A DNA stretch of 61,746 bases, the filler included, from Globobulimina sp. (lineage: Eukaryota): assembly GCA_003354225.1 (NCBI GenBank). It is 19 parts of 19 records of this genome, joined end to end, with 100 filler letters (N's around TTAATTAATTAA, not from the genome) between each part and the next. Parts side by side here need not be neighbours in the genome. Positions count along the whole stretch, not along the records: positions 16,292 to 19,448 come from PIVH01003562.1; 18 more parts are not named here. One strand, written 5' to 3'. Below, piece after piece: positions 1 to 61,746 of this stretch. The position numbers were made by a program, and so were the translations under genes. The number at the start of each line of letters is the position of its first letter. Positions within the stretch are counted from its first letter, which is position 1. The notes below the pieces were generated by a model. It searched no databases, had not been told where the DNA came from, and was given only the letters and a program-made list of their open reading frames with translations.

Positions 1-269
1 TGGCCATCCACAAAAAAGGACATCGCAAAAGAATCCTTATTTTCATTCAAAAATATAAACAGAAAAAGGAAAATCAGCAAATTCATCAATATTCACAAAT
101 TGAAGGAGGTATTCATGCCATTCTTGCTCCAAATATTCAAGATACTGCTAAATAATAATTTTTGTTTTGTTGCTGTTGTCAAATAATTAATGGTCAGATA
201 TTTGAACAAAAAAAACTTTCTTTACCTAAAAAAACTTTCTTCGAAACTCAAACTGCTGTAAGTTCCAAG

Positions 270-2387
270 ATGAACGGAAGCCAACCTCCATTTGGTGGAA
301 CCGGTAATATTGATCAATTCACATTAAATCAATTTAGATCTCCCAACCAGAATACATTCAATACCAACCACACCATGCTACAAACCGCAAATCCAATGGG
401 CAGCATTCATAACAATAGCAATGGGAATGCAAATCATGTCAATACCCCGTTTGGTTTACAATTAAATGGTACTCCTAATCTGCATAACCAACATAACATA
501 AACAACAACAACACAAATATTCGAAATGGACCCAGTCCAACATCAATATTGCAACAACAACAAAATCATAATCCGGGATTAAACATCAATAACATCACAA
601 ATGCAAATGCAAATGCAAATAATTTAATTGATTCATTAATGAATAATACTACAAACAACAACCTACAAAACAATAATTCCCAAAATCAAGATGTGTTCTC
701 TGTAAATAACATCGATCAATCCCAAAACCAAAGCAATCCATTAAATGCCCAAATGTCCCGTTTAGTACAATCATTTTTTTTGTGTTTTATATTTGCAATC
801 TGCTCAAAAAAATGCTGGCATGATTTTTCATTTCGGCCTCAAAGCAACTGCGCATTTTTATCCTTGCACTCAATTGCAATCCGCGCCGCTTTTTCGCTAA
901 TTATCTTACACCAAAACCCAAAATGTTTTCATTGTTGCTTCTAATTAGAAGGCGACGTGCAAACAATCCTCCATCTCCAGAAACAGACAGACGATTTCCA
1001 TCAACATTTGAGTCATTTCATCAACACTCATTTACCGCAATTACCAGACACCATGCAATTAATGGACCAGTTATCGTATGATTTTGGCGCAAATTGTTCC
1101 AAAAACAACGACGTCAATATGAATGATAAAGGAGGTGACGGTAATTTGCCTTCTTTGGAAGAGCAGAATGAAGAAAGCAAGAACAACAAATCGCAAAATA
1201 AGGGCAATATCGCCACGTTACGGCAGCAATTAGCTGCTATAACAATGAATTGCGAGTCGTATAAGAAGCAATTTGAAAATGTAAACCATGAGTTAATAGA
1301 ATGGAAATCCAAATTCATAACCGTCAAACAAGAAAATGAGAAGTTAAAGACGAGGGTGACTATGATGGAAAACCAGTTGATCGGCACAAGGAACGTGGCG
1401 TTGAATGGCGGCGGGCCTCGCTTGGAAGGCTTCGAGTTTGTGAAGTATGAGGAAGGCGACAATACGCGGAAGTATAAGCATACCAAAGGTGTGGATAAAT
1501 TGAAGCAGCGCGTCAGAGGCAAGTATGACACAAGCAAATGGAAGATCGAAGGCGATGAGGATTTGTATGAATATTTTGACTCTATCTTGGGTTTTTTAAA
1601 CGAGAACGAAGAGAATGTGGTGGTGCCGCAAGTATTGATCCATAACAATGCCAATGTGATGAATATTGATGATGAGGAAAATTATGCGCTGATTCTGCAA
1701 ACGAACGTGATTGAAAAGTATAAGTTGCATAATCATCCACGTGTACCTGCCTTGAATGGACAATACGGTGTCAGGTACAATCAACTCTCCGTTATATTTC
1801 TGCAAATAATGTGTGCATTGTACAGAGCGAGAACGGATATTCCTCGACATACAGTGATTGGGCAATATATCGGAGTGGAGTTCCTGGAGTCTGAGTTTCA
1901 CAGTGCGTACTCTGGGACGCAAGAGAATGTTTTGAAGAATATCTATGCCTTTACGTTGACGGTAGGCGCCAACCCAACGAATAAGAAAGAGAATAAGAAC
2001 AAGAATAATGATCACGAAGTGGATAAAATTGTAATTGATGCGTATGGATTTGATGTGGATGTGAATGGGAATAAGCCATTGTTGATCTATATAAATGATT
2101 GTCGCGCCGACATATCATTGGAACAAAAGACATTGGACGACGAGAAAGAGGAAAATTGTTTGTTTGCTAAAGTGTCATTGAATGGATGGCCGTCGATATT
2201 TGTAATTACGAAATGTAAAATTAAAAAAGGCTCAGAGTTGTTGGGGTTTTATGGCAACGATTATTATCATGCGGTGAAAGAGAAAGAGTTGCAACAACAA
2301 ATTCGAAATCGGAATCGGAATATTATTGATCGTAATATTATTCAAGGACAGGTTAATGTGCATAGTACACATGTTAATTTGTGTTAA
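270..2387 (+). CDS. SET-domain protein (putative lysine methyltransferase) with Asn/Gln-rich N-terminus and coiled coil; probably 3 exons (introns about 760-948 and 1775-1825)
   Basis: Removing the 51-nt GT-AG intron 1775-1825 gives YGVRARTDIPRHTVIGQYIG; later YINDCR..NC and IFVITKCKIKKGSELLGFYGNDYY match SET motifs. First intron boundaries are less certain. Confidence 0.8.
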
Positions 2388-3159
2388 TTTGTGTTAATTT
2401 GTGTTCATTTGCTATACCGATCGATCGAAACAAATATTTTCTACCTTTGTAATGCAATTTGTTTTTAATTAACATTGTTTGAATAAATTTATTTGCATTT
2501 AATTAAATTTACAACTAAGCCGTGTGTAATTTATAATCTATTTATTATTATTATGTTGTGCTCCGTGTCCACGATGACTTTTGATATATTATGTTGTAAC
2601 ACATTTGATTATTCAGCAAATAATTCCCATTATGGGTTATTTATCATGATACAACCAAGCAAATTGATTTCTTAAAGTCTTGAAGAGCAAGAAAAAAAGG
2701 AAATTGAAGAGGAGATGAGAAGGTTGGAATTAAAATTGATGGCTACCAATTCATTAAAATTGAATATGCCGATTGTGTTCCTATTCATAAATCAAATATG
2801 GCAAGAAACCAGAAATACGTACGGCAAACCTTAAAGTAGAGCGTCTGTCTTTGTACCAATTGTGCTGTAAATACCATTAATTTGCAAACACAATATGGAC
2901 AAATAGAAACAATATAAGGTCAAATGGAAACAGTATTTGTAGACTTGTACATACAACAGTATATTGTTTCAGTTGTACATACAACCTTGTTTTAGATTTA
3001 TTGGATGGCTCCGAAATTTCTTGCCATATCTTTGTTACTTCCAGACATCATCCATTCAGATCTTTTAAAAGTATATTTGATGAATTTGGAGCAAAATATA
3101 ATGTTCCACTCAAGCACAGAATTATGATTCCAACAAAAACGACACCAACTTTCAACGTT

Positions 3160-3259
3160 NNNNNNNNNNNNNNNNNNNNNNNNNNNNNNNNNNNNNNNNN
3201 NNNTTAATTAATTAANNNNNNNNNNNNNNNNNNNNNNNNNNNNNNNNNNNNNNNNNNNN
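3160..3259. other. Artificial contig linker (N44-TTAATTAATTAA-N44); the same 100-nt linker occurs 18 times in the window
   Basis: Identical N-flanked 12-mer with stops in all six frames about every 3.26 kb; flanking contigs are sorted by decreasing length. Confidence 0.99.
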
Positions 3260-3263
3260 TACA

Positions 3264-6200
3264 ATGGACGAGGATGCCAAAGAAAATAAAGAAAGCAAAC
3301 AAAACGACTACACCCAAACGCCCCAACATTCGCCCACCGCTTCTGGCGGCTATTTTGGCCGAGAATCCACCCGCAGCGAAATTATACATTCGCTCGAGCA
3401 GCACCATGGAATTTTGAATTTATTTTTTCAGGATTTATCCCGTTATATGAGCGCGTATAACCCGCATGTACAGGAACACAAAGCCGAAGGCGATGGGGAT
3501 CGCAGCACAGTGCTTCCGCGGCAAATTGTCAATTTCCGCGCGAGATTTGATTTCCTGCGCTTTATACTGCAATACAGCTCCTTGCGATTAGCGAGTAAAC
3601 AATTGGACGATTTGTGGAACATTGTGATTGGAGACACCTTGAAAACGGACTATTCCATCCCTTATACGTACAAATTGGAACAAAATTACTTTTTCAAGTG
3701 GTTGAAGGACATCTGTCCACCGTTAGCTTCTCACGGCAATAATAATGCAAACTATTCGCCTGCCATTTCTGTGGACGATGCGGTGAATTTATTCCATGCT
3801 AAATTAGGCTCCATGCCGCGCAAAACAATGACCTCGGATTCGTTGCAATGCCTGCACCAATATTTCGACCTCGTGTACGAACTCGCCACAAAAAAGTCTG
3901 CCACGTCAGGCGTCACTGCGCATCCTGACTTGTCCGCGGCGTTGGACGTGATGTGGGAGATTGCCATTGAGGCAGAAACAGATACGGTAGCACAGTCATG
4001 CGGGGTCTTTATATTGTCGTTTTATATGAAACCTGCAGTGCACCAGAATCATATTCAAGCGCAGACTGCAAATATACAGAATAAAGTGAGTGACAATATA
4101 TTAAATTTAATTAACAACGCCGCTGCCAAGACGACTAACACCACTGCCACTGCCACGGGCGCTGCCTCTCAACCGCCTGTATTGATAAATAAGTGGGAGG
4201 GCAGGACCAATTTTGTAGAGAAGTGCATGGATTATATCCAGCAACAATCCATTTGCTCAAACTTCCGGGCAGTGCATCGCTGTTTGGATTTGCTGGAGAC
4301 ATTTATCGAATGTACACGTCCCGGCGTGATGCGAGGGGAAATACACTCGGATAATGGCACTAATAATGACTTGAATGGGTTTGGGGATGAAAGTAGCAGT
4401 GATTCTGTCATTTACATGGGCAATAATTCCGGTATGTGTTCATTTTAATATTTGTGTTTAACCATTGTTTTATTTCGTACTTTTTTGTAGGAAGTGGCGG
4501 TGCTGGTACTACCGGACTGAGTGCCAGTGATTTTAAGAAAACGTCGCCATGGGATTTGGGCCGCTATGCGCTGAAATATTGGAAATTACCCATCGGATTG
4601 AACCATTTTATAAAGATAAATGTCAGTAACTTGCAAATGCAAAAAGATACCAAAAACTTTAACATTATGATCAATAAGTTTTCGCGCGTTGGAGAGTTAC
4701 AAGATTTAATTGCGGCGATCTTAAATCAGGATAAGGGTTTGTTGCAAATGCAAGCAAATAATAATGTGTCGCTGACGCCGCAAATCGAAGCAAATACGTT
4801 GGAATCATGCAATTTGAGGGACGGCTGTACCATTACAGTGATGAGCATTTTTAGTTTGCAGAACGATCAAAATAATAATTTATTAGTGCCGGATGGCGCT
4901 TTTATTTTGAGTCAAAATAGGTTTTATATTGAACTTTTGTTGGAGTTGTTAAACAAACGAGGAAATAATGGTAACTTATTTAGTCGGTTATGGAATTTGT
5001 TAATGAGATTGCCATTCAATTTGCAAGTCTTGGCATCGTTGAAAGATATTGTTGGGTATATACAATCGGACGATAATAACAACAAAATTATTACCAACAA
5101 TGTGAATTGGAATTTGTTCATTGACGCTTCCAGCACATTCAAGTTGTTGTATTCGTTGCAAGTGTTCGATTCGGTGCTGCAGCATTGTAATAGTTCGTGG
5201 CTGGATTCCTTTATGACGTTAAACGGTATGTTGTTATATTCAGACAAACAAATTAGTATACAAATGGATTGTTTGTGAATTGTGATAGGTTTGCAACATT
5301 TGTATCATACATTAATCAATTTTCAATTTGATTATACGGATAATGTGTTTACGTACGCGTCCTATAGAGCGCTGTATATGTTATTTAAGATATTTTCCAG
5401 TTTAACCAGTCATGAATTGATCGAAAGTGATCCCTTATATACACGCTGTAAGCCGCGACATAATACGCCCAAAATAATAAAAATACGCTCTGTGAGTGGC
5501 ACATTATCTAAATTCAATCACAATGAGTTAGATATATTGAAATTAGGCACCAAAATATTTGAATTGATTCTCGAAATCTTGAAACAAATCGAGAAGAATG
5601 ATAGTCGCAACAATTCCGCTGGCAACCCATTGTTGGCTGAAATTGTTGAATTGGCATTGTACCAATTCATTGCATTGTTATTCTGTTACAGCTCCCGTTT
5701 AACACCGTTATTTGATGGAAGATATCAACAACAATCGTTACAAAGTGATGGCAAGGCCTGCAATGTGAATTGGATCAATTTGGTGTCTTCGAGTCTGTTT
5801 TGCAGCGATAAGTTAATCCGGAAATGTGTAGTTAAACATTTATACCAAATCTTTGTAAAATATAATCCCGACGCCACTGCCTCGCAAAAGCTACATCATA
5901 AAACATTAGAATTATTATACAGCGAATTAGAAAAATGTAAATTAAATTTTTCGCGACATTTTATGTGTGTCGAATACTTTGAATTTTACGGTTATGTCAT
6001 TAAGTATTACTGCAAAAATGTACTGTATTTCGACCCAACGTCTTACAATCAAAGTTTGCGCTATTTTGAAGGCGCGCCGTTGCAGTATGCCTGGAATGCA
6101 TTGAAAACTTATCGTGGATTGGAAACCCGACATAGTGACCGGACGGATGAGTATTTGTTAGGTTTATTGAAGCTTTTATGTTGTATTATTGTGGGATTTC

Positions 6201-6418
6201 CAACGCTGAAACAACATTGCATCAAATTAATGCGTGAGCTGAAGAATGAATTGATTCAAAAATGTCTGTTTGCGGTGCCAGATCCATTCGAAGATCCTTT
6301 GGGCATTTTGACAGCGCCAAAGCGGCCACCAATCCCCAAATGCATGACCAGTGCCTCCCGGCAAGCTGCGTTTAATTGGTTACTGGAGATTAGCAAAAAC
6401 AATGCGCAGATTTGGAAT
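3264..6418 (+). CDS. Partial USP9/USP24/USP34-like ubiquitin-specific protease (N-terminal helical region plus Ubl-like domain; catalytic domain beyond contig end)
   Basis: Three ORFs joined by GT-AG introns 4432-4490 and 5226-5288; motifs LWNLLMRLP, FKLLYSLQV, GLQHL and PKCMTSASRQAAFNWLLEI are typical of FAF/USP34-type DUBs. Confidence 0.75.
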
Positions 6419-6518
6419 NNNNNNNNNNNNNNNNNNNNNNNNNNNNNNNNNNNNNNNNNNNNTTAATTAATTAANNNNNNNNNNNNNNNNNNNNNNNNNN
6501 NNNNNNNNNNNNNNNNNN

Positions 6519-7737
6519 CATTTTCTTTTATGTATTGCTGAATGACCGATTTTTCATAGGTCACTCCAGAGACAGTCACCAACATTGGATCCACCATCAC
6601 CTCGAAAGTAATCGGATCGCAAAACTCATCCGGAACCTCATCATCGCTCTCATTTTTATCACAGATTCTTAATTCTGCCCTGATTCTTTCTTTATGTTTG
6701 ATTGTATGTATCTTCTGATCATATATCGATGTCGTACCATCAAAATGAACCACAATCCAATTATTTTCACTGTGAATTACAATGGCTTTTACCCATTTTT
6801 TCGACGCAATATCAAAAATCTCAATATTTTGCCCAACATAAAATGCATTATTAATAGCCTCATTTTCCTCTTTTGCAAATTTCGACGCTCTTTGTTTTTC
6901 CATAAAATTATTCATTTCCTTATCTTGATTTAATTTTTGTTTCTTTGGCGGAGGCATTGAAATGATATCATCCGCATCATTTTGCTCCAACTTTCTTTTA
7001 TTGGATTCACAGTGATTTGTTTCATAATAAATATGTAATGCTTCATCCCCAACAATCGAAACCATGTCACCTTTGACAGCCATACTCACCGCAAACACAT
7101 ATCCTTTATTTCCGATATCGGTGATATTGAATGCTGTGCCTAATTCGTTTCCGTTTTTATAATATTTTAGAGTATGTTGATTCAAATCCAATTCCATCGC
7201 AATAATATCATCATCTTCGTAGGGCGTAACATTCCAATTTGCTGAATATGGATCGTCGAAATCAGCATCGGATTTATGTTGTAATTTGCCAGAACATGCG
7301 AGCGAATAACTGTTCCTATCAAAGCCAACAAACCGAGTGACCCCAGATCGTGAGTTGCTAATTCCAATCGACACATCTTGGCTTAAATTGTTTATTTCAA
7401 ACTCAATAAAATGTTTTCCTGTTTTCATTGTCCGATCACAATGAACTCGACGACTCCAACCATCTTTTTTATGTAATTTGGCTGATTTCCTGTTGTTTCT
7501 TAATCGTATATTTTTATGACATTTTTTGCTTGAAAATAAATGATTGAAACCAAACGAGAATGATACAATTAATTTTCTGACTGATAATGGTGTTTTTGAG
7601 GTGAATAATGCTTTGTGGCCAATGAGCTTTAAGAATTCTGTGGTGTCCTCATTGAATGAGATGGTGAGCTTTGTGTCACTATGCGTGTTATGATTGGAAC
7701 GACTCATTAGGTTTCTCCGATAAGCAGACCACGACAT
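6519..7737 (-). CDS. SPRY + Tudor/MBT-like + U-box protein (putative E3 ligase), 3' truncated
   Basis: GKHFIEFEI..VSIGI..DIIAMELDL..LKYYKNGNELGTAF (SPRY); FYVGQNIEIFD..WVKAIV..VHFDG (Tudor-like); VPDEFCDPITFEVMVDP..SGVTYEKSVI (U-box). Confidence 0.85.
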
Positions 7738-7863
7738 GGCTGGTTTTCTAATAGAATTATTTTCTATTTAAATTCTCTATAAAAATGACAAAAAAACCAC
7801 CTTTCAGAAAGGATAAGCTATACACGGATCAATTTTATGTCCCCTAATTTAATAATGTATCGG

Positions 7864-8961
7864 TCAGTTTATTGGAATTATCTTTATTTTGTTCCATTTC
7901 AACAATTTGTTTTTTATATTTAAATTTTGGATGGTTACTCCCAAACATTTTGCTAACCATTTCCAGCATGAATGGCATGGACAGCATATACAATTATATA
8001 ATCTTGAATTAAATGCAAACATCAAATAAACACAAACTCCATTGACCATAGCATCGATACATATAAATGCTCCTAAATCAAATATAAACGCTAAGCCAAC
8101 AAATAAAAACAACCAATTGGATGCAATCGCAACTGATGACAGCACACATCCTTTCAATGCCAAATGTATCAAGTTATTGCGTCTTCGTCCTCCCTCCAAA
8201 GTGTATACGTATTCATGTTTATTTTGTGGCATATCAATTTCCATATTGCTCTTCATTTGATACTGCATTGAATGATATTTCGTAGTCTCTGCACCCAATT
8301 TCCTTAATTTATATGCAAAGATTGATAACGTCAATGTAGAAAACATCAAATCAAACACTGACAGCAACACAATAGCAACACCACCGATATTATGCGGAAT
8401 TGAGAAGGTGTAATACGAACAAATATGGTACTTCTGATCAAAGGTATATCCATATTGAAATTCTGCGAATAAAATGAATAATGTCACCAAGATAACACAT
8501 GATAAAATTGCAAAAGTCCGGAATAAATACACAAATTTTGCATTGCATTCATGAGCGGTCATTTTGAAGGGAGAGTCAATTTTTTGTATAAAGAATAAAT
8601 ATAAAAACATTTTGCTAAAATAATATGATATAAATGGTATATAGACAGTTAATTTGCATATTTTGAGATTTGGATGCATTGTATCTGATATGTTACATTT
8701 AATGAATGCGAATACAAAATCCGTGCGGTAAAATCCTGCCGCGATGCAAAACATTAACCCACCGCAGATATGCCACACAGCGAATGTTTTCATCAATTTC
8801 TCGATTTTCTTTTCCCGCGATTTGTAGAGAAAATGGATGATCACAAATATTAAAATAGTGGTACATATTATTCCTGCTATGGACATTCCCATAACATTGA
8901 ACTTGTCCACTACAAAGTGGTCTGTTGGTGGTTTGAAACTCATTGTAGAAACCAAATCCAT
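7864..8961 (-). CDS. Seven-transmembrane (GPCR-like) protein
   Basis: 365 aa with about 7 hydrophobic segments, Cys in the predicted extracellular loops, and a Cys-rich C-tail (YNCICCPCHSC). Confidence 0.7.
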   Translation of the reverse strand: MDLVSTMSFKPPTDHFVVDKFNVMGMSIAGIICTTILIFVIIHFLYKSREKKIEKLMKTFAVWHICGGLMFCIAAGFYRTDFVFAFIKCNISDTMHPNLKICKLTVYIPFISYYFSKMFLYLFFIQKIDSPFKMTAHECNAKFVYLFRTFAILSCVILVTLFILFAEFQYGYTFDQKYHICSYYTFSIPHNIGGVAIVLLSVFDLMFSTLTLSIFAYKLRKLGAETTKYHSMQYQMKSNMEIDMPQNKHEYVYTLEGGRRRNNLIHLALKGCVLSSVAIASNWLFLFVGLAFIFDLGAFICIDAMVNGVCVYLMFAFNSRLYNCICCPCHSCWKWLAKCLGVTIQNLNIKNKLLKWNKIKIIPIN

Positions 8962-9776
8962 TCAATCCTAGGATTCTGTTGTCGTAATAATATCTACGAT
9001 GACTAGCTCACTTCAAGAAAATCTTAATATACTTTTTTTGTTGTGTTTATAAGAACAACCCCTAGACGACAGTGCAAGGATAGATTTTCCAGGATTCTAG
9101 AATATGAAAGAAGAGACAAATCTATGCAATAAAGGTAAGAATTTGTCGTATATGAGGTGAGAACCTTCTACCCAGAAAATGCAGAAAATGAGGTTTTTTT
9201 ACTTTGCATTTGAAATTTAAACTTTGAAGAAAAATGTGAAGTGACTCAACAACTAAAAGATTCAGACACACACAACACATTGGGGTTTGATTGCTTTTGA
9301 TGGTTTTGGCGCAGCATATTCCCTTAAAAGCTGTCCTGGTCTCGACTTTGCATCCAAACATGGTTTTCTTCGTGCAACAGGTGGTGCCGAAGGTAGACTT
9401 TGCTTGTTGGTGGCATCAGATTGTACGTTGCCATGTTCTGACTAGAAAAAAAAAGTTAGAAAATCGAGAATGATCGAGAATAAACCATTTTCAAAATTTC
9501 ATCCACGTGCTCAACCAGCAACTCCAAACAAAAAAAAAAGGCACGAAGTAATAGTATATGATATTATTGGATCATATACCAAATATAAAGTTGATAGCAC
9601 AAAGTTATGGTATAGCTGGAAATTTGGTCAAATTTCACAATATTACTGTACAAAATTCAAAACAAGATCCAAGTGANNNNNNNNNNNNNNNNNNNNNNNN
9701 NNNNNNNNNNNNNNNNNNNNTTAATTAATTAANNNNNNNNNNNNNNNNNNNNNNNNNNNNNNNNNNNNNNNNNNNN

Positions 9777-10057
9777 TTGTTTGGATTTAATAAAACATCT
9801 TCATCGATATCCTGGTGGTTAGGGACTGGGTCTGGCTCTGGAAACTGAAAAGGTGAGGTTGGTTCATGTGGTATTGGCGAAGTTAATAATGGTTGGTATC
9901 CTCGTTTATATTTTTTTACATTTTGGTATATTATGGCATTGCTGATGTTTGCGTCTGTTTGTAAATCAGAACTTGAATTTAAGAGATATTGAGCGTTTTC
10001 TTCAATTGTGATGACATTCTCAAAGTTACTCATGTTGAGGTCTTGACTGTTTTTCAT
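9777..10057 (-). CDS. Hypothetical protein, 3' truncated by contig end
   Basis: ATG-initiated ORF open to the linker; no recognisable domain. Confidence 0.35.
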
Positions 10058-10130
10058 AATTAGATCTGGACACTAGGATTGGGGAATTATATTACATAAA
10101 AATAGAGTGTATTACAGTATTAGAGTTATG

Positions 10131-12934
10131 TCATTTAGTGATATCAAGAATTAATTTTCTTTTTGCACAATTTACACATAAATCGAAGCCATGCGGATGT
10201 ACTTTCTCTTTTTTATCACAATGATATACCATTCTGGTTGGATTCAATCCCCAATCAATCTTTTCTCGACAATAATCACAATATAAATAAAAATATGTGG
10301 ATGATGCGTAACAATCTTTTGCTTGTATCAATCTCAATGCATCTCCGCATGGACACATTACGTCATCACCACCGACCTCATTATCACTATTATCCTTAAA
10401 CAATGTATTAAATGCCTCATCATTTTGCAACGCAGCAAGTAAACTTTGTGCTTGATTTGCAGTCACCATATTATGATGAGTCACCCATTTATTTTGAATC
10501 AAATACATAATTTTATCATTATTGGTGATATATTCCCTGATAATTTCTCCATATTTGCTTAAAATATCCCAAATAACACTCATTGTACAACATATCTGGT
10601 CCTGCAAACTCTGTTTCCTTTCCTCAATCTGTTGTTTACTTTGATTTGAAAAGTCACAAACATTCAAATAATCATTATGTAAAACTGCAACATCTACGAT
10701 TTGATGCAATAATTTTATTAATTTAGCTTTCGGATTCTCTAAAATATGGATATTGGTTAAAATCATTGGTACAGCTTCTAAAATCGGTGCAAATAACATC
10801 ATAAATTGATCGTCTTTTGCCTTCTCATCAGCTCCATCCTCACTTGAATTTATATTTTTATCTTTAACCATGACTAAAAACTTTAATTTGGCAATCATTC
10901 CATCCAAAATTGCTATCAATCTCTCCACATAGAAATATTCAAATATCTGTTTATTACATTTATTTAATCGGAAAATGGTATCAATACAACACGACACTGA
11001 GGTCTTTACCATTCGTAGTTTGAATTCGTAATCCATTCCACCATCGGATAAATCAAAATCATTTATTATATTTCCCAACATTTTCATATCAATTATGTCC
11101 AGTATTTCGTTCCTAAAATATCGCAATAACAAAGAATACGCATAATACGAATCACGCGCCAACTGATTGAAGCCATCAATCTCAGTTTGTCTCTCCACAT
11201 CTTTCTCTTTTGCATCTTCGCCGTCGTTATAATTCAAAATATCATTGCACATTAAATTCGTTCTTATATCCACTAATTGCTGTGATTTTAATTTTGTATA
11301 TCTGCTAAATGATAATCTGAATGAATACCATACTAATTCCACACATATTTTACCTAAATTTGTGTTTAATATTTGATGATTATCACAGGCTAAGTCCTCT
11401 GCTCTGGTCTGGCGATATAAACTAAAGAATTTCGATAATGTCCAAATATAACTAGCTCTAAAATTAATCATATAATTTATATTATTAATTAATAAACACA
11501 CAACTTTATTACTTAACGTATACTTTGGGTCACGATTTAATTTAATTTCTTCAATTAAAAAGTTCAAAAATTTATGAATGTGCATCTCTTTAATCACAAC
11601 TGATTTCCATTTTGCTCCAGTTTTAACAAAATAGCCTAAAAACCACAACATTTGTTCCCGTAAACTCCCAATGGTTTTGTCAGCGTTCACCGGCATTGCC
11701 ATCAACATATTTGAACATATTCTAATTAAACCATATTTTGCTAATGCCGTTAAATAAAAATGTTGCATATCTTTCGCATCGCTGTCTTGTATCGCTATGC
11801 GTCGTAAACAGCGCATGGCATTCAATTTTATTTTATTATTTTCGTGCAATACGTAACGAATAATGGTTTTAAATAAGTAACAATCGTTTTTGTTATACTG
11901 TTGCATTAAATATAAGGCATCGCTTCTTATTCTATTCTCGCAGATACGTAAATTCTTCAATACGTCGGCTATAACGTTGGTGTTTAGCGACTGTAATAAA
12001 TCGATATAGAATGCAAACCAAAACTTATGTGTATTGAATAATTTCTTATCAGTTTCGGTATCAATGTCGATATCTCTGGCTCGCGATTCATTGTATTTTA
12101 ATATCCATTGCATTGGATGTAACTTATTAATGTTTGAATATATTGTCAATGATTTGAAGGGTTTCAAAATATTAATTTGTAATCGATACTCTGCGTTGGT
12201 ATCAAATTGAAAACCTTGTTGGAACAAAATCGAATCAAATCCAATTTGATTACTTGATTTTATGTCTTGTTTAATATCAATCCATTTTGTATCGGTTGCA
12301 ATTGTATCGGTATCGGTTGCTTTTGCTTTTTGTTGCAATGTGATTTTAATGATATGAATATATTGCTGAAACCAGTGATTTTTAAAGTAACAAAATCTAA
12401 ATATGAGTTATTGTTCGATTCCAATGTCCAGCCAAATGTAATGGGTGCAATGGCAATATGTACCTGTGATAATATTGAATGGTCCAACAATATGCATTGA
12501 AGTTGTTTATTGCCGCAAATTATTTGTTTATAGATAGAAAAAAATGTATCATTTCGATAAATAAAATGAAGCCAACAATGATTGATCATACAACAGGAAA
12601 AAAATGATTTAATATCTACGAAAGTTAAAATATATTTACATAAATCCAATAATAAGTATGACACTAATTTATCTCCAAATAAATGTCTATAATCAATCGC
12701 ATATTTATTATAATTTTGTTCTTCGGATAATTGATGATCGACTCCTTTTAATTTCGAATATGGAACATTTCGACGAATAATTATTAATGAAGATATTAGT
12801 GATATCATCTCGTCGTCGTTTAATGCATCATAATATATATTGGCATCGAATAATGATAATATTGGTGATATTATGCTTAATTTCTGATAAATATCTGTGT
12901 TATTATTATGATATAACAGCAACATCCAATTTGG
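10131..12934 (-). CDS. Large ARM/helical-repeat-like protein with N-terminal F-box-like segment and C-terminal ZZ-like zinc finger (two overlapping ORFs probably joined by an intron near 12320-12372); 5' partial
   Basis: LLLDLCKYILTFVDIKSFFSCCMINHCW (F-box-like); REQMLWFLGY (ARM-like); CPCG..CDYC..YHC..HPHGFDLCVNC (Zn finger). Confidence 0.55.
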
Positions 12935-13279
12935 NNNNNNNNNNNNNNNNNNNNNNNNNNNNNNNNNNNNNNNNNNNNTTAATTAATTAANNNNNNNNNN
13001 NNNNNNNNNNNNNNNNNNNNNNNNNNNNNNNNNNAAAGTGCGTGGAGTGTATTAAATTATTTAAATTATTTAAATTACTCAGAACTTTCTTGCGCTAGCT
13101 GCTGGTAAATATCCATATGACTTTTTAGGTTCACACTTCTAAACACTTCTTGTGATTGACTAAGTTTTTTAAAGTGATTTGATCGGGTCGCTGCCCCTAA
13201 ATGTAGCCTAATGTAGGTGCAAAAAACTTTAAAAAGGCAAAAAGCAATATAAAAATCAACAAATCAAGATTTAAATATA

Positions 13280-15466
13280 TTAATACTGTTGTCTTCGATC
13301 TCTCCCTCTATGTATCCTGATGGGAGAACCACTCAATTGATTACATACTAAATTCCCATTCATTTCCATCGATTCAGATTGTACATAAACATCAAAATAT
13401 ATTTGCAATTTATAGATCATCATTGATAACAACAAATGTTTATTTTTCTCAGTCACATATTCATTAAAATCTCCATTCAATTTTATCTCAATATTCTTAC
13501 AAGCATTTACAAAATAATTCCTCTCCTTTTTTTTAATATGTTTATTAAAAATGTCCTTCACATAAAACAACGGTGCTTTGTCCGAATACGCCGCCATAAT
13601 TTCAACCAAACAATTCAATGAATATGGCACTCTCTCCAACACCACTCGGAAATACGTACTATACGCATTTATCCTCAATTTCTTATCCGTAATCAATGCA
13701 AATGACACAATTCTATTCACCGGAAACATTTTATTATCCTCAAATGCTTTCTTTATTATATTTTGCATAAATAATGCACACTTATTCCCATCCATCAAAT
13801 GTTTAATTTGCTGCTGTAACGAAATGCGACTTTCCTTCCTTTCCTTCAATGCATGTTCCAATGTCTGTAAATTAATAATTTCTCTTTTTTTATCCGCCGT
13901 AGTGCACCGATTAAATATATACGAACCGGCCACTTCCTGCGCCCATGAAAAAGCGGAAAAAAACGGCACCAAACTACCATTGGCCAATAACCGCTGTTCC
14001 CTCAATAAAACAGGCAATTCAATCATAGTATGCCCCGCAAATAGCTCTTGAAATATATTTGGATCCTCGTATTTCCACTCATTATCCCCATTTGCAATGT
14101 TTCTCTGTCTCTGCACAGACACTAATATTAAATTATATGTACTGCAGTACACAAACTCCAATGCAATGCCAATTTTTTTGAACTGCACACTCAATTTCAT
14201 GCCATCGATCATCTGATTCAGCGCCGTACTCATCGCATTATGTTCCTTTTGTTCTTTCTCCGGATCCTGTTTCTTGTCTGAATTGTTGTTATTGGATTCA
14301 TTTTTATTTTTGCTGCTGCTGTTACTCCGCGACCTATATTTCTTACTGCTGCTTTTCTCCCTATTTTTATCTTTTTTTTCTTTATCTTTGCTGCTTTTAT
14401 TGCTGCTCCGCGTCCTTTTCCTTGGTGGTTCTTGTGATATTAATCCAATTTCACCATCTTCTAAATGGGAATGCGAATTATCACTGTTTGAGCTCTCATG
14501 TTTGCTGTGTGGTTGTGGTGATTTATCGGTTTTTTTGAGCTCTTTGTATTTCCTTTTGCCTAATACCGATATTTTATTATTTTTATTCTTTGCTTTTTTC
14601 ACAATAACCATGTCATTGTTGCTTCGTTTGCTGATTTTAATTTCAATGTTTGTGGCTAATATCTGATTGCAATGTATTTGCGTAATAAATGACTGATAAA
14701 TGGCAAACAACGGAGAAGGCAGTGCGTCAATTTCTTGCTCATTCGGATATATCATCGATTGAGGTAAATTCATATATGTTTGTAATGGTAATATTGCATT
14801 GAACACATTGCTTATTTTTGATTGTAAATTATTTACAAATTTCTTTTTTTCAGCCAATTCGGTGCTTAATGTCATTACGTTTTGGGTGATTTGCCTCAAA
14901 TTTGATTGCAATCTGTCAAATAATTTGGTGCGAGGATTTTATTTGTAATGCAATGCAATTTAATGAATGATACTAAACTGTTTTCGTTGTTGTAATTCAT
15001 ATCGTAATCGAAGTGTTTTCTCTTTATGGATATCATCGATTGGTTGTGTAATTTGTGGATTATTTCGATAAAATTCTTGTTTATCCACCAATATTGGTTG
15101 ATTTTTATGCGATTGATAGTCGGTACAAATGGCAATTTGTTTTAATGTGTCAACTTGCTCATATTCAAAGTTTTTAACTCCTAATGACCGATTATCGACA
15201 TGTTTACATAAATCATTCAAGTCGTTTTGGAATGCTTCTCTCCGTTTTAATGAGTTATGTTTTAATGAGGATAAATAGGTAAACATTTTACAAGTTTCAT
15301 CGTATAACTTATCAACTTCTTGTTTGGCTTTTTCACGATCGGCGCCGTGTTTGGAAAGTAAATTTTCTTTCTGCTTTGCCATTAGTTTAATATTTGCACG
15401 TAATTTGGCATTTAAATCTGTAAATTCACTCCATTGCTTTGCGACATCCTCCGATTGCGACGCCAT
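13280..15466 (-). CDS. THOC5: THO complex subunit 5 (FMIP family); intron 14913-14978
   Basis: YEQVDTLKQIAICTDYQS..LVDKQEFY, RLRYELQQRK, LPSPLFAIY and C-terminal RGRDRR match THOC5 conserved blocks; a 66-nt GT-AG intron joins the two ORFs in frame. Confidence 0.8.
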
Positions 15467-15518
15467 TCTACGTTGACTGGTCACTACTCACTATTCGAAA
15501 TGGTTTAATTTGTATATA

Positions 15519-16191
15519 ATGGCAGCACCCTCTTTGGTGAACTCAATTAAATTACGCTCTTTAGTTGATCAATTAAACAATGTAGAATTTACTCAATTTC
15601 TTAGTGAACTCGTGCATCTGTGTGGTCGTAATATAATATTAACTCCGTTATTCCATAAATTAACTGCATCATCACAAACAGCATTAACCCAAATCCAGCC
15701 GGATATAATTGAAAATATTGTTGAGATTACACGTAATATTATTAGATCAAGAAAAGATGAGCCACAAAAAACAATTAGCACTCCAACATTCAATTCACTC
15801 TCTGGCAATTTAATCGGTGAACTCGCATCGTATTTAAAACATAATGATTATATATCTTTCAGCAAAGTAAACCGTGCAGCAATGATACATTGCAATACTC
15901 CAAATACATTACGTTGTCTTGATATTCCCGACAATGAATCATTTGATTTACAAAGATATCCATCAATAAATCGCTTACATTTTTCTTTGAAGCTATTTGA
16001 TAAATTACGATTGCCAGAAAACACTGTTGTAAACAATTTACAACATTTACATTTATATTGTCGTGGTGCGGATGTAAGCCATATACAGGCATTTATGAAT
16101 CAGAATTTTATTAATTTGAATAATATTAAATCATTATCCCTCAATTTTGTATGGAGCGGTGATGCTGCGTTGTGGAGAAAGATATTATTAA
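15519..16191 (+). CDS. Hypothetical protein with F-box-like segment and LRR-like C-terminal part, 3' truncated
   Basis: FNSLSGNLIGELASYLKHNDYISFSKVNR resembles an F-box; followed by LxxLxL repeats. Confidence 0.5.
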
Positions 16192-16291
16192 NNNNNNNNN
16201 NNNNNNNNNNNNNNNNNNNNNNNNNNNNNNNNNNNTTAATTAATTAANNNNNNNNNNNNNNNNNNNNNNNNNNNNNNNNNNNNNNNNNNNN

Positions 16292-18008
16292 AAAGCTGTT
16301 GCAGTGTCAGGCTGTAATGGCAATGTATCCATAAACGTTTCATCTGTTGGCGTGAAAAATGCTGTACTGAATTGTCGTTTGATGCTGTTAATACTTGACA
16401 TTTTTTGACGAAATGCCTGCTGTTCCTGTACTTGTAAAGTCAATGCTAATGAAGTATGACCAGGACTGATATCACTAGTTTTATAAAAGAAAATAGATTC
16501 ACCAACTTTGATATTTTGTAATGTTACAATCCATCCAATATTAAGAAAATCAGCGTGTAATTGAGTTGTGACTTGATCACAAACGTTGAATGGTATAAAT
16601 TTGGTATGAAAACAAAACTGAATTTTTACAAATGACGTTGATGATTGAATTGCATATGACGACAAATTATGATATAGAAATTTTGTGATTGTTTCTGAAA
16701 ATGTAAATTTGTTTGGTAGATACATTTTTACTTCCTTCAAATTATAGAACATTTTGCTCAATAGACTCATATCTAACATTGTATATGATTTATCCATACA
16801 CATTCCATGAAACTCGTTTTGGAATCGCACCATATCAACAACAACACGAATAACTTTACTGCAGCGGAAATTAAATAAACCATAAATATATTCTGGTATC
16901 GATTTATCTTTCACACTTTGATCACATTGATATTCGATAAGAGATGCTAATATTTTGATTTTGTCTTTCTCATTTTCAACAAAACTCTGTTGATTGCGAA
17001 CTGCTGCAAAAAAACATTCCATTGACGATATAGAGGCTTTATAATCATCAAATCCATTCTCATTTGTGTCGCTCATAACATTTATATTTTTGATTCTCAA
17101 CGCAGCAAAACCACCAATTAATAGAAACTCCTGTTCCATCGGGTAATTACTTAAAAAACAATCAAAATAAAATGCATTTTTTACATGCTTTCCAATCTCA
17201 AAAACCATTCCGCTATGACCTAACATATGAGCAAAATATGTATACATTGGAATATTATTTAGAGGAACATATTAACTTAACCAGCAAATCGAGCAGCTAC
17301 TAATAGGCTTTTCGTTGTTGACGTAGGAGCATAGAATCTTGCTATCATTTTGGCGAAATACAATGGACGATCAATCCCATGATATAATGTCACGGTTTTA
17401 TCAAATAATGCAGTACCAAATACTTGCACAGTTTCTCTGAGTAACCTACCAAAATGATAATAATGGCTGTGTCTGCACTTAAATTCATCATCGGATTCCT
17501 TGGCCAATCGACGATACGTAGAAGAAAAAACTCTTTGTAACTCATCAGTGTTACAATAGAATAAAATAGAGAGTAAGTGATGCATCGTAATCTGTATATT
17601 TTCTTTGATTTCATATTGACGCTGAAACGCATTATTGGATCGCAATGATTTCACTCTATTGTCGGTTTCTAGTCTATCCCTTGCATTTTGATACTCATTG
17701 TGCCACATAATTGGACCAACTTTACATAAATCGTTACACAATAATTCCTCTTTGAGATTTGTATATTTCTTGGGAATGAACCATTTGTGATGTCGATAAT
17801 AATTCCAATAAAAAAAACCCTGACCAAAATTATATGCTTCGTTTTCCTTCGTTTCTGCTTTTGGCATTACTTCCAGTGGTATGTTACGCGTAGTGTTTGT
17901 TTCATTTGTGATGAATCGATTTCTGCGTTGATCAGATAATAAATTGCGTTCATTTAATGGTTTCTTGGGAAGAGATGGCTTCTGGTTTTCAGTTTTAGGT
18001 TCAGCCAT
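16292..18008 (-). CDS. ADP-ribosyltransferase-like (ART-fold) protein; intron 17220-17281; 3' truncated
   Basis: Spliced product has LYHG ... PTSTTKSLLVAARFAGHSGMVFEI ... SNYPMEQEFLLIGG, the R/H - STS/STT - ExE arrangement of ARTC/VIP2-type ARTs. Confidence 0.7.
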
Positions 18009-18039
18009 GCCACTGATGTGCTGTCCAATGTTTTTATGC
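17943..18039 (-). repeat. Duplicated 5' module, copy A (upstream sequence plus first 22 codons of the ART gene)
   Basis: Near-identical to 19345-19448; encodes MAEPKTENQKPSLPKKPLNERN. Confidence 0.95.
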
Positions 18040-18131
18040 TCTCTGACTCAAAGGCTTGATGTTGGGGTTGTTCACAATGTCACTTGCAAATATCGACTTA
18101 TTTAAAGTTGTATATATAACATGGCGAGATA

Positions 18132-19410
18132 TTATACTGATACATAATTGGTGTTTCCTTCAAGCTGATTCATTTTATTTTGTGTTTCTTTCCTAATACC
18201 AATTGCTTTTAATATTTGTTTCCTATCAAAATGCTTCAAAATACCAATTTCCTTCAAATCCTCTGCATTTAAATCATATAAAGCCTCAACAGATTCATAT
18301 CCATTTTCAATGAACAAATCATAATATATTTCACAATTAATATCTTCCAAAAACAATCTCAAAATCTCCTGTTTTGACAATGTTTTATTATTTACATCCA
18401 ATGCAGCTATTTTAGCATTCATTTCATTCATCCTTTCTTTCATTTTACTCATTTCATCCATAATATCATTATCATCATTTTCCTTTTTCTCCTCCAATAA
18501 CTGCGTCAATTTATCATTCAACAATTTCATTGCTTCATCCTTTTGTTTATTAAACTGCAATAATTTTTGTATTGTATTATTCATTGCGTTTACGTCATTA
18601 CGCAACGCTTCAATCTTCCCATCATATTCAGTCATTTCTTTTTTCTGTTCATCATTAACATTAATATTATGATGAACCCATAAATAATTATGTTGTTTAT
18701 CCGATGATGGATATACTTTGCACACATTTTGTGTGTACAAATCCCGATCTTCCTGCTCAAAACAACAAAAAATAATACCCTGAATACTATCTAATAAACC
18801 AGCATCACCTAAGTCGCATAACCATGCTTTCACAGTCTCCAATGCTATGCAACATGCTGTGGATTTACTGAATGAACCAAAACCAGTTCCAATGCATGGA
18901 AATACCACAGTTCTAATACCATTTTCAATGCATAAATCTAAACTGGTCACATAACATGATTTCAAAAAATTATCTGAGTCACCTACACAGTGTATAATTA
19001 ATATTAAGTTACTGCAAACAATTTAATTTATAATTATATATAAAGTATTCTTAACGTGGTGGAACTGTATGTAACACGTATTTTGCTTTTAAATTAAATG
19101 CAGAAGTTATCACAGTTTGGCCAATTGGCACTTGATTGTTGCTTACTTTATCAGTGATTGCTTTACATTCTTGTTGCAATTTATCAGAACCGGCTTCGCG
19201 AAATAGCAGACCTGAAACACCTTCCGTTCCAGTGAGAGATCTGTTTGCTGGATTTACAATCGCTTCAACTCTCTCCACTGCGGTGACACTTCCATGATAT
19301 AAGAATACTTTTGATGCTAATTTATCAGCCAATTGTGGGTTGATGTTCCGTTCATTTAATGGTTTCTTTGGAAGTGATGGCTTCTGGTTTTCAGTTTTAG
19401 GTTCTGCCAT
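18132..19410 (-). CDS. Macrodomain + coiled coil + SAM-domain protein; intron 18983-19055
   Basis: EAIVNPANRSLTGTEGVSG, GQTVITSAFNLKAKYVLHTVPP and VFPCIGTG (macro); FLEDINCEIYYDLFIENGYESVEALYDLNAEDLKEIGI (SAM); 73-nt GT-AG intron restores the frame. Confidence 0.88.
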
Positions 19411-19448
19411 GCCGTGCCACTGATGCGTTGTCGAATGTTTTTATATGC
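19345..19448 (-). repeat. Duplicated 5' module, copy B (upstream sequence plus first 22 codons of the macro gene)
   Basis: Near-identical to 17943-18039. Confidence 0.95.
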
Positions 19449-20108
19449 NNNNNNNNNNNNNNNNNNNNNNNNNNNNNNNNNNNNNNNNNNNNTTAATTAA
19501 TTAANNNNNNNNNNNNNNNNNNNNNNNNNNNNNNNNNNNNNNNNNNNNAATAATAAATGTTTCCAAGATAAGATTCATCCGATAATCAAGTCATGCGATG
19601 ACGATGAAAGACAAAAAAAAATAGATGTACAGATAAATGAATATCGGATTATGAATCGTAATGGAAATGTAACCAGAAAAACAGAGTCATTTCCGGTGAC
19701 CATCGCAAAACAACATCTATAAAATGTATAATTATATTATTGTTTTTTTTAATTTATGTGTAATTAAATTGTTGTATGATCGCAGATATTGTTCTATAGT
19801 GTTTTGTAATTGTATGTGTTTTGTAAATTGTTTCATATTGTTTTAATTTGTAATTTTAATTGTTTTGTAGCATATTGTAAATTGTTATATATTGTATAAT
19901 AATCCACAATGAAGATTAGCTAAATGGTTGTGACTGCATATGTAGTGTACACGTGATCGGATTGCAAATGTTGCTGTACCTTACACATCGACCCTGATAA
20001 GCAAACACAACACAGAAATATTGAATATTATCATCCATTTTTACAATTAATTATAAACACATAAATACAGTCAAGATATACAGAGTCAATTATTGCGTTG
20101 ATAACAAT

Positions 20109-22442
20109 TTATTGCTTATAGTGATAAAGTGATCGATCATTTTGATCTCTTTCTAAAAAGTCTTGATCTATTAATGAAAGAATACGTTTTTTGATGAGAC
20201 TAGGTTTTGGATTAAATCTTTGAATTAATTGCTTAACGACTTGTGTAATGAGGTCGCGATGCGACAACACCTTCCTTGTCTTCATAAGTCGAACAATGGC
20301 GGCATCCATTTGGTGTCTTCGCAATGTTAATATTTTGGGATCGATTTTATTCACATCAATGTTTTGATTCCTTTTTAACGATAAGATCGGAATAATTATT
20401 CTTGTTTTGGGGTTATTATAGTTTGGATTTATTTGAAATTTATGATTATCGCACAATTCCTTCGTATTTGGTGCCTTTCTTAAAATTCTAATCTTTGGAT
20501 GGGCCATACTTAAAACAGCAACTTGCAATTCGTCGCTTGGAATATTTGATAAATCCTTCATCTCTTTAAATGTGATGGTTTTCTTATTATTAAACAACAG
20601 CAATATTAGCATTTGATATGTAGAAACAACCAATGTTTTGCGTATGTTTGTATTAAATGCGACTTGTATGTCTGCTCTGCCTTTGTCCATTTGGTACCTT
20701 AGTTTCCTGCCACTAAATCTTGACAAATAATATGATTTAAACGCATCGCACACAACACCAAGCTCCGCGTACTGCATTTTAACAGGAATTATTGCCGCAT
20801 CTGGCCAGGCCCCGGTAGTACATATCGATACTTGTAATTCACATTCGTTTCCATTCGAATTCCAATTCATATTTCTCTCCCTAAACGAGTTAAATCCAGC
20901 CATTAATTCCTTTGATGTCTGAATGTCTTTAAACATATCTTCTAACTTACTCGTCCAGTAATATCCAGCATCATTTTTTAATTTGCCAATCATAGACCTT
21001 TCCGATTGTTCCGAAGAAGACAAATGTTGCAATAACCTGCTGGCTAAATAAAACTGATAATCCCTTTCGAAGATGTCTTTGTCGCTAATATAACCATATA
21101 ACATCACAACGTGATCCATTGTGCTCTCTAAGCTTGCACTTCTTGTCGATAATTTGCTTGTTTTCTTCAATAAGTCGTTGGCGTATCGCGCCAATAATGC
21201 AGACACATAATATTCTCTGTTTATAAACGTTTCAAATGCTTCTTTCAATGCTGTATGAAATATTCCTTCTGACTCAAGCTCAGTGTTGACAATATTTAAA
21301 AATCTATCATGCAAATTAATTAATTGCGCGATCAATTCATGTGCATCTGTGTTACTTTTCGATTTCTCAATAAAAGTATCTCCCAAATTCGTGATATGTA
21401 CACATAGCGCTTCCGCAATTTTATGGTTTCCAGCTGGTACTGACGAATATAATCTGTGTGCTGTGGATAACTCTTCCTTTGCATACTTTGCATCGGTACC
21501 AATGGTTCTATTTAAAATGGAATGAATTCCAGACTTTTTCACGAATAGCAATTCATTTTGATGCACATTTAATATTTCTTCCCTCACTGCATTCATTAAA
21601 CCACTCTCTGAATATTTGTCAATGTACACAGCTAAACGTAACTGTTCATTCGTGATGCAGTTCTCTGCAAATCTTAAATACTTTGGACATGATAAAACAT
21701 CTAATTGTGCTCTACTTTTCTGTTTATAATATTGTTTTGTTTCAGAAAGCAAATATTTATCAAACTCATCCTTGTAAATTGACAATTCGACTTTTTTTAA
21801 TTTGTTTCCTAATTCCACAAATACCAAAATCGAGTCACGTAATAAATCTCTATCTTGTTCTTCATCATTTCGTTCCTTTTCAATGCAGTGTAATATGGCT
21901 TTTCTCGCGGTTTCTTTAAATTGTTCAAATATTATCTCTCTGTACAGTGTATATGCTCTATTGGTGGTATTTAATAAATTGTCACTATTTGGCACATAAA
22001 ACCTATCCAAATACATAAACATTCGCCTCATTCCAATGACATTCCATTTGTTATATTTCCATCGTTTTTTCCATTCTTTTAAGGAAACGTTTGTTGATTC
22101 GTTTTTTTTGCATAATAATGATGGGATAAATTTGTTTCTGTATTGGTCAGTTAATGCTAATGAATGTTTCTCATACAGTTTGGATGAAAAATTATATGGT
22201 TCTCGCTGCGTACACAATGTAAATATGGTGTCGTACACTTCAATGTATTGTTGGGTATCAATGGATATTTTCTGCAGTTTATCCTCGTTATCCATACTTT
22301 CTACTCTTTCGAAAAATGGTTGAATGCCTACTGTATTTATTTTATTCCATCCTTCCGTGAATTGAATAGTTTTTGCTTTACCATCGCTTGATTTGGTCTT
22401 CTTTTTTGATGACCGCTTCTTTTTTTTACGTCTTTTGCTCAT
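20109..22442 (-). CDS. Cullin (CUL1-like), intronless
   Basis: FMYLDRFYV, DKDIFERDYQFYLASRLL, TSKLEDMFKDI, neddylation motif MDAAIVRLMKTRK, C-terminal LIDQDFLERD. Confidence 0.95.
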   Translation of the reverse strand: MSKRRKKKKRSSKKKTKSSDGKAKTIQFTEGWNKINTVGIQPFFERVESMDNEDKLQKISIDTQQYIEVYDTIFTLCTQREPYNFSSKLYEKHSLALTDQYRNKFIPSLLCKKNESTNVSLKEWKKRWKYNKWNVIGMRRMFMYLDRFYVPNSDNLLNTTNRAYTLYREIIFEQFKETARKAILHCIEKERNDEEQDRDLLRDSILVFVELGNKLKKVELSIYKDEFDKYLLSETKQYYKQKSRAQLDVLSCPKYLRFAENCITNEQLRLAVYIDKYSESGLMNAVREEILNVHQNELLFVKKSGIHSILNRTIGTDAKYAKEELSTAHRLYSSVPAGNHKIAEALCVHITNLGDTFIEKSKSNTDAHELIAQLINLHDRFLNIVNTELESEGIFHTALKEAFETFINREYYVSALLARYANDLLKKTSKLSTRSASLESTMDHVVMLYGYISDKDIFERDYQFYLASRLLQHLSSSEQSERSMIGKLKNDAGYYWTSKLEDMFKDIQTSKELMAGFNSFRERNMNWNSNGNECELQVSICTTGAWPDAAIIPVKMQYAELGVVCDAFKSYYLSRFSGRKLRYQMDKGRADIQVAFNTNIRKTLVVSTYQMLILLLFNNKKTITFKEMKDLSNIPSDELQVAVLSMAHPKIRILRKAPNTKELCDNHKFQINPNYNNPKTRIIIPILSLKRNQNIDVNKIDPKILTLRRHQMDAAIVRLMKTRKVLSHRDLITQVVKQLIQRFNPKPSLIKKRILSLIDQDFLERDQNDRSLYHYKQ

Positions 22443-22885
22443 TTCAAAGATGCTTAAAAATTCTTAAGTCGTTGAAAATCGTGGTCAAATATAATAGAAA
22501 GCAGTTAAATATCAGTCAATATCTTGTGTTTTATCATCATCATAATAATTCTGGTGAGAATTGATTTTTTTGTTAAGTTTGATGAATAAATCAATCTCTC
22601 TTTTAAGTGATTTATTGTCAAACAAATACAATACAGTCGGTTTTTCATTTGTGATTGGTGATTTATTGTGATTTTTTAAATAATTTTTAATTGCATCTCT
22701 CTCATNNNNNNNNNNNNNNNNNNNNNNNNNNNNNNNNNNNNNNNNNNNNTTAATTAATTAANNNNNNNNNNNNNNNNNNNNNNNNNNNNNNNNNNNNNNN
22801 NNNNNTGAAAAACATTTTTAATTTTAGAAAATATGAGTACAATACGTGAACAGTTGTATGATAAAACATTGCAACAGATTTTTTT

Positions 22886-24577
22886 CTATTTATTATCTTC
22901 GAAAGATATCTTTGAAATGCTTTCTAAACTTTCATTGCTTTGCGATTCACCTAAATGTCTTTCATTTCGTTGTATAATTTTATATATTTTCTGCATTGTT
23001 TTAGTATGTTTTGTTTGAATGATATTTATAAAATTAATGCATGCGCACTGTTCATCAATATCAAACATATCACTTTCTTTTAAATTTATGAATTCATCGC
23101 GATCTATTAACTCTTTTGCAGTGGCGCGATTTAAAAGGTTTATTTCTAAACATTTTGCTATAAATGTATTGATATATTGGTTATCCATTTGAGGGATTTT
23201 AATGTCCTCAACATTAGTTTTTAACATTTCAGAGTATTCCCTTGGTTTTACATCATAATATATTGGTTGACATGTTAGCATTTCTATAGTGGTAACACCT
23301 AAACTCCAAATATCGTGAGCATATAAATCAGATGGCGATGTACATGCTCTTTGAAATATTTCTGGCGGCATCCAATGCACTGTTCCTCCCACACATTTCT
23401 TAGCATTTTTTATCTCTTTTACGAAAACACAAGACCCAAAATCTGCTAATTTTATATCATTTGATGCGCAGATCAATATATTCCGCCCTTTAATATCACG
23501 ATGAACAATTTGTATCGAATGCAAATATTTTATTGCAGATAGTAATTGTTTTACATATTTCCTGGTTGTAATTAGATCCAATCTGCCAAACTGTTTTAAT
23601 ATTTGCGATACGTTGCCGATATTACAATATTCCATAAACATTAAGATAGAATAATTACAAACAGCAGAACCGTAAAAGTTTACAATGTTTGGATGATTTA
23701 AATCCACTAAAATCTTCATTTCATAATAAATTGATTTGCATTCTTTAGTTGGAATGTTCTGTCCATTGTCATCAATTTCGAAATTGGCACGTTTTACAGC
23801 GTATAATTTCACATTGGCCGCATCTAATTTGCACGCAGTGAATGATGCATCGTCACTTAAAATTATTTCTTTTATTAATTGAGTCATTGTTTGTTTTTGT
23901 TTTGGTTGCGATTGCACATATTTTAGCATTGGCTTTTGCTCCAAATCTATGCATAAGTGAACATAGCCAAATCTACCTTTACCTAATAAGTCGCTTAACA
24001 GCCATCGTCTGGTCGGGGATGTTATAGATTGTGTTGTCTCTATAATATAATCGTCATAAATATTTGGAATATTTGCAATGTTGGAACACAAAGAATTATT
24101 CACATTATAATTAATTAATGATGGACTGCTAAATGGTTTTTGTCTTTGTATTGTATTATAAACTGATAATTGATTTATATCAATTCTTAACTCATTCACA
24201 TTATTATTTGTATTATTTGTAAGATTTATGTTGTTGTCTGATGAAAACACGTAAATCAATGCAAACACTAACAATAATATTATAAAAATGCAAATAAGTC
24301 CGAAAGTAATCCATAAAATATGTAACCAGTGGTTGTCTAATGTATTTCGCAAACTATAATCCAATTCCTGATCGCAAGAATCTGCGAGACTGTCATTTGC
24401 AAAAAACAAAAAATCGCCACTTTCACTTGACTCGTGATCGTGATCGCTATCATGTGCAGCAGGAAACACATGGACAAAACCCATGGTAGTCGGCGAGTGT
24501 AATACGCCGCTTTTAGTTATTCCTGATCCATTCTTGATGGCGACACAGATAGTTAGGAATAAATTAATCAGCAGCAT
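22886..24577 (-). CDS. Ser/Thr kinase, STE/MAP3K-like, with putative signal peptide and one TM helix
   Basis: LGKGRFG, YAVKR, HPNIVNFYG, HRDIKGRNIL, KLADFG, GTVHWMPPE, DIWSLG; hydrophobic N-terminus and segment ILWITFGLICIFIILLLVFALIYVF. Confidence 0.88.
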   Translation of the reverse strand: MLLINLFLTICVAIKNGSGITKSGVLHSPTTMGFVHVFPAAHDSDHDHESSESGDFLFFANDSLADSCDQELDYSLRNTLDNHWLHILWITFGLICIFIILLLVFALIYVFSSDNNINLTNNTNNNVNELRIDINQLSVYNTIQRQKPFSSPSLINYNVNNSLCSNIANIPNIYDDYIIETTQSITSPTRRWLLSDLLGKGRFGYVHLCIDLEQKPMLKYVQSQPKQKQTMTQLIKEIILSDDASFTACKLDAANVKLYAVKRANFEIDDNGQNIPTKECKSIYYEMKILVDLNHPNIVNFYGSAVCNYSILMFMEYCNIGNVSQILKQFGRLDLITTRKYVKQLLSAIKYLHSIQIVHRDIKGRNILICASNDIKLADFGSCVFVKEIKNAKKCVGGTVHWMPPEIFQRACTSPSDLYAHDIWSLGVTTIEMLTCQPIYYDVKPREYSEMLKTNVEDIKIPQMDNQYINTFIAKCLEINLLNRATAKELIDRDEFINLKESDMFDIDEQCACINFINIIQTKHTKTMQKIYKIIQRNERHLGESQSNESLESISKISFEDNK

Positions 24578-24881
24578 GTAGCATTGGTTTTAAATTTGTT
24601 CCGTGCAATGTTAATTGATTATTTTTGTAAATGTGTTTTAGCAGTGATAGCATGTCCGAATTTGCGTGAATTAAACTTCCTTGAAACATGAAGCTGCACA
24701 TTGCCACAAGTATTCAAATACATGGAGTGCCAAAAAAAAAACTTTTTGGAGGAATATTCACGAAGTGAGCTAGGAGCAGAAAAGGAAATGCTGAAATCTA
24801 TACAACAAAACAATGCACGACCTGCTAATCAATGTTAACTGAAAAAAAAATAATAAAAAAAAAAATAACAATGCTTGTTTT

Positions 24882-25961
24882 TTAATGTGATTCTTGACTT
24901 AATGAATCATGCGGTGCCCTTTCATTTTGATCCTGTTCAATTTCTCCCTCTTCTTGTGGTTCGCCCATATGTTCCTCATCCATATCCTCACCATAATGAT
25001 GTCCTTTTTTGTGTATCTCTGTCACCTCACCACCAAAGCCTGCATTTAATTTACTCATCATTTGTTTCTCCAATCTCCCTTCTAATTTCTTCTCCATTCT
25101 GGCCTCAACATGTTTACGTGCGTCAGCTTCCGCTTTCTGCATTATATCACCTTCGGATATACCAAATTGTGCGCCTTCCCCTTCTCCTTCGCCTTCATTA
25201 TCTGAAATTGCTGCTTTTTCATCACTATCATCATAATAATCACCATATAAATATCCATTGGCTGCTGCTGCTGCTTGTTGTTGCCAATAAAAATTATTTA
25301 AATTTTGTAAATAATTTGCCCATTGTTGATTATATAATTCTTGTTGTTGTTGATTATAAAATGCTTGTTGTTGTTGCATTTGTTGCATATATTCTTGATA
25401 TATATCATCTAAATCATATTCACCATCATATGCATAATCATCATCATAGTCATAGTCATAGTCATCATAATCATCATAGTCATAGTTATATTCCTCATCC
25501 TCATCGCCATATTCATATTCATCATCATATTCATACTCCTCATCGTCATCATAATACTCCTCATCCTCATCCTCATCATCATAATAATAATCAGCAAAAT
25601 CACTATACTCAGCAGCAGCATCATCGTAATCATCTTCATTAACTCCGACAGAAACAGTCATTAAATGTTTATTTGATGCATCAATATGTGTGCATGCTTT
25701 TGCATCGCTATACCAATAACATTTTTTTGTACCTTTTGCGGTTTATTATTAAAATATATATAATATCAACATAAATATAAATATAAATTTGATACCTAAT
25801 TTTCTAACTAATCTACGACGATTATGGCCAATTTCTGTCAATGCTTTATCTTCTAAATCCACATATTTTGCCTTTGCTGCCTTTTCAGCGTTTTTCGCAG
25901 TATTATCATCACCGTAATACCAGAGGAGATCATCATATTTGGGATCAATATTAATATTATT
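24882..25961 (-). CDS. Very acidic Asp/Glu/Tyr-rich low-complexity protein, 5' partial; intron 25733-25795
   Basis: D/E/Y repeats followed by a Q-rich block; upstream exon (..IGHNRRRLVRKLG) joins in frame through a 63-nt GT-AG intron. Confidence 0.7.
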
Positions 25962-26740
25962 NNNNNNNNNNNNNNNNNNNNNNNNNNNNNNNNNNNNNNN
26001 NNNNNTTAATTAATTAANNNNNNNNNNNNNNNNNNNNNNNNNNNNNNNNNNNNNNNNNNNNATCTAAAGAGTTTTTTTACTTGAAACTTTATAATACTGC
26101 AGATTTTACAAGAATATTTCCCTGAAATGTTTTCTAAAACGAGACGAGTAAACAAATCAACCAATCAATCAACCAACCAACCAAAATAACGAAAAATAGG
26201 AAATTATAGGCAATGGATTGGAACTATCACAATATAGGCAATGGATATCATGAATATCCATTGGCATTAAACTGCTATGATTTTATATATATCATGAATA
26301 TCCAGTGTACACACGATTTTATCTCAATCGTGCCACTGTATTGTGATGATACTGCTATGATCTTATATTGTTATAATTAAATTTTGTGTTATTTTTAGTA
26401 TATTAACTCAATGTGTTGTGAAATGTTTGGTCATTTAGAAGAGTTCAATCCTCTGCCATTTCAATAATTTATGGATTATGTAATAGTTTATTATAATATT
26501 AATAAAAAACTTGAGAAAATAACACCAAAAAGCATGGTAGCAAATATATTTTTATATTAAACTGGCAGGAAACAGAATATTGACACAATCCAATGTGATC
26601 TGCCTGTGTATAATTTAAAACAACAGTTGTCACTGTCTGATAGTGCTTGGCGGTCCTCTTCTGCTATAACTTGAGCATAACGATACGACATTTTGCACTT
26701 TGCAGTGAAGTGGATTTTTTAGTCTGAAAAAAAGTTTACA

Positions 26741-27745
26741 ATGATGGACACCCAAACAACTGATTCAAGCGTTAAAGACTGGGTTGTGATGCCAGAATCA
26801 CCATGGTTGAAACGTGTGACCTCAAAGCCACACATGATAAATGACGAAGACATCGTTGTTGCTCCAGAATATTGCAATATTTTATATGTATTCAACACCA
26901 ACACTGAGCAATGGACAGAATCAATAGATTTTAAAGAAGCACGCTTCGAAGGACATGCATCATATCTATCATATGATAAACAAACATTATATTTATATGA
27001 AGGCTTCAGTCAACGATTAGTTGTCATCAATTTAAAAACACAAAAAATAACTAAATACAATGACCTAACCCGAACAGCATCAACTCCACAAATTGTCGTT
27101 GAGCACGGTAAAACGGATGAAATCCATATCATTGGTGGGCAATCCTGCAGCTCGCATGTAATAAATAAACGCAACACTGGACCTAATGCATGGAGTACAT
27201 GGTCAGAGGACAAGGTGCATGATTTTGGTCATGCAACGGGTGTTGGAACCAGTTTGATTGAAATAAAATCATTGCAACAATGGATATACTTTGGTGGGGA
27301 TCTGGATAAAATTCATATATTTAACGTTGGAACAAGACTTTGGAGGGAAACAAATGTTAAATTTCCAGAGCGAATCGCAGGCTGTGGATATGTTGCAACT
27401 TTGGATGAAAAATATATATTGACATTTGGAGGGAGAGGCGTTTATTTTGATGATTTTAGAGATTGTATTTATATTTTGGATGTCACACAACTCACATTGT
27501 ATAAAACTACAATAAAATGTCCTTTCGAGATGTACAAAGTTGTTGCGGTGCTAACACCAAAGGGATTTATTCATTTATTTCATAAACGGAAGCAGTGGAG
27601 AATAGACATTAAGAAATTTATAATACCATCAGATGTATTGGTTAATGGATATCTTAAAGATTTGAAGTGTGACTGTGTTCCAATGGATATTTTGAAAATG
27701 ATTGTTGTGTTTTGTGGTGATATTGTCGATGGTGAGCTGCTTTAG
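26741..27745 (+). CDS. Kelch/beta-propeller repeat protein
   Basis: Kelch-like blades IHIIGG, WIYFGG..IHIFNVGTRLW, ILTFGG..DCIYILD, FIHLF. Confidence 0.8.
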   Translation: MMDTQTTDSSVKDWVVMPESPWLKRVTSKPHMINDEDIVVAPEYCNILYVFNTNTEQWTESIDFKEARFEGHASYLSYDKQTLYLYEGFSQRLVVINLKTQKITKYNDLTRTASTPQIVVEHGKTDEIHIIGGQSCSSHVINKRNTGPNAWSTWSEDKVHDFGHATGVGTSLIEIKSLQQWIYFGGDLDKIHIFNVGTRLWRETNVKFPERIAGCGYVATLDEKYILTFGGRGVYFDDFRDCIYILDVTQLTLYKTTIKCPFEMYKVVAVLTPKGFIHLFHKRKQWRIDIKKFIIPSDVLVNGYLKDLKCDCVPMDILKMIVVFCGDIVDGELL

Positions 27746-27843
27746 CATTACATTTTTTTTTTGTGTGGAGTTTTTGCATCAAACAACTCCGTAAGCAAAC
27801 AAACATTTTGAGCTTATAATGAAATGAAAAAATTTATGAGTCT

Positions 27844-29190
27844 TTAGAGTCTAGATTTCTTAAATCGTATTGGGTTAAAGCTATGGATATACTCTATTGG
27901 ATATTGCTGATATTCGGTATCCATTTCATTATTATAATTTAATATTTGCTTTGCGATCAACAAACCGATTAAGGCTGAAAATTTAAAGCCAATTCCACCA
28001 AAAGCAAGACATAAATATATATTTTTAGATTGAAAATGGTTACCAATAATAAATTTATCATCATTTGGTATTGTATACAAACATCGTATATATTTATATT
28101 TATTTGCATCCAAATTTGGAAAATATTTTTTAACGAATAACTGTGAATATTTTAAAAAGTGTTTATTAATTTCAAATGATCGGCTTTTATGAATCAAATC
28201 AGTTAAAATCAATGGTTCTCCACCATCCATTTTAGTGAGCAGTTCAACATCAACTTTAACTCCAAGTGATTGTATAACTGATGGTATTCCATAAAAAAAA
28301 TATTTATTTAATACATAATTTGTTAAATCCGTCTCATTTAACCCATTCGCAGTCGCACTGTTTTTGGATTTTGCATTTTCTGTTTCTATTAAATCTGGAT
28401 ATCGAATAAAAACAGGCATCATATTATCATTATTATTACATTTATTAATATCAAATTGTGCTTCAAATCCATTTTTTGGTTGAAAATAACAACATTGTTC
28501 ATTACTTATTGTATACGGCAAAATTGATAAATCAGATGATGCCAAAATAATATTTGTATATGCTCCGGTTGCTAAGATAACTTTTTCTGAATATTTCAAA
28601 TATTTTATGTTGGCATTATTTTCAATGTATGTGATTATTGAGTTTGATTTATTTATTGTTAATATTTTGCAATTTTCCTTTAATGTCACACCATATTTAT
28701 TTTCAATTACTTTGTGTAAAATATTCGAGATTTTATCTGCAAATAATATGGCGGTGCCATCACTTTGTAAATAACCAGTTTCATTATCAATGTCTATATG
28801 TATTGCATTTGTGTTGTGATATAATTTTTGTTTAACATTTAATATCTTATTGTTTTCATATTCTTTCGATAATAAATTATTATTTTTAGTGCCAAATGAT
28901 AAATAACTGACATTATGCATTAATTTTATATTCAATTTTTTTTCTAAATTTTTAAATAAGTTATAAGATAATTTTGCCATTTTTGCGTTTAATATATTTG
29001 GATCGCCAGTTCTCATAATACGGCTATCGCCATGGGATGAGCAATTTTCATTGTTTATTGTATATTGTTCAAGCCATACAATTTTTATTTCATGTTTCAT
29101 ATTCATTTTTTCTCTAAGTTCACATAGAAAATAAGTTATAAAGGCACCCATTATTCCTCCACCAACCACTGCTATCGAACATGTGTCCAT
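27844..29190 (-). CDS. FAD-dependent oxidoreductase, monomeric sarcosine oxidase/PIPOX family
   Basis: VVGGGIMG (FAD), LEQY..SSHGDSRIMR, CLYT (flavinylated-Cys motif), DKFIIG, GGIGFKFS. Confidence 0.88.
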   Translation of the reverse strand: MDTCSIAVVGGGIMGAFITYFLCELREKMNMKHEIKIVWLEQYTINNENCSSHGDSRIMRTGDPNILNAKMAKLSYNLFKNLEKKLNIKLMHNVSYLSFGTKNNNLLSKEYENNKILNVKQKLYHNTNAIHIDIDNETGYLQSDGTAILFADKISNILHKVIENKYGVTLKENCKILTINKSNSIITYIENNANIKYLKYSEKVILATGAYTNIILASSDLSILPYTISNEQCCYFQPKNGFEAQFDINKCNNNDNMMPVFIRYPDLIETENAKSKNSATANGLNETDLTNYVLNKYFFYGIPSVIQSLGVKVDVELLTKMDGGEPLILTDLIHKSRSFEINKHFLKYSQLFVKKYFPNLDANKYKYIRCLYTIPNDDKFIIGNHFQSKNIYLCLAFGGIGFKFSALIGLLIAKQILNYNNEMDTEYQQYPIEYIHSFNPIRFKKSRL

Positions 29191-29317
29191 TATGTCACTT
29201 TAACTAACTCAAGCTTCNNNNNNNNNNNNNNNNNNNNNNNNNNNNNNNNNNNNNNNNNNNNTTAATTAATTAANNNNNNNNNNNNNNNNNNNNNNNNNNN
29301 NNNNNNNNNNNNNNNNN

Positions 29318-29429
29318 AGCCAATTGGTCAACCAGTCAATGGTCACTCAACACCAATTGGTCCATCTCAAAGGGCGATAGCCAGTCATTTCCTGTTCAGA
29401 GTGACCAGCGACTGGTTGACCAATTGGCT
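29318..29429. repeat. Inverted repeat/hairpin: perfect 20-bp arms extending to about 35 bp with mismatches
   Basis: AGCCAATTGGTCAACCAGTC (29318-29337) is the exact reverse complement of 29410-29429; TGGTCACTC also pairs; CCAATTGG occurs three times. Confidence 0.95.
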
Positions 29430-29524
29430 TGCACGTCTCTGATACCCTCGGGCTATATGTACACTATAATAAAAGTATATAAGACGCCAGTATACATACA
29501 GTATAGAGCTCCCATTGGGTTAAC

Positions 29525-29899
29525 ATGGCCGACTTTGTCGCAGGAGATTTATGGGGTACATTACACAAGACTGGCAATGTGCTTGTAATTGGTCAAGTTG
29601 TATCTGTTTTACCCGAAGAAGATACGAAAATACAGGTCCCAAAAGAAATGCTGAATAATTTGTACAAATATTTAAGGTTTGTCTATTTAAATGGATCGAG
29701 TGATAATATGGTAGTTGGTAAAACTGAGTCTGGATATCAAATTGAAGTACAATGTATGGGATATGATGAACTGGAGAAACGTGACGCATATCAAATTAGA
29801 GCATTTGAAATCGATCGAAGCCATGACAAAACTATCATCGAGCTCAGAAGTAGAGAAGACAGAAGAAATATTCGAAAACTGCTAAAATATTTTATGTAA
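29525..29899 (+). CDS. Hypothetical viral-like protein (124 aa)
   Basis: ATG in ACATGG context, TATATAA at 29476-29482; no recognised domain. Confidence 0.65.
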   Translation: MADFVAGDLWGTLHKTGNVLVIGQVVSVLPEEDTKIQVPKEMLNNLYKYLRFVYLNGSSDNMVVGKTESGYQIEVQCMGYDELEKRDAYQIRAFEIDRSHDKTIIELRSREDRRNIRKLLKYFM

Positions 29900-29909
29900 A
29901 AATTCAATT

Positions 29910-30419
29910 TTAAATTATGATACAACAATTGTTCTGTTGATGACATTTCAAATATTGACGTAAATATTTTTCTAAACCCTTTTCCCAATTACCATGTTCT
30001 ATTGCCCAATAAAACAATTTCCTATCAATATACAAGGATAACATTGTATCCATGAATAGAATCACATTCGAGGACTTGTTTCTTATAACGCTTTCTAAAG
30101 CTAAAAAACCAGTTATAGAAAATATTAAAACGATTCTTTTCCATGTGATTTTCTTTCCCAACAACTGGTCTAATATTTTTTTGTATTCATCCTGAATACT
30201 GATTACCGAAAATTCCATTTTGTTGATTAAATTATCGAGTTGGGTTTTGTATCGCAATTCAAATGTGTATGCTAGTTCGCGCATCATTAAATGTTCTCTT
30301 CCCGGAAGCCAACAATCGAGACGGTATTCCCAATCAATATCAGCTAATTTTAGCCTATAACCGATGTAATCTCGTACCATCAATGCAGACTCATTTGGAG
30401 CTGGACGTGCACACGCCAT
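29910..30419 (-). CDS. Bcl-2 family protein ending in a CaaX box
   Basis: BH3-like MMRELAYTFELRY, BH1-like ITWKRIVLIFSITG, BH2-like WAIEHGNWE; ends NNCCIII*; ATG at 30419 preferred over the upstream GTG. Confidence 0.8.
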   Translation of the reverse strand: MACARPAPNESALMVRDYIGYRLKLADIDWEYRLDCWLPGREHLMMRELAYTFELRYKTQLDNLINKMEFSVISIQDEYKKILDQLLGKKITWKRIVLIFSITGFLALESVIRNKSSNVILFMDTMLSLYIDRKLFYWAIEHGNWEKGLEKYLRQYLKCHQQNNCCIII

Positions 30420-30464
30420 CCCGTGCTGTGCATATAGTAACTGTTTTAGTATCACCGCTCTGAC

Positions 30465-30473
30465 TATATATAA
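30465..30473. promoter_or_regulatory. Symmetric TATA box between divergent ORFs
   Basis: TATATATAA lies about 45 nt from both the Bcl-2 ATG (30419, -) and ATG 30516 (+). Confidence 0.55.
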
Positions 30474-30515
30474 GCAAACTGACTCATCATTGCTTCATAG
30501 TGTGTTGTTTTCAAG

Positions 30516-31058
30516 ATGGAGTCGGTTGAAGTAATGAAAGCTCTTAATCCCCCTAAAAAGAAGAAAAAAACCGATAAATACTTACCAGAAATAGATTGCA
30601 AATATTGCAGCATGATATGTATGCTTATTGTAATTATTGTGATTCAATTTGTTATACACCCCACACAAAATGCAACCGACAATGATGGTCAATGCTATGA
30701 CAAACGTGAGATTTTGCTTGATTCTAATGGCACATATAAAATCACGATGTGTAAAAAATACTTGGAAAGTCGTCGATATCATTCTATGAACATAAAGTTA
30801 CATGACAAAATTTATTCCTTTAATCAGATAGAAAGCCAAACTTTACGATATTTTTTGCTATGGTGTCCTCAACAATATAAAACCATTTGCACTAGCTACA
30901 ATACTAAGGTAGCTAACTGTTACAAAGCGATGAAATATAAAGAAATTATTACTTGTTTTGGTGATAAGATGGAAATACTTTACGCTAAGGTAGGAAACGT
31001 GACTATAAGTGATAAAATAGTTAGGAAAATAGAAGAAATTGTTATTTATTGGTTTTAA
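30516..31058 (+). CDS. Putative type II membrane glycoprotein (180 aa)
   Basis: Basic N-terminus, TM segment MICMLIVIIVIQFVI, Cys-rich ectodomain with NAT, NGT and NVT sequons. Confidence 0.6.
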   Translation: MESVEVMKALNPPKKKKKTDKYLPEIDCKYCSMICMLIVIIVIQFVIHPTQNATDNDGQCYDKREILLDSNGTYKITMCKKYLESRRYHSMNIKLHDKIYSFNQIESQTLRYFLLWCPQQYKTICTSYNTKVANCYKAMKYKEIITCFGDKMEILYAKVGNVTISDKIVRKIEEIVIYWF

Positions 31059-31101
31059 CTAATTACTGTATTATTTTGTATATAAAAGCAAAATATTTCG
31101 A

Positions 31102-31560
31102 ATGAGCAGTCATTGTACAACAATGACAACGAAGGGAAAGGACCTTAAATTTAGCTGCTATGGCTTTCGAGTGGCTAAACTATCCGAAAACGCTAAATTA
31201 CCTGATAAATCAACCAATGGGTCTACTGGATTCAACTTATATTCAGCTTACGACTACGTTGTACCTGCATATGCTAATGTAATGTGTAACACGGATTTAA
31301 AATTTGCTTTACCGGTGACAACCAGAGGACATATATTCCCAATAGCCGAAATGATGGCCCAAAGCTCCATATCAGCATTTTCCACATACATAGACCAAGA
31401 CGACTCTTCAAACATCTCGGTTCTTTTGGTCAGCTCTAGCACAAGACCGTATATAGTTAAAAAAGGAGACATAATTGCCAAAATGGCATTGCTGGTTGTA
31501 AGCCCACTTGACAAGGCAATCGTAGAATGTGAAACATTGTGGGAAAATCAAGAAAAATAA
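31102..31560 (+). CDS. dUTPase-like protein, probably catalytically inactive
   Basis: KLSENAKLPDKSTNGSTGFNLYSAYDYVVP..TDL and YIVKKGDIIAK align to trimeric dUTPase; motifs I-IV degenerate, motif V absent; TATATAAAA at 31079-31087. Confidence 0.8.
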   Translation: MSSHCTTMTTKGKDLKFSCYGFRVAKLSENAKLPDKSTNGSTGFNLYSAYDYVVPAYANVMCNTDLKFALPVTTRGHIFPIAEMMAQSSISAFSTYIDQDDSSNISVLLVSSSTRPYIVKKGDIIAKMALLVVSPLDKAIVECETLWENQEK

Positions 31561-32432
31561 TACTTATATTTATTATCTGAATAAGCTGTATCTAAATTAT
31601 CTAAATGATCCATGTGGCTTGTTTCTGAATCAAAATGAATAAAATTTTCTGCGCATTGAAAATCCAAATCACTGAAACAAGTAAAATCGTATACAGTATT
31701 CATTATTTCTTCGACCTTGCACCAAACGGTGTACGATGGTATAAATGCTGCCAGTAATTCGCCTGATTCAAAAAGAGAATAAATATTCGAGTTTAGTATA
31801 AATCCTTTCGGAATATCGCGACTTTGTTTAGCTAAATCATAGAAAAACTTTTTCTCATTATCAAGGAGACGTAAATCCCAACAGTAGTCATTGACATTTT
31901 TGTAATATTTCAATGCCATCAATGCAGGCATAATTTCATGGTCAAGCAATCCTAAATGACGAACGATCATGGATTTTAAAAACCAAAGTACGAAATGTTG
32001 AGCTTTTTTATATATTTTCCCACTGCTCATATTAGTAATCGAATTTGGTAGTTCGTTATGGGCAGTGACGAAATCGACTGTTTGAAAATCTTTACATAAT
32101 AAAGGCTTCTTGAATAAAGCCCAATTAATAGATTGTCTGATAAAACAATCATAAAAATAGTTTAGAGTACAAACAAGAGTTTCTCTTTTATGACCGTCGC
32201 TGTCATAATCAAAATCTCTCTTGGCAAGAAGCTCGAAATCTTTTTCCACTATTGCTATATCTTCAGCTTGAAACGCAGTCGTACCGTAGCATATACTTTT
32301 CATATGAGAATTTATATCATAACCAAACGCTATACCAAATGAATTTTGAAATCGAAAACTAATTAATTTAGCAATTTTGGTTATAGCTAAATCATACTGA
32401 TATTGGGATAACGACAGGAAATGAGAGGTCAT
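31548..32432 (-). CDS. Hypothetical viral-like protein (294 aa)
   Basis: Long intronless ORF overlapping the convergent dUTPase-like stop by 13 nt; no recognised domain. Confidence 0.6.
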   Translation of the reverse strand: MTSHFLSLSQYQYDLAITKIAKLISFRFQNSFGIAFGYDINSHMKSICYGTTAFQAEDIAIVEKDFELLAKRDFDYDSDGHKRETLVCTLNYFYDCFIRQSINWALFKKPLLCKDFQTVDFVTAHNELPNSITNMSSGKIYKKAQHFVLWFLKSMIVRHLGLLDHEIMPALMALKYYKNVNDYCWDLRLLDNEKKFFYDLAKQSRDIPKGFILNSNIYSLFESGELLAAFIPSYTVWCKVEEIMNTVYDFTCFSDLDFQCAENFIHFDSETSHMDHLDNLDTAYSDNKYKYYFS

Positions 32433-32572
32433 CGTTCACGCAAACTCATAATATGACTATGACTGACAATTANNNNNNNNNNNNNNNNNNNNNNNNNNNN
32501 NNNNNNNNNNNNNNNNTTAATTAATTAANNNNNNNNNNNNNNNNNNNNNNNNNNNNNNNNNNNNNNNNNNNN

Positions 32573-33671
32573 TGATATTTCGTGTTATTTATTCATACCA
32601 AATATTTATTTTAAATGTTGGTTATCGATATTGCGTCGTTTAGCACAATCGTTGGATTACAGAACCCAATCAATGGTCGCTAGTCTAATATTTGCTGTCT
32701 TAAGTTACCCATTTACATATTTTCTAGTGCATGTGTTGTGTGTTGGATTTATGGCAATTCCGTTGGTAATCTGTAGCTATACATTTATGAACTTGTGTGC
32801 AACAGTATTTATATTAATGCATTCAGGACATCTGAAACATTTGAATTTGTACGTTTGTCTGTAATATTTGATAAACAGAGCATTATTCAATATATGAAAC
32901 TAGCACTACCTGGGATTGTTATGAATTCATTTGAATGGTGGATGTATGAAATTGTATTGCTATTAGCTGGATATATTAAAGACGAGCCGCAGATTGCTGT
33001 TGCTGTGCTGATAATTAGTAATTCAATCCATATGGTGAGCTGTCTCATTGGTGGTAGTATTGGCACTGCACTCAATATTCGTGTTGGTATATTTATAGGG
33101 GAGAAGAATAAAAATGGTGCAAAGCAGAGTATAAAAGCAGGCAGAATTGTTGTCGTTGGAACTGCTGTTGTTGTGTTCATTATATTTATGGTTTGCCATT
33201 ATGTATTTAATAATGGTCAAACAGTTTTTTGTTATTTTATTGCAATCAACCAATGGTATTTTCCGTGCAATTGGTGAGCCAAAGTTTGCAGCAAAAGTAA
33301 TGTTTACTTGTTATTATGTGATATCGTTACCATTTATGTTAATCTTTTTATTTTTGTTCAGATATGATTCAAATTTATTTTTAGGAACAATAATTATTTT
33401 TGCAATGCTAACATTGGCCAATATTATGGCTTCGCTATTCATGCAATTATATTTTATATTTATTGTGGATTGGAAAGCGATATTAATTAAAGCCCAAAAA
33501 AGATTACATGCTAAAATAGCACCAACCGTATCAGATGAAATTGAAAGTTCGCAACATTTGCATAACAAATTATTACCAAAACAAAATTTATCAATAAACA
33601 ATGGTTATGGTTCGATAAACAATGATTTCAAGCTTAAGATACAACATTTATATAAAACACAATCTGCATAA
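32573..33671 (+). pseudogene. MATE efflux transporter, 5' partial and frameshifted
   Basis: MATE motifs LALPGIVMNSFEWWMYEIVLLLAG, NIRVGIFIG and GIFRAIG..YYVISLP lie in successive overlapping ORFs with frame changes near 32845 and 33220; I could not place GT-AG introns there. Confidence 0.65.
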
Positions 33672-34145
33672 TTTATAGCATGTATACTCATTTATTAATA
33701 TTATTTATCTGGATATTATTATTATTTGCATACTGTATACGTAGTTTAAATATCAATCAATTTTTATATTTAATTTCTTTATTTGTTAAGAGTGTTTCCT
33801 TTTTGTGTTAGTTTCTTTTTTTTATTAGTTAAGAGGTGTATGATAATTGATTTATAGGAATTACATACATCTATATTTGATTTGTATTTGGAAACTTAAT
33901 TTTGTTTAACTTGCATTAAAATAATCTGCATTTTATCAAAAAAATATCACAAAAACACAGTTTAACGATATCCTATCATTAGAAAACATGATAACACAAA
34001 GTAATTTCCGTCTTCTAGAGCCACTTAGGATATACAAATGCCAGGTAAATACGGTACATTTTGATGATCTTTTGATGTGATAATATAGCCATGATCATGC
34101 AAATGAGTTGAATTCTAGTTTTTCGAGTTTTTCGTTTGCAGTGTA

Positions 34146-35504
34146 ATGGCAAGAAACAAGCAATTTCAAAAGATCAAAACTGAAGTAATATATACAGAAC
34201 ATGCGAGAAGATTGGATTCTGTGTTTGAGCGTTCTATTGGAAGAACCAGGGAAATACTGACAGAATTGACGTTGTTACGAGAACTTCAAAACAATGATAA
34301 TATTATACATTTACATAATGTACGAATTATGTTCTCACAGCGTGACCGTTATAATTGTTGCTTAAACAATTTCGAATCATTAGAATTGACATTTATATCG
34401 TCAAATTATTATTTATCCGACTTATTGTCATCAAATCAGTATTTTAATAACTTTAATATTAAATATATTTTATTTCAAATTGTTAAAACAATTCAATATA
34501 TTCATTCGTTACAAATTATTCATAGAAACTTAGCGCCACATAATATATTAATTGATCGTTATTCTTTCATTCAATTGTCTGATTTTGGAAAAGCTGTCAG
34601 ATTCAATGAGTCTTTTCCTTTCAACAATAGTTCAGATTTAATGCGTTACACTCTACGCAATCATATGGGCTGCGATCATTGGTATTGTTCCCCAGAGCAG
34701 TTGTTGCAATCGCATCTTTTTGAAGGCACAAAAATTGAGCAATCAATGCAGTTATCCTATATGGCGCCAGAATTGCTGCTATCCATTGATAATTTATATA
34801 AATCACACTCGGAATATACATCTCCGGCATTAGATATTTGGTCCATTGGCGCTATATTTGCGGAATTATTACAAATGAAAAAAGACATACAATCTGATTA
34901 TCGTCGCAGAGGACCATTGTTTGCCACCAATTGTGATTCATTCGATACATATGCATCAATAACGGCATTTATTGGAAATTCGAATAAGGCAAAATTGAAT
35001 GTAAATGCGTTGAAAAAATCAAAACTAAAAAATATTTATAAGATGTGTGGTGCGTATGATATTGAGATTGATTTATTAAATAAAATATTAGTTTTTGATA
35101 TGCATAAAAGAGTCACTATTAATGCGTTGATTGGACATTCATTTTTTGATGATGTGAGACATTGCTTTGATGATTTAGTTGCAGATAGTGATAATAAGGA
35201 ATACTTAAATTGGAATAATCAATTCAGCAAAGTAAAGACATGCAGAGAATTGATATTGGAACAAGTATTATATTATAATGAAGAGGATAGAATTAGATTG
35301 TTGCAAGAAATGCCATTTATGAAAAGTGTAGCAATGATTGATGCTTATTGTTTTTGTTATGTTCCTCATCTGTTTATTATTCATGGCATCAAACAAATAA
35401 TTCATTTGTATTTATATCAGAAAAGAAGCAAATATATCAAACGAAAGCCACGAAAGCCAAAACGCAAGCTTTTTAAAAGGCCACCAATGTTTTTTGCAGA
35501 ATAA
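34146..35504 (+). CDS. MAPK-like (CMGC) pseudokinase
   Basis: REILTELTLLREL, IKYILFQI..YIHS, HRNLAPHNILI (catalytic D to N), LSDFG, LDIWSIGAIFAELL; no Gly-rich loop or VAIK lysine. Confidence 0.75.
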   Translation: MARNKQFQKIKTEVIYTEHARRLDSVFERSIGRTREILTELTLLRELQNNDNIIHLHNVRIMFSQRDRYNCCLNNFESLELTFISSNYYLSDLLSSNQYFNNFNIKYILFQIVKTIQYIHSLQIIHRNLAPHNILIDRYSFIQLSDFGKAVRFNESFPFNNSSDLMRYTLRNHMGCDHWYCSPEQLLQSHLFEGTKIEQSMQLSYMAPELLLSIDNLYKSHSEYTSPALDIWSIGAIFAELLQMKKDIQSDYRRRGPLFATNCDSFDTYASITAFIGNSNKAKLNVNALKKSKLKNIYKMCGAYDIEIDLLNKILVFDMHKRVTINALIGHSFFDDVRHCFDDLVADSDNKEYLNWNNQFSKVKTCRELILEQVLYYNEEDRIRLLQEMPFMKSVAMIDAYCFCYVPHLFIIHGIKQIIHLYLYQKRSKYIKRKPRKPKRKLFKRPPMFFAE

Positions 35505-35827
35505 TCTGATTTATTTGTGTAGTGAGTGATTCGGTCGCTTTGTCAGACCTTTTGTTAATTATAAGTTTGTTTTTATTTTGTGTGTTGAACTACCCCTGGT
35601 TCAGTTACACTTCTTATACAGAAACGGTTTGCTAAAGATTTGTGTTGCATGAGTTTGTTATGTGTTTGCTATAACTTTGTCTTGTGTTTGCAAATCCAGA
35701 GCAAAGTCAACTTGCTGTTCAGTTGGTNNNNNNNNNNNNNNNNNNNNNNNNNNNNNNNNNNNNNNNNNNNNTTAATTAATTAANNNNNNNNNNNNNNNNN
35801 NNNNNNNNNNNNNNNNNNNNNNNNNNN

Positions 35828-35959
35828 TTTCATATTCAAAAAGCATTAGAAATATATCTTGAAGAACAGGCTGACTTACAAATCGCTTTAGATAGGCTAC
35901 ATGACACTTCAGATCCCATTATTTCACTCGATGAAATGAGAGATAGGCTTAATGTTTAA
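35828..35959 (+). CDS. Type II antitoxin (RHH/RelB-like), 5' partial
   Basis: FHIQKALEIYLEEQADLQIALDRLHDTSDPIISLDEMRDRLNV*; its end overlaps the start of the downstream toxin gene by 8 nt. Confidence 0.75.
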   Translation, partial: FHIQKALEIYLEEQADLQIALDRLHDTSDPIISLDEMRDRLNV

Positions 35960-36202
35960 AATTTCATTTAAGAAGTCTGTAACAAAAGATTTAAAGAAGA
36001 TCAGTAAGGATCAAGTTATAAAATTTTAGATAAAATTGAAACCAATTTATCCACATCTCAAGAACAATTTCCAGAATTGAAAGGATAGTTTGCTGGATTA
36101 CGGAAATATCGGGTTGGTAACAATCGAATCATTTTTGCCATCCTTGAAGGTAATACTGTCCTAATCACCAGAGTAAAACATCGTAAAGAGTCTTGCAAGT
36201 AG
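35952..36202 (+). pseudogene. relE: RelE/ParE-family toxin pseudogene
   Basis: MFKISFKKSVTKDLKKISKDQV, frameshift near 36018, KILDKIE..LKG*FAGLRKYRVGNNRIIF..TRVKHRKE; in-frame TAG at 36086-36088. Confidence 0.85.
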
Positions 36203-36498
36203 CTCGACCGAGGCTCAAGTTTGAAGTGCGACAAATACTATGAGAGCTTTGTGAGAATGAGCCACACCTTTGATTTTAACATTATGGATAATTTTTTTCA
36301 GGTTCTTAACGCAATCAAAGACTTTTTTAAACATATTCGACTGATAATCAGCCAAATATTGCCTCAAATTGAAGTCAGGCACCTGGTTATTGACCACCAG
36401 GCGCAACTAATTACGCAGTAGCTACCTACAAGATCCTTGACCGGGTGATGTTTACGCAATAAACATCTACTAGGTTTCCCTGCAAAGTAAAATAAAAA

Positions 36499-36531
36499 CT
36501 CAGTGCCCTCAGTGCTCTCTGTGGTTAAAAT
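36499..36531 (+). repeat. Short CTC(A/T)GTG..CTGTGGT REP-like element; related copies at 38164-38188 and 38260-38287
   Basis: CCCTCAGTGCTCTCTGTGGTTAAAAT vs CCCTCTGTGCCCCCTGTGGTAAAAT, same orientation, on either side of the ATPase gene. Confidence 0.7.
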
Positions 36532-36573
36532 ATAAAGAGAACACAATAAAGACAGATCTTAAACTTGATATTA

Positions 36574-36669
36574 AAACATACCCATAAAATAATAATCATA
36601 CTATCTAAACACACCCATAAAATAATAATCATACTATCTAAACACACCCATAAAATAATAATACTATCT
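36574..36669 (+). repeat. 33-bp tandem repeat, 3 copies (third has a 3-nt deletion), upstream of the ATPase gene
   Basis: Unit AAACACACCCATAAAATAATAATCATACTATCT at 36574-36606 (one mismatch), 36607-36639, 36640-36669. Confidence 0.95.
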
Positions 36670-36738
36670 TGTCTTATGAGATATTTTTATGATACAAAAC
36701 AGATAAGGGCATAAAAATAAGAGTGTGATCCAAAGAAA

Positions 36739-38139
36739 ATGTACAGACAACAATTAAAATTCATTAAAAACTGGTTGAGTGATGATAAGCGTAAACCACT
36801 TATAATTCGTGGTGCCCGTCAGGTTGGTAAATCTACCTTAGTAGAATTGTTTGCAAAGAAATATAATAAAAAATTGATCAATGTAAATTTGGAACGTTAT
36901 CCTGAGCTATCTGAGATATTTGTTACCAAAGATCCTGACCAGATTATTCAGCAGATTGAATTTTTACCGAAAATGGGAACTATCAACAAAGAGTCGCTCT
37001 TATTCCTTGATGAAATTCAAGCCACTCCAGAAGCTATTCCAGCGCTGCGGTATTTTTATGAAGATAAACCCGAACTCGCTGTTGTTAGTGCCGGCTCTCT
37101 ATTAGAATTTGTTTTGTCTGATCATACTTTTTCCATGCCTGTTGGGCGAATACAATATTTACATATGGGACCAATGACCTTTACTGAATTTCTCAGCGCG
37201 GTAGATGAAGAAAAACTGAAGACATTTATAATGCAATACGAACCGGGCCAACAGGTCGGTGAAGTACTGCACAAAAGGCTGTTGAGTTTATTACGCTCTT
37301 ATTATTATGTTGGGGGAATGCCGGAGGCCATCTCCGTTTTTGCCAAGACTCGCAGTTATAAGGATGTGAGTAATGTTCATAACTCCATTATCGAAACCTA
37401 TCAAGAAGATTTCCCGAAATATATTGGTTCAAGAAATTTGAACCGTATGCGTAATGTATTTAATTTTGTGGCAAGAAATGTGGGGAAAAAAATAAAATAC
37501 AGTAATATTTCATCTCAAGATCAAAGTGCCACAATAAAAAAAGACCTTGAGTTGATGTCCATGGCTCGCATTATCGGGAAAGTAACTCATAGCCATTGTT
37601 CCGGACTGCCATTGCAGGCTGATATTGAAGAAAAAATATATAAAGCCCTATTTCTTGATGTGGGTTTGATGAATGCGGTATGCGGTTTGAACTGGCGTGT
37701 TATTTCCCAAATGGATGATATAAGATTGATTAATGAAGGTGTAATTGCTGAGCAGTTTATAGGACAACATTTACAAACGCTGATTTCGGACACACCAAAC
37801 CGTGAATTGACTTATTGGTTGCGAGAAGGTCGATCCGCCAACGCTGAACTGGATTTTGTTATGGGAATAGACGGTAGTATAATTCCCATAGAAGTAAAAG
37901 CGGGTGCAACAGGAAAACTGAAATCCTTGCACCAGTTTATGGGAACTAAAAAAGCACCTCTTGCTGTTCGATTCGATGCGTCCCTACCGTCAATCCACCA
38001 AATAAACACGACGATTACCATTGACAAAGTACGTAAAAATGTTAGCTATCCTTTAATTTCATTGCCTTTGTATTTAATTGAACGTTTAGAAGAAATTGTA
38101 ACATCCAGGAAACAACTCAATTTGCCCGACATTATTTGA
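36739..38139 (+). CDS. Bacterial AAA_14-type ATPase with C-terminal DUF4143 / PD-(D/E)XK-like domain
   Basis: Walker A GARQVGKS, Walker B LLFLDEIQ, SAGSLL, GGMPEA, FLDVGL, ELDFV..IPIEVKAG. Confidence 0.9.
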   Translation: MYRQQLKFIKNWLSDDKRKPLIIRGARQVGKSTLVELFAKKYNKKLINVNLERYPELSEIFVTKDPDQIIQQIEFLPKMGTINKESLLFLDEIQATPEAIPALRYFYEDKPELAVVSAGSLLEFVLSDHTFSMPVGRIQYLHMGPMTFTEFLSAVDEEKLKTFIMQYEPGQQVGEVLHKRLLSLLRSYYYVGGMPEAISVFAKTRSYKDVSNVHNSIIETYQEDFPKYIGSRNLNRMRNVFNFVARNVGKKIKYSNISSQDQSATIKKDLELMSMARIIGKVTHSHCSGLPLQADIEEKIYKALFLDVGLMNAVCGLNWRVISQMDDIRLINEGVIAEQFIGQHLQTLISDTPNRELTYWLREGRSANAELDFVMGIDGSIIPIEVKAGATGKLKSLHQFMGTKKAPLAVRFDASLPSIHQINTTITIDKVRKNVSYPLISLPLYLIERLEEIVTSRKQLNLPDII

Positions 38140-38559
38140 TCGAACTCATCGATAACAATATTACCCTCTGTGCCCCCTGTGGTAAAATAAATAAAAACTG
38201 GCAACCATCCCTTTATCCCTTTGGTCGAAGGATATTTATGTAATAAATACCAACAAGACCCTTAGTGCCGCCGTGCCTTTGTGAGAGAATAAATTAGAAT
38301 TTTATATAGGTATGCAAAAAACACTTTCAAAATCCGGCCTTTATTTTAAGAGATATTTAAACATACCATTCTATCTGGTTGTTAAAAAACTATAGAGATA
38401 CAGATGTTTTTGAAAACAATAGTTATGTTATCTCTGCAGCCATGTTTTTAAGCCTGACAGGATAAAAGAGGGTGTTATTCAAAGGTTTTATGTTTTTGAC
38501 AAACAATTATTGTAGGAGTATAGTCTAATAATTGAACACAAAATTAGGAATGTACTCAA

Positions 38560-38981
38560 ATGATGAATAGCTTTATCTCAACATATAAACGTCTTCTTGG
38601 AAGCATTAAATATAAATATCATCGATATATTTATAACGAATTTAATATAGAAAATCGTTTAACAGGCTTAATTGGCCCAAGAGGAACAGGAAAGACAACA
38701 TTACTATTACAGTTTATAAATGAAAAAATTTTAAATAAAGATGAATGTATATATGTGTCAGTTGACCATCTGTATTTTTCAAAACATATTTTAATAGATT
38801 TTGTAAATGAATTATATGATGACTATGGCGTAAGGTTTTTCTTTTTTGATGAAATACACAAATATCAAAATTGGAATCAGGAACTCAAAAATATTTACGA
38901 TTCATATCCGGATATAAAAGTTGTTTTTTCCGGAAGCTCAAGCATAGATTTAATAAAAGGGACATATGATTTATCCAGAAG
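38560..38981 (+). CDS. Second bacterial AAA_14-type ATPase (different subfamily), 3' truncated
   Basis: Walker A GPRGTGKTT, Walker B FFFDEIHKY, VFSGSS, DLSR. Confidence 0.88.
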
Positions 38982-39081
38982 NNNNNNNNNNNNNNNNNNN
39001 NNNNNNNNNNNNNNNNNNNNNNNNNTTAATTAATTAANNNNNNNNNNNNNNNNNNNNNNNNNNNNNNNNNNNNNNNNNNNN

Positions 39082-39884
39082 ATTCGCGTCGATGGTCTTG
39101 ATACGATGTTGCATTTCTCCTTCATAATGCAATACAATATTTAATTCTGCCCATTTGTGTGGAATATCCGGAGGTGTTTTCATTGGATTATCCATTATAA
39201 TATATCTTAAATCCCCGCCCTTTTCCGGCTTTGATATCATATAAATACAAGAAAATGGAGATTCATCAAAATGCCATGAAAACCAATCATTTGGTTGGCC
39301 ATAAAAGCCATACACGGAACCTGCTTCGTCTGTGGATTGGTATAATTGCGTCGAATTTATAATCGTTTTCCAAAATGCAAGCAATGGCTGGTAATCATAT
39401 AGCGAAATTATATGTGATTGTACACCATTTTCTGCCATGTATTGTTTAATATGTATTCCTGATACAAATTCCATTGAATTCTCCAACATAAACTAATTGC
39501 AATATCATTTGAGAGGATATATTTAATTTTTATATATTTATGACATATACGTACATTTCTTGGCGATGCCTGGTCGAAATTGATAAAATCTCCTTTGTCT
39601 TGAAACACTGTTCTGGTGGTTTTGCGTGGAATGTGTTGCACTGTTTGCAATTCCGTTGCTATCAAATCTTTTATATTTGGTTGTAGAAATCCACGAATTA
39701 TAAAAGTGCCATCATCTTTTAAATCGCGGGATGCTTTGGCCATTATTGATTGTATATTCTCAGATTGTAAAGCAGCTATGTCATAATTCAACCACGTCGA
39801 AACATCATCTGCATTGAATAAAGCATAGTTTGCATGCAGTAAAGCCATAAAAATAAGCAAAACGCGTGGTATGACGGTAACCAT
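39082..39884 (-). CDS. Signal-peptide-bearing 2OG-Fe(II) oxygenase (ArpA/BesD-hydroxylase-like); intron 39493-39554; 3' truncated
   Basis: Hydrophobic leader VLLIFMALLHANYA; LYQSTDEAG..WFSWHFDESPFSCIYMISKPEKGGDLRY (HxD); 62-nt GT-AG intron joins the ORFs in frame. Confidence 0.7.
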
Positions 39885-39985
39885 GGTCGCTGATTACAAA
39901 TTTTAAATCCTGAAGTATTTCTAGCTACATCTTTTCCACAAAAACGATAGTGCAGTTCGTTGCATGTCAACTACATTTTGCCGCA

Positions 39986-41425
39986 ATGAACAACACAAAG
40001 ACTTGTTGCGATAAAATACCATTGCAACCCATCCAATCATTATTCTCTCCCACACCATCCCAAATTGCAAATTCTGTGCCATCATCATACAATTCATACA
40101 CATTAGGAACAATTTCAAATAACGTTGAAGCACAAACATTCGACTGGTTCGATTTCCCCGATGAAGAAAAACAGTACACACCGCACGAGATTAATGATAG
40201 TATAATGGCTGAAATTGACCAAGAATTACACGAATTCGAATGGAACACAAGTGATAGAACACAAAACAACACTGAAATAACCCCAAAAGCACACAAAAAA
40301 AACAAACGGAAAAAACCCAAAAAAAAGAACAAGCAAAGCCTGTCTGAGTCGATCGGGTACGATCCAAATAAAGCATTGCGAGCAAAAGGAAACATAAAAA
40401 TTTCCAAAGAAATGACTGAACAAATCATCCCGTTACGAATCAAACAAAACATCGGCAATATCTACCATTGGATGGACAAATGGAGCGCTTTGGATGTAGG
40501 CAATGAATATTTGGACGGCAAAATTCGAATTTTCAACTACGATTTCAATGATAAAGTAACAGACAAAATATTGTATTGTGTTGCTGAGAAACAAGATCTA
40601 TTTTGCCGGTCCTCGAGAGGCTATCAGTGGATTATGAGGAACATATTATTTACAATCGACGATATTGAAAACTATTATAAAATTAGTATCGACCAATTGC
40701 CACAATCTCCGAGATTAAGATTAAAAGAATCAACATATAAATGTACAAAACAGATTGATACAAATACAGTGAAACAGATGTTTTTAAAACGAGATTTGAA
40801 TAAGACGCACTGGCACAAATTGGGCGTTTATGGCAGAAGAAATAATAAACACCGAATGGTTTTATATTTGAGCAAACCAGAATTTATCCAAAAAGTGCGC
40901 CTTTTTATGGATTGTGCGAAAAACGTGAAGTTAATTCCAATTATGATGTTCAATGCAAATAATAATGATTGTTGGCGTGAATTTGTTTGGATTGTACGGA
41001 TTGGCAAAGATATTGATGTTGGGATAGGATTTAAATATTATTCAAAAGAACAAGGATATGAATTAAAAGTAAGTGGGATCCATTTGGATAAGGAATACAT
41101 TCAAAGCCAGCACGAATTAGTATCAGTTGAACATTCTAATTGTGATTGTTTGGATGGATTTGAATCAAATATAAATGATTTGGCCATTGGGAATCCCGAC
41201 GATGAGAAAAACAGAAAGAAATATTATAAGCAATTGTCAGAGAAACAGACTGTTGAATTGTTGCAATATAGGGCACAGATTCAAGCATTGCAGAAGGAAT
41301 TGGCTGACAAAGAAAAGATAATTAGCAGTTTAACTGTGGCACATAAGAAATATTTTTGTTTGCCAAATAAGCAGTTGTTGCAAAGCAATTATTATAAAAA
41401 AGATAATTTAAAAGCGATTTTTTGA
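39986..41425 (+). CDS. Hypothetical protein with basic patch and C-terminal coiled coil
   Basis: Intronless ORF of about 480 aa; no confident domain. Confidence 0.65.
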   Translation: MNNTKTCCDKIPLQPIQSLFSPTPSQIANSVPSSYNSYTLGTISNNVEAQTFDWFDFPDEEKQYTPHEINDSIMAEIDQELHEFEWNTSDRTQNNTEITPKAHKKNKRKKPKKKNKQSLSESIGYDPNKALRAKGNIKISKEMTEQIIPLRIKQNIGNIYHWMDKWSALDVGNEYLDGKIRIFNYDFNDKVTDKILYCVAEKQDLFCRSSRGYQWIMRNILFTIDDIENYYKISIDQLPQSPRLRLKESTYKCTKQIDTNTVKQMFLKRDLNKTHWHKLGVYGRRNNKHRMVLYLSKPEFIQKVRLFMDCAKNVKLIPIMMFNANNNDCWREFVWIVRIGKDIDVGIGFKYYSKEQGYELKVSGIHLDKEYIQSQHELVSVEHSNCDCLDGFESNINDLAIGNPDDEKNRKKYYKQLSEKQTVELLQYRAQIQALQKELADKEKIISSLTVAHKKYFCLPNKQLLQSNYYKKDNLKAIF

Positions 41426-41660
41426 GTGAATACATTGTTGTGTGATAATATATATATTATATTTTGTGTGATTGATTGAAATGCGTTATGATAAATATAT
41501 TTGTCAATGATGCATGGCAATCTTTGATAAATATTTTTTTTTCTTTAAATATTATTATACAGACCGCTAAATAATTATATCTAAATTATTTAGTATTCTT
41601 AATTGCCAAATCTAAGAGGAAAAAACTGTAAATTTGGAAAAACTTTGTTTAGTGCTCATC

Positions 41661-42234
41661 ATGCGTCTCATAATTGTAACAAGTCTCTTACAATTAGCTC
41701 TCATTCTTAATTATTCCACATCGGGATCCCACTCCTTCAAGACTCAAATCGACGTTTCAAACACATTCAAAACATCCTCTGAATTTCAAACATATCACAG
41801 ACTCAGAGCGTCAAATGCAACATCAAGCTCTGTCGAACCATTATCAGAGTTTGATCTATTTTACATTGTGTATAATGTATTTGAGACACAAACAATTTCC
41901 AATACAAGTATCACAAACGAGTTGATTCGACCGTCTTCAGTCACTATGATGGATACAAAAAAGTATGTAATTACACATTTTGTTTATTTAACAATTAATC
42001 GCCAAAGAAATAGATGACTTTGTTATACTTTTTTAATATATAAATGCGACAGAACGAAAAAATCTGTTTCTAATTATCTGTCTGGATACTCATTGTCAGC
42101 GACAAATAACTTTCCAAAAACATCTAAAAACAGTTATTTGGAATGCAATCAAAAGGAACAAAGTTATGTTTCGAAGCATATCAATTTACAATGTTTGCTT
42201 GATTTAATTACTATCATCGCGGTGCTTTTTGTCG
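41661..42234 (+). CDS. Putative secreted/membrane protein, partial, probably spliced near 41963-42016
   Basis: Hydrophobic leader MRLIIVTSLLQLALILNYS; GTATGT..AATAG intron-like segment. Confidence 0.4.
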
Positions 42235-42520
42235 NNNNNNNNNNNNNNNNNNNNNNNNNNNNNNNNNNNNNNNNNNNNTTAATTAATTAANNNNNNNNNN
42301 NNNNNNNNNNNNNNNNNNNNNNNNNNNNNNNNNNATGGTCCATGTTTTCAATGGTAAATTTATTCCAAATTGGAAACTCTAATGCTTTTAATTTGCGTTG
42401 AAATGATCGAGATGTCATTTTTTTTGCAAATGTTTCAATCTGTTATCCTTGCACAAGTTACACTGGCATTGGAAATAAGAGCATAAAAAAAACAAAAACT
42501 CAGTCCAGTGCAAGCTAAAG

Positions 42521-45487
42521 ATGTTTTACTTTGTGATCATGGTGTTGTTATTTGGCATTTTGTTATTTTTATTTCCTAAAATATTGCAGTTGATATTAAC
42601 ACAATGGGCTGTTAAAATTGTATTCAATCATTACGTGTTATCTTTTAAATGGAGCGGATATTTGTATTTCAAAATTAAATTTCTATCATGGAATCGCATT
42701 CAATTAATATTGGTATTGACTAATTTACATTTAATTGTTCATGAACAAATTGATAAAACTAAAAATAAAACAATACGAAAAAAAGCACACCACAAATCAA
42801 CAAAATTTAAATCTATTCTGAGGAACAAAACATTTTGGAAATGGATTGAATGTTTTTGCATTGAATTACAAAATATATCATTTGAATTCAATATTTCCCC
42901 AAATAAATCCATTAAACTTCAATCCATGAATTTTACATTAAATAATATGTATAACCACAATAATAACAATGCGCAATCAATAATACTCCAATCATCCTCA
43001 TTTAAATTACTATTCATAGACAATAATAAAACTAACAAATTCATTGAGTTGTACGCACTGAGAATCCATACAATAATAAATATAAATTCATTTATAATTA
43101 AATGCATAAATATAAAATGGAAAGGAATCAAGTTATATTTTAATGAGCACGCTGTCCAATTTATATTCACTTTCATTCAAAACAAAAACAAAAATGAAAA
43201 CAAACAAAACCAGACACAAATCAGTGATAAATTAGCATTGATACCGGTTTATATATCCATTGATATCCAATGTATTGAAATAGAAATAAATCACAACCAT
43301 CAATTGTTACAATTTGGTCTCAAATCATTACAAACGAAATTATTTTATCATAGCACAAAACTTTCATGCATCCACATTCAAAATTCATTAGTATTATTTT
43401 GTCAAATAAACAAAAGAAATATTATTAACATTCAATGTCAATTAAATGCAAAATTAATATTAAACAGTAACAATAATAATATATCCATCAATATAATCAA
43501 ATCATCCTTCAACATAAACTCACAATTATTACAATGGATTCTTTATGCTATCGAGTTCAAACAATTTATAAACACAAATATAACAAAAAACAGCACAGAC
43601 AAACAAACGCCACACAAATCCGTTGATTTCCCACATTCATTCATCCAGAAACTAAACACATTGAACGCAATCATTAAATTTACAATACATAATTCCGTGT
43701 TTAATATCTGTGAGAAATGCATACTCTCAATGCACGCATTTGAAATAATATGCATTGCAGCACTGGACTCGACGCATTTTATTATGTCATTAGATTCAAT
43801 GTCATTCAGTTTGGGACATTACATCACCAGAAATATGTCACGCATTGAAAAGCTGCAACTGAATATTGTCATATTTGAGTCAATGGATATTATTGCTGTC
43901 GATATGGATATAAATCAGATCTCAATTGGCATCAATCACGAATATATATCCACGGCAACGGAGTTACTGCAGCAATATGCACCGTTGTTGCTGTCATTGA
44001 AACACAAATTGTCTCGGAATAAAAGCAAAAACGCGCCACATAATATGCATAATAACGAATATAAATGCATTGGACACATACGCTGTGACACATTGATATT
44101 ATTTTCATGTTTCTCTGCCGATAATGATGATATAACCATACGTTTACAACTGAATCAACTGCAAATTTTGCACAATTTATACAAAGAGTACGAGGAAGAA
44201 GAGTTGCGAAGCTATGATGATATAAAATATATTCCAACCACACCCACAAAATACCAATGGATTGTTGCTTTCCATTCATTTGAAACTGTAACAAATTCCC
44301 ACGTACATAAACCTACAAAAACACACAGAAAGTTACACAAAACGCAGCCTTTAGTCAGGATTATGCACTCTAACCTGGAGCAGTACAGTTACGTTGAAAA
44401 GCAACCGATTCGCAATATATGCATCGGCGATATTGTAATTCAATGGAATATGGGCCATCATTTATCCATTTCGAAGTTGCTCCACTTATTTCTGATCAAT
44501 GTACAACAATTCAAGCGTAAATCAGCGCAATTTATAACTGAATCTAAATCTGAACCGGTGCTGCGCCACTTTGATGATACTGCAATCCCAACATTATTGG
44601 CCACCAATTCTATTGATATTGGCATGAAATTTGACCACAAATCAAATGCTGGAACGTTGCATATTTATATTGAACAAATTGAACGACCCTCATATTTGAC
44701 AGTGTATAGAGACCGATTCGAAGCATTAGATATTGACATATTTTCCTCGTCGATTATGCTCAAACGAGAGCGCAATGTTTTCCTTCCGTATATTTTACAT
44801 TGTGATGAGTTGCTGCATGAGGCATATATCGAATGTTATAAACATTATTATAACAAACCAAATGAGGAAATATTGAGTCAAACCGCTCCGAAAATTAAGT
44901 CACCGCAACGTTCGTATTTCCAGACCAAACGACAAAAATCACAGCACCGGAACGACGAAGCGATGTTAAGTTTAAATTTCCATTCCATGCAAGACGACGA
45001 TTGGAACACATTTATATTGAAACATGGTGCTTTTGGCGTGGGTAATGTTGAGAATTTAATTCAATTCGATACACTCAAAATATTCCATTCGGGTCAAGCG
45101 GATAATATGTATTCCGATACAAAGCAAGATATCGATTTTGAGGATGACATTCAGAGAGAATATTATCACAAAAATATATATCAACCAAACTTAAACTTAG
45201 CTTTTGGAGTATTTGTGTTTAAGCTGCCAAATAATTTGTACTTTGGTGATATTTTGTTAAGGAATATTTTGCAACGATGGAAAGCGTGGAAGTTTTGGTT
45301 CCGATATATTTTACGCGGATTACCGCAGAAATTATACCATGTTCCGATTACTTTGGACTTTGCAAATGTTGTTATTACAGCAAATCAGTTCCAATGCGAA
45401 TTCAAAGACAATCCAAATAATGTCAAAGAACTAATCAATACATTTATGGATGGCGACGATAACGATATTGCTATGGATGACAAATTT
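42521..45487 (+). CDS. Large protein with N-terminal TM anchor and beta-strand-rich repeats (possibly bridge-like lipid transfer protein, BLTP2/FMP27-like); 3' truncated
   Basis: About 990 aa open to the contig end; N-terminal hydrophobic helix then alternating-hydrophobic strands; family assignment is tentative. Confidence 0.45.
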
Positions 45488-45588
45488 NNNNNNNNNNNNN
45501 NNNNNNNNNNNNNNNNNNNNNNNNNNNNNNNTTAATTAATTAANNNNNNNNNNNNNNNNNNNNNNNNNNNNNNNNNNNNNNNNNNNNA

Positions 45589-48107
45589 TATTTTCCATAT
45601 GAGTACGTCTATCCAGAACAATATGATTATATGTTTGCATTAAAACAAACATTAGATATTGACAATGGAGGCCATTGCCTCTTAGAAATGCCCACCGGAA
45701 CTGGTAAAACTGTATCATTATTATCATTAATTGTATCCTATCAATTAAGCAAGCCATTAATTGGAAAACTAGTTTATTGTACGCGTACTGTGCAAGAAAT
45801 GGATAAAGTTATGATGGAAATTAAACGTGTATTTGCTTACATTGATAAAGAACTTTATCCAGAAGCAAAAGCAAACGACATTGAAATGGAAGACAACAAA
45901 AACAATAATCAATTCATTAAAAAACGTAAAAATCTGTGTGTTTGTTTATCAGCGCGAAGAAATTTATGCATCCATCCACATGTAAAACAATTTGACGATC
46001 CAAAAAAGGTTGATTCATTATGTCGCAATCGAACTGCTTCATGGATACGGAATGCACAAAATGTGTCAAACAATGCTTTATGTCAATATTATGAAGGTTT
46101 GTCTCAAAGAGCACCTTGCACCAAATATATTAATTACTATTCATGCCATGTACAGGTTGGCAAGCTATTGGCACTGACGCTGCATTGGAAGGAATATATT
46201 CTTTGAGCGACTTAAAGCAATTGGGTCAAAGTAAGGGTTGGTGTCCATACTTTCTATCCCGACAGTTATTAAACATCGCAAATATTGTGGTATATAATTA
46301 TCAGTACATGTTGGATCCGAAAATCAGCAATTTAGTCTCCAAAGATCTCAGCAAAGATTGCATTGTCGTATTTGACGAAGCACATAACATCGATAATATT
46401 TGTATTGAAGCTTTATCCGTAAAAATAGATCGACGAACACTGCACGGCGCCTCCAACAACTTAACAAATTTGAATAAGTCAGTCAATGATTTACAGAAAT
46501 CGGACGCGCAGCGATTACAAAACGAGTACGAAGCATTGGTTCAAGGACTGGCTCGTTCTGCGTTGTTGGAGGACAATGATTTGGCCTCCACTTTGGTTGC
46601 AAATCCTGTTCTAAGCGATGATTTGGTGAAGGACGCAGTGCCCGGAAACATTAGGAAAGCCAAACACTTTTTAAATTTTCTAAAATCGTTTATTGAGTAT
46701 TTGAGAAATAATATGAGCTCTAATCAAGTCACAGTGGAAGAGTCTGTCATATTTTTAAATAAGTTTCGAGCCTCGACTCGAATGCGAGAGAATCAAATAT
46801 TAGCATTGAAATACTGTCATGACAGATTACAATCATTGTTCAGAACATTACGCATTGCGGATTTGGATCGATATAACCCGTTAACAATTGTGTCTAACTT
46901 TGCATCATTAATTGGGACATACGATACAGGCTTTACAGTGTTGATCGAGCCATATGATGCAAGGACACCGCATTTACGCGATCCTATATTGCGGCTGGTT
47001 TGCATCGATGCATCTTTAGCTATGAAACCGGTGCTGAATAAATTCAGAAATGTGGTGATCACTTCAGGCACTTTATCACCGATCGATTTCTACCCAAAAA
47101 TATTAAACTTTGAGCCGAAGATTGCGAAGTCGTTTGATATGACGTTGTCGCGAGAATGCATTTGCCCAATGATCGTAGCAAAAGGAAATGATCAGATACC
47201 AATTACTTCGAAATACGAAGCACGTTCTGATCCATCGGTGATTAAGAATTATGGCGAATTACTGCAACAAATGAGCTCTGTCATACCGGATGGCATTGTT
47301 TGTTTTTTTACATCGTATGCGTATATGGAAGAGATTGTAACGGAATGGAGTAAGTTGAATATATTGCAGGGCATTATGGAGAATAAGTTGATATTCATTG
47401 AGACTAAGGATATTGTGGAGACCTCGTTGGCGTTGGATTCATTTAAGAAAGCATGTGATTGTGGTCGTGGTGCTATATTTTTATCGGTGGCTCGAGGCAA
47501 AGTAGCAGAGGGCATTGATTTTGATCGACATTATGGTCGTTGTGTGATTTTATTTGGAATTCCGTTCCAGTATTCACGCTCTCGAGTGTTGCAGCTGAGG
47601 TTAGAATTTATAAAACGGCAACACAATATTTGCGAGCATGAGTTTTTAGCATTTGATGCATTGCGCCAAGCCGCACAATGTGTTGGCAGAGTGATTCGAA
47701 GTAAGTTAGATTATGGCTTAATGATATTTGCAGATAATCGATATTCGCGCAGTGATAAAAGAAAGAAATTGCCACAATGGCTGTCAAATTATCTTAAATT
47801 GGAATATATTAATCTAAGTACGGATGTTGCTGTTGATATTGCTACAAAATTTGTTAAAAAAATGGCACAACCACATGATAAAAAAGATGAAATTGGTAAA
47901 TCTTTATTGTCTTTAAATGATATTCAAAAACGAATTGAAGTGTTAAAATCACAATATATGGATATGGATGATAATGAGAATAATGAGCAGGCATTTCAGC
48001 AAAATCAATTTGCTGTGGTTGATATAAGTTTGTCGCAGTCGCAAGTGCCCAATAATAACAGGAATGGGAACAATCAAAATCGTATTGAAAGTATGAATGT
48101 TGAATGA
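45589..48107 (+). CDS. ERCC2: TFIIH helicase XPD/Rad3; intron 46097-46155; extreme 5' end missing
   Basis: FPYEYVYPEQY, LEMPTGTGKT, Fe-S Cys (NLCIHP, WCPYF), FDEAHNID, ITSGTLSP, SVARGKVAEGIDF, QCVGRVIR. Confidence 0.97.
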
Positions 48108-48255
48108 AAAGTAATGACTTTCTTCAGTTACAACACAATTGTTCTTTCGTATCATCTGCTGATCCCCTAAAACAATCAGTATTTCTGTGCCTCCATCTGT
48201 GCCTCCGAACAAAACGAGTTGCGGATTTGCGGATTTTGTGTGCAGCTAGGATGGA

Positions 48256-48426
48256 ATGGTTATTGTGAATAAAAAGAAGATCTGTGCTTTCTGTCAAAAT
48301 ATCCAAATTAATATGCAAAGATGCAGTGGTTGTAAATATGTATTTTACTGCAACCGATTGTGTCAACAAAAAGACTGGAAACCAACTCATAAAACCATAT
48401 GTGCTACAATCAGAAAATTCATTTAA
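48256..48426 (+). CDS. Small MYND zinc-finger ORF (56 aa; not in the ORF track)
   Basis: CAFC..RCSGCKYVFYCNRLCQQKDWKPTHKTIC is a complete MYND pattern. Confidence 0.7.
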   Translation: MVIVNKKKICAFCQNIQINMQRCSGCKYVFYCNRLCQQKDWKPTHKTICATIRKFI

Positions 48427-48839
48427 ATGTTAGAACTCTTCAAAGTGATTTTATCCTTAGATTTAATATTTTATTTAGCTACACTATATAGGTTAAATAC
48501 CGGCTGTTCTAATTTCAACTATAAATGCTGTTTCTATCTGACGGTATATCGTTGTCATATGACGGTGTAATTGTTTCTATTTGTCCATACCAATTACTTT
48601 TGCTTGGTTTGCAAGATACTCAACAAAAACTTCAACTAACAAACTCACTCACTCCTCTTTCCAATTAACCAACCTCTTGTTTCCCTGATCAGATCAAACG
48701 GCGGACCGTTGACTTATTAGTAAATTAAATCACAAACAGNNNNNNNNNNNNNNNNNNNNNNNNNNNNNNNNNNNNNNNNNNNNTTAATTAATTAANNNNN
48801 NNNNNNNNNNNNNNNNNNNNNNNNNNNNNNNNNNNNNNN

Positions 48840-49562
48840 TTTCATATCCATTCCTTTTTAGCCATATTCGCATCTATATTATTTATGTCCATCTCAGTGT
48901 TTTATCCAATGTCCAAAGTTAAAAAAAATTACCTGACGACAGAAATGGAACCAGATTTAATTCGGGAAAGGTCGCTTTCGAGTGGTAATTCTAAATCTAA
49001 TCCGGAACAATCGACACTGCCAAGTTGTTGGTCAGAATATGTGTCAAAGGAGCAAAATATAAATGTTTTTATGAGATATTTAGTGAAAGAATTTTGTATT
49101 GAAAATTTAACGTTTGTCTTAGAATTTTGTCAGTTAAAAAAATATCATTTCGATAAAGGAACATTTTGCCATCGTAATGTAACTGGTATTGAGGATTTGG
49201 GATTTTATGTCAATTTTGCAACAGAAAATATTGTGCAATCTGAGATTATTGAGGCTAATACCACTTTAATTCAACAATTAGCATTAATGTATAATAAATA
49301 TATACAAACTGGATCCTTATTGGAAATAAATATAAGTTATAGTCAAAGAACAGAGCTTGATGAATATTTCAATGACGTCGACAGTGATAAAATAAATAAT
49401 ATTAATAATTTAAAAGCCGTACAATTATTTGATGAGTCATTGATTGAAATATCAATATTATTGATAGCCTCTTATTGCAGATTAAAACAACATGTTATTA
49501 ATGTGCCTGCATTTGTCGATGAAACTATTATTGCAATTCAAATGTCTGATAATCAAAAATAA
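48840..49562 (+). CDS. RGS-domain protein preceded by a TM helix (probable TM/7TM-RGS), 5' partial
   Basis: Frame open from contig start (FLAIFASILFMSISVFYP); FMRYLVKEFCIENLTF, YNKYIQTGSLLEINIS, LFDES..SYCRL. Confidence 0.85.
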   Translation, partial: FHIHSFLAIFASILFMSISVFYPMSKVKKNYLTTEMEPDLIRERSLSSGNSKSNPEQSTLPSCWSEYVSKEQNINVFMRYLVKEFCIENLTFVLEFCQLKKYHFDKGTFCHRNVTGIEDLGFYVNFATENIVQSEIIEANTTLIQQLALMYNKYIQTGSLLEINISYSQRTELDEYFNDVDSDKINNINNLKAVQLFDESLIEISILLIASYCRLKQHVINVPAFVDETIIAIQMSDNQK

Positions 49563-50443
49563 ATAAACACACACTTTGTTTATGTTGTATTGTATTTATC
49601 TATAATAATGATCTGTTATTTTTCTTCATCGTGATTATAGTTACACTGTATAATCACTAATCAGACTAGTTAGGTATAAATTTGTAGTTTGTTGTATATA
49701 TTCAGAATTGTTTGTGTACAGCCACGCGTGTCACGTTTTTTTTAACTGAATACTGTCATATATTCAGCAAATATATATTTATCACAAACTTTGTACTTGT
49801 ATATGAATCTTAAAGTAAGATTAAAACCAGTTTACCATTATAATTACCAGCAAAAGAATTCGAAGAACAAACGCAGCTAAAGAATGATCAACAAACACCT
49901 ATGTTTTGTAGCATGTAATATTTCTTGCAATTAATAGTCATGAAAAAGCTCTGGGTAATCCAGTGTACCATTGAATATGTTTGATTTGCTTTGTTTTGTT
50001 ATTTTTTGTCCCATGAAACCAATCAAGAAAGCAGAAACCATAAATATTATCATCATCATTATGAAAACGAAAGGAAAAGGAGCTAGCTTTACAATATGAT
50101 TAAATTATATTTACAAAACGTTAAACGTATAATAATAAAAAATTTAAATAGATGACTATACATTTAGTTATCGCGCTTCACCTTGCATATCCACCCTGTT
50201 AAAGACTTTTCTTTGGACAGATTCACCATGGACACAGACATGTTGAAATGAGCAACGTTTACTTACCTCTCACTTACCAATCGACTTGAAATCCTAAAAC
50301 GCAGTACTTCGAAGATTTTTTGACGTCTATTCAACCATGCTGTAAAGCTGCGATGTCTATCAAAACTTAGTCAAATCAATCACAAAAGAGGTTGAAAGAA
50401 GTGTGAATCTAAAAAATCAACTGACTCGAATTTCAAAACATTG

Positions 50444-51960
50444 TCATCGCTCTTCAAGATTGGAGAAGGGAGTATTTTGCAACAAAGGGTTATTTAAACC
50501 AAAAACTGCATCTGAAGACTGATTATCATTCTCCTGCAGCTGACGTTGATAATTTTCCTGTTCTTCCTCATTCAATCTTGACTGTAAAATCTTTTGTTCC
50601 ATTTCCATTTGTTTGTAATATTCACCCATCAAATCATATCCATTTGATTTATCCACCAATTTACAAACATCCTTCATTGAATTCAAATCCGTAATAGAAA
50701 ATTTGACAAACGACACCAAGCCATAATCATTTATACATTGTGCTAATGCGTTATTTAAGCGTTTAAACTTTTTCTCAATCTCTAACAATTCATTATCATT
50801 CTTATTACTATACATAAACTGTGACAATCTCTCCAAATCTTGTCCATCCGTATAAAAATCCAGTGGCATTACAATACTTTTATCATAATGGTCAATTAAA
50901 TCACATTTACTCAACACATTAATATGTGGCAGTTCTAAATGTAACATCATTGCTGTTGTCATTAATGCCACCGATATAAACTTTGAGCTATCATTTGTTC
51001 GCAAATCTGTACAACAATGATAGCAATCCACCAGATTTACACATGACAATCGATAATGCCATTCATTCACAATAATATTGCTTATTTTCCTCATAAATGG
51101 ATGATGGATATATAGCTCAATCTGTCCCGGACAGTCAAATATCAAATAGGTATCATCGTTGTTTATTGAATTTAAACGTTTCTGTAACCACTCCATGTTC
51201 GCAGACAAGTATTCTAAACAATAAATCAATGAGCCGTTGGGTCCCAAATGCAACTCTTGAGCGACATCATCGGCGCTTATTAATTCAGTGATATTTATCA
51301 ATGGATGATATTCCATATTCTCGTTGTTTGGATCTAAATTAATTATTGCCACATTCCGATGTAATACATTTGTCATATATTGCTGCATTACATTGCAATA
51401 CGTTGTTTTACCGGAGCCTGGCGGGCCTACTACCAATTGACCATAAAATATCTTATTTTTTGCTTTGTTTGGATCAGTATTATCAGTGGCATTGTTATTA
51501 AATATTTGTTTGAATGCTTCGTATTCGATTGTTTGCTCAATTTTATTTATTTTTGTTTGGCGTTTGGTTTTATTTTTAATTTTATTTGCTTTGAGAAATG
51601 ATTTTTTTGCTTGGATGATTTGTTTGATACCATTTACTTCTTGGATTGCTTGCGCATTTTTGGGCTGTAGCTTTAACACTTTTTCATAGTCTTTTAATGA
51701 TAAATTGAATTTTCCCAATGCTTTTCTGGCTGCACCGCGACGTAAGTATCCTTTCACATATTTTGGTGCTAAGTGCAAACATTTTGAACAATCATCTTCT
51801 GCTTGTTGGTATTTCCCAATTTTCAGATAGCACATTGCACGGTTTGCGAATGGTAAATAATTTGAATTATCAATTCCAATGCATTTTGTGTATTCCCTCA
51901 TTGCATCATGGTATTTATTTGCACGATAAAAATCATTCCCAGCGCTTTTAATATTGACAT
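50444..51960 (-). CDS. GPN2: TPR (RPAP3/SPAG1-like clamp) fused to GPN-loop GTPase 2; 5' partial
   Basis: KSAGNDFY..ANRAMCYLK..YVKGYLRRG (TPR x3) in one uninterrupted frame with YGQLVVGPPGSGKTTYC, NLDP, LGPNG, FDCPGQIELYIHH, LPHINVLSKCD. Confidence 0.88.
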
Positions 51961-52222
51961 CTGCCTATTCATTTAAATAATATTACAGATCNNNNNNNNN
52001 NNNNNNNNNNNNNNNNNNNNNNNNNNNNNNNNNNNTTAATTAATTAANNNNNNNNNNNNNNNNNNNNNNNNNNNNNNNNNNNNNNNNNNNNTTGATTATT
52101 GGTTGGTGTTTCTTTCATACTAAAATCTTGATCTTTGTCATATGCTTTTTTTTAAAGAAAACATAAAAAAAAAATAAAAACAGTTTCCAAAAAATGATGA
52201 TATATCAAAAAATAGAAACGGT

Positions 52223-52627
52223 TTAACTACATGAATCAGTGGTTGAATCTTTCTCAATTTCGAATAAATTCTCATCATCCTCTTCCCGCCATAACTCTTT
52301 TGCTGTAATATCTGCAACATATGGTCGTAATTGGGTTATTAGGTTGTTACATTTGGTGCAAATATTGGGATATTGATTGTATTTATTGTAATGTATTTTA
52401 TCTTTGCAATGTGTACATTGTATCTGCCACACAAACATGCCCTTATCCAAAGGAATATATTCTTGTTCCATTCTGTTTATACTATGGTTTGCAGAGTGAG
52501 GGGAACAAAGAGGAGTGTAAGTTGTTTTTTTGAAGTGTTTAGCTAAAAACTTTGGCTTAAAGCTCAAACGAGTCAATAAATTTTTCATTTTGTATATTAT
52601 TATAAACAATTTGTACATTATAAACAA
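52223..52627 (-). CDS. Small protein with CxxC..CxxC zinc ribbon
   Basis: CTHCKDKI..CTKCNN; start uncertain. Confidence 0.45.
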   Translation of the reverse strand: MFIMYKLFIIIYKMKNLLTRLSFKPKFLAKHFKKTTYTPLCSPHSANHSINRMEQEYIPLDKGMFVWQIQCTHCKDKIHYNKYNQYPNICTKCNNLITQLRPYVADITAKELWREEDDENLFEIEKDSTTDSCS

Positions 52628-52636
52628 TAATTATTA

Positions 52637-53815
52637 TCACTGGTTGCTGTGTTTTCCATCCATTTTATCCCATAATGCATTTAACTCATCACTAGTAAGT
52701 GCAGTTGGTGTTTTGTTTAACAGCTCTATGTATTTATTATCATCATGTAAAGATTTGCCCAAACAGTGATTTAATGTCTCTTGTTTGAAAATCATCGCAG
52801 TTTCTCTGTTAATTTTGCGAAACACATTGGATATTCCAGGCTTACAATGGTTCCATGACTGCACAGAGTGTGGGAAATGATCCTGAAGCCACTTAACTAT
52901 CTCAAAAACCTCTCCTTCCAGTATCGGCATCAACAACGTATGGTTTAAAACAATGGCAGATTGGTGTTTGGTACGAAAATGAATTGCAGAGTTTGCCCAT
53001 AATTTTAACACTCTCACAAATTTAAACCAACTTTTGTGGTCAAAATGTGCAGCTATCGATCCAAAGGCTTCATATCCATTACATTGAAATTGGTCGAGCA
53101 CGTCACGACTTGCACCGTAAGCTGCTTGGAACCGATGCATAACTAAATCCAATATCAACTTAACTACTTCTGGGTTATGTTCATCATTGACTGGCTCACC
53201 TTCAATCAAAATTGGGGGGTTGTTTTTTATTTTTTCCCATTCATTTGATGTTATTTTAAAAGCTTGTGCACCATAATAATGTTTCGCCCCATCACCATCT
53301 GTTAATATTTTATGCATTCCATATTTTGAGTTGCCATATTTGGGGCCCCACCAAACCTTAGCTCTTCCTCTGACATTATCATAATTATTTTCATATTTGG
53401 AGCCTGGTTTTGGCGAGTAAAGACCACCAGTTTCTTTACTGTAATAATTAAACTCTTTATAAACTAATGATGCAGAAGCAATCGATAAAGCTTTCACTTC
53501 ATTCGGTGAATATAAACCAATATCTGTTGTGCCACCAATCGGTTCGCCATTTCCAAACCACACCGGATCGATTCTTGTGTAGTAAAAATTTGCTCCGTCT
53601 TGGCGATAAAAATCAGGCGGGCGAAAAACACATTGATTCGGATATTTTAATTTTACCCATTGCACCAAACAAGATCCACCTTTGAGACTTTTCTGCCAAT
53701 GTCTTTTTTCTTCAGCAACCACACCGTTTCTATCATGTAACTGATCATGATTCACATCTTCAATGTTGAAAACAATCAAACTCAGTCTGCGAGCGAGCTG
53801 AACAGGTGATAACAA
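52637..53815 (-). CDS. AlkB-family (ALKBH5-like) 2OG-Fe(II) dioxygenase domain
   Basis: CNGYEAFGSIAAHFD (NxY..HxD), SAIHF, PILEGEV, PHSV, NVFRK; upstream RAKVWWG..YYGAQ recalls the ALKBH5 lid region. Confidence 0.65.
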   Translation of the reverse strand: MLSPVQLARRLSLIVFNIEDVNHDQLHDRNGVVAEEKRHWQKSLKGGSCLVQWVKLKYPNQCVFRPPDFYRQDGANFYYTRIDPVWFGNGEPIGGTTDIGLYSPNEVKALSIASASLVYKEFNYYSKETGGLYSPKPGSKYENNYDNVRGRAKVWWGPKYGNSKYGMHKILTDGDGAKHYYGAQAFKITSNEWEKIKNNPPILIEGEPVNDEHNPEVVKLILDLVMHRFQAAYGASRDVLDQFQCNGYEAFGSIAAHFDHKSWFKFVRVLKLWANSAIHFRTKHQSAIVLNHTLLMPILEGEVFEIVKWLQDHFPHSVQSWNHCKPGISNVFRKINRETAMIFKQETLNHCLGKSLHDDNKYIELLNKTPTALTSDELNALWDKMDGKHSNQ

Positions 53816-55243
53816 ACTGATCTTAATATTATAGCAAATTTTTCAGTGTTAATATTATGCCGTAGCAGGTGTCCCATTTGTTTGTCTGTTTGAGTATCAA
53901 ATAAATCAAATTGAAAGATCCAATTCTTCGCCTCACTCGCTTCATATTTTATTAAATTACAAAAAATGCAAACCGTTAACTTTACATCATCATAGCAATA
54001 CTCTCGATGTTCTGGAACATTCCAAAACTTTGGTGTTTGATGAATGAATGTACCGGCCGGCTGACACCATATATGAAACAATGGATGGTTGTTGTTGGTT
54101 GCACATGATAGGGCAGGAAACCACTCCGGGCGACATATCATGTTACATCTCGGACATTTTGGATAAAATTTATATCGCCCATTGTCTTTGAATCTTGTAA
54201 ATAAAATGGGAAGTCGTGAATTTTCAAAATTTTTAACGTTAAAATGTCGATGTCCTTCACCAGGAACTGTTTGTTTTACTCTGCTTTTATATGAATCTAT
54301 CAATAGTGGTCCGTTGTGGTATCTATATTGTTTTTTGTGCGACATTTTATTACATATCCTTGTGATTATTTTTTGATAACTCTTAGCATTGACATTTATA
54401 GATTTATTTGACCGTTTTGTAGATGCTTTAATAATATGCTGTTTAAATGATGATAAATTATGAAAACAAAAATCAAAATAAAATATAGATGACATGAGGG
54501 GTATAATTGATTTCTCATTCTTGTATTGATAAATGATGGAATTAATTACTGATAAAATAAACGCATATTTATTTTTTGATTTCGCTAATTCATTCAAAAA
54601 ATGATTGTTAATGAAATCCTCCACAAATTGAATATATTTTTCCAGATTTTTGTGTAGAAATAGTCGCAATAATATTTTTTTATCAATATTTCGGTGTGAC
54701 AGCGGAGTATATATAACCTTTGATTTTGGTGCATATATATTTTTTCTCTCTTTTTCGCGTAATTTATGATAGTTTGATTTATAAAATATTTTCCACTTCA
54801 ATTTACTGTCAAAATATTTTTTCTCTTTTACATAACGTCCTTTGCGTATCAAATTATTTATTTTCTGTTTTTTACGTATAAAGCGTCTAATTTTATGTCT
54901 GCATATTTTTTTACGAACAACTTTCTTTTGGTTTTGGTTTGTGTTTTTATTTTGTAAATTATTCGTTTCAGGCCATGGGGTAAGTGAGACTCTATAATAA
55001 TGGCGATCGTAATAAGCTTTGAGTGGGATACGGCCATATTTTTCCACAATATAGCCGGCTGAGCAATTACTCAAATCATCATTATCATCATCATCAAATG
55101 AATCTAAATCAACATCCATTTTTGCTTCAACATCATTTTCGTAATCAGAGATATCTGAAAGCTCCTCCGATGCCAATAAAATAACGGGTTTACACCCTGC
55201 GAAATCGAGTATATCTCCATAATCTTCATATTGAATAGTTATG
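53782..55243 (-). CDS. Protein with acidic and basic tracts and a PHD-like zinc finger, 5' partial; possibly the 5' exon of the AlkB gene
   Basis: CPRC..SC..HPLFHIWC..CIFC; frame open to the contig end; overlaps the next ORF by 34 nt. Confidence 0.5.
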
Positions 55244-55723
55244 NNNNNNNNNNNNNNNNNNNNNNNNNNNNNNNNNNNNNNNNNNNNTTAATTAATTAAN
55301 NNNNNNNNNNNNNNNNNNNNNNNNNNNNNNNNNNNNNNNNNNNTTGCATGTTTGCTTGTGTTTTTAGAAAATTCTGTATGATTTTTTGCCATTATTTTCT
55401 CTGAATATTCCTATGTTTTTTTGTATACCAATTTCAACTGAATGTAAGTATTTATTTGCATGTCGTATGCAAATAAATTCAAAAGTTTTTTTTTTTAATT
55501 TATGTTTTTTTCGTGTTTTTTGTTGAGAAATTTATAACTAATATATTTTAATTACTATATATCAAATAAAAGGTTGTATCCTTGTTTGTGTGTACTATTT
55601 AATTAGTGTTCCTCACTTGTGTATGAGTGAAATCTTTAATTGATATTTCTTAAAGTTTTTGAAGAAAAAAAAAATTACTATATTATTTTCTGGCGGCACT
55701 TTGCAACATTAAATAATAAATGG

Positions 55724-57010
55724 TTATGCATTCTTATCTGCACGTTGTACCTCTCTGACAAATGGTTTACTAAACACCTTACAGAAAGGCAGCGCAACAA
55801 CGGGCATATATTGTCTTCCATACATATAACATAAATACGGATTGACCATAATCCACGATTCTTTTAAACTGTATTTCAAAGCAGTAACATAAAGCTGAGC
55901 ACCGCGATCCAATGCTGTAACATTTCCATATTTATCTGCATACTCACGGACATATGACACATTTGCTTTTCCTCCCATCTCATTATGAGTTGCTTTACTT
56001 GGCATCATTGGTCCTAAGCACATAATATTAAAATCAATATTATCATCCTGTAACTCACATCTTTCACATATTATATGTATATAATATTATTTATATCATG
56101 TATATGGGCACAATTATGTAAGTTTATCATACCTCAAACTCTCGAAAAATCCGTTTATTCCATGTTTGGTCAAAGAATAGAAAGCATAGCCAGGCGACCC
56201 GACTTTCCCCACAAACGAAGATGTGACAGCAATTTGATGCAACTTTCGTTTCTGTTTAGTACTAGTATAACCTCTGAATCTCCATTGTTTCACCATAGAC
56301 TGAGTAAAGCCAATTGGACCAAACATATTAATTTCAGCCAACTTCTTAAATTGTTCCATTTCAGCATACTCAGCTCTGCATTTTTGGATCATTCCACTGT
56401 TTAATATCAATATGTCAATATCTTCACCAATTTCGTCAAAAACGTTGCTGATAAATTTGTCTCCATACTCGCTGTTATAGCTATTTTGAGTGTCACTGAA
56501 AGCGGTTATATCCAACTCTTTCACTATAACATCAATCATAGGGTTAAGAGTGTTGCATTTATTTGCAACCCGTTTCAATTCATTCACGCGTCGCGCTGAT
56601 ATTATGATCCTTTTTGGTGCAGCTTCCTGTTGCAATGAACATAAATTATATGCGATATATTCGCCGATGCCGGAGCTAGAGCCAATTATCCAAATTGTTT
56701 TGTTGGCAAAATCTTTGGATTTCGAAACAGAACCAATACTACGACGGATTTTTTGGACAATAGAATTTTCAATGTTCCGTTTTGTTCTGTATTGATCAAG
56801 AAAGTATGTAATAAAATCTGCGTCAACCATAAAGAACCATGCTGCGAAACCAAGAGAAAATATTGTTAGCCGACGATAAAATCTTCGACGTCTCCATCCA
56901 GGTGGTCTTCTGACATGAATTGGTGAGAAATTATTGTTTGGTTTAGCAATGAATGAACGATTTACATGCAGTTTTGAAGAATGCATATGTTTGAATACTC
57001 GTGACAACAT
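55724..57010 (-). CDS. Short-chain dehydrogenase/reductase (DHRS7-like); intron 56061-56132
   Basis: WIIGSSSGIG, ISARR, DILILNSG, catalytic YSLTK; spliced ESLRCELQDDNIDFNIMCLGP; N-terminal TM segment. Confidence 0.88.
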
Positions 57011-57274
57011 TATTGAGATGGTTTTTTTGATACACTGCAAGGTTTTTTTGTGGCATACTAAATATGAACCAATGTATTCACAACAAATGGTCTCTTTCTC
57101 TTAGAAATGACAGATTGGATAATATTATATATCAATATTTCGATCGTATACAATTTGTAACAAAAGTGTTTCCGTCAATTATGTTCTTAATTTTCCTGAT
57201 CATTACAACGATACGCATAAGATATGCAGTAAATTTCCCGGAGACAAGGATTAATTTAAACAATTTAAAATGGA

Positions 57275-58105
57275 TCAAACATACATATGTTTATGAGCGT
57301 GATTACAACAAAAATATTGATTGCCACTGTCGCAAGTTTGGCAATTTACAAATGTACATTTCTTATGTCTATTTGAGATATCATGTTTACATTGAATACA
57401 AATAAATGTTTTACATTCTTCAAAATGGCATCTTTCAAACAATGACTGTCCATCAATTCCAACACATGATTTATGATAAAACTCAGTCATTTTATTACAT
57501 CCCACACATTTTAAATTAACATCGTCAGATTGACATTTCCAACATACCTTTGCTATGTCTCTACAATAACAATAATTACATTCTTTAAAACAATAATTAC
57601 ACTCAATTCTATATTGTTTACATTCAATACATTTAAATTGGAGCACCTCTGTATTATTTACATTGCTTTCATTATTTTCGGAATAATAACATACGTCACA
57701 TTCTATATTATCTTCAAATTCTTTATTTGTACATGAATAATATTGGCATTTTAGATATCGATGATATTTATTAGAGAAGTCATTGCAATGATTTTCATGC
57801 TTTGTTTTTGAGATAGATATCGATTTTATTCTTTGTTTACTATAATTTGACGGTGATTGGATTGGTTTATTTTGGTTATGATAGTTATTAATATTAGAAA
57901 TTGATGATAGTTGTGAATTTGCACGGTATTTGGCATTTAAATGGATGTCATTCGACACACATATTGGCTGATAATTATAACCATGCTCTCTATGGATAGA
58001 TGGACCTGGCACTTTGACAGTTAGTTTCTGTCTTTTTCGTTTTCGCGTACGTAAACATGACGCATCTTCTAATTTGCGTTTCTTGCTTTGTTGTAAAAGA
58101 ATCAT
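57275..58105 (-). CDS. Cys-rich (multiple CxxC) hypothetical protein with basic NLS-like N-terminus
   Basis: KKRK/RKRKR followed by many CxxC/CxxxxC pairs. Confidence 0.6.
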   Translation of the reverse strand: MILLQQSKKRKLEDASCLRTRKRKRQKLTVKVPGPSIHREHGYNYQPICVSNDIHLNAKYRANSQLSSISNINNYHNQNKPIQSPSNYSKQRIKSISISKTKHENHCNDFSNKYHRYLKCQYYSCTNKEFEDNIECDVCYYSENNESNVNNTEVLQFKCIECKQYRIECNYCFKECNYCYCRDIAKVCWKCQSDDVNLKCVGCNKMTEFYHKSCVGIDGQSLFERCHFEECKTFICIQCKHDISNRHKKCTFVNCQTCDSGNQYFCCNHAHKHMYV

Positions 58106-58595
58106 GATTAAAGAGATTAAAGTTATTTACAGATAGAGTTTTCTAGATTAAACGTATTTTGAAGTTAAAATTTTGAACAAGACAGATAAGATGAAAACCA
58201 GCTTAAATAAATCTTTTTGCCCATACGATTAAAAAGTCCTATTAACCGAAGAGCATCCTGTTTTCAACGTCACATTATTAGAGAAACGAAGGCAAAGCTA
58301 GTGTTTTTACCTTTCAGTCACCAGAAACGGTTTGTGTTTTTATCAAAAACATTTAAATATATAACAATATGACATTTATGGGAAACTATACAACTATAAT
58401 TTTAACGTTGTAGTGTGTGTGAATGCCATCCTACAAATTGGACATTTTTTTGGCTCCATTCTCGTTTCGCATTCACTACACAGAACAAAGTGATTNNNNN
58501 NNNNNNNNNNNNNNNNNNNNNNNNNNNNNNNNNNNNNNNTTAATTAATTAANNNNNNNNNNNNNNNNNNNNNNNNNNNNNNNNNNNNNNNNNNNN

Positions 58596-58762
58596 GGATT
58601 CTGCAGAATCTTGCCTGAATATCGCAATATTAAATTTTGTATAATATCAATATTACAGTCTGCCATCGCAGCTAATTTCTCGTCATCTATTTTTTCTTCA
58701 TCTCGTTCTAAATTGTTTTCTTCATCACCTGCTTTTTCATCATCTAGCAATGAAGACTGCAT
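58596..58762 (-). CDS. Hypothetical protein N-terminus, truncated by contig end
   Basis: MQSSLLDDEKAGDEE.. open to the linker. Confidence 0.4.
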
Positions 58763-58795
58763 TAAATTGTTAGTCGTCAACTCTTAAGTCTTAAC

Positions 58796-61746
58796 ATGGA
58801 CACTGATTTTGATGGATTTATGAAAACTCTCGATGATTTGAATAAAAAAGAACCACCATCAGATACTGACAAACAAAGTGATTATGTTAAGCATCCTTCA
58901 TCTGAATATCGGAAATAATAAACAAACACTACTCAGGCTTCCAGTTTTGATGTTGATATCGACGATTTATTCTCAAGCAATACATCTCTAGAATTCGAAA
59001 CAAAACCAAAACCAAAACCAAACTCAAACTCAAACAATGAGAATCAGAATGAGAATGAAAATGAAAATGAAATGAAAATTGCGACATATTCGATGAAATC
59101 AGTCGATTCCAACAAGACTGGAGAATTTGCATCAATGCATAATCAGTTTATGCAATCTATCAAAGAGATTAAAGATTTAACACTATCTCAAGATACTATT
59201 GATATAAACGCCAGCATATCAACACCGAAATTGTCAGTTGACACTGCCTTGCATCAATTATTAGAACCACAGCCAGAGCACGACGACACTGTCGAATTGT
59301 CAATATCTGATATGAGTGACTCACAAATAACACTTCAAAATATTGATGATTTAGAATCCATTGCCTCACCGCCCACACACAATGACCATAACAACCATAA
59401 TAATAACATAAAACATTGTGATTCGGACTCAAATGCGCCTGAATATGATTTAGAAGCATTTGGCATTAAAGAAACTGCGCAATCCGCAGCAAATAAGCAA
59501 GCATCGCTGCGGACATCACTTCCATCAAAATCATCGTTTGACAATGATCCGAAATCTCTGCCAACGGTGCATATCCTAGACAGCATTCATAGCAATATAT
59601 CATCGATCGCATCAACTCCGTACTCCAAAAAAAGCACGCTCTCCAATGAAAACCGCGGAGATCTCACAAAATTAAAACTCAAAATAAAATCTCATAAAAA
59701 AAATAAGACAAACAACACAACAAATACTACAAATGCAGCATATGCGACTCCAATGTCAAAGAAAAACATAAATACATTCATTCAGACTCCCCGACATTCG
59801 CTTAAAATCTCAGTAAAAAACTCCAGAGCTAACTCAAAGTCCTCATCTCTTGCATGTTCGCCGAGTGCTAAACCCAAAACTGAGTGTCAATTAAATGAGA
59901 AAGATGATGTAATAAAACAACTCAAAGAAAACATACAAGAAATAACCAAAGAGTTTGAAAGAGAAAAAATTAAAATACGCGAAAATGCAGATATTAAAAT
60001 AAAAGAGGCCGAATCAAAAGCATTTGCTATAGAATGTAAATTAAAAGCAATGCCAAGATCGGACACACAAAATATGAGCAAAGAAATTGAATCAATGGAT
60101 CGGATTATTTGCGGCTTAAATGCAGAAAATGCGAAATTAACCAAACAATTAAAAGAACAAAGAATAGATTTGCGGCAAAGTCAGCAAATAATGTACACAG
60201 AAAATCAAAAAATAAATAATAACTTAATCAGCACTCAACAACAATTAACCGACATGACTGAGGATAAGATTTGTGAGTTACAACCAGCGGCATTCAATGA
60301 GATACAACGACTACGAAAAGAATTGAGTGACATTGACAAAACCAATAATTTGCGTCAACGCGAACTTGGTTTAGAAATAAATAAATTGAAACAGCACAAT
60401 GTATCGTTGCAATTTAAATTGAACGGAATGGATAAACAAACATTCGACGACCAATCGGATATAATTAAACAATTTAAAACGGAAACGCTCAAAATCCAAA
60501 AAAAATCGCAACAGCAAATTGACGAATTACAGAGGAAATTAAAATGGTACATAGAAAATCAGCAATTGATCAAAAATTTGAATGAAGAGATTAAATCCAA
60601 AAATGAAGAAATAATATCATTAAAATCATCGCAGTCACAGTCACTGTCACAATCACCCAAAACGAGTAAATATAAATTAAAGCCTGACGCGAACGAACAT
60701 CGTCAGATTGTTTCATTAAAGAAGAAAGTGTCTGATTTGGAGAGATTGCTATCGAGCAAACATCCCGATTCCATCGCCAATTTAATAACAATTATGAAAG
60801 GCAGTTATAATAACGTTGTTACTCAGCAATTGCGAGAAGAAATTGGTGCATTAAAAAAGGAATTAGATAATACCGAAGATGCGTCCTTGTCGCGACTGAG
60901 AGGTTCGCGGCAGGCAAATGACAAAATTATATTACAATTAAATACTAAGATTAATAATTTGCAAAAAGAATTAAAAAAATCAAAGAAGGATTTGGGATTT
61001 ATTCGGCCAAACATAAAAATCAAGCAATTAGAAAAACAAATTGCTGATTTGAAGAAATTACATAGTAAGAAAATAAATAAATTGTTAAAAGATAAAAAAA
61101 CGAATAAATTGCAATTGCCCAAAGATAAAAAAACGAGCAATAAGAAGAATGAGATTAAGTTTGAGGATGAAATGGAAACATTGCATATGAAATTAAATCA
61201 GAAAGAAGTAATGATAAATAATTTACAAATGATGGTTGAGACCGAAAAGCATAAACATAATGATTTAAAACAACAAATTTCTTCGTTGCGGACTCAGCTA
61301 AAAAATCTCATAAATAAACACAATAAGTCCGATACCAAAGAGATTATTGTTGATATCGATAATAATGACTGCAAAGTTGATATTATTGACAGTGAGAATA
61401 ATTATAAAATGGGCGGTGGTATGGAGGAAAGGGAGAAAATATATATTGAAAAGATTGCGATTTTGGAATCGGAGATAAATGGATATAAGGAACAGAGCAA
61501 AATATTGCATGATAAGCTATCTTTGGAGCAATCCAAAGGGGAACAATCTGTAAAAGCAGTCAAAAATGAATTGGAATGGAATAAATTGGAAAAAGCGAAA
61601 GCATTGCAAGTAATAAACAAACTTGAATTTGAGTTAAACCATGCAAAAAATATTCCGACTTATGTTGAATATCAAACCTTGTTAATGAAATTGGAGAAGA
61701 TTGAAGGAAGAAATAGTTCGCGGGAGAAAGAATTGGAACAAACATA
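58796..61746 (+). CDS. CEP162: CEP162-like centriolar coiled-coil protein; intron 58886-58936; 3' truncated (absent from the ORF track)
   Basis: Exon 2 frame from 58937 is the same at 60539 and 61679; GLNAENAKL, MYTENQKI, KLKWYIENQQLI, KHPDSIANLI and AKNIPT..SREKELEQ match, in order, CEP162 blocks as I recall them. Confidence 0.75.

What the first reader, a model, noticed from the sequence alone, without database searches (positions are those of the whole stretch)
17943..19448. Two unrelated proteins share an identical 22-aa N-terminal tag that differs only at synonymous sites
Seen: both genes begin MAEPKTENQKPSLPKKPLNERN. The 66-nt copies differ at 5 positions, all synonymous (GCT/GCA, TCT/TCA, CCC/CCA, CGC/CGG, AAT/AAC). 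About 30-40 nt of upstream sequence is also homologous, with substitutions and indels. The differences make an assembly duplicate unlikely. Established: KPxLPxKP resembles PxxP SH3-ligand motifs. Inference: a portable promoter + docking-tag module under purifying selection that co-expresses and co-localises the ART and macro proteins. Five sites is a small sample.
Basis: partly seen in the sequence, partly recalled or inferred. Interest (0 to 1): 0.78.

Follow-up and report, generated by a model that had tools for sequence, protein, structure and literature searches.

The report
Macro gene's start copied onto neighbouring ART-like gene
Two neighbouring genes of an AT-rich eukaryote, one a MacroD-type ADP-ribose hydrolase-like gene and one a probable ADP-ribosyltransferase, really do share their upstream flank and first 22 codons, most likely because the start of the macro gene was duplicated onto a truncated copy of the other gene and the short peptide was then kept by selection.

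Summary
On one 3157-base contig (16292-19448; the window is 19 unrelated contigs joined by spacers), two same-strand genes begin with the same 22 residues. 61 of the 66 bases match, all 5 differences are synonymous, and about 35 upstream bases are also homologous.

Five-of-five synonymous has P of about 0.0002-0.001 under neutrality.

The tag belongs to the macro-SAM gene. A 46%-identical relative, P0004, aligns from residue 2 and carries a diverged form of it, and P0020 keeps the PxLP core.

The ART-like gene's three relatives instead have an unrelated N-terminal region of 128-171 residues. Their homology to our protein starts only at codon 25 or later.

My reading is therefore a chimeric gene. 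A partial duplication placed the macro gene's flank (TATA-like and TCAGT motifs), short leader and 22 codons onto an N-terminally truncated ART paralogue 123 bases downstream, and the peptide was then conserved.

"Portable module on many genes" is not supported. SH3 docking and co-localisation remain inference. ART identity is probable but unconfirmed: Pfam, PDB and the fold prediction gave nothing.

The parts
19411..19448 (-). 5' flank of the macro-SAM gene, cut off by the contig end. It contains TATAAAA and TCAGT and is homologous to 18009-18041.
   Evidence: family D2: 34 nt, 88% identity; contig end. The RNA?-contig X6 record 16 begins at 19411.
19345..19410 (-). Tag copy B: codons 1-22 of the macro-SAM gene. 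This is the native copy.
   Evidence: The homologous N-terminus in P0004 aligns from residue 2.
19056..19410 (-). Macro-SAM exon 1: the tag followed by the N-terminal two thirds of a MacroD-type macro domain.
   Evidence: Pfam Macro E 1.3e-15. MACROD2 aligns from query residue 24.
18983..19055 (-). 73-base GT..AG intron of the macro-SAM gene.
   Evidence: The joint 'skips 73' appears in one contig each of runs X5, X6 and X8 (table 5). The frame was checked.
18132..18982 (-). Macro-SAM exon 2: the end of the macro domain, a low-complexity/coiled-coil-like stretch, a SAM domain and the stop codon. The spliced protein is 401 aa.
   Evidence: Pfam Macro, SAM_1 and SAM_2. PDB matches to MACROD1 and Caskin-1 SAM..
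18009..18131 (-). 123-base spacer between the macro stop codon and the ART ATG. The proximal ~35 bases (18009-18041) are the duplicated flank, with ATAAAAA and TCAGT.
   Evidence: A related contig (X8 record 19) stops matching at 18111.
17943..18008 (-). Tag copy A: codons 1-22 of the ART-like gene. This is the acquired copy.
   Evidence: Homology to the ART family (P0001-P0003) starts only at 17936 (codon 25) or later.
17282..18008 (-). ART-like gene exon 1: tag, short linker, conserved helical region, then the YHG and TSTT motifs.
   Evidence: The Atlas gives ART-named clusters at scores 0.92-0.94.
17220..17281 (-). 62-base GT..AG intron of the ART-like gene. This is inferred from the open frame and is not confirmed by RNA.
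   Evidence: P0002 ends at the same position and P0001 stops aligning there.
16292..17219 (-). ART-like gene exon 2: the EQE motif followed by about 270 residues of unknown domain. The frame stays open to the contig end, giving at least 549 aa.
   Evidence: No Pfam, PDB or Atlas assignment was obtained.

Best explanation
The shared module is the footprint of a partial gene duplication that created a chimeric gene.

The donor is the macro-SAM gene, which encodes a MacroD-type macro domain, a coiled-coil-like stretch and a SAM domain. Its family natively begins with a short, disordered, Lys/Pro-rich N-terminus of the form MA[SE]xK...[KS]PxLP...L.

The segment copied comprises its proximal flank (TATA-like box and TCAGT initiator-like motif), a very short leader, a strong-context ATG (GGCATGGC) and 22 codons. 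This segment was joined in frame to a paralogue of an ART-like family, exactly where that family's own N-terminal region of 128-171 residues ends. The recipient thereby lost that N-terminal region. It now sits 123 bases downstream of the donor on the same strand.

The most economical route is a tandem duplication of the macro gene followed by a deletion that fused the second copy's start to a downstream ART gene. Ectopic recombination would give the same result.

Since then, synonymous sites in the 22 codons have diverged substantially while no amino acid has changed. The peptide is therefore translated and functionally constrained in both proteins.

Inference: it is a short linear motif with a PxLP core (PSLPKK fits SH3 class II) that gives a probable ADP-ribose writer and a MacroD-type eraser or reader the same address or partner. 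The copied flank would give them similar basal transcription.

What is shown: homology, junction, direction of transfer, and the synonymous-only pattern. What is inferred: promoter function, docking, and any writer-eraser relationship.
For: - The tag copies match at 61 of 66 bases and all 5 differences are synonymous. P is 0.00025-0.0013 under neutral substitution, with 13.3-13.7 synonymous sites among the 63 non-ATG bases.
- Read directly from the codons printed, 4 of the 9 fourfold-degenerate sites differ. The duplication is therefore old relative to the ~5% divergence from related contig X6.
- The macro gene as a whole tolerates change. Against X6, 18 nonsynonymous and 14 synonymous changed codons are listed out of 32. 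By my arithmetic (14/32)^5 is 0.016, so the tag is more constrained than its own gene.
- Direction of transfer: of 3056 hits at E <= 0.001, the best representative hit P0004 (E 1.4e-27) aligns query residues 2-118 to its residues 2-119. It carries a collinear, diverged tag with 7 of 22 residues identical, including M1, A2, K5, P11, L13, P14 and L18. P0020 has KPHLPQ.
- The MACROD2 match starts at residue 24, immediately after the tag.
- Recipient: 3 of 3 database relatives of the ART ORF (P0001-P0003, 54-65% identity) carry a different N-terminal region. Their tblastn homology to the window starts at 17936, 17933 and 17846, which is their residues 129, 167 and 172. No trace of that region is found elsewhere in the window.
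- The junction is therefore sharp: macro-derived up to codon 22 and ART-derived from codon 25 at the latest.
- In a related lineage the macro copy keeps the tag. X6 record 16 covers 19411..19054 with one synonymous change (K10) and one change at the last tag residue (N22S) among the differences listed.
- Flank motifs are described. Two other ORFs of the 26 surveyed (>= 200 aa) have a TATA-like box at -28, one of them also with TCAGT at -12. This suggests short leaders recur in this genome.
- X6's contig begins 1 base before the ATG.
Against: - The sample is five sites in 22 codons from a single gene pair.
- Three of X6's 19 differences in exon 1 are not shown, so further changes in the tag of that relative cannot be excluded.
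- Across deeper macro relatives the tag is poorly conserved (7 of 22 identical with P0004). Any function may therefore be lineage-specific or limited to PxLP.
- The ART protein has a second in-frame Met at residue 48, ahead of all family-conserved sequence. A tag-less product is therefore possible.
- No run on record as RNA holds the locus. The runs used for the intron are only guessed to be RNA.
- Promoter elements were identified by consensus only. The conserved CATCAG|TGGC could equally be a splice or trans-splice acceptor.
- ART identity is unconfirmed. There is no Pfam hit even at E <= 10 and no PDB hit. The AF2 model has mean pLDDT 37. The position expected to hold the family's Arg is His in ours, P0001 and P0002 (aligned by eye).
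- A 98%-identical contig under the same organism label (X8 record 19) stops matching at 18111, 21 bases past the macro stop, and continues for 79 bases unlike the window. The ART gene may therefore not follow the macro gene in every copy or haplotype.
Confidence: 0.7

Rival explanations
1. Portable promoter-plus-tag cassette. The ~100-base module is a mobile or repeatedly reused unit placed in front of several functionally linked genes to co-express and co-target them.
For: The flank and the coding start were copied together. The peptide is conserved. Unitigs of run X1 break inside or next to both copies (records 4/5 and 7/8), which could mean further similar sequences exist in the read set.
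Against: There are only 2 matches in the 61.7 kb window. A 40-aa N-terminal query against longer proteins found 5 word-sharing candidates, none at E <= 10. A degenerate DNA pattern for residues 2-11 hit 1 metagenome contig, and that hit is a GC-rich bacterial low-complexity repeat. The tag is collinear with the native N-terminus of macro relatives. All of these searches cover this lineage poorly, and the whole assembly was not available.
Confidence: 0.1
2. Neutral relic. The 5' duplication happened as described, but the peptide has no function of its own in the ART protein. The synonymous-only pattern would then be chance, or would reflect constraint on the macro copy combined with past gene conversion. 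The ART gene might be translated from Met48, or might be a decaying copy.
For: The sample is small. A downstream in-frame Met48 lies ahead of the conserved region. The tag is weakly conserved in distant macro relatives. Contig depth over the ART gene in X6 is low at 2.3-2.5, against 10.5 over the macro gene. itself warns that this is a poor measure.
Against: P(all 5 synonymous) is at most 0.0013. Differences have accumulated at 4 of 9 fourfold sites, so recent conversion cannot explain the amino-acid identity. The ART frame is open for at least 549 codons across an intron to the contig end, and family motifs are intact. The ATG context is strong in both genes.
Confidence: 0.13
3. The constraint acts on nucleic acid rather than on the peptide. 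The 100 bases would be a transcriptional or translational control element, for example a downstream promoter element, a leader structure or an mRNA localisation signal, that happens to overlap the start of both ORFs.
For: Upstream non-coding bases are at least as conserved (30 of 34) as the coding part (61 of 66).
Against: A nucleotide-level element would not restrict all differences to synonymous third positions, four of them transversions at fourfold sites. The deeper macro relatives keep amino-acid features (PxLP, MA.xK) in the same register.
Confidence: 0.04
4. Assembly artefact. The contig would be a mis-join through a repeat, or a collapsed or duplicated assembly error.
For: The assembly is a low-coverage draft of ~3 kb contigs. 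The contig ends 38 bases upstream of one copy.
Against: The copies differ at 5 coding positions, 4 flank positions and a 5-base indel. Each copy runs uninterrupted into its own distinct ORF. The longest exactly shared run, about 29 bases, is shorter than the unitig word. An independent unitig (X1 record 5, 17916-18167) spans the ART tag, the spacer and the macro 3' end with 0 differences. This unitig comes from the probable source reads.
Confidence: 0.03

Closest known systems
Chimeric genes born by partial duplication and fusion (Drosophila jingwei and Sdic are the textbook cases; recalled, not checked in a paper here)
   Same: A 5' segment of one gene, comprising regulatory flank, start codon and first codons, is joined in frame to the body of an unrelated gene. 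The junction is sharp and the parent gene survives next door.
   Different: The captured coding part here is only 22 codons. It looks like a short linear motif rather than a domain. The two partners belong to opposing activities of one modification pathway.
Macro-domain / ADP-ribosyltransferase pairings: macroPARPs (PARP9/14/15) in one polypeptide, and bacterial DarT-DarG and sirtuin-macro operons as adjacent genes. The PARP9 macro domain abstracts were seen in the listing; the rest is recalled.
   Same: A macro domain and an ART-type enzyme are genetically linked, as adjacent same-strand genes here. This suggests a writer paired with an eraser or reader.
   Different: The two are neither fused nor in an operon of a prokaryote. 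Here they are two eukaryotic genes with introns. The ART-like part is not PARP-type, and its motif layout resembles the cholera-toxin-like clade. The link is a shared N-terminal peptide, which is not described for those systems to my knowledge.
Human MACROD1 / MACROD2 ADP-ribose glycohydrolases (PDB 2x47, 4iqy)
   Same: The best solved-structure matches cover both halves of the macro domain (E 1.1e-11 and 7.6e-12).
   Different: In the MACROD2 alignment, its GVDGCIH reads GVSGLLF here, with Asp replaced by Ser and His by Phe. This protein also has a C-terminal coiled-coil-like stretch plus a SAM domain, and a 22-residue N-terminal tag in place of MACROD's longer N-terminal region.
Class II SH3 ligands, PXXPX+ (PMC3658277, Introduction passage read)
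   Same: P11-S-L-P14-K-K16 fits PXXPX+.
   Different: The basic residue is not kept in the homologous segments of P0004 or P0020. No SH3 partner is known and nothing was tested.

Membership tests
Chimeric gene from partial duplication | The 5' segment is homologous at DNA level to a neighbouring parent gene. | tested here: met
   61 of 66 coding bases and 30 of 34 flank bases are identical.
Chimeric gene from partial duplication | The remainder of the gene belongs to a different family whose members have another N-terminus, with a sharp junction. | tested here: met
   P0001-P0003 homology starts at codon 25 or later, corresponding to their residues 129-172.
Chimeric gene from partial duplication | The shared segment is ancestral in the donor family. 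| tested here: met
   P0004 aligns from residue 2 with a collinear diverged tag. P0020 keeps KPHLPQ.
MacroD-type macro domain | Significant match to the Pfam Macro model and to MACROD1/2 structures. | tested here: met
   Pfam PF01661 scores 57.9 and 30.6 bits against a cutoff of 22. PDB E-values are 1.1e-11 and 7.6e-12.
MacroD-type macro domain | The Asp and His of the GVDGxIH stretch, proposed as catalytic in MacroD1 (recalled). | tested here: not met
   The stretch reads GVSGLLF in the alignment to MACROD2. The protein could therefore be either a hydrolase or a reader.
Cholera-toxin-like (R-S-ExE) ADP-ribosyltransferases, Pfam PF01129 / PF03496 | Match to the family profile. | tested here: not met
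   There were 0 Pfam families for either exon or for P0001/P0002, even at E <= 10. The domain is split by an intron and the spliced protein could not be submitted. The Atlas gave ART-named clusters at 0.92-0.94, 7 of 30 hits in sets carrying PF01129, but the recognition score of 1767 is low. This is a lead only.
Cholera-toxin-like (R-S-ExE) ADP-ribosyltransferases | The Arg, Ser-x-Ser and Glu-x-Glu motifs in order and with family-like spacing. | tested here: inconclusive
   By eye the sequence reads LYHGI ... PTSTT ... MEQEFLL, with about 20 and 44 residues between the motifs. His stands where Arg is expected in ours, P0001 and P0002. The expected spacing is recalled from rat ART2 and was not checked.
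Cholera-toxin-like (R-S-ExE) ADP-ribosyltransferases | ART fold. | tested here: inconclusive
   The AF2 model of exon 1, from a 4-sequence alignment, has mean pLDDT 37 and pTM 0.29. It is unusable and no fold search was run.
SH3 class II ligand | PXXPX+ core. | tested here: met
   PSLPKK is present in both copies. The pattern is taken from PMC3658277.
SH3 class II ligand | Motif conserved in relatives; binding to an SH3 domain. | tested here: not met
   P0004 has PTLPQT and P0020 has PHLPQS, both lacking the basic residue. Binding is not testable here.
Portable multi-gene cassette / repeat | Present in front of more than two unrelated genes. | tested here: not met
   There are 2 copies in the window, 0 in the protein collection, and 1 chance hit in metagenome contigs. 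The whole assembly is not held, so this test is weak.

The most novel reading that the evidence does not exclude
The 22-residue peptide is a transferable address. By capturing the macro-SAM protein's N-terminal PxLP motif together with its core promoter, a cytosolic ART-like enzyme was wired to the same partner or site as the MacroD-type enzyme next door. The result would be a co-targeted ADP-ribosylation writer-eraser pair in an animal-like eukaryote, a eukaryotic two-gene analogue of macroPARPs or DarT-DarG, built by shuffling a short linear motif rather than a domain.
Probability: 0.2. Interest if true: 0.65.

Novelty: new member of a known kind. Interest (0 to 1): 0.42.

Why it matters
It is a clean, datable example of a new gene head being made by copying a promoter-proximal flank plus a short linear motif. 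Donor, recipient and junction are all identifiable, and there is a selection signal on the copied peptide.

If the peptide is a docking or address motif, it would show how opposing enzymes of one modification pathway can be brought under common targeting by a 100-base duplication. It would also give a small, directly testable handle (22 residues) on the partners of an uncharacterised ART-like family and a macro-SAM family.

If the peptide has no such role, this is an ordinary chimeric gene.

Tried and rejected
- **Whole-genome search.** This was not possible because no genome is held.
- **Tag searches in public data.**
  - The 22-aa query was too short.
  - The 40-aa N-terminus against longer proteins gave 5 candidates, none at E <= 10.
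  - Macro exon 1 against near-length proteins gave 3 candidates and none significant.
  - The degenerate DNA pattern in metagenome contigs gave 1 locus (L001). That locus is a GC-rich bacterial contig with a low-complexity repeat and was rejected as chance.
- **Prokaryotic relatives of the ART region.** 290 pattern matches were found, and none was a relative by tblastn.
- **ART identity.**
  - Pfam at E <= 10 found nothing for either exon or for P0001/P0002.
  - PDB phmmer gave only two weak IgG-protease hits at E 0.058 and 0.91, rejected as chance.
  - Exon 2 gave none and the profile of A2 gave none.
  - The AF2 model of exon 1 had pLDDT 37, so it was not used and no fold search was run.
  - The Atlas search for exon 2 gave a best score of 0.88 with unnamed clusters and no assignment.
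- **RNA evidence.** No RNA holder is listed for the locus. X6 and X8 are only guessed to be RNA. ART coverage in them is partial (16877-17089 and 17597-17806 in X6) and does not reach the tag.
- **Upstream extension.** X1 record 8 runs 90 bases past the contig end, but its letters are not shown. The extent of the duplicated flank therefore stays open.
- **MAFFT placement of the tag.** MAFFT aligned the tag against 'TKEIKEILIQKLLDQIHLF' of P0001. I reject this as an alignment artefact, because tblastn homology starts only at codon 25.
- **Other motif readings, considered from memory and dropped.** These were a 14-3-3 mode I site, a classical NLS, and a signal or transit peptide. The peptide has no hydrophobic core, and the required basic positions do not fit.
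- **Literature.** The search 'bdelloid' + 'ADP-ribosyltransferase' returned 1 paper, with no relevant passage. The search 'rotifer / ADP-ribosyltransferase / macro domain' returned nothing on such a pair among the 15 papers listed. I found nothing in print about a shared N-terminal tag on ART and macro genes in those searches.
Full report
**1. Context**

The window is not one stretch of genome. It is 19 pieces of 3151-3159 bases, sorted by length and joined by N44-TTAATTAATTAA-N44 spacers.
- The finding lies wholly within one piece, 16292-19448, which has 33% G+C.
- No whole genome is held for it.
- The genes have short GT..AG introns, so the source is a eukaryote.
- The nearest named Atlas clusters for the ART-like protein are commonest in Rotifera, which is a lead only.

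**2.

On the minus strand, an ORF starting at 18008 and an ORF starting at 19410 both begin MAEPKTENQKPSLPKKPLNERN.
- The 66-base copies differ at five third-codon positions, and all five differences are synonymous.
- Upstream, 30 of 34 aligned bases agree, with a 5-base indel beside the ATG.
- The macro-side flank is cut off after 38 bases by the contig end.
- A 32-base pattern from the tag finds just these two places, against none in 100 shuffles.
- Simulated neutral substitution gives P(all five synonymous) of 0.00025-0.0013.
- Reading the printed codons, 4 of the 9 fourfold-degenerate sites differ, so the copies are not young.
- Both ATGs are the first in-frame start after an in-frame stop, and both sit in GGCATGGC.
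- Unitigs of run X1 reproduce both copies and the spacer with no differences. X1 is probably the source sample, so this shows only that a second assembler agrees.

**3. Gene models**

*Gene B (macro-SAM)*
- Exon 1 is 19410-19056.
- The 73-base intron at 19055-18983 is skipped in one contig each of runs X5, X6 and X8.
- Exon 2 is 18982-18132, and the protein is 401 aa.
- Pfam finds Macro across both exons and SAM_1/SAM_2 near the C-terminus.
- The best solved relatives are MACROD2 and MACROD1 for the two halves, and Caskin-1 for the SAM domain.
- The MACROD2 alignment starts at residue 24, directly after the tag.
- In that alignment MACROD2's GVDGCIH reads GVSGLLF here. Whether the protein hydrolyses or only binds ADP-ribose is therefore open.

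*Gene A (ART-like)*
- Exon 1 is 18008-17282.
- An inferred 62-base intron lies at 17281-17220.
- Exon 2 starts at 17219 and stays open to the contig end, giving at least 549 aa.
- The 123 bases from 18009 to 18131 separate gene B's stop codon from gene A's ATG.

**4. Which gene owned the tag**

*The macro family owns it*
- I searched 1.84 billion representatives with macro exon 1. This gave 3056 hits at E <= 0.001.
- The best hit, P0004 (E 1.4e-27, 46% identity), aligns query residues 2-118 to its residues 2-119.
- Its N-terminus is a collinear, diverged version of the tag. M1, A2, K5, P11, L13, P14 and L18 are kept, which is 7 of 22.
- P0020 has KPHLPQ at the same place.

*The ART family does not*
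- The ART ORF has three relatives in the 5.8-billion collection, P0001-P0003, at 54-65% identity.
- All three carry a different N-terminal region that ours lacks.
- By tblastn their similarity to the window begins at 17936, 17933 and 17846, which corresponds to their residues 129, 167 and 172.

The ART-like gene is therefore macro-derived up to codon 22 and ART-derived from codon 25 at the latest. The donor is the macro-SAM gene, and the recipient is a truncated ART paralogue.

**5. Selection**
- A ~95% identical relative contig (X6 record 16) covers the macro gene from 19411. Among the differences listed, it has one synonymous change in the tag (K10) and N22S at the tag's last residue.
- Over the whole gene, 14 synonymous and 18 nonsynonymous changed codons are listed.
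- Against that gene-wide ratio, five of five synonymous has a probability of about 0.016 (my arithmetic).
- Three of X6's exon-1 differences are not displayed, so the tag count in that relative is a minimum.

The tag is therefore more constrained than the gene it heads, and it has been constrained on both genes since the duplication. The sample is small.

**6. The flank**
- The shared upstream bases hold TATAAAA (macro) or ATAAAAA (ART), starting about 35 and 29 bases before the ATG.
- Both also hold TCAGT, whose A lies about 11 and 6 bases before the ATG.
- Of 26 ORFs of 200 aa or more in the window, 4 have a TATA-like word within 70 bases upstream. Three of these are at -28/-29, including the ART gene. 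One of the others also has TCAGT at -12.
- X6's contig begins one base before the ATG.

This fits a core promoter with a very short leader. It rests on consensus only, and CATCAG|TGGC could also be a splice acceptor.

**7. What the ART-like gene is**

Evidence for an ART:
- Atlas clusters named NAD:arginine ADP-ribosyltransferase score 0.92-0.94.
- By eye, the order LYHGI ... PTSTT ... MEQEFLL resembles the cholera-toxin-like layout.

Evidence against, or missing:
- There is no Pfam match even at E <= 10.
- There is no PDB match by sequence or profile.
- There are no prokaryotic relatives.
- The AF2 model is unusable, with pLDDT 37.
- The C-terminal ~270 residues are unassigned.
- The domain is split by the intron, and I could not hand the spliced protein to the profile or fold tools.
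- His stands where the family's Arg is expected, in ours, P0001 and P0002.

I therefore call it a probable ART.

**8. Mechanism**

*Shown*
- A partial duplication carried the macro gene's flank, start and 22 codons onto an ART paralogue, replacing that gene's N-terminal region.
- The two genes are adjacent on the same strand.
- The peptide is conserved.

*Inferred*
- The peptide is a short linear motif with a PxLP core.
- In this lineage PSLPKK fits the SH3 class II pattern PXXPX+ (PMC3658277, Introduction passage). The basic residue is missing in P0004 and P0020.
- The motif may give both enzymes a common partner or location.
- Neither protein has a hydrophobic N-terminal signal, so both are presumably intracellular.

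**9. Rivals**
- A portable multi-gene cassette is not supported by any search I could run. Those searches cover this lineage poorly.
- A neutral relic is disfavoured by the substitution pattern, but it cannot be excluded from five sites.
- Constraint acting on the nucleic acid rather than the peptide does not explain why all differences fall at third positions.
- An assembly artefact is unlikely, given the differences, the indel and the distinct downstream ORFs.

**10. Open points**
- A 98%-identical contig (X8 record 19) stops matching at 18111 and continues differently. Another copy or haplotype may lack the ART gene at this position.
- The extent of the duplicated flank beyond 38 bases is unknown.
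- No run on record as RNA holds the locus.

**Verdict**

The feature is real, and the explanation is of a known kind: a chimeric gene formed by partial duplication. A credible but small-sample selection signal supports a functional N-terminal motif shared by a probable ADP-ribose writer and a MacroD-type partner. Interest is moderate.

Noticed in passing
window 1-61746: The window is 19 contigs of 3151-3159 bases, sorted by length and joined by N44-TTAATTAATTAA-N44 spacers. Apparent neighbours across a spacer are not genomic neighbours.
   Followed up: yes
window 18111 (minus-strand downstream of the macro stop at 18132): A 98%-identical contig of run X8, which carries the same organism label as the probable source, stops matching the window at 18111 and continues for 79 bases of unlike sequence. 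X5's contig stops at 18140. Another copy or haplotype of the macro-SAM gene may have a different downstream neighbour.
   Followed up: partly
window 18295-18327: A 33-base stretch inside the SAM-domain coding region matches several otherwise unrelated contigs in X5, X6 and X8 (3 differences each), some at high depth. Their flanks share a consensus on one side. It may be a conserved SAM-coding word of a gene family or a small repeat (tables 7 and 8).
   Followed up: no
window 17360-17385 and P0001, P0002: In this ART-like family, the motif that lines up by eye with the Arg of R-S-ExE enzymes reads YHG, with His, in all three sequences that cover it. This is reminiscent of the H of diphtheria-toxin-like enzymes, although the later motifs look cholera-toxin-like.
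   Followed up: partly
P0001-P0003 residues 1-~130: The N-terminal region that our ART gene lost is conserved among its three relatives (Cys-containing start, DYxHIK, RHxRD, LLDQIHLFxYHP). It matches no Pfam family even at E <= 10.
   Followed up: partly
window 4609-4636 and 36711-36738: Two other ORFs have a TATA-like word 28 bases before their ATG, one of them also with TCAGT at -12. This hints that very short leaders are common in this genome.
   Followed up: partly
window 20109-22442 and 22886-24577 (minus strand, other contigs): Two long ORFs look by eye like a cullin-type protein (777 aa) and a protein kinase with an N-terminal transmembrane segment (563 aa). They are ordinary eukaryotic genes on neighbouring but unlinked contigs. 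They were not searched.
   Followed up: no
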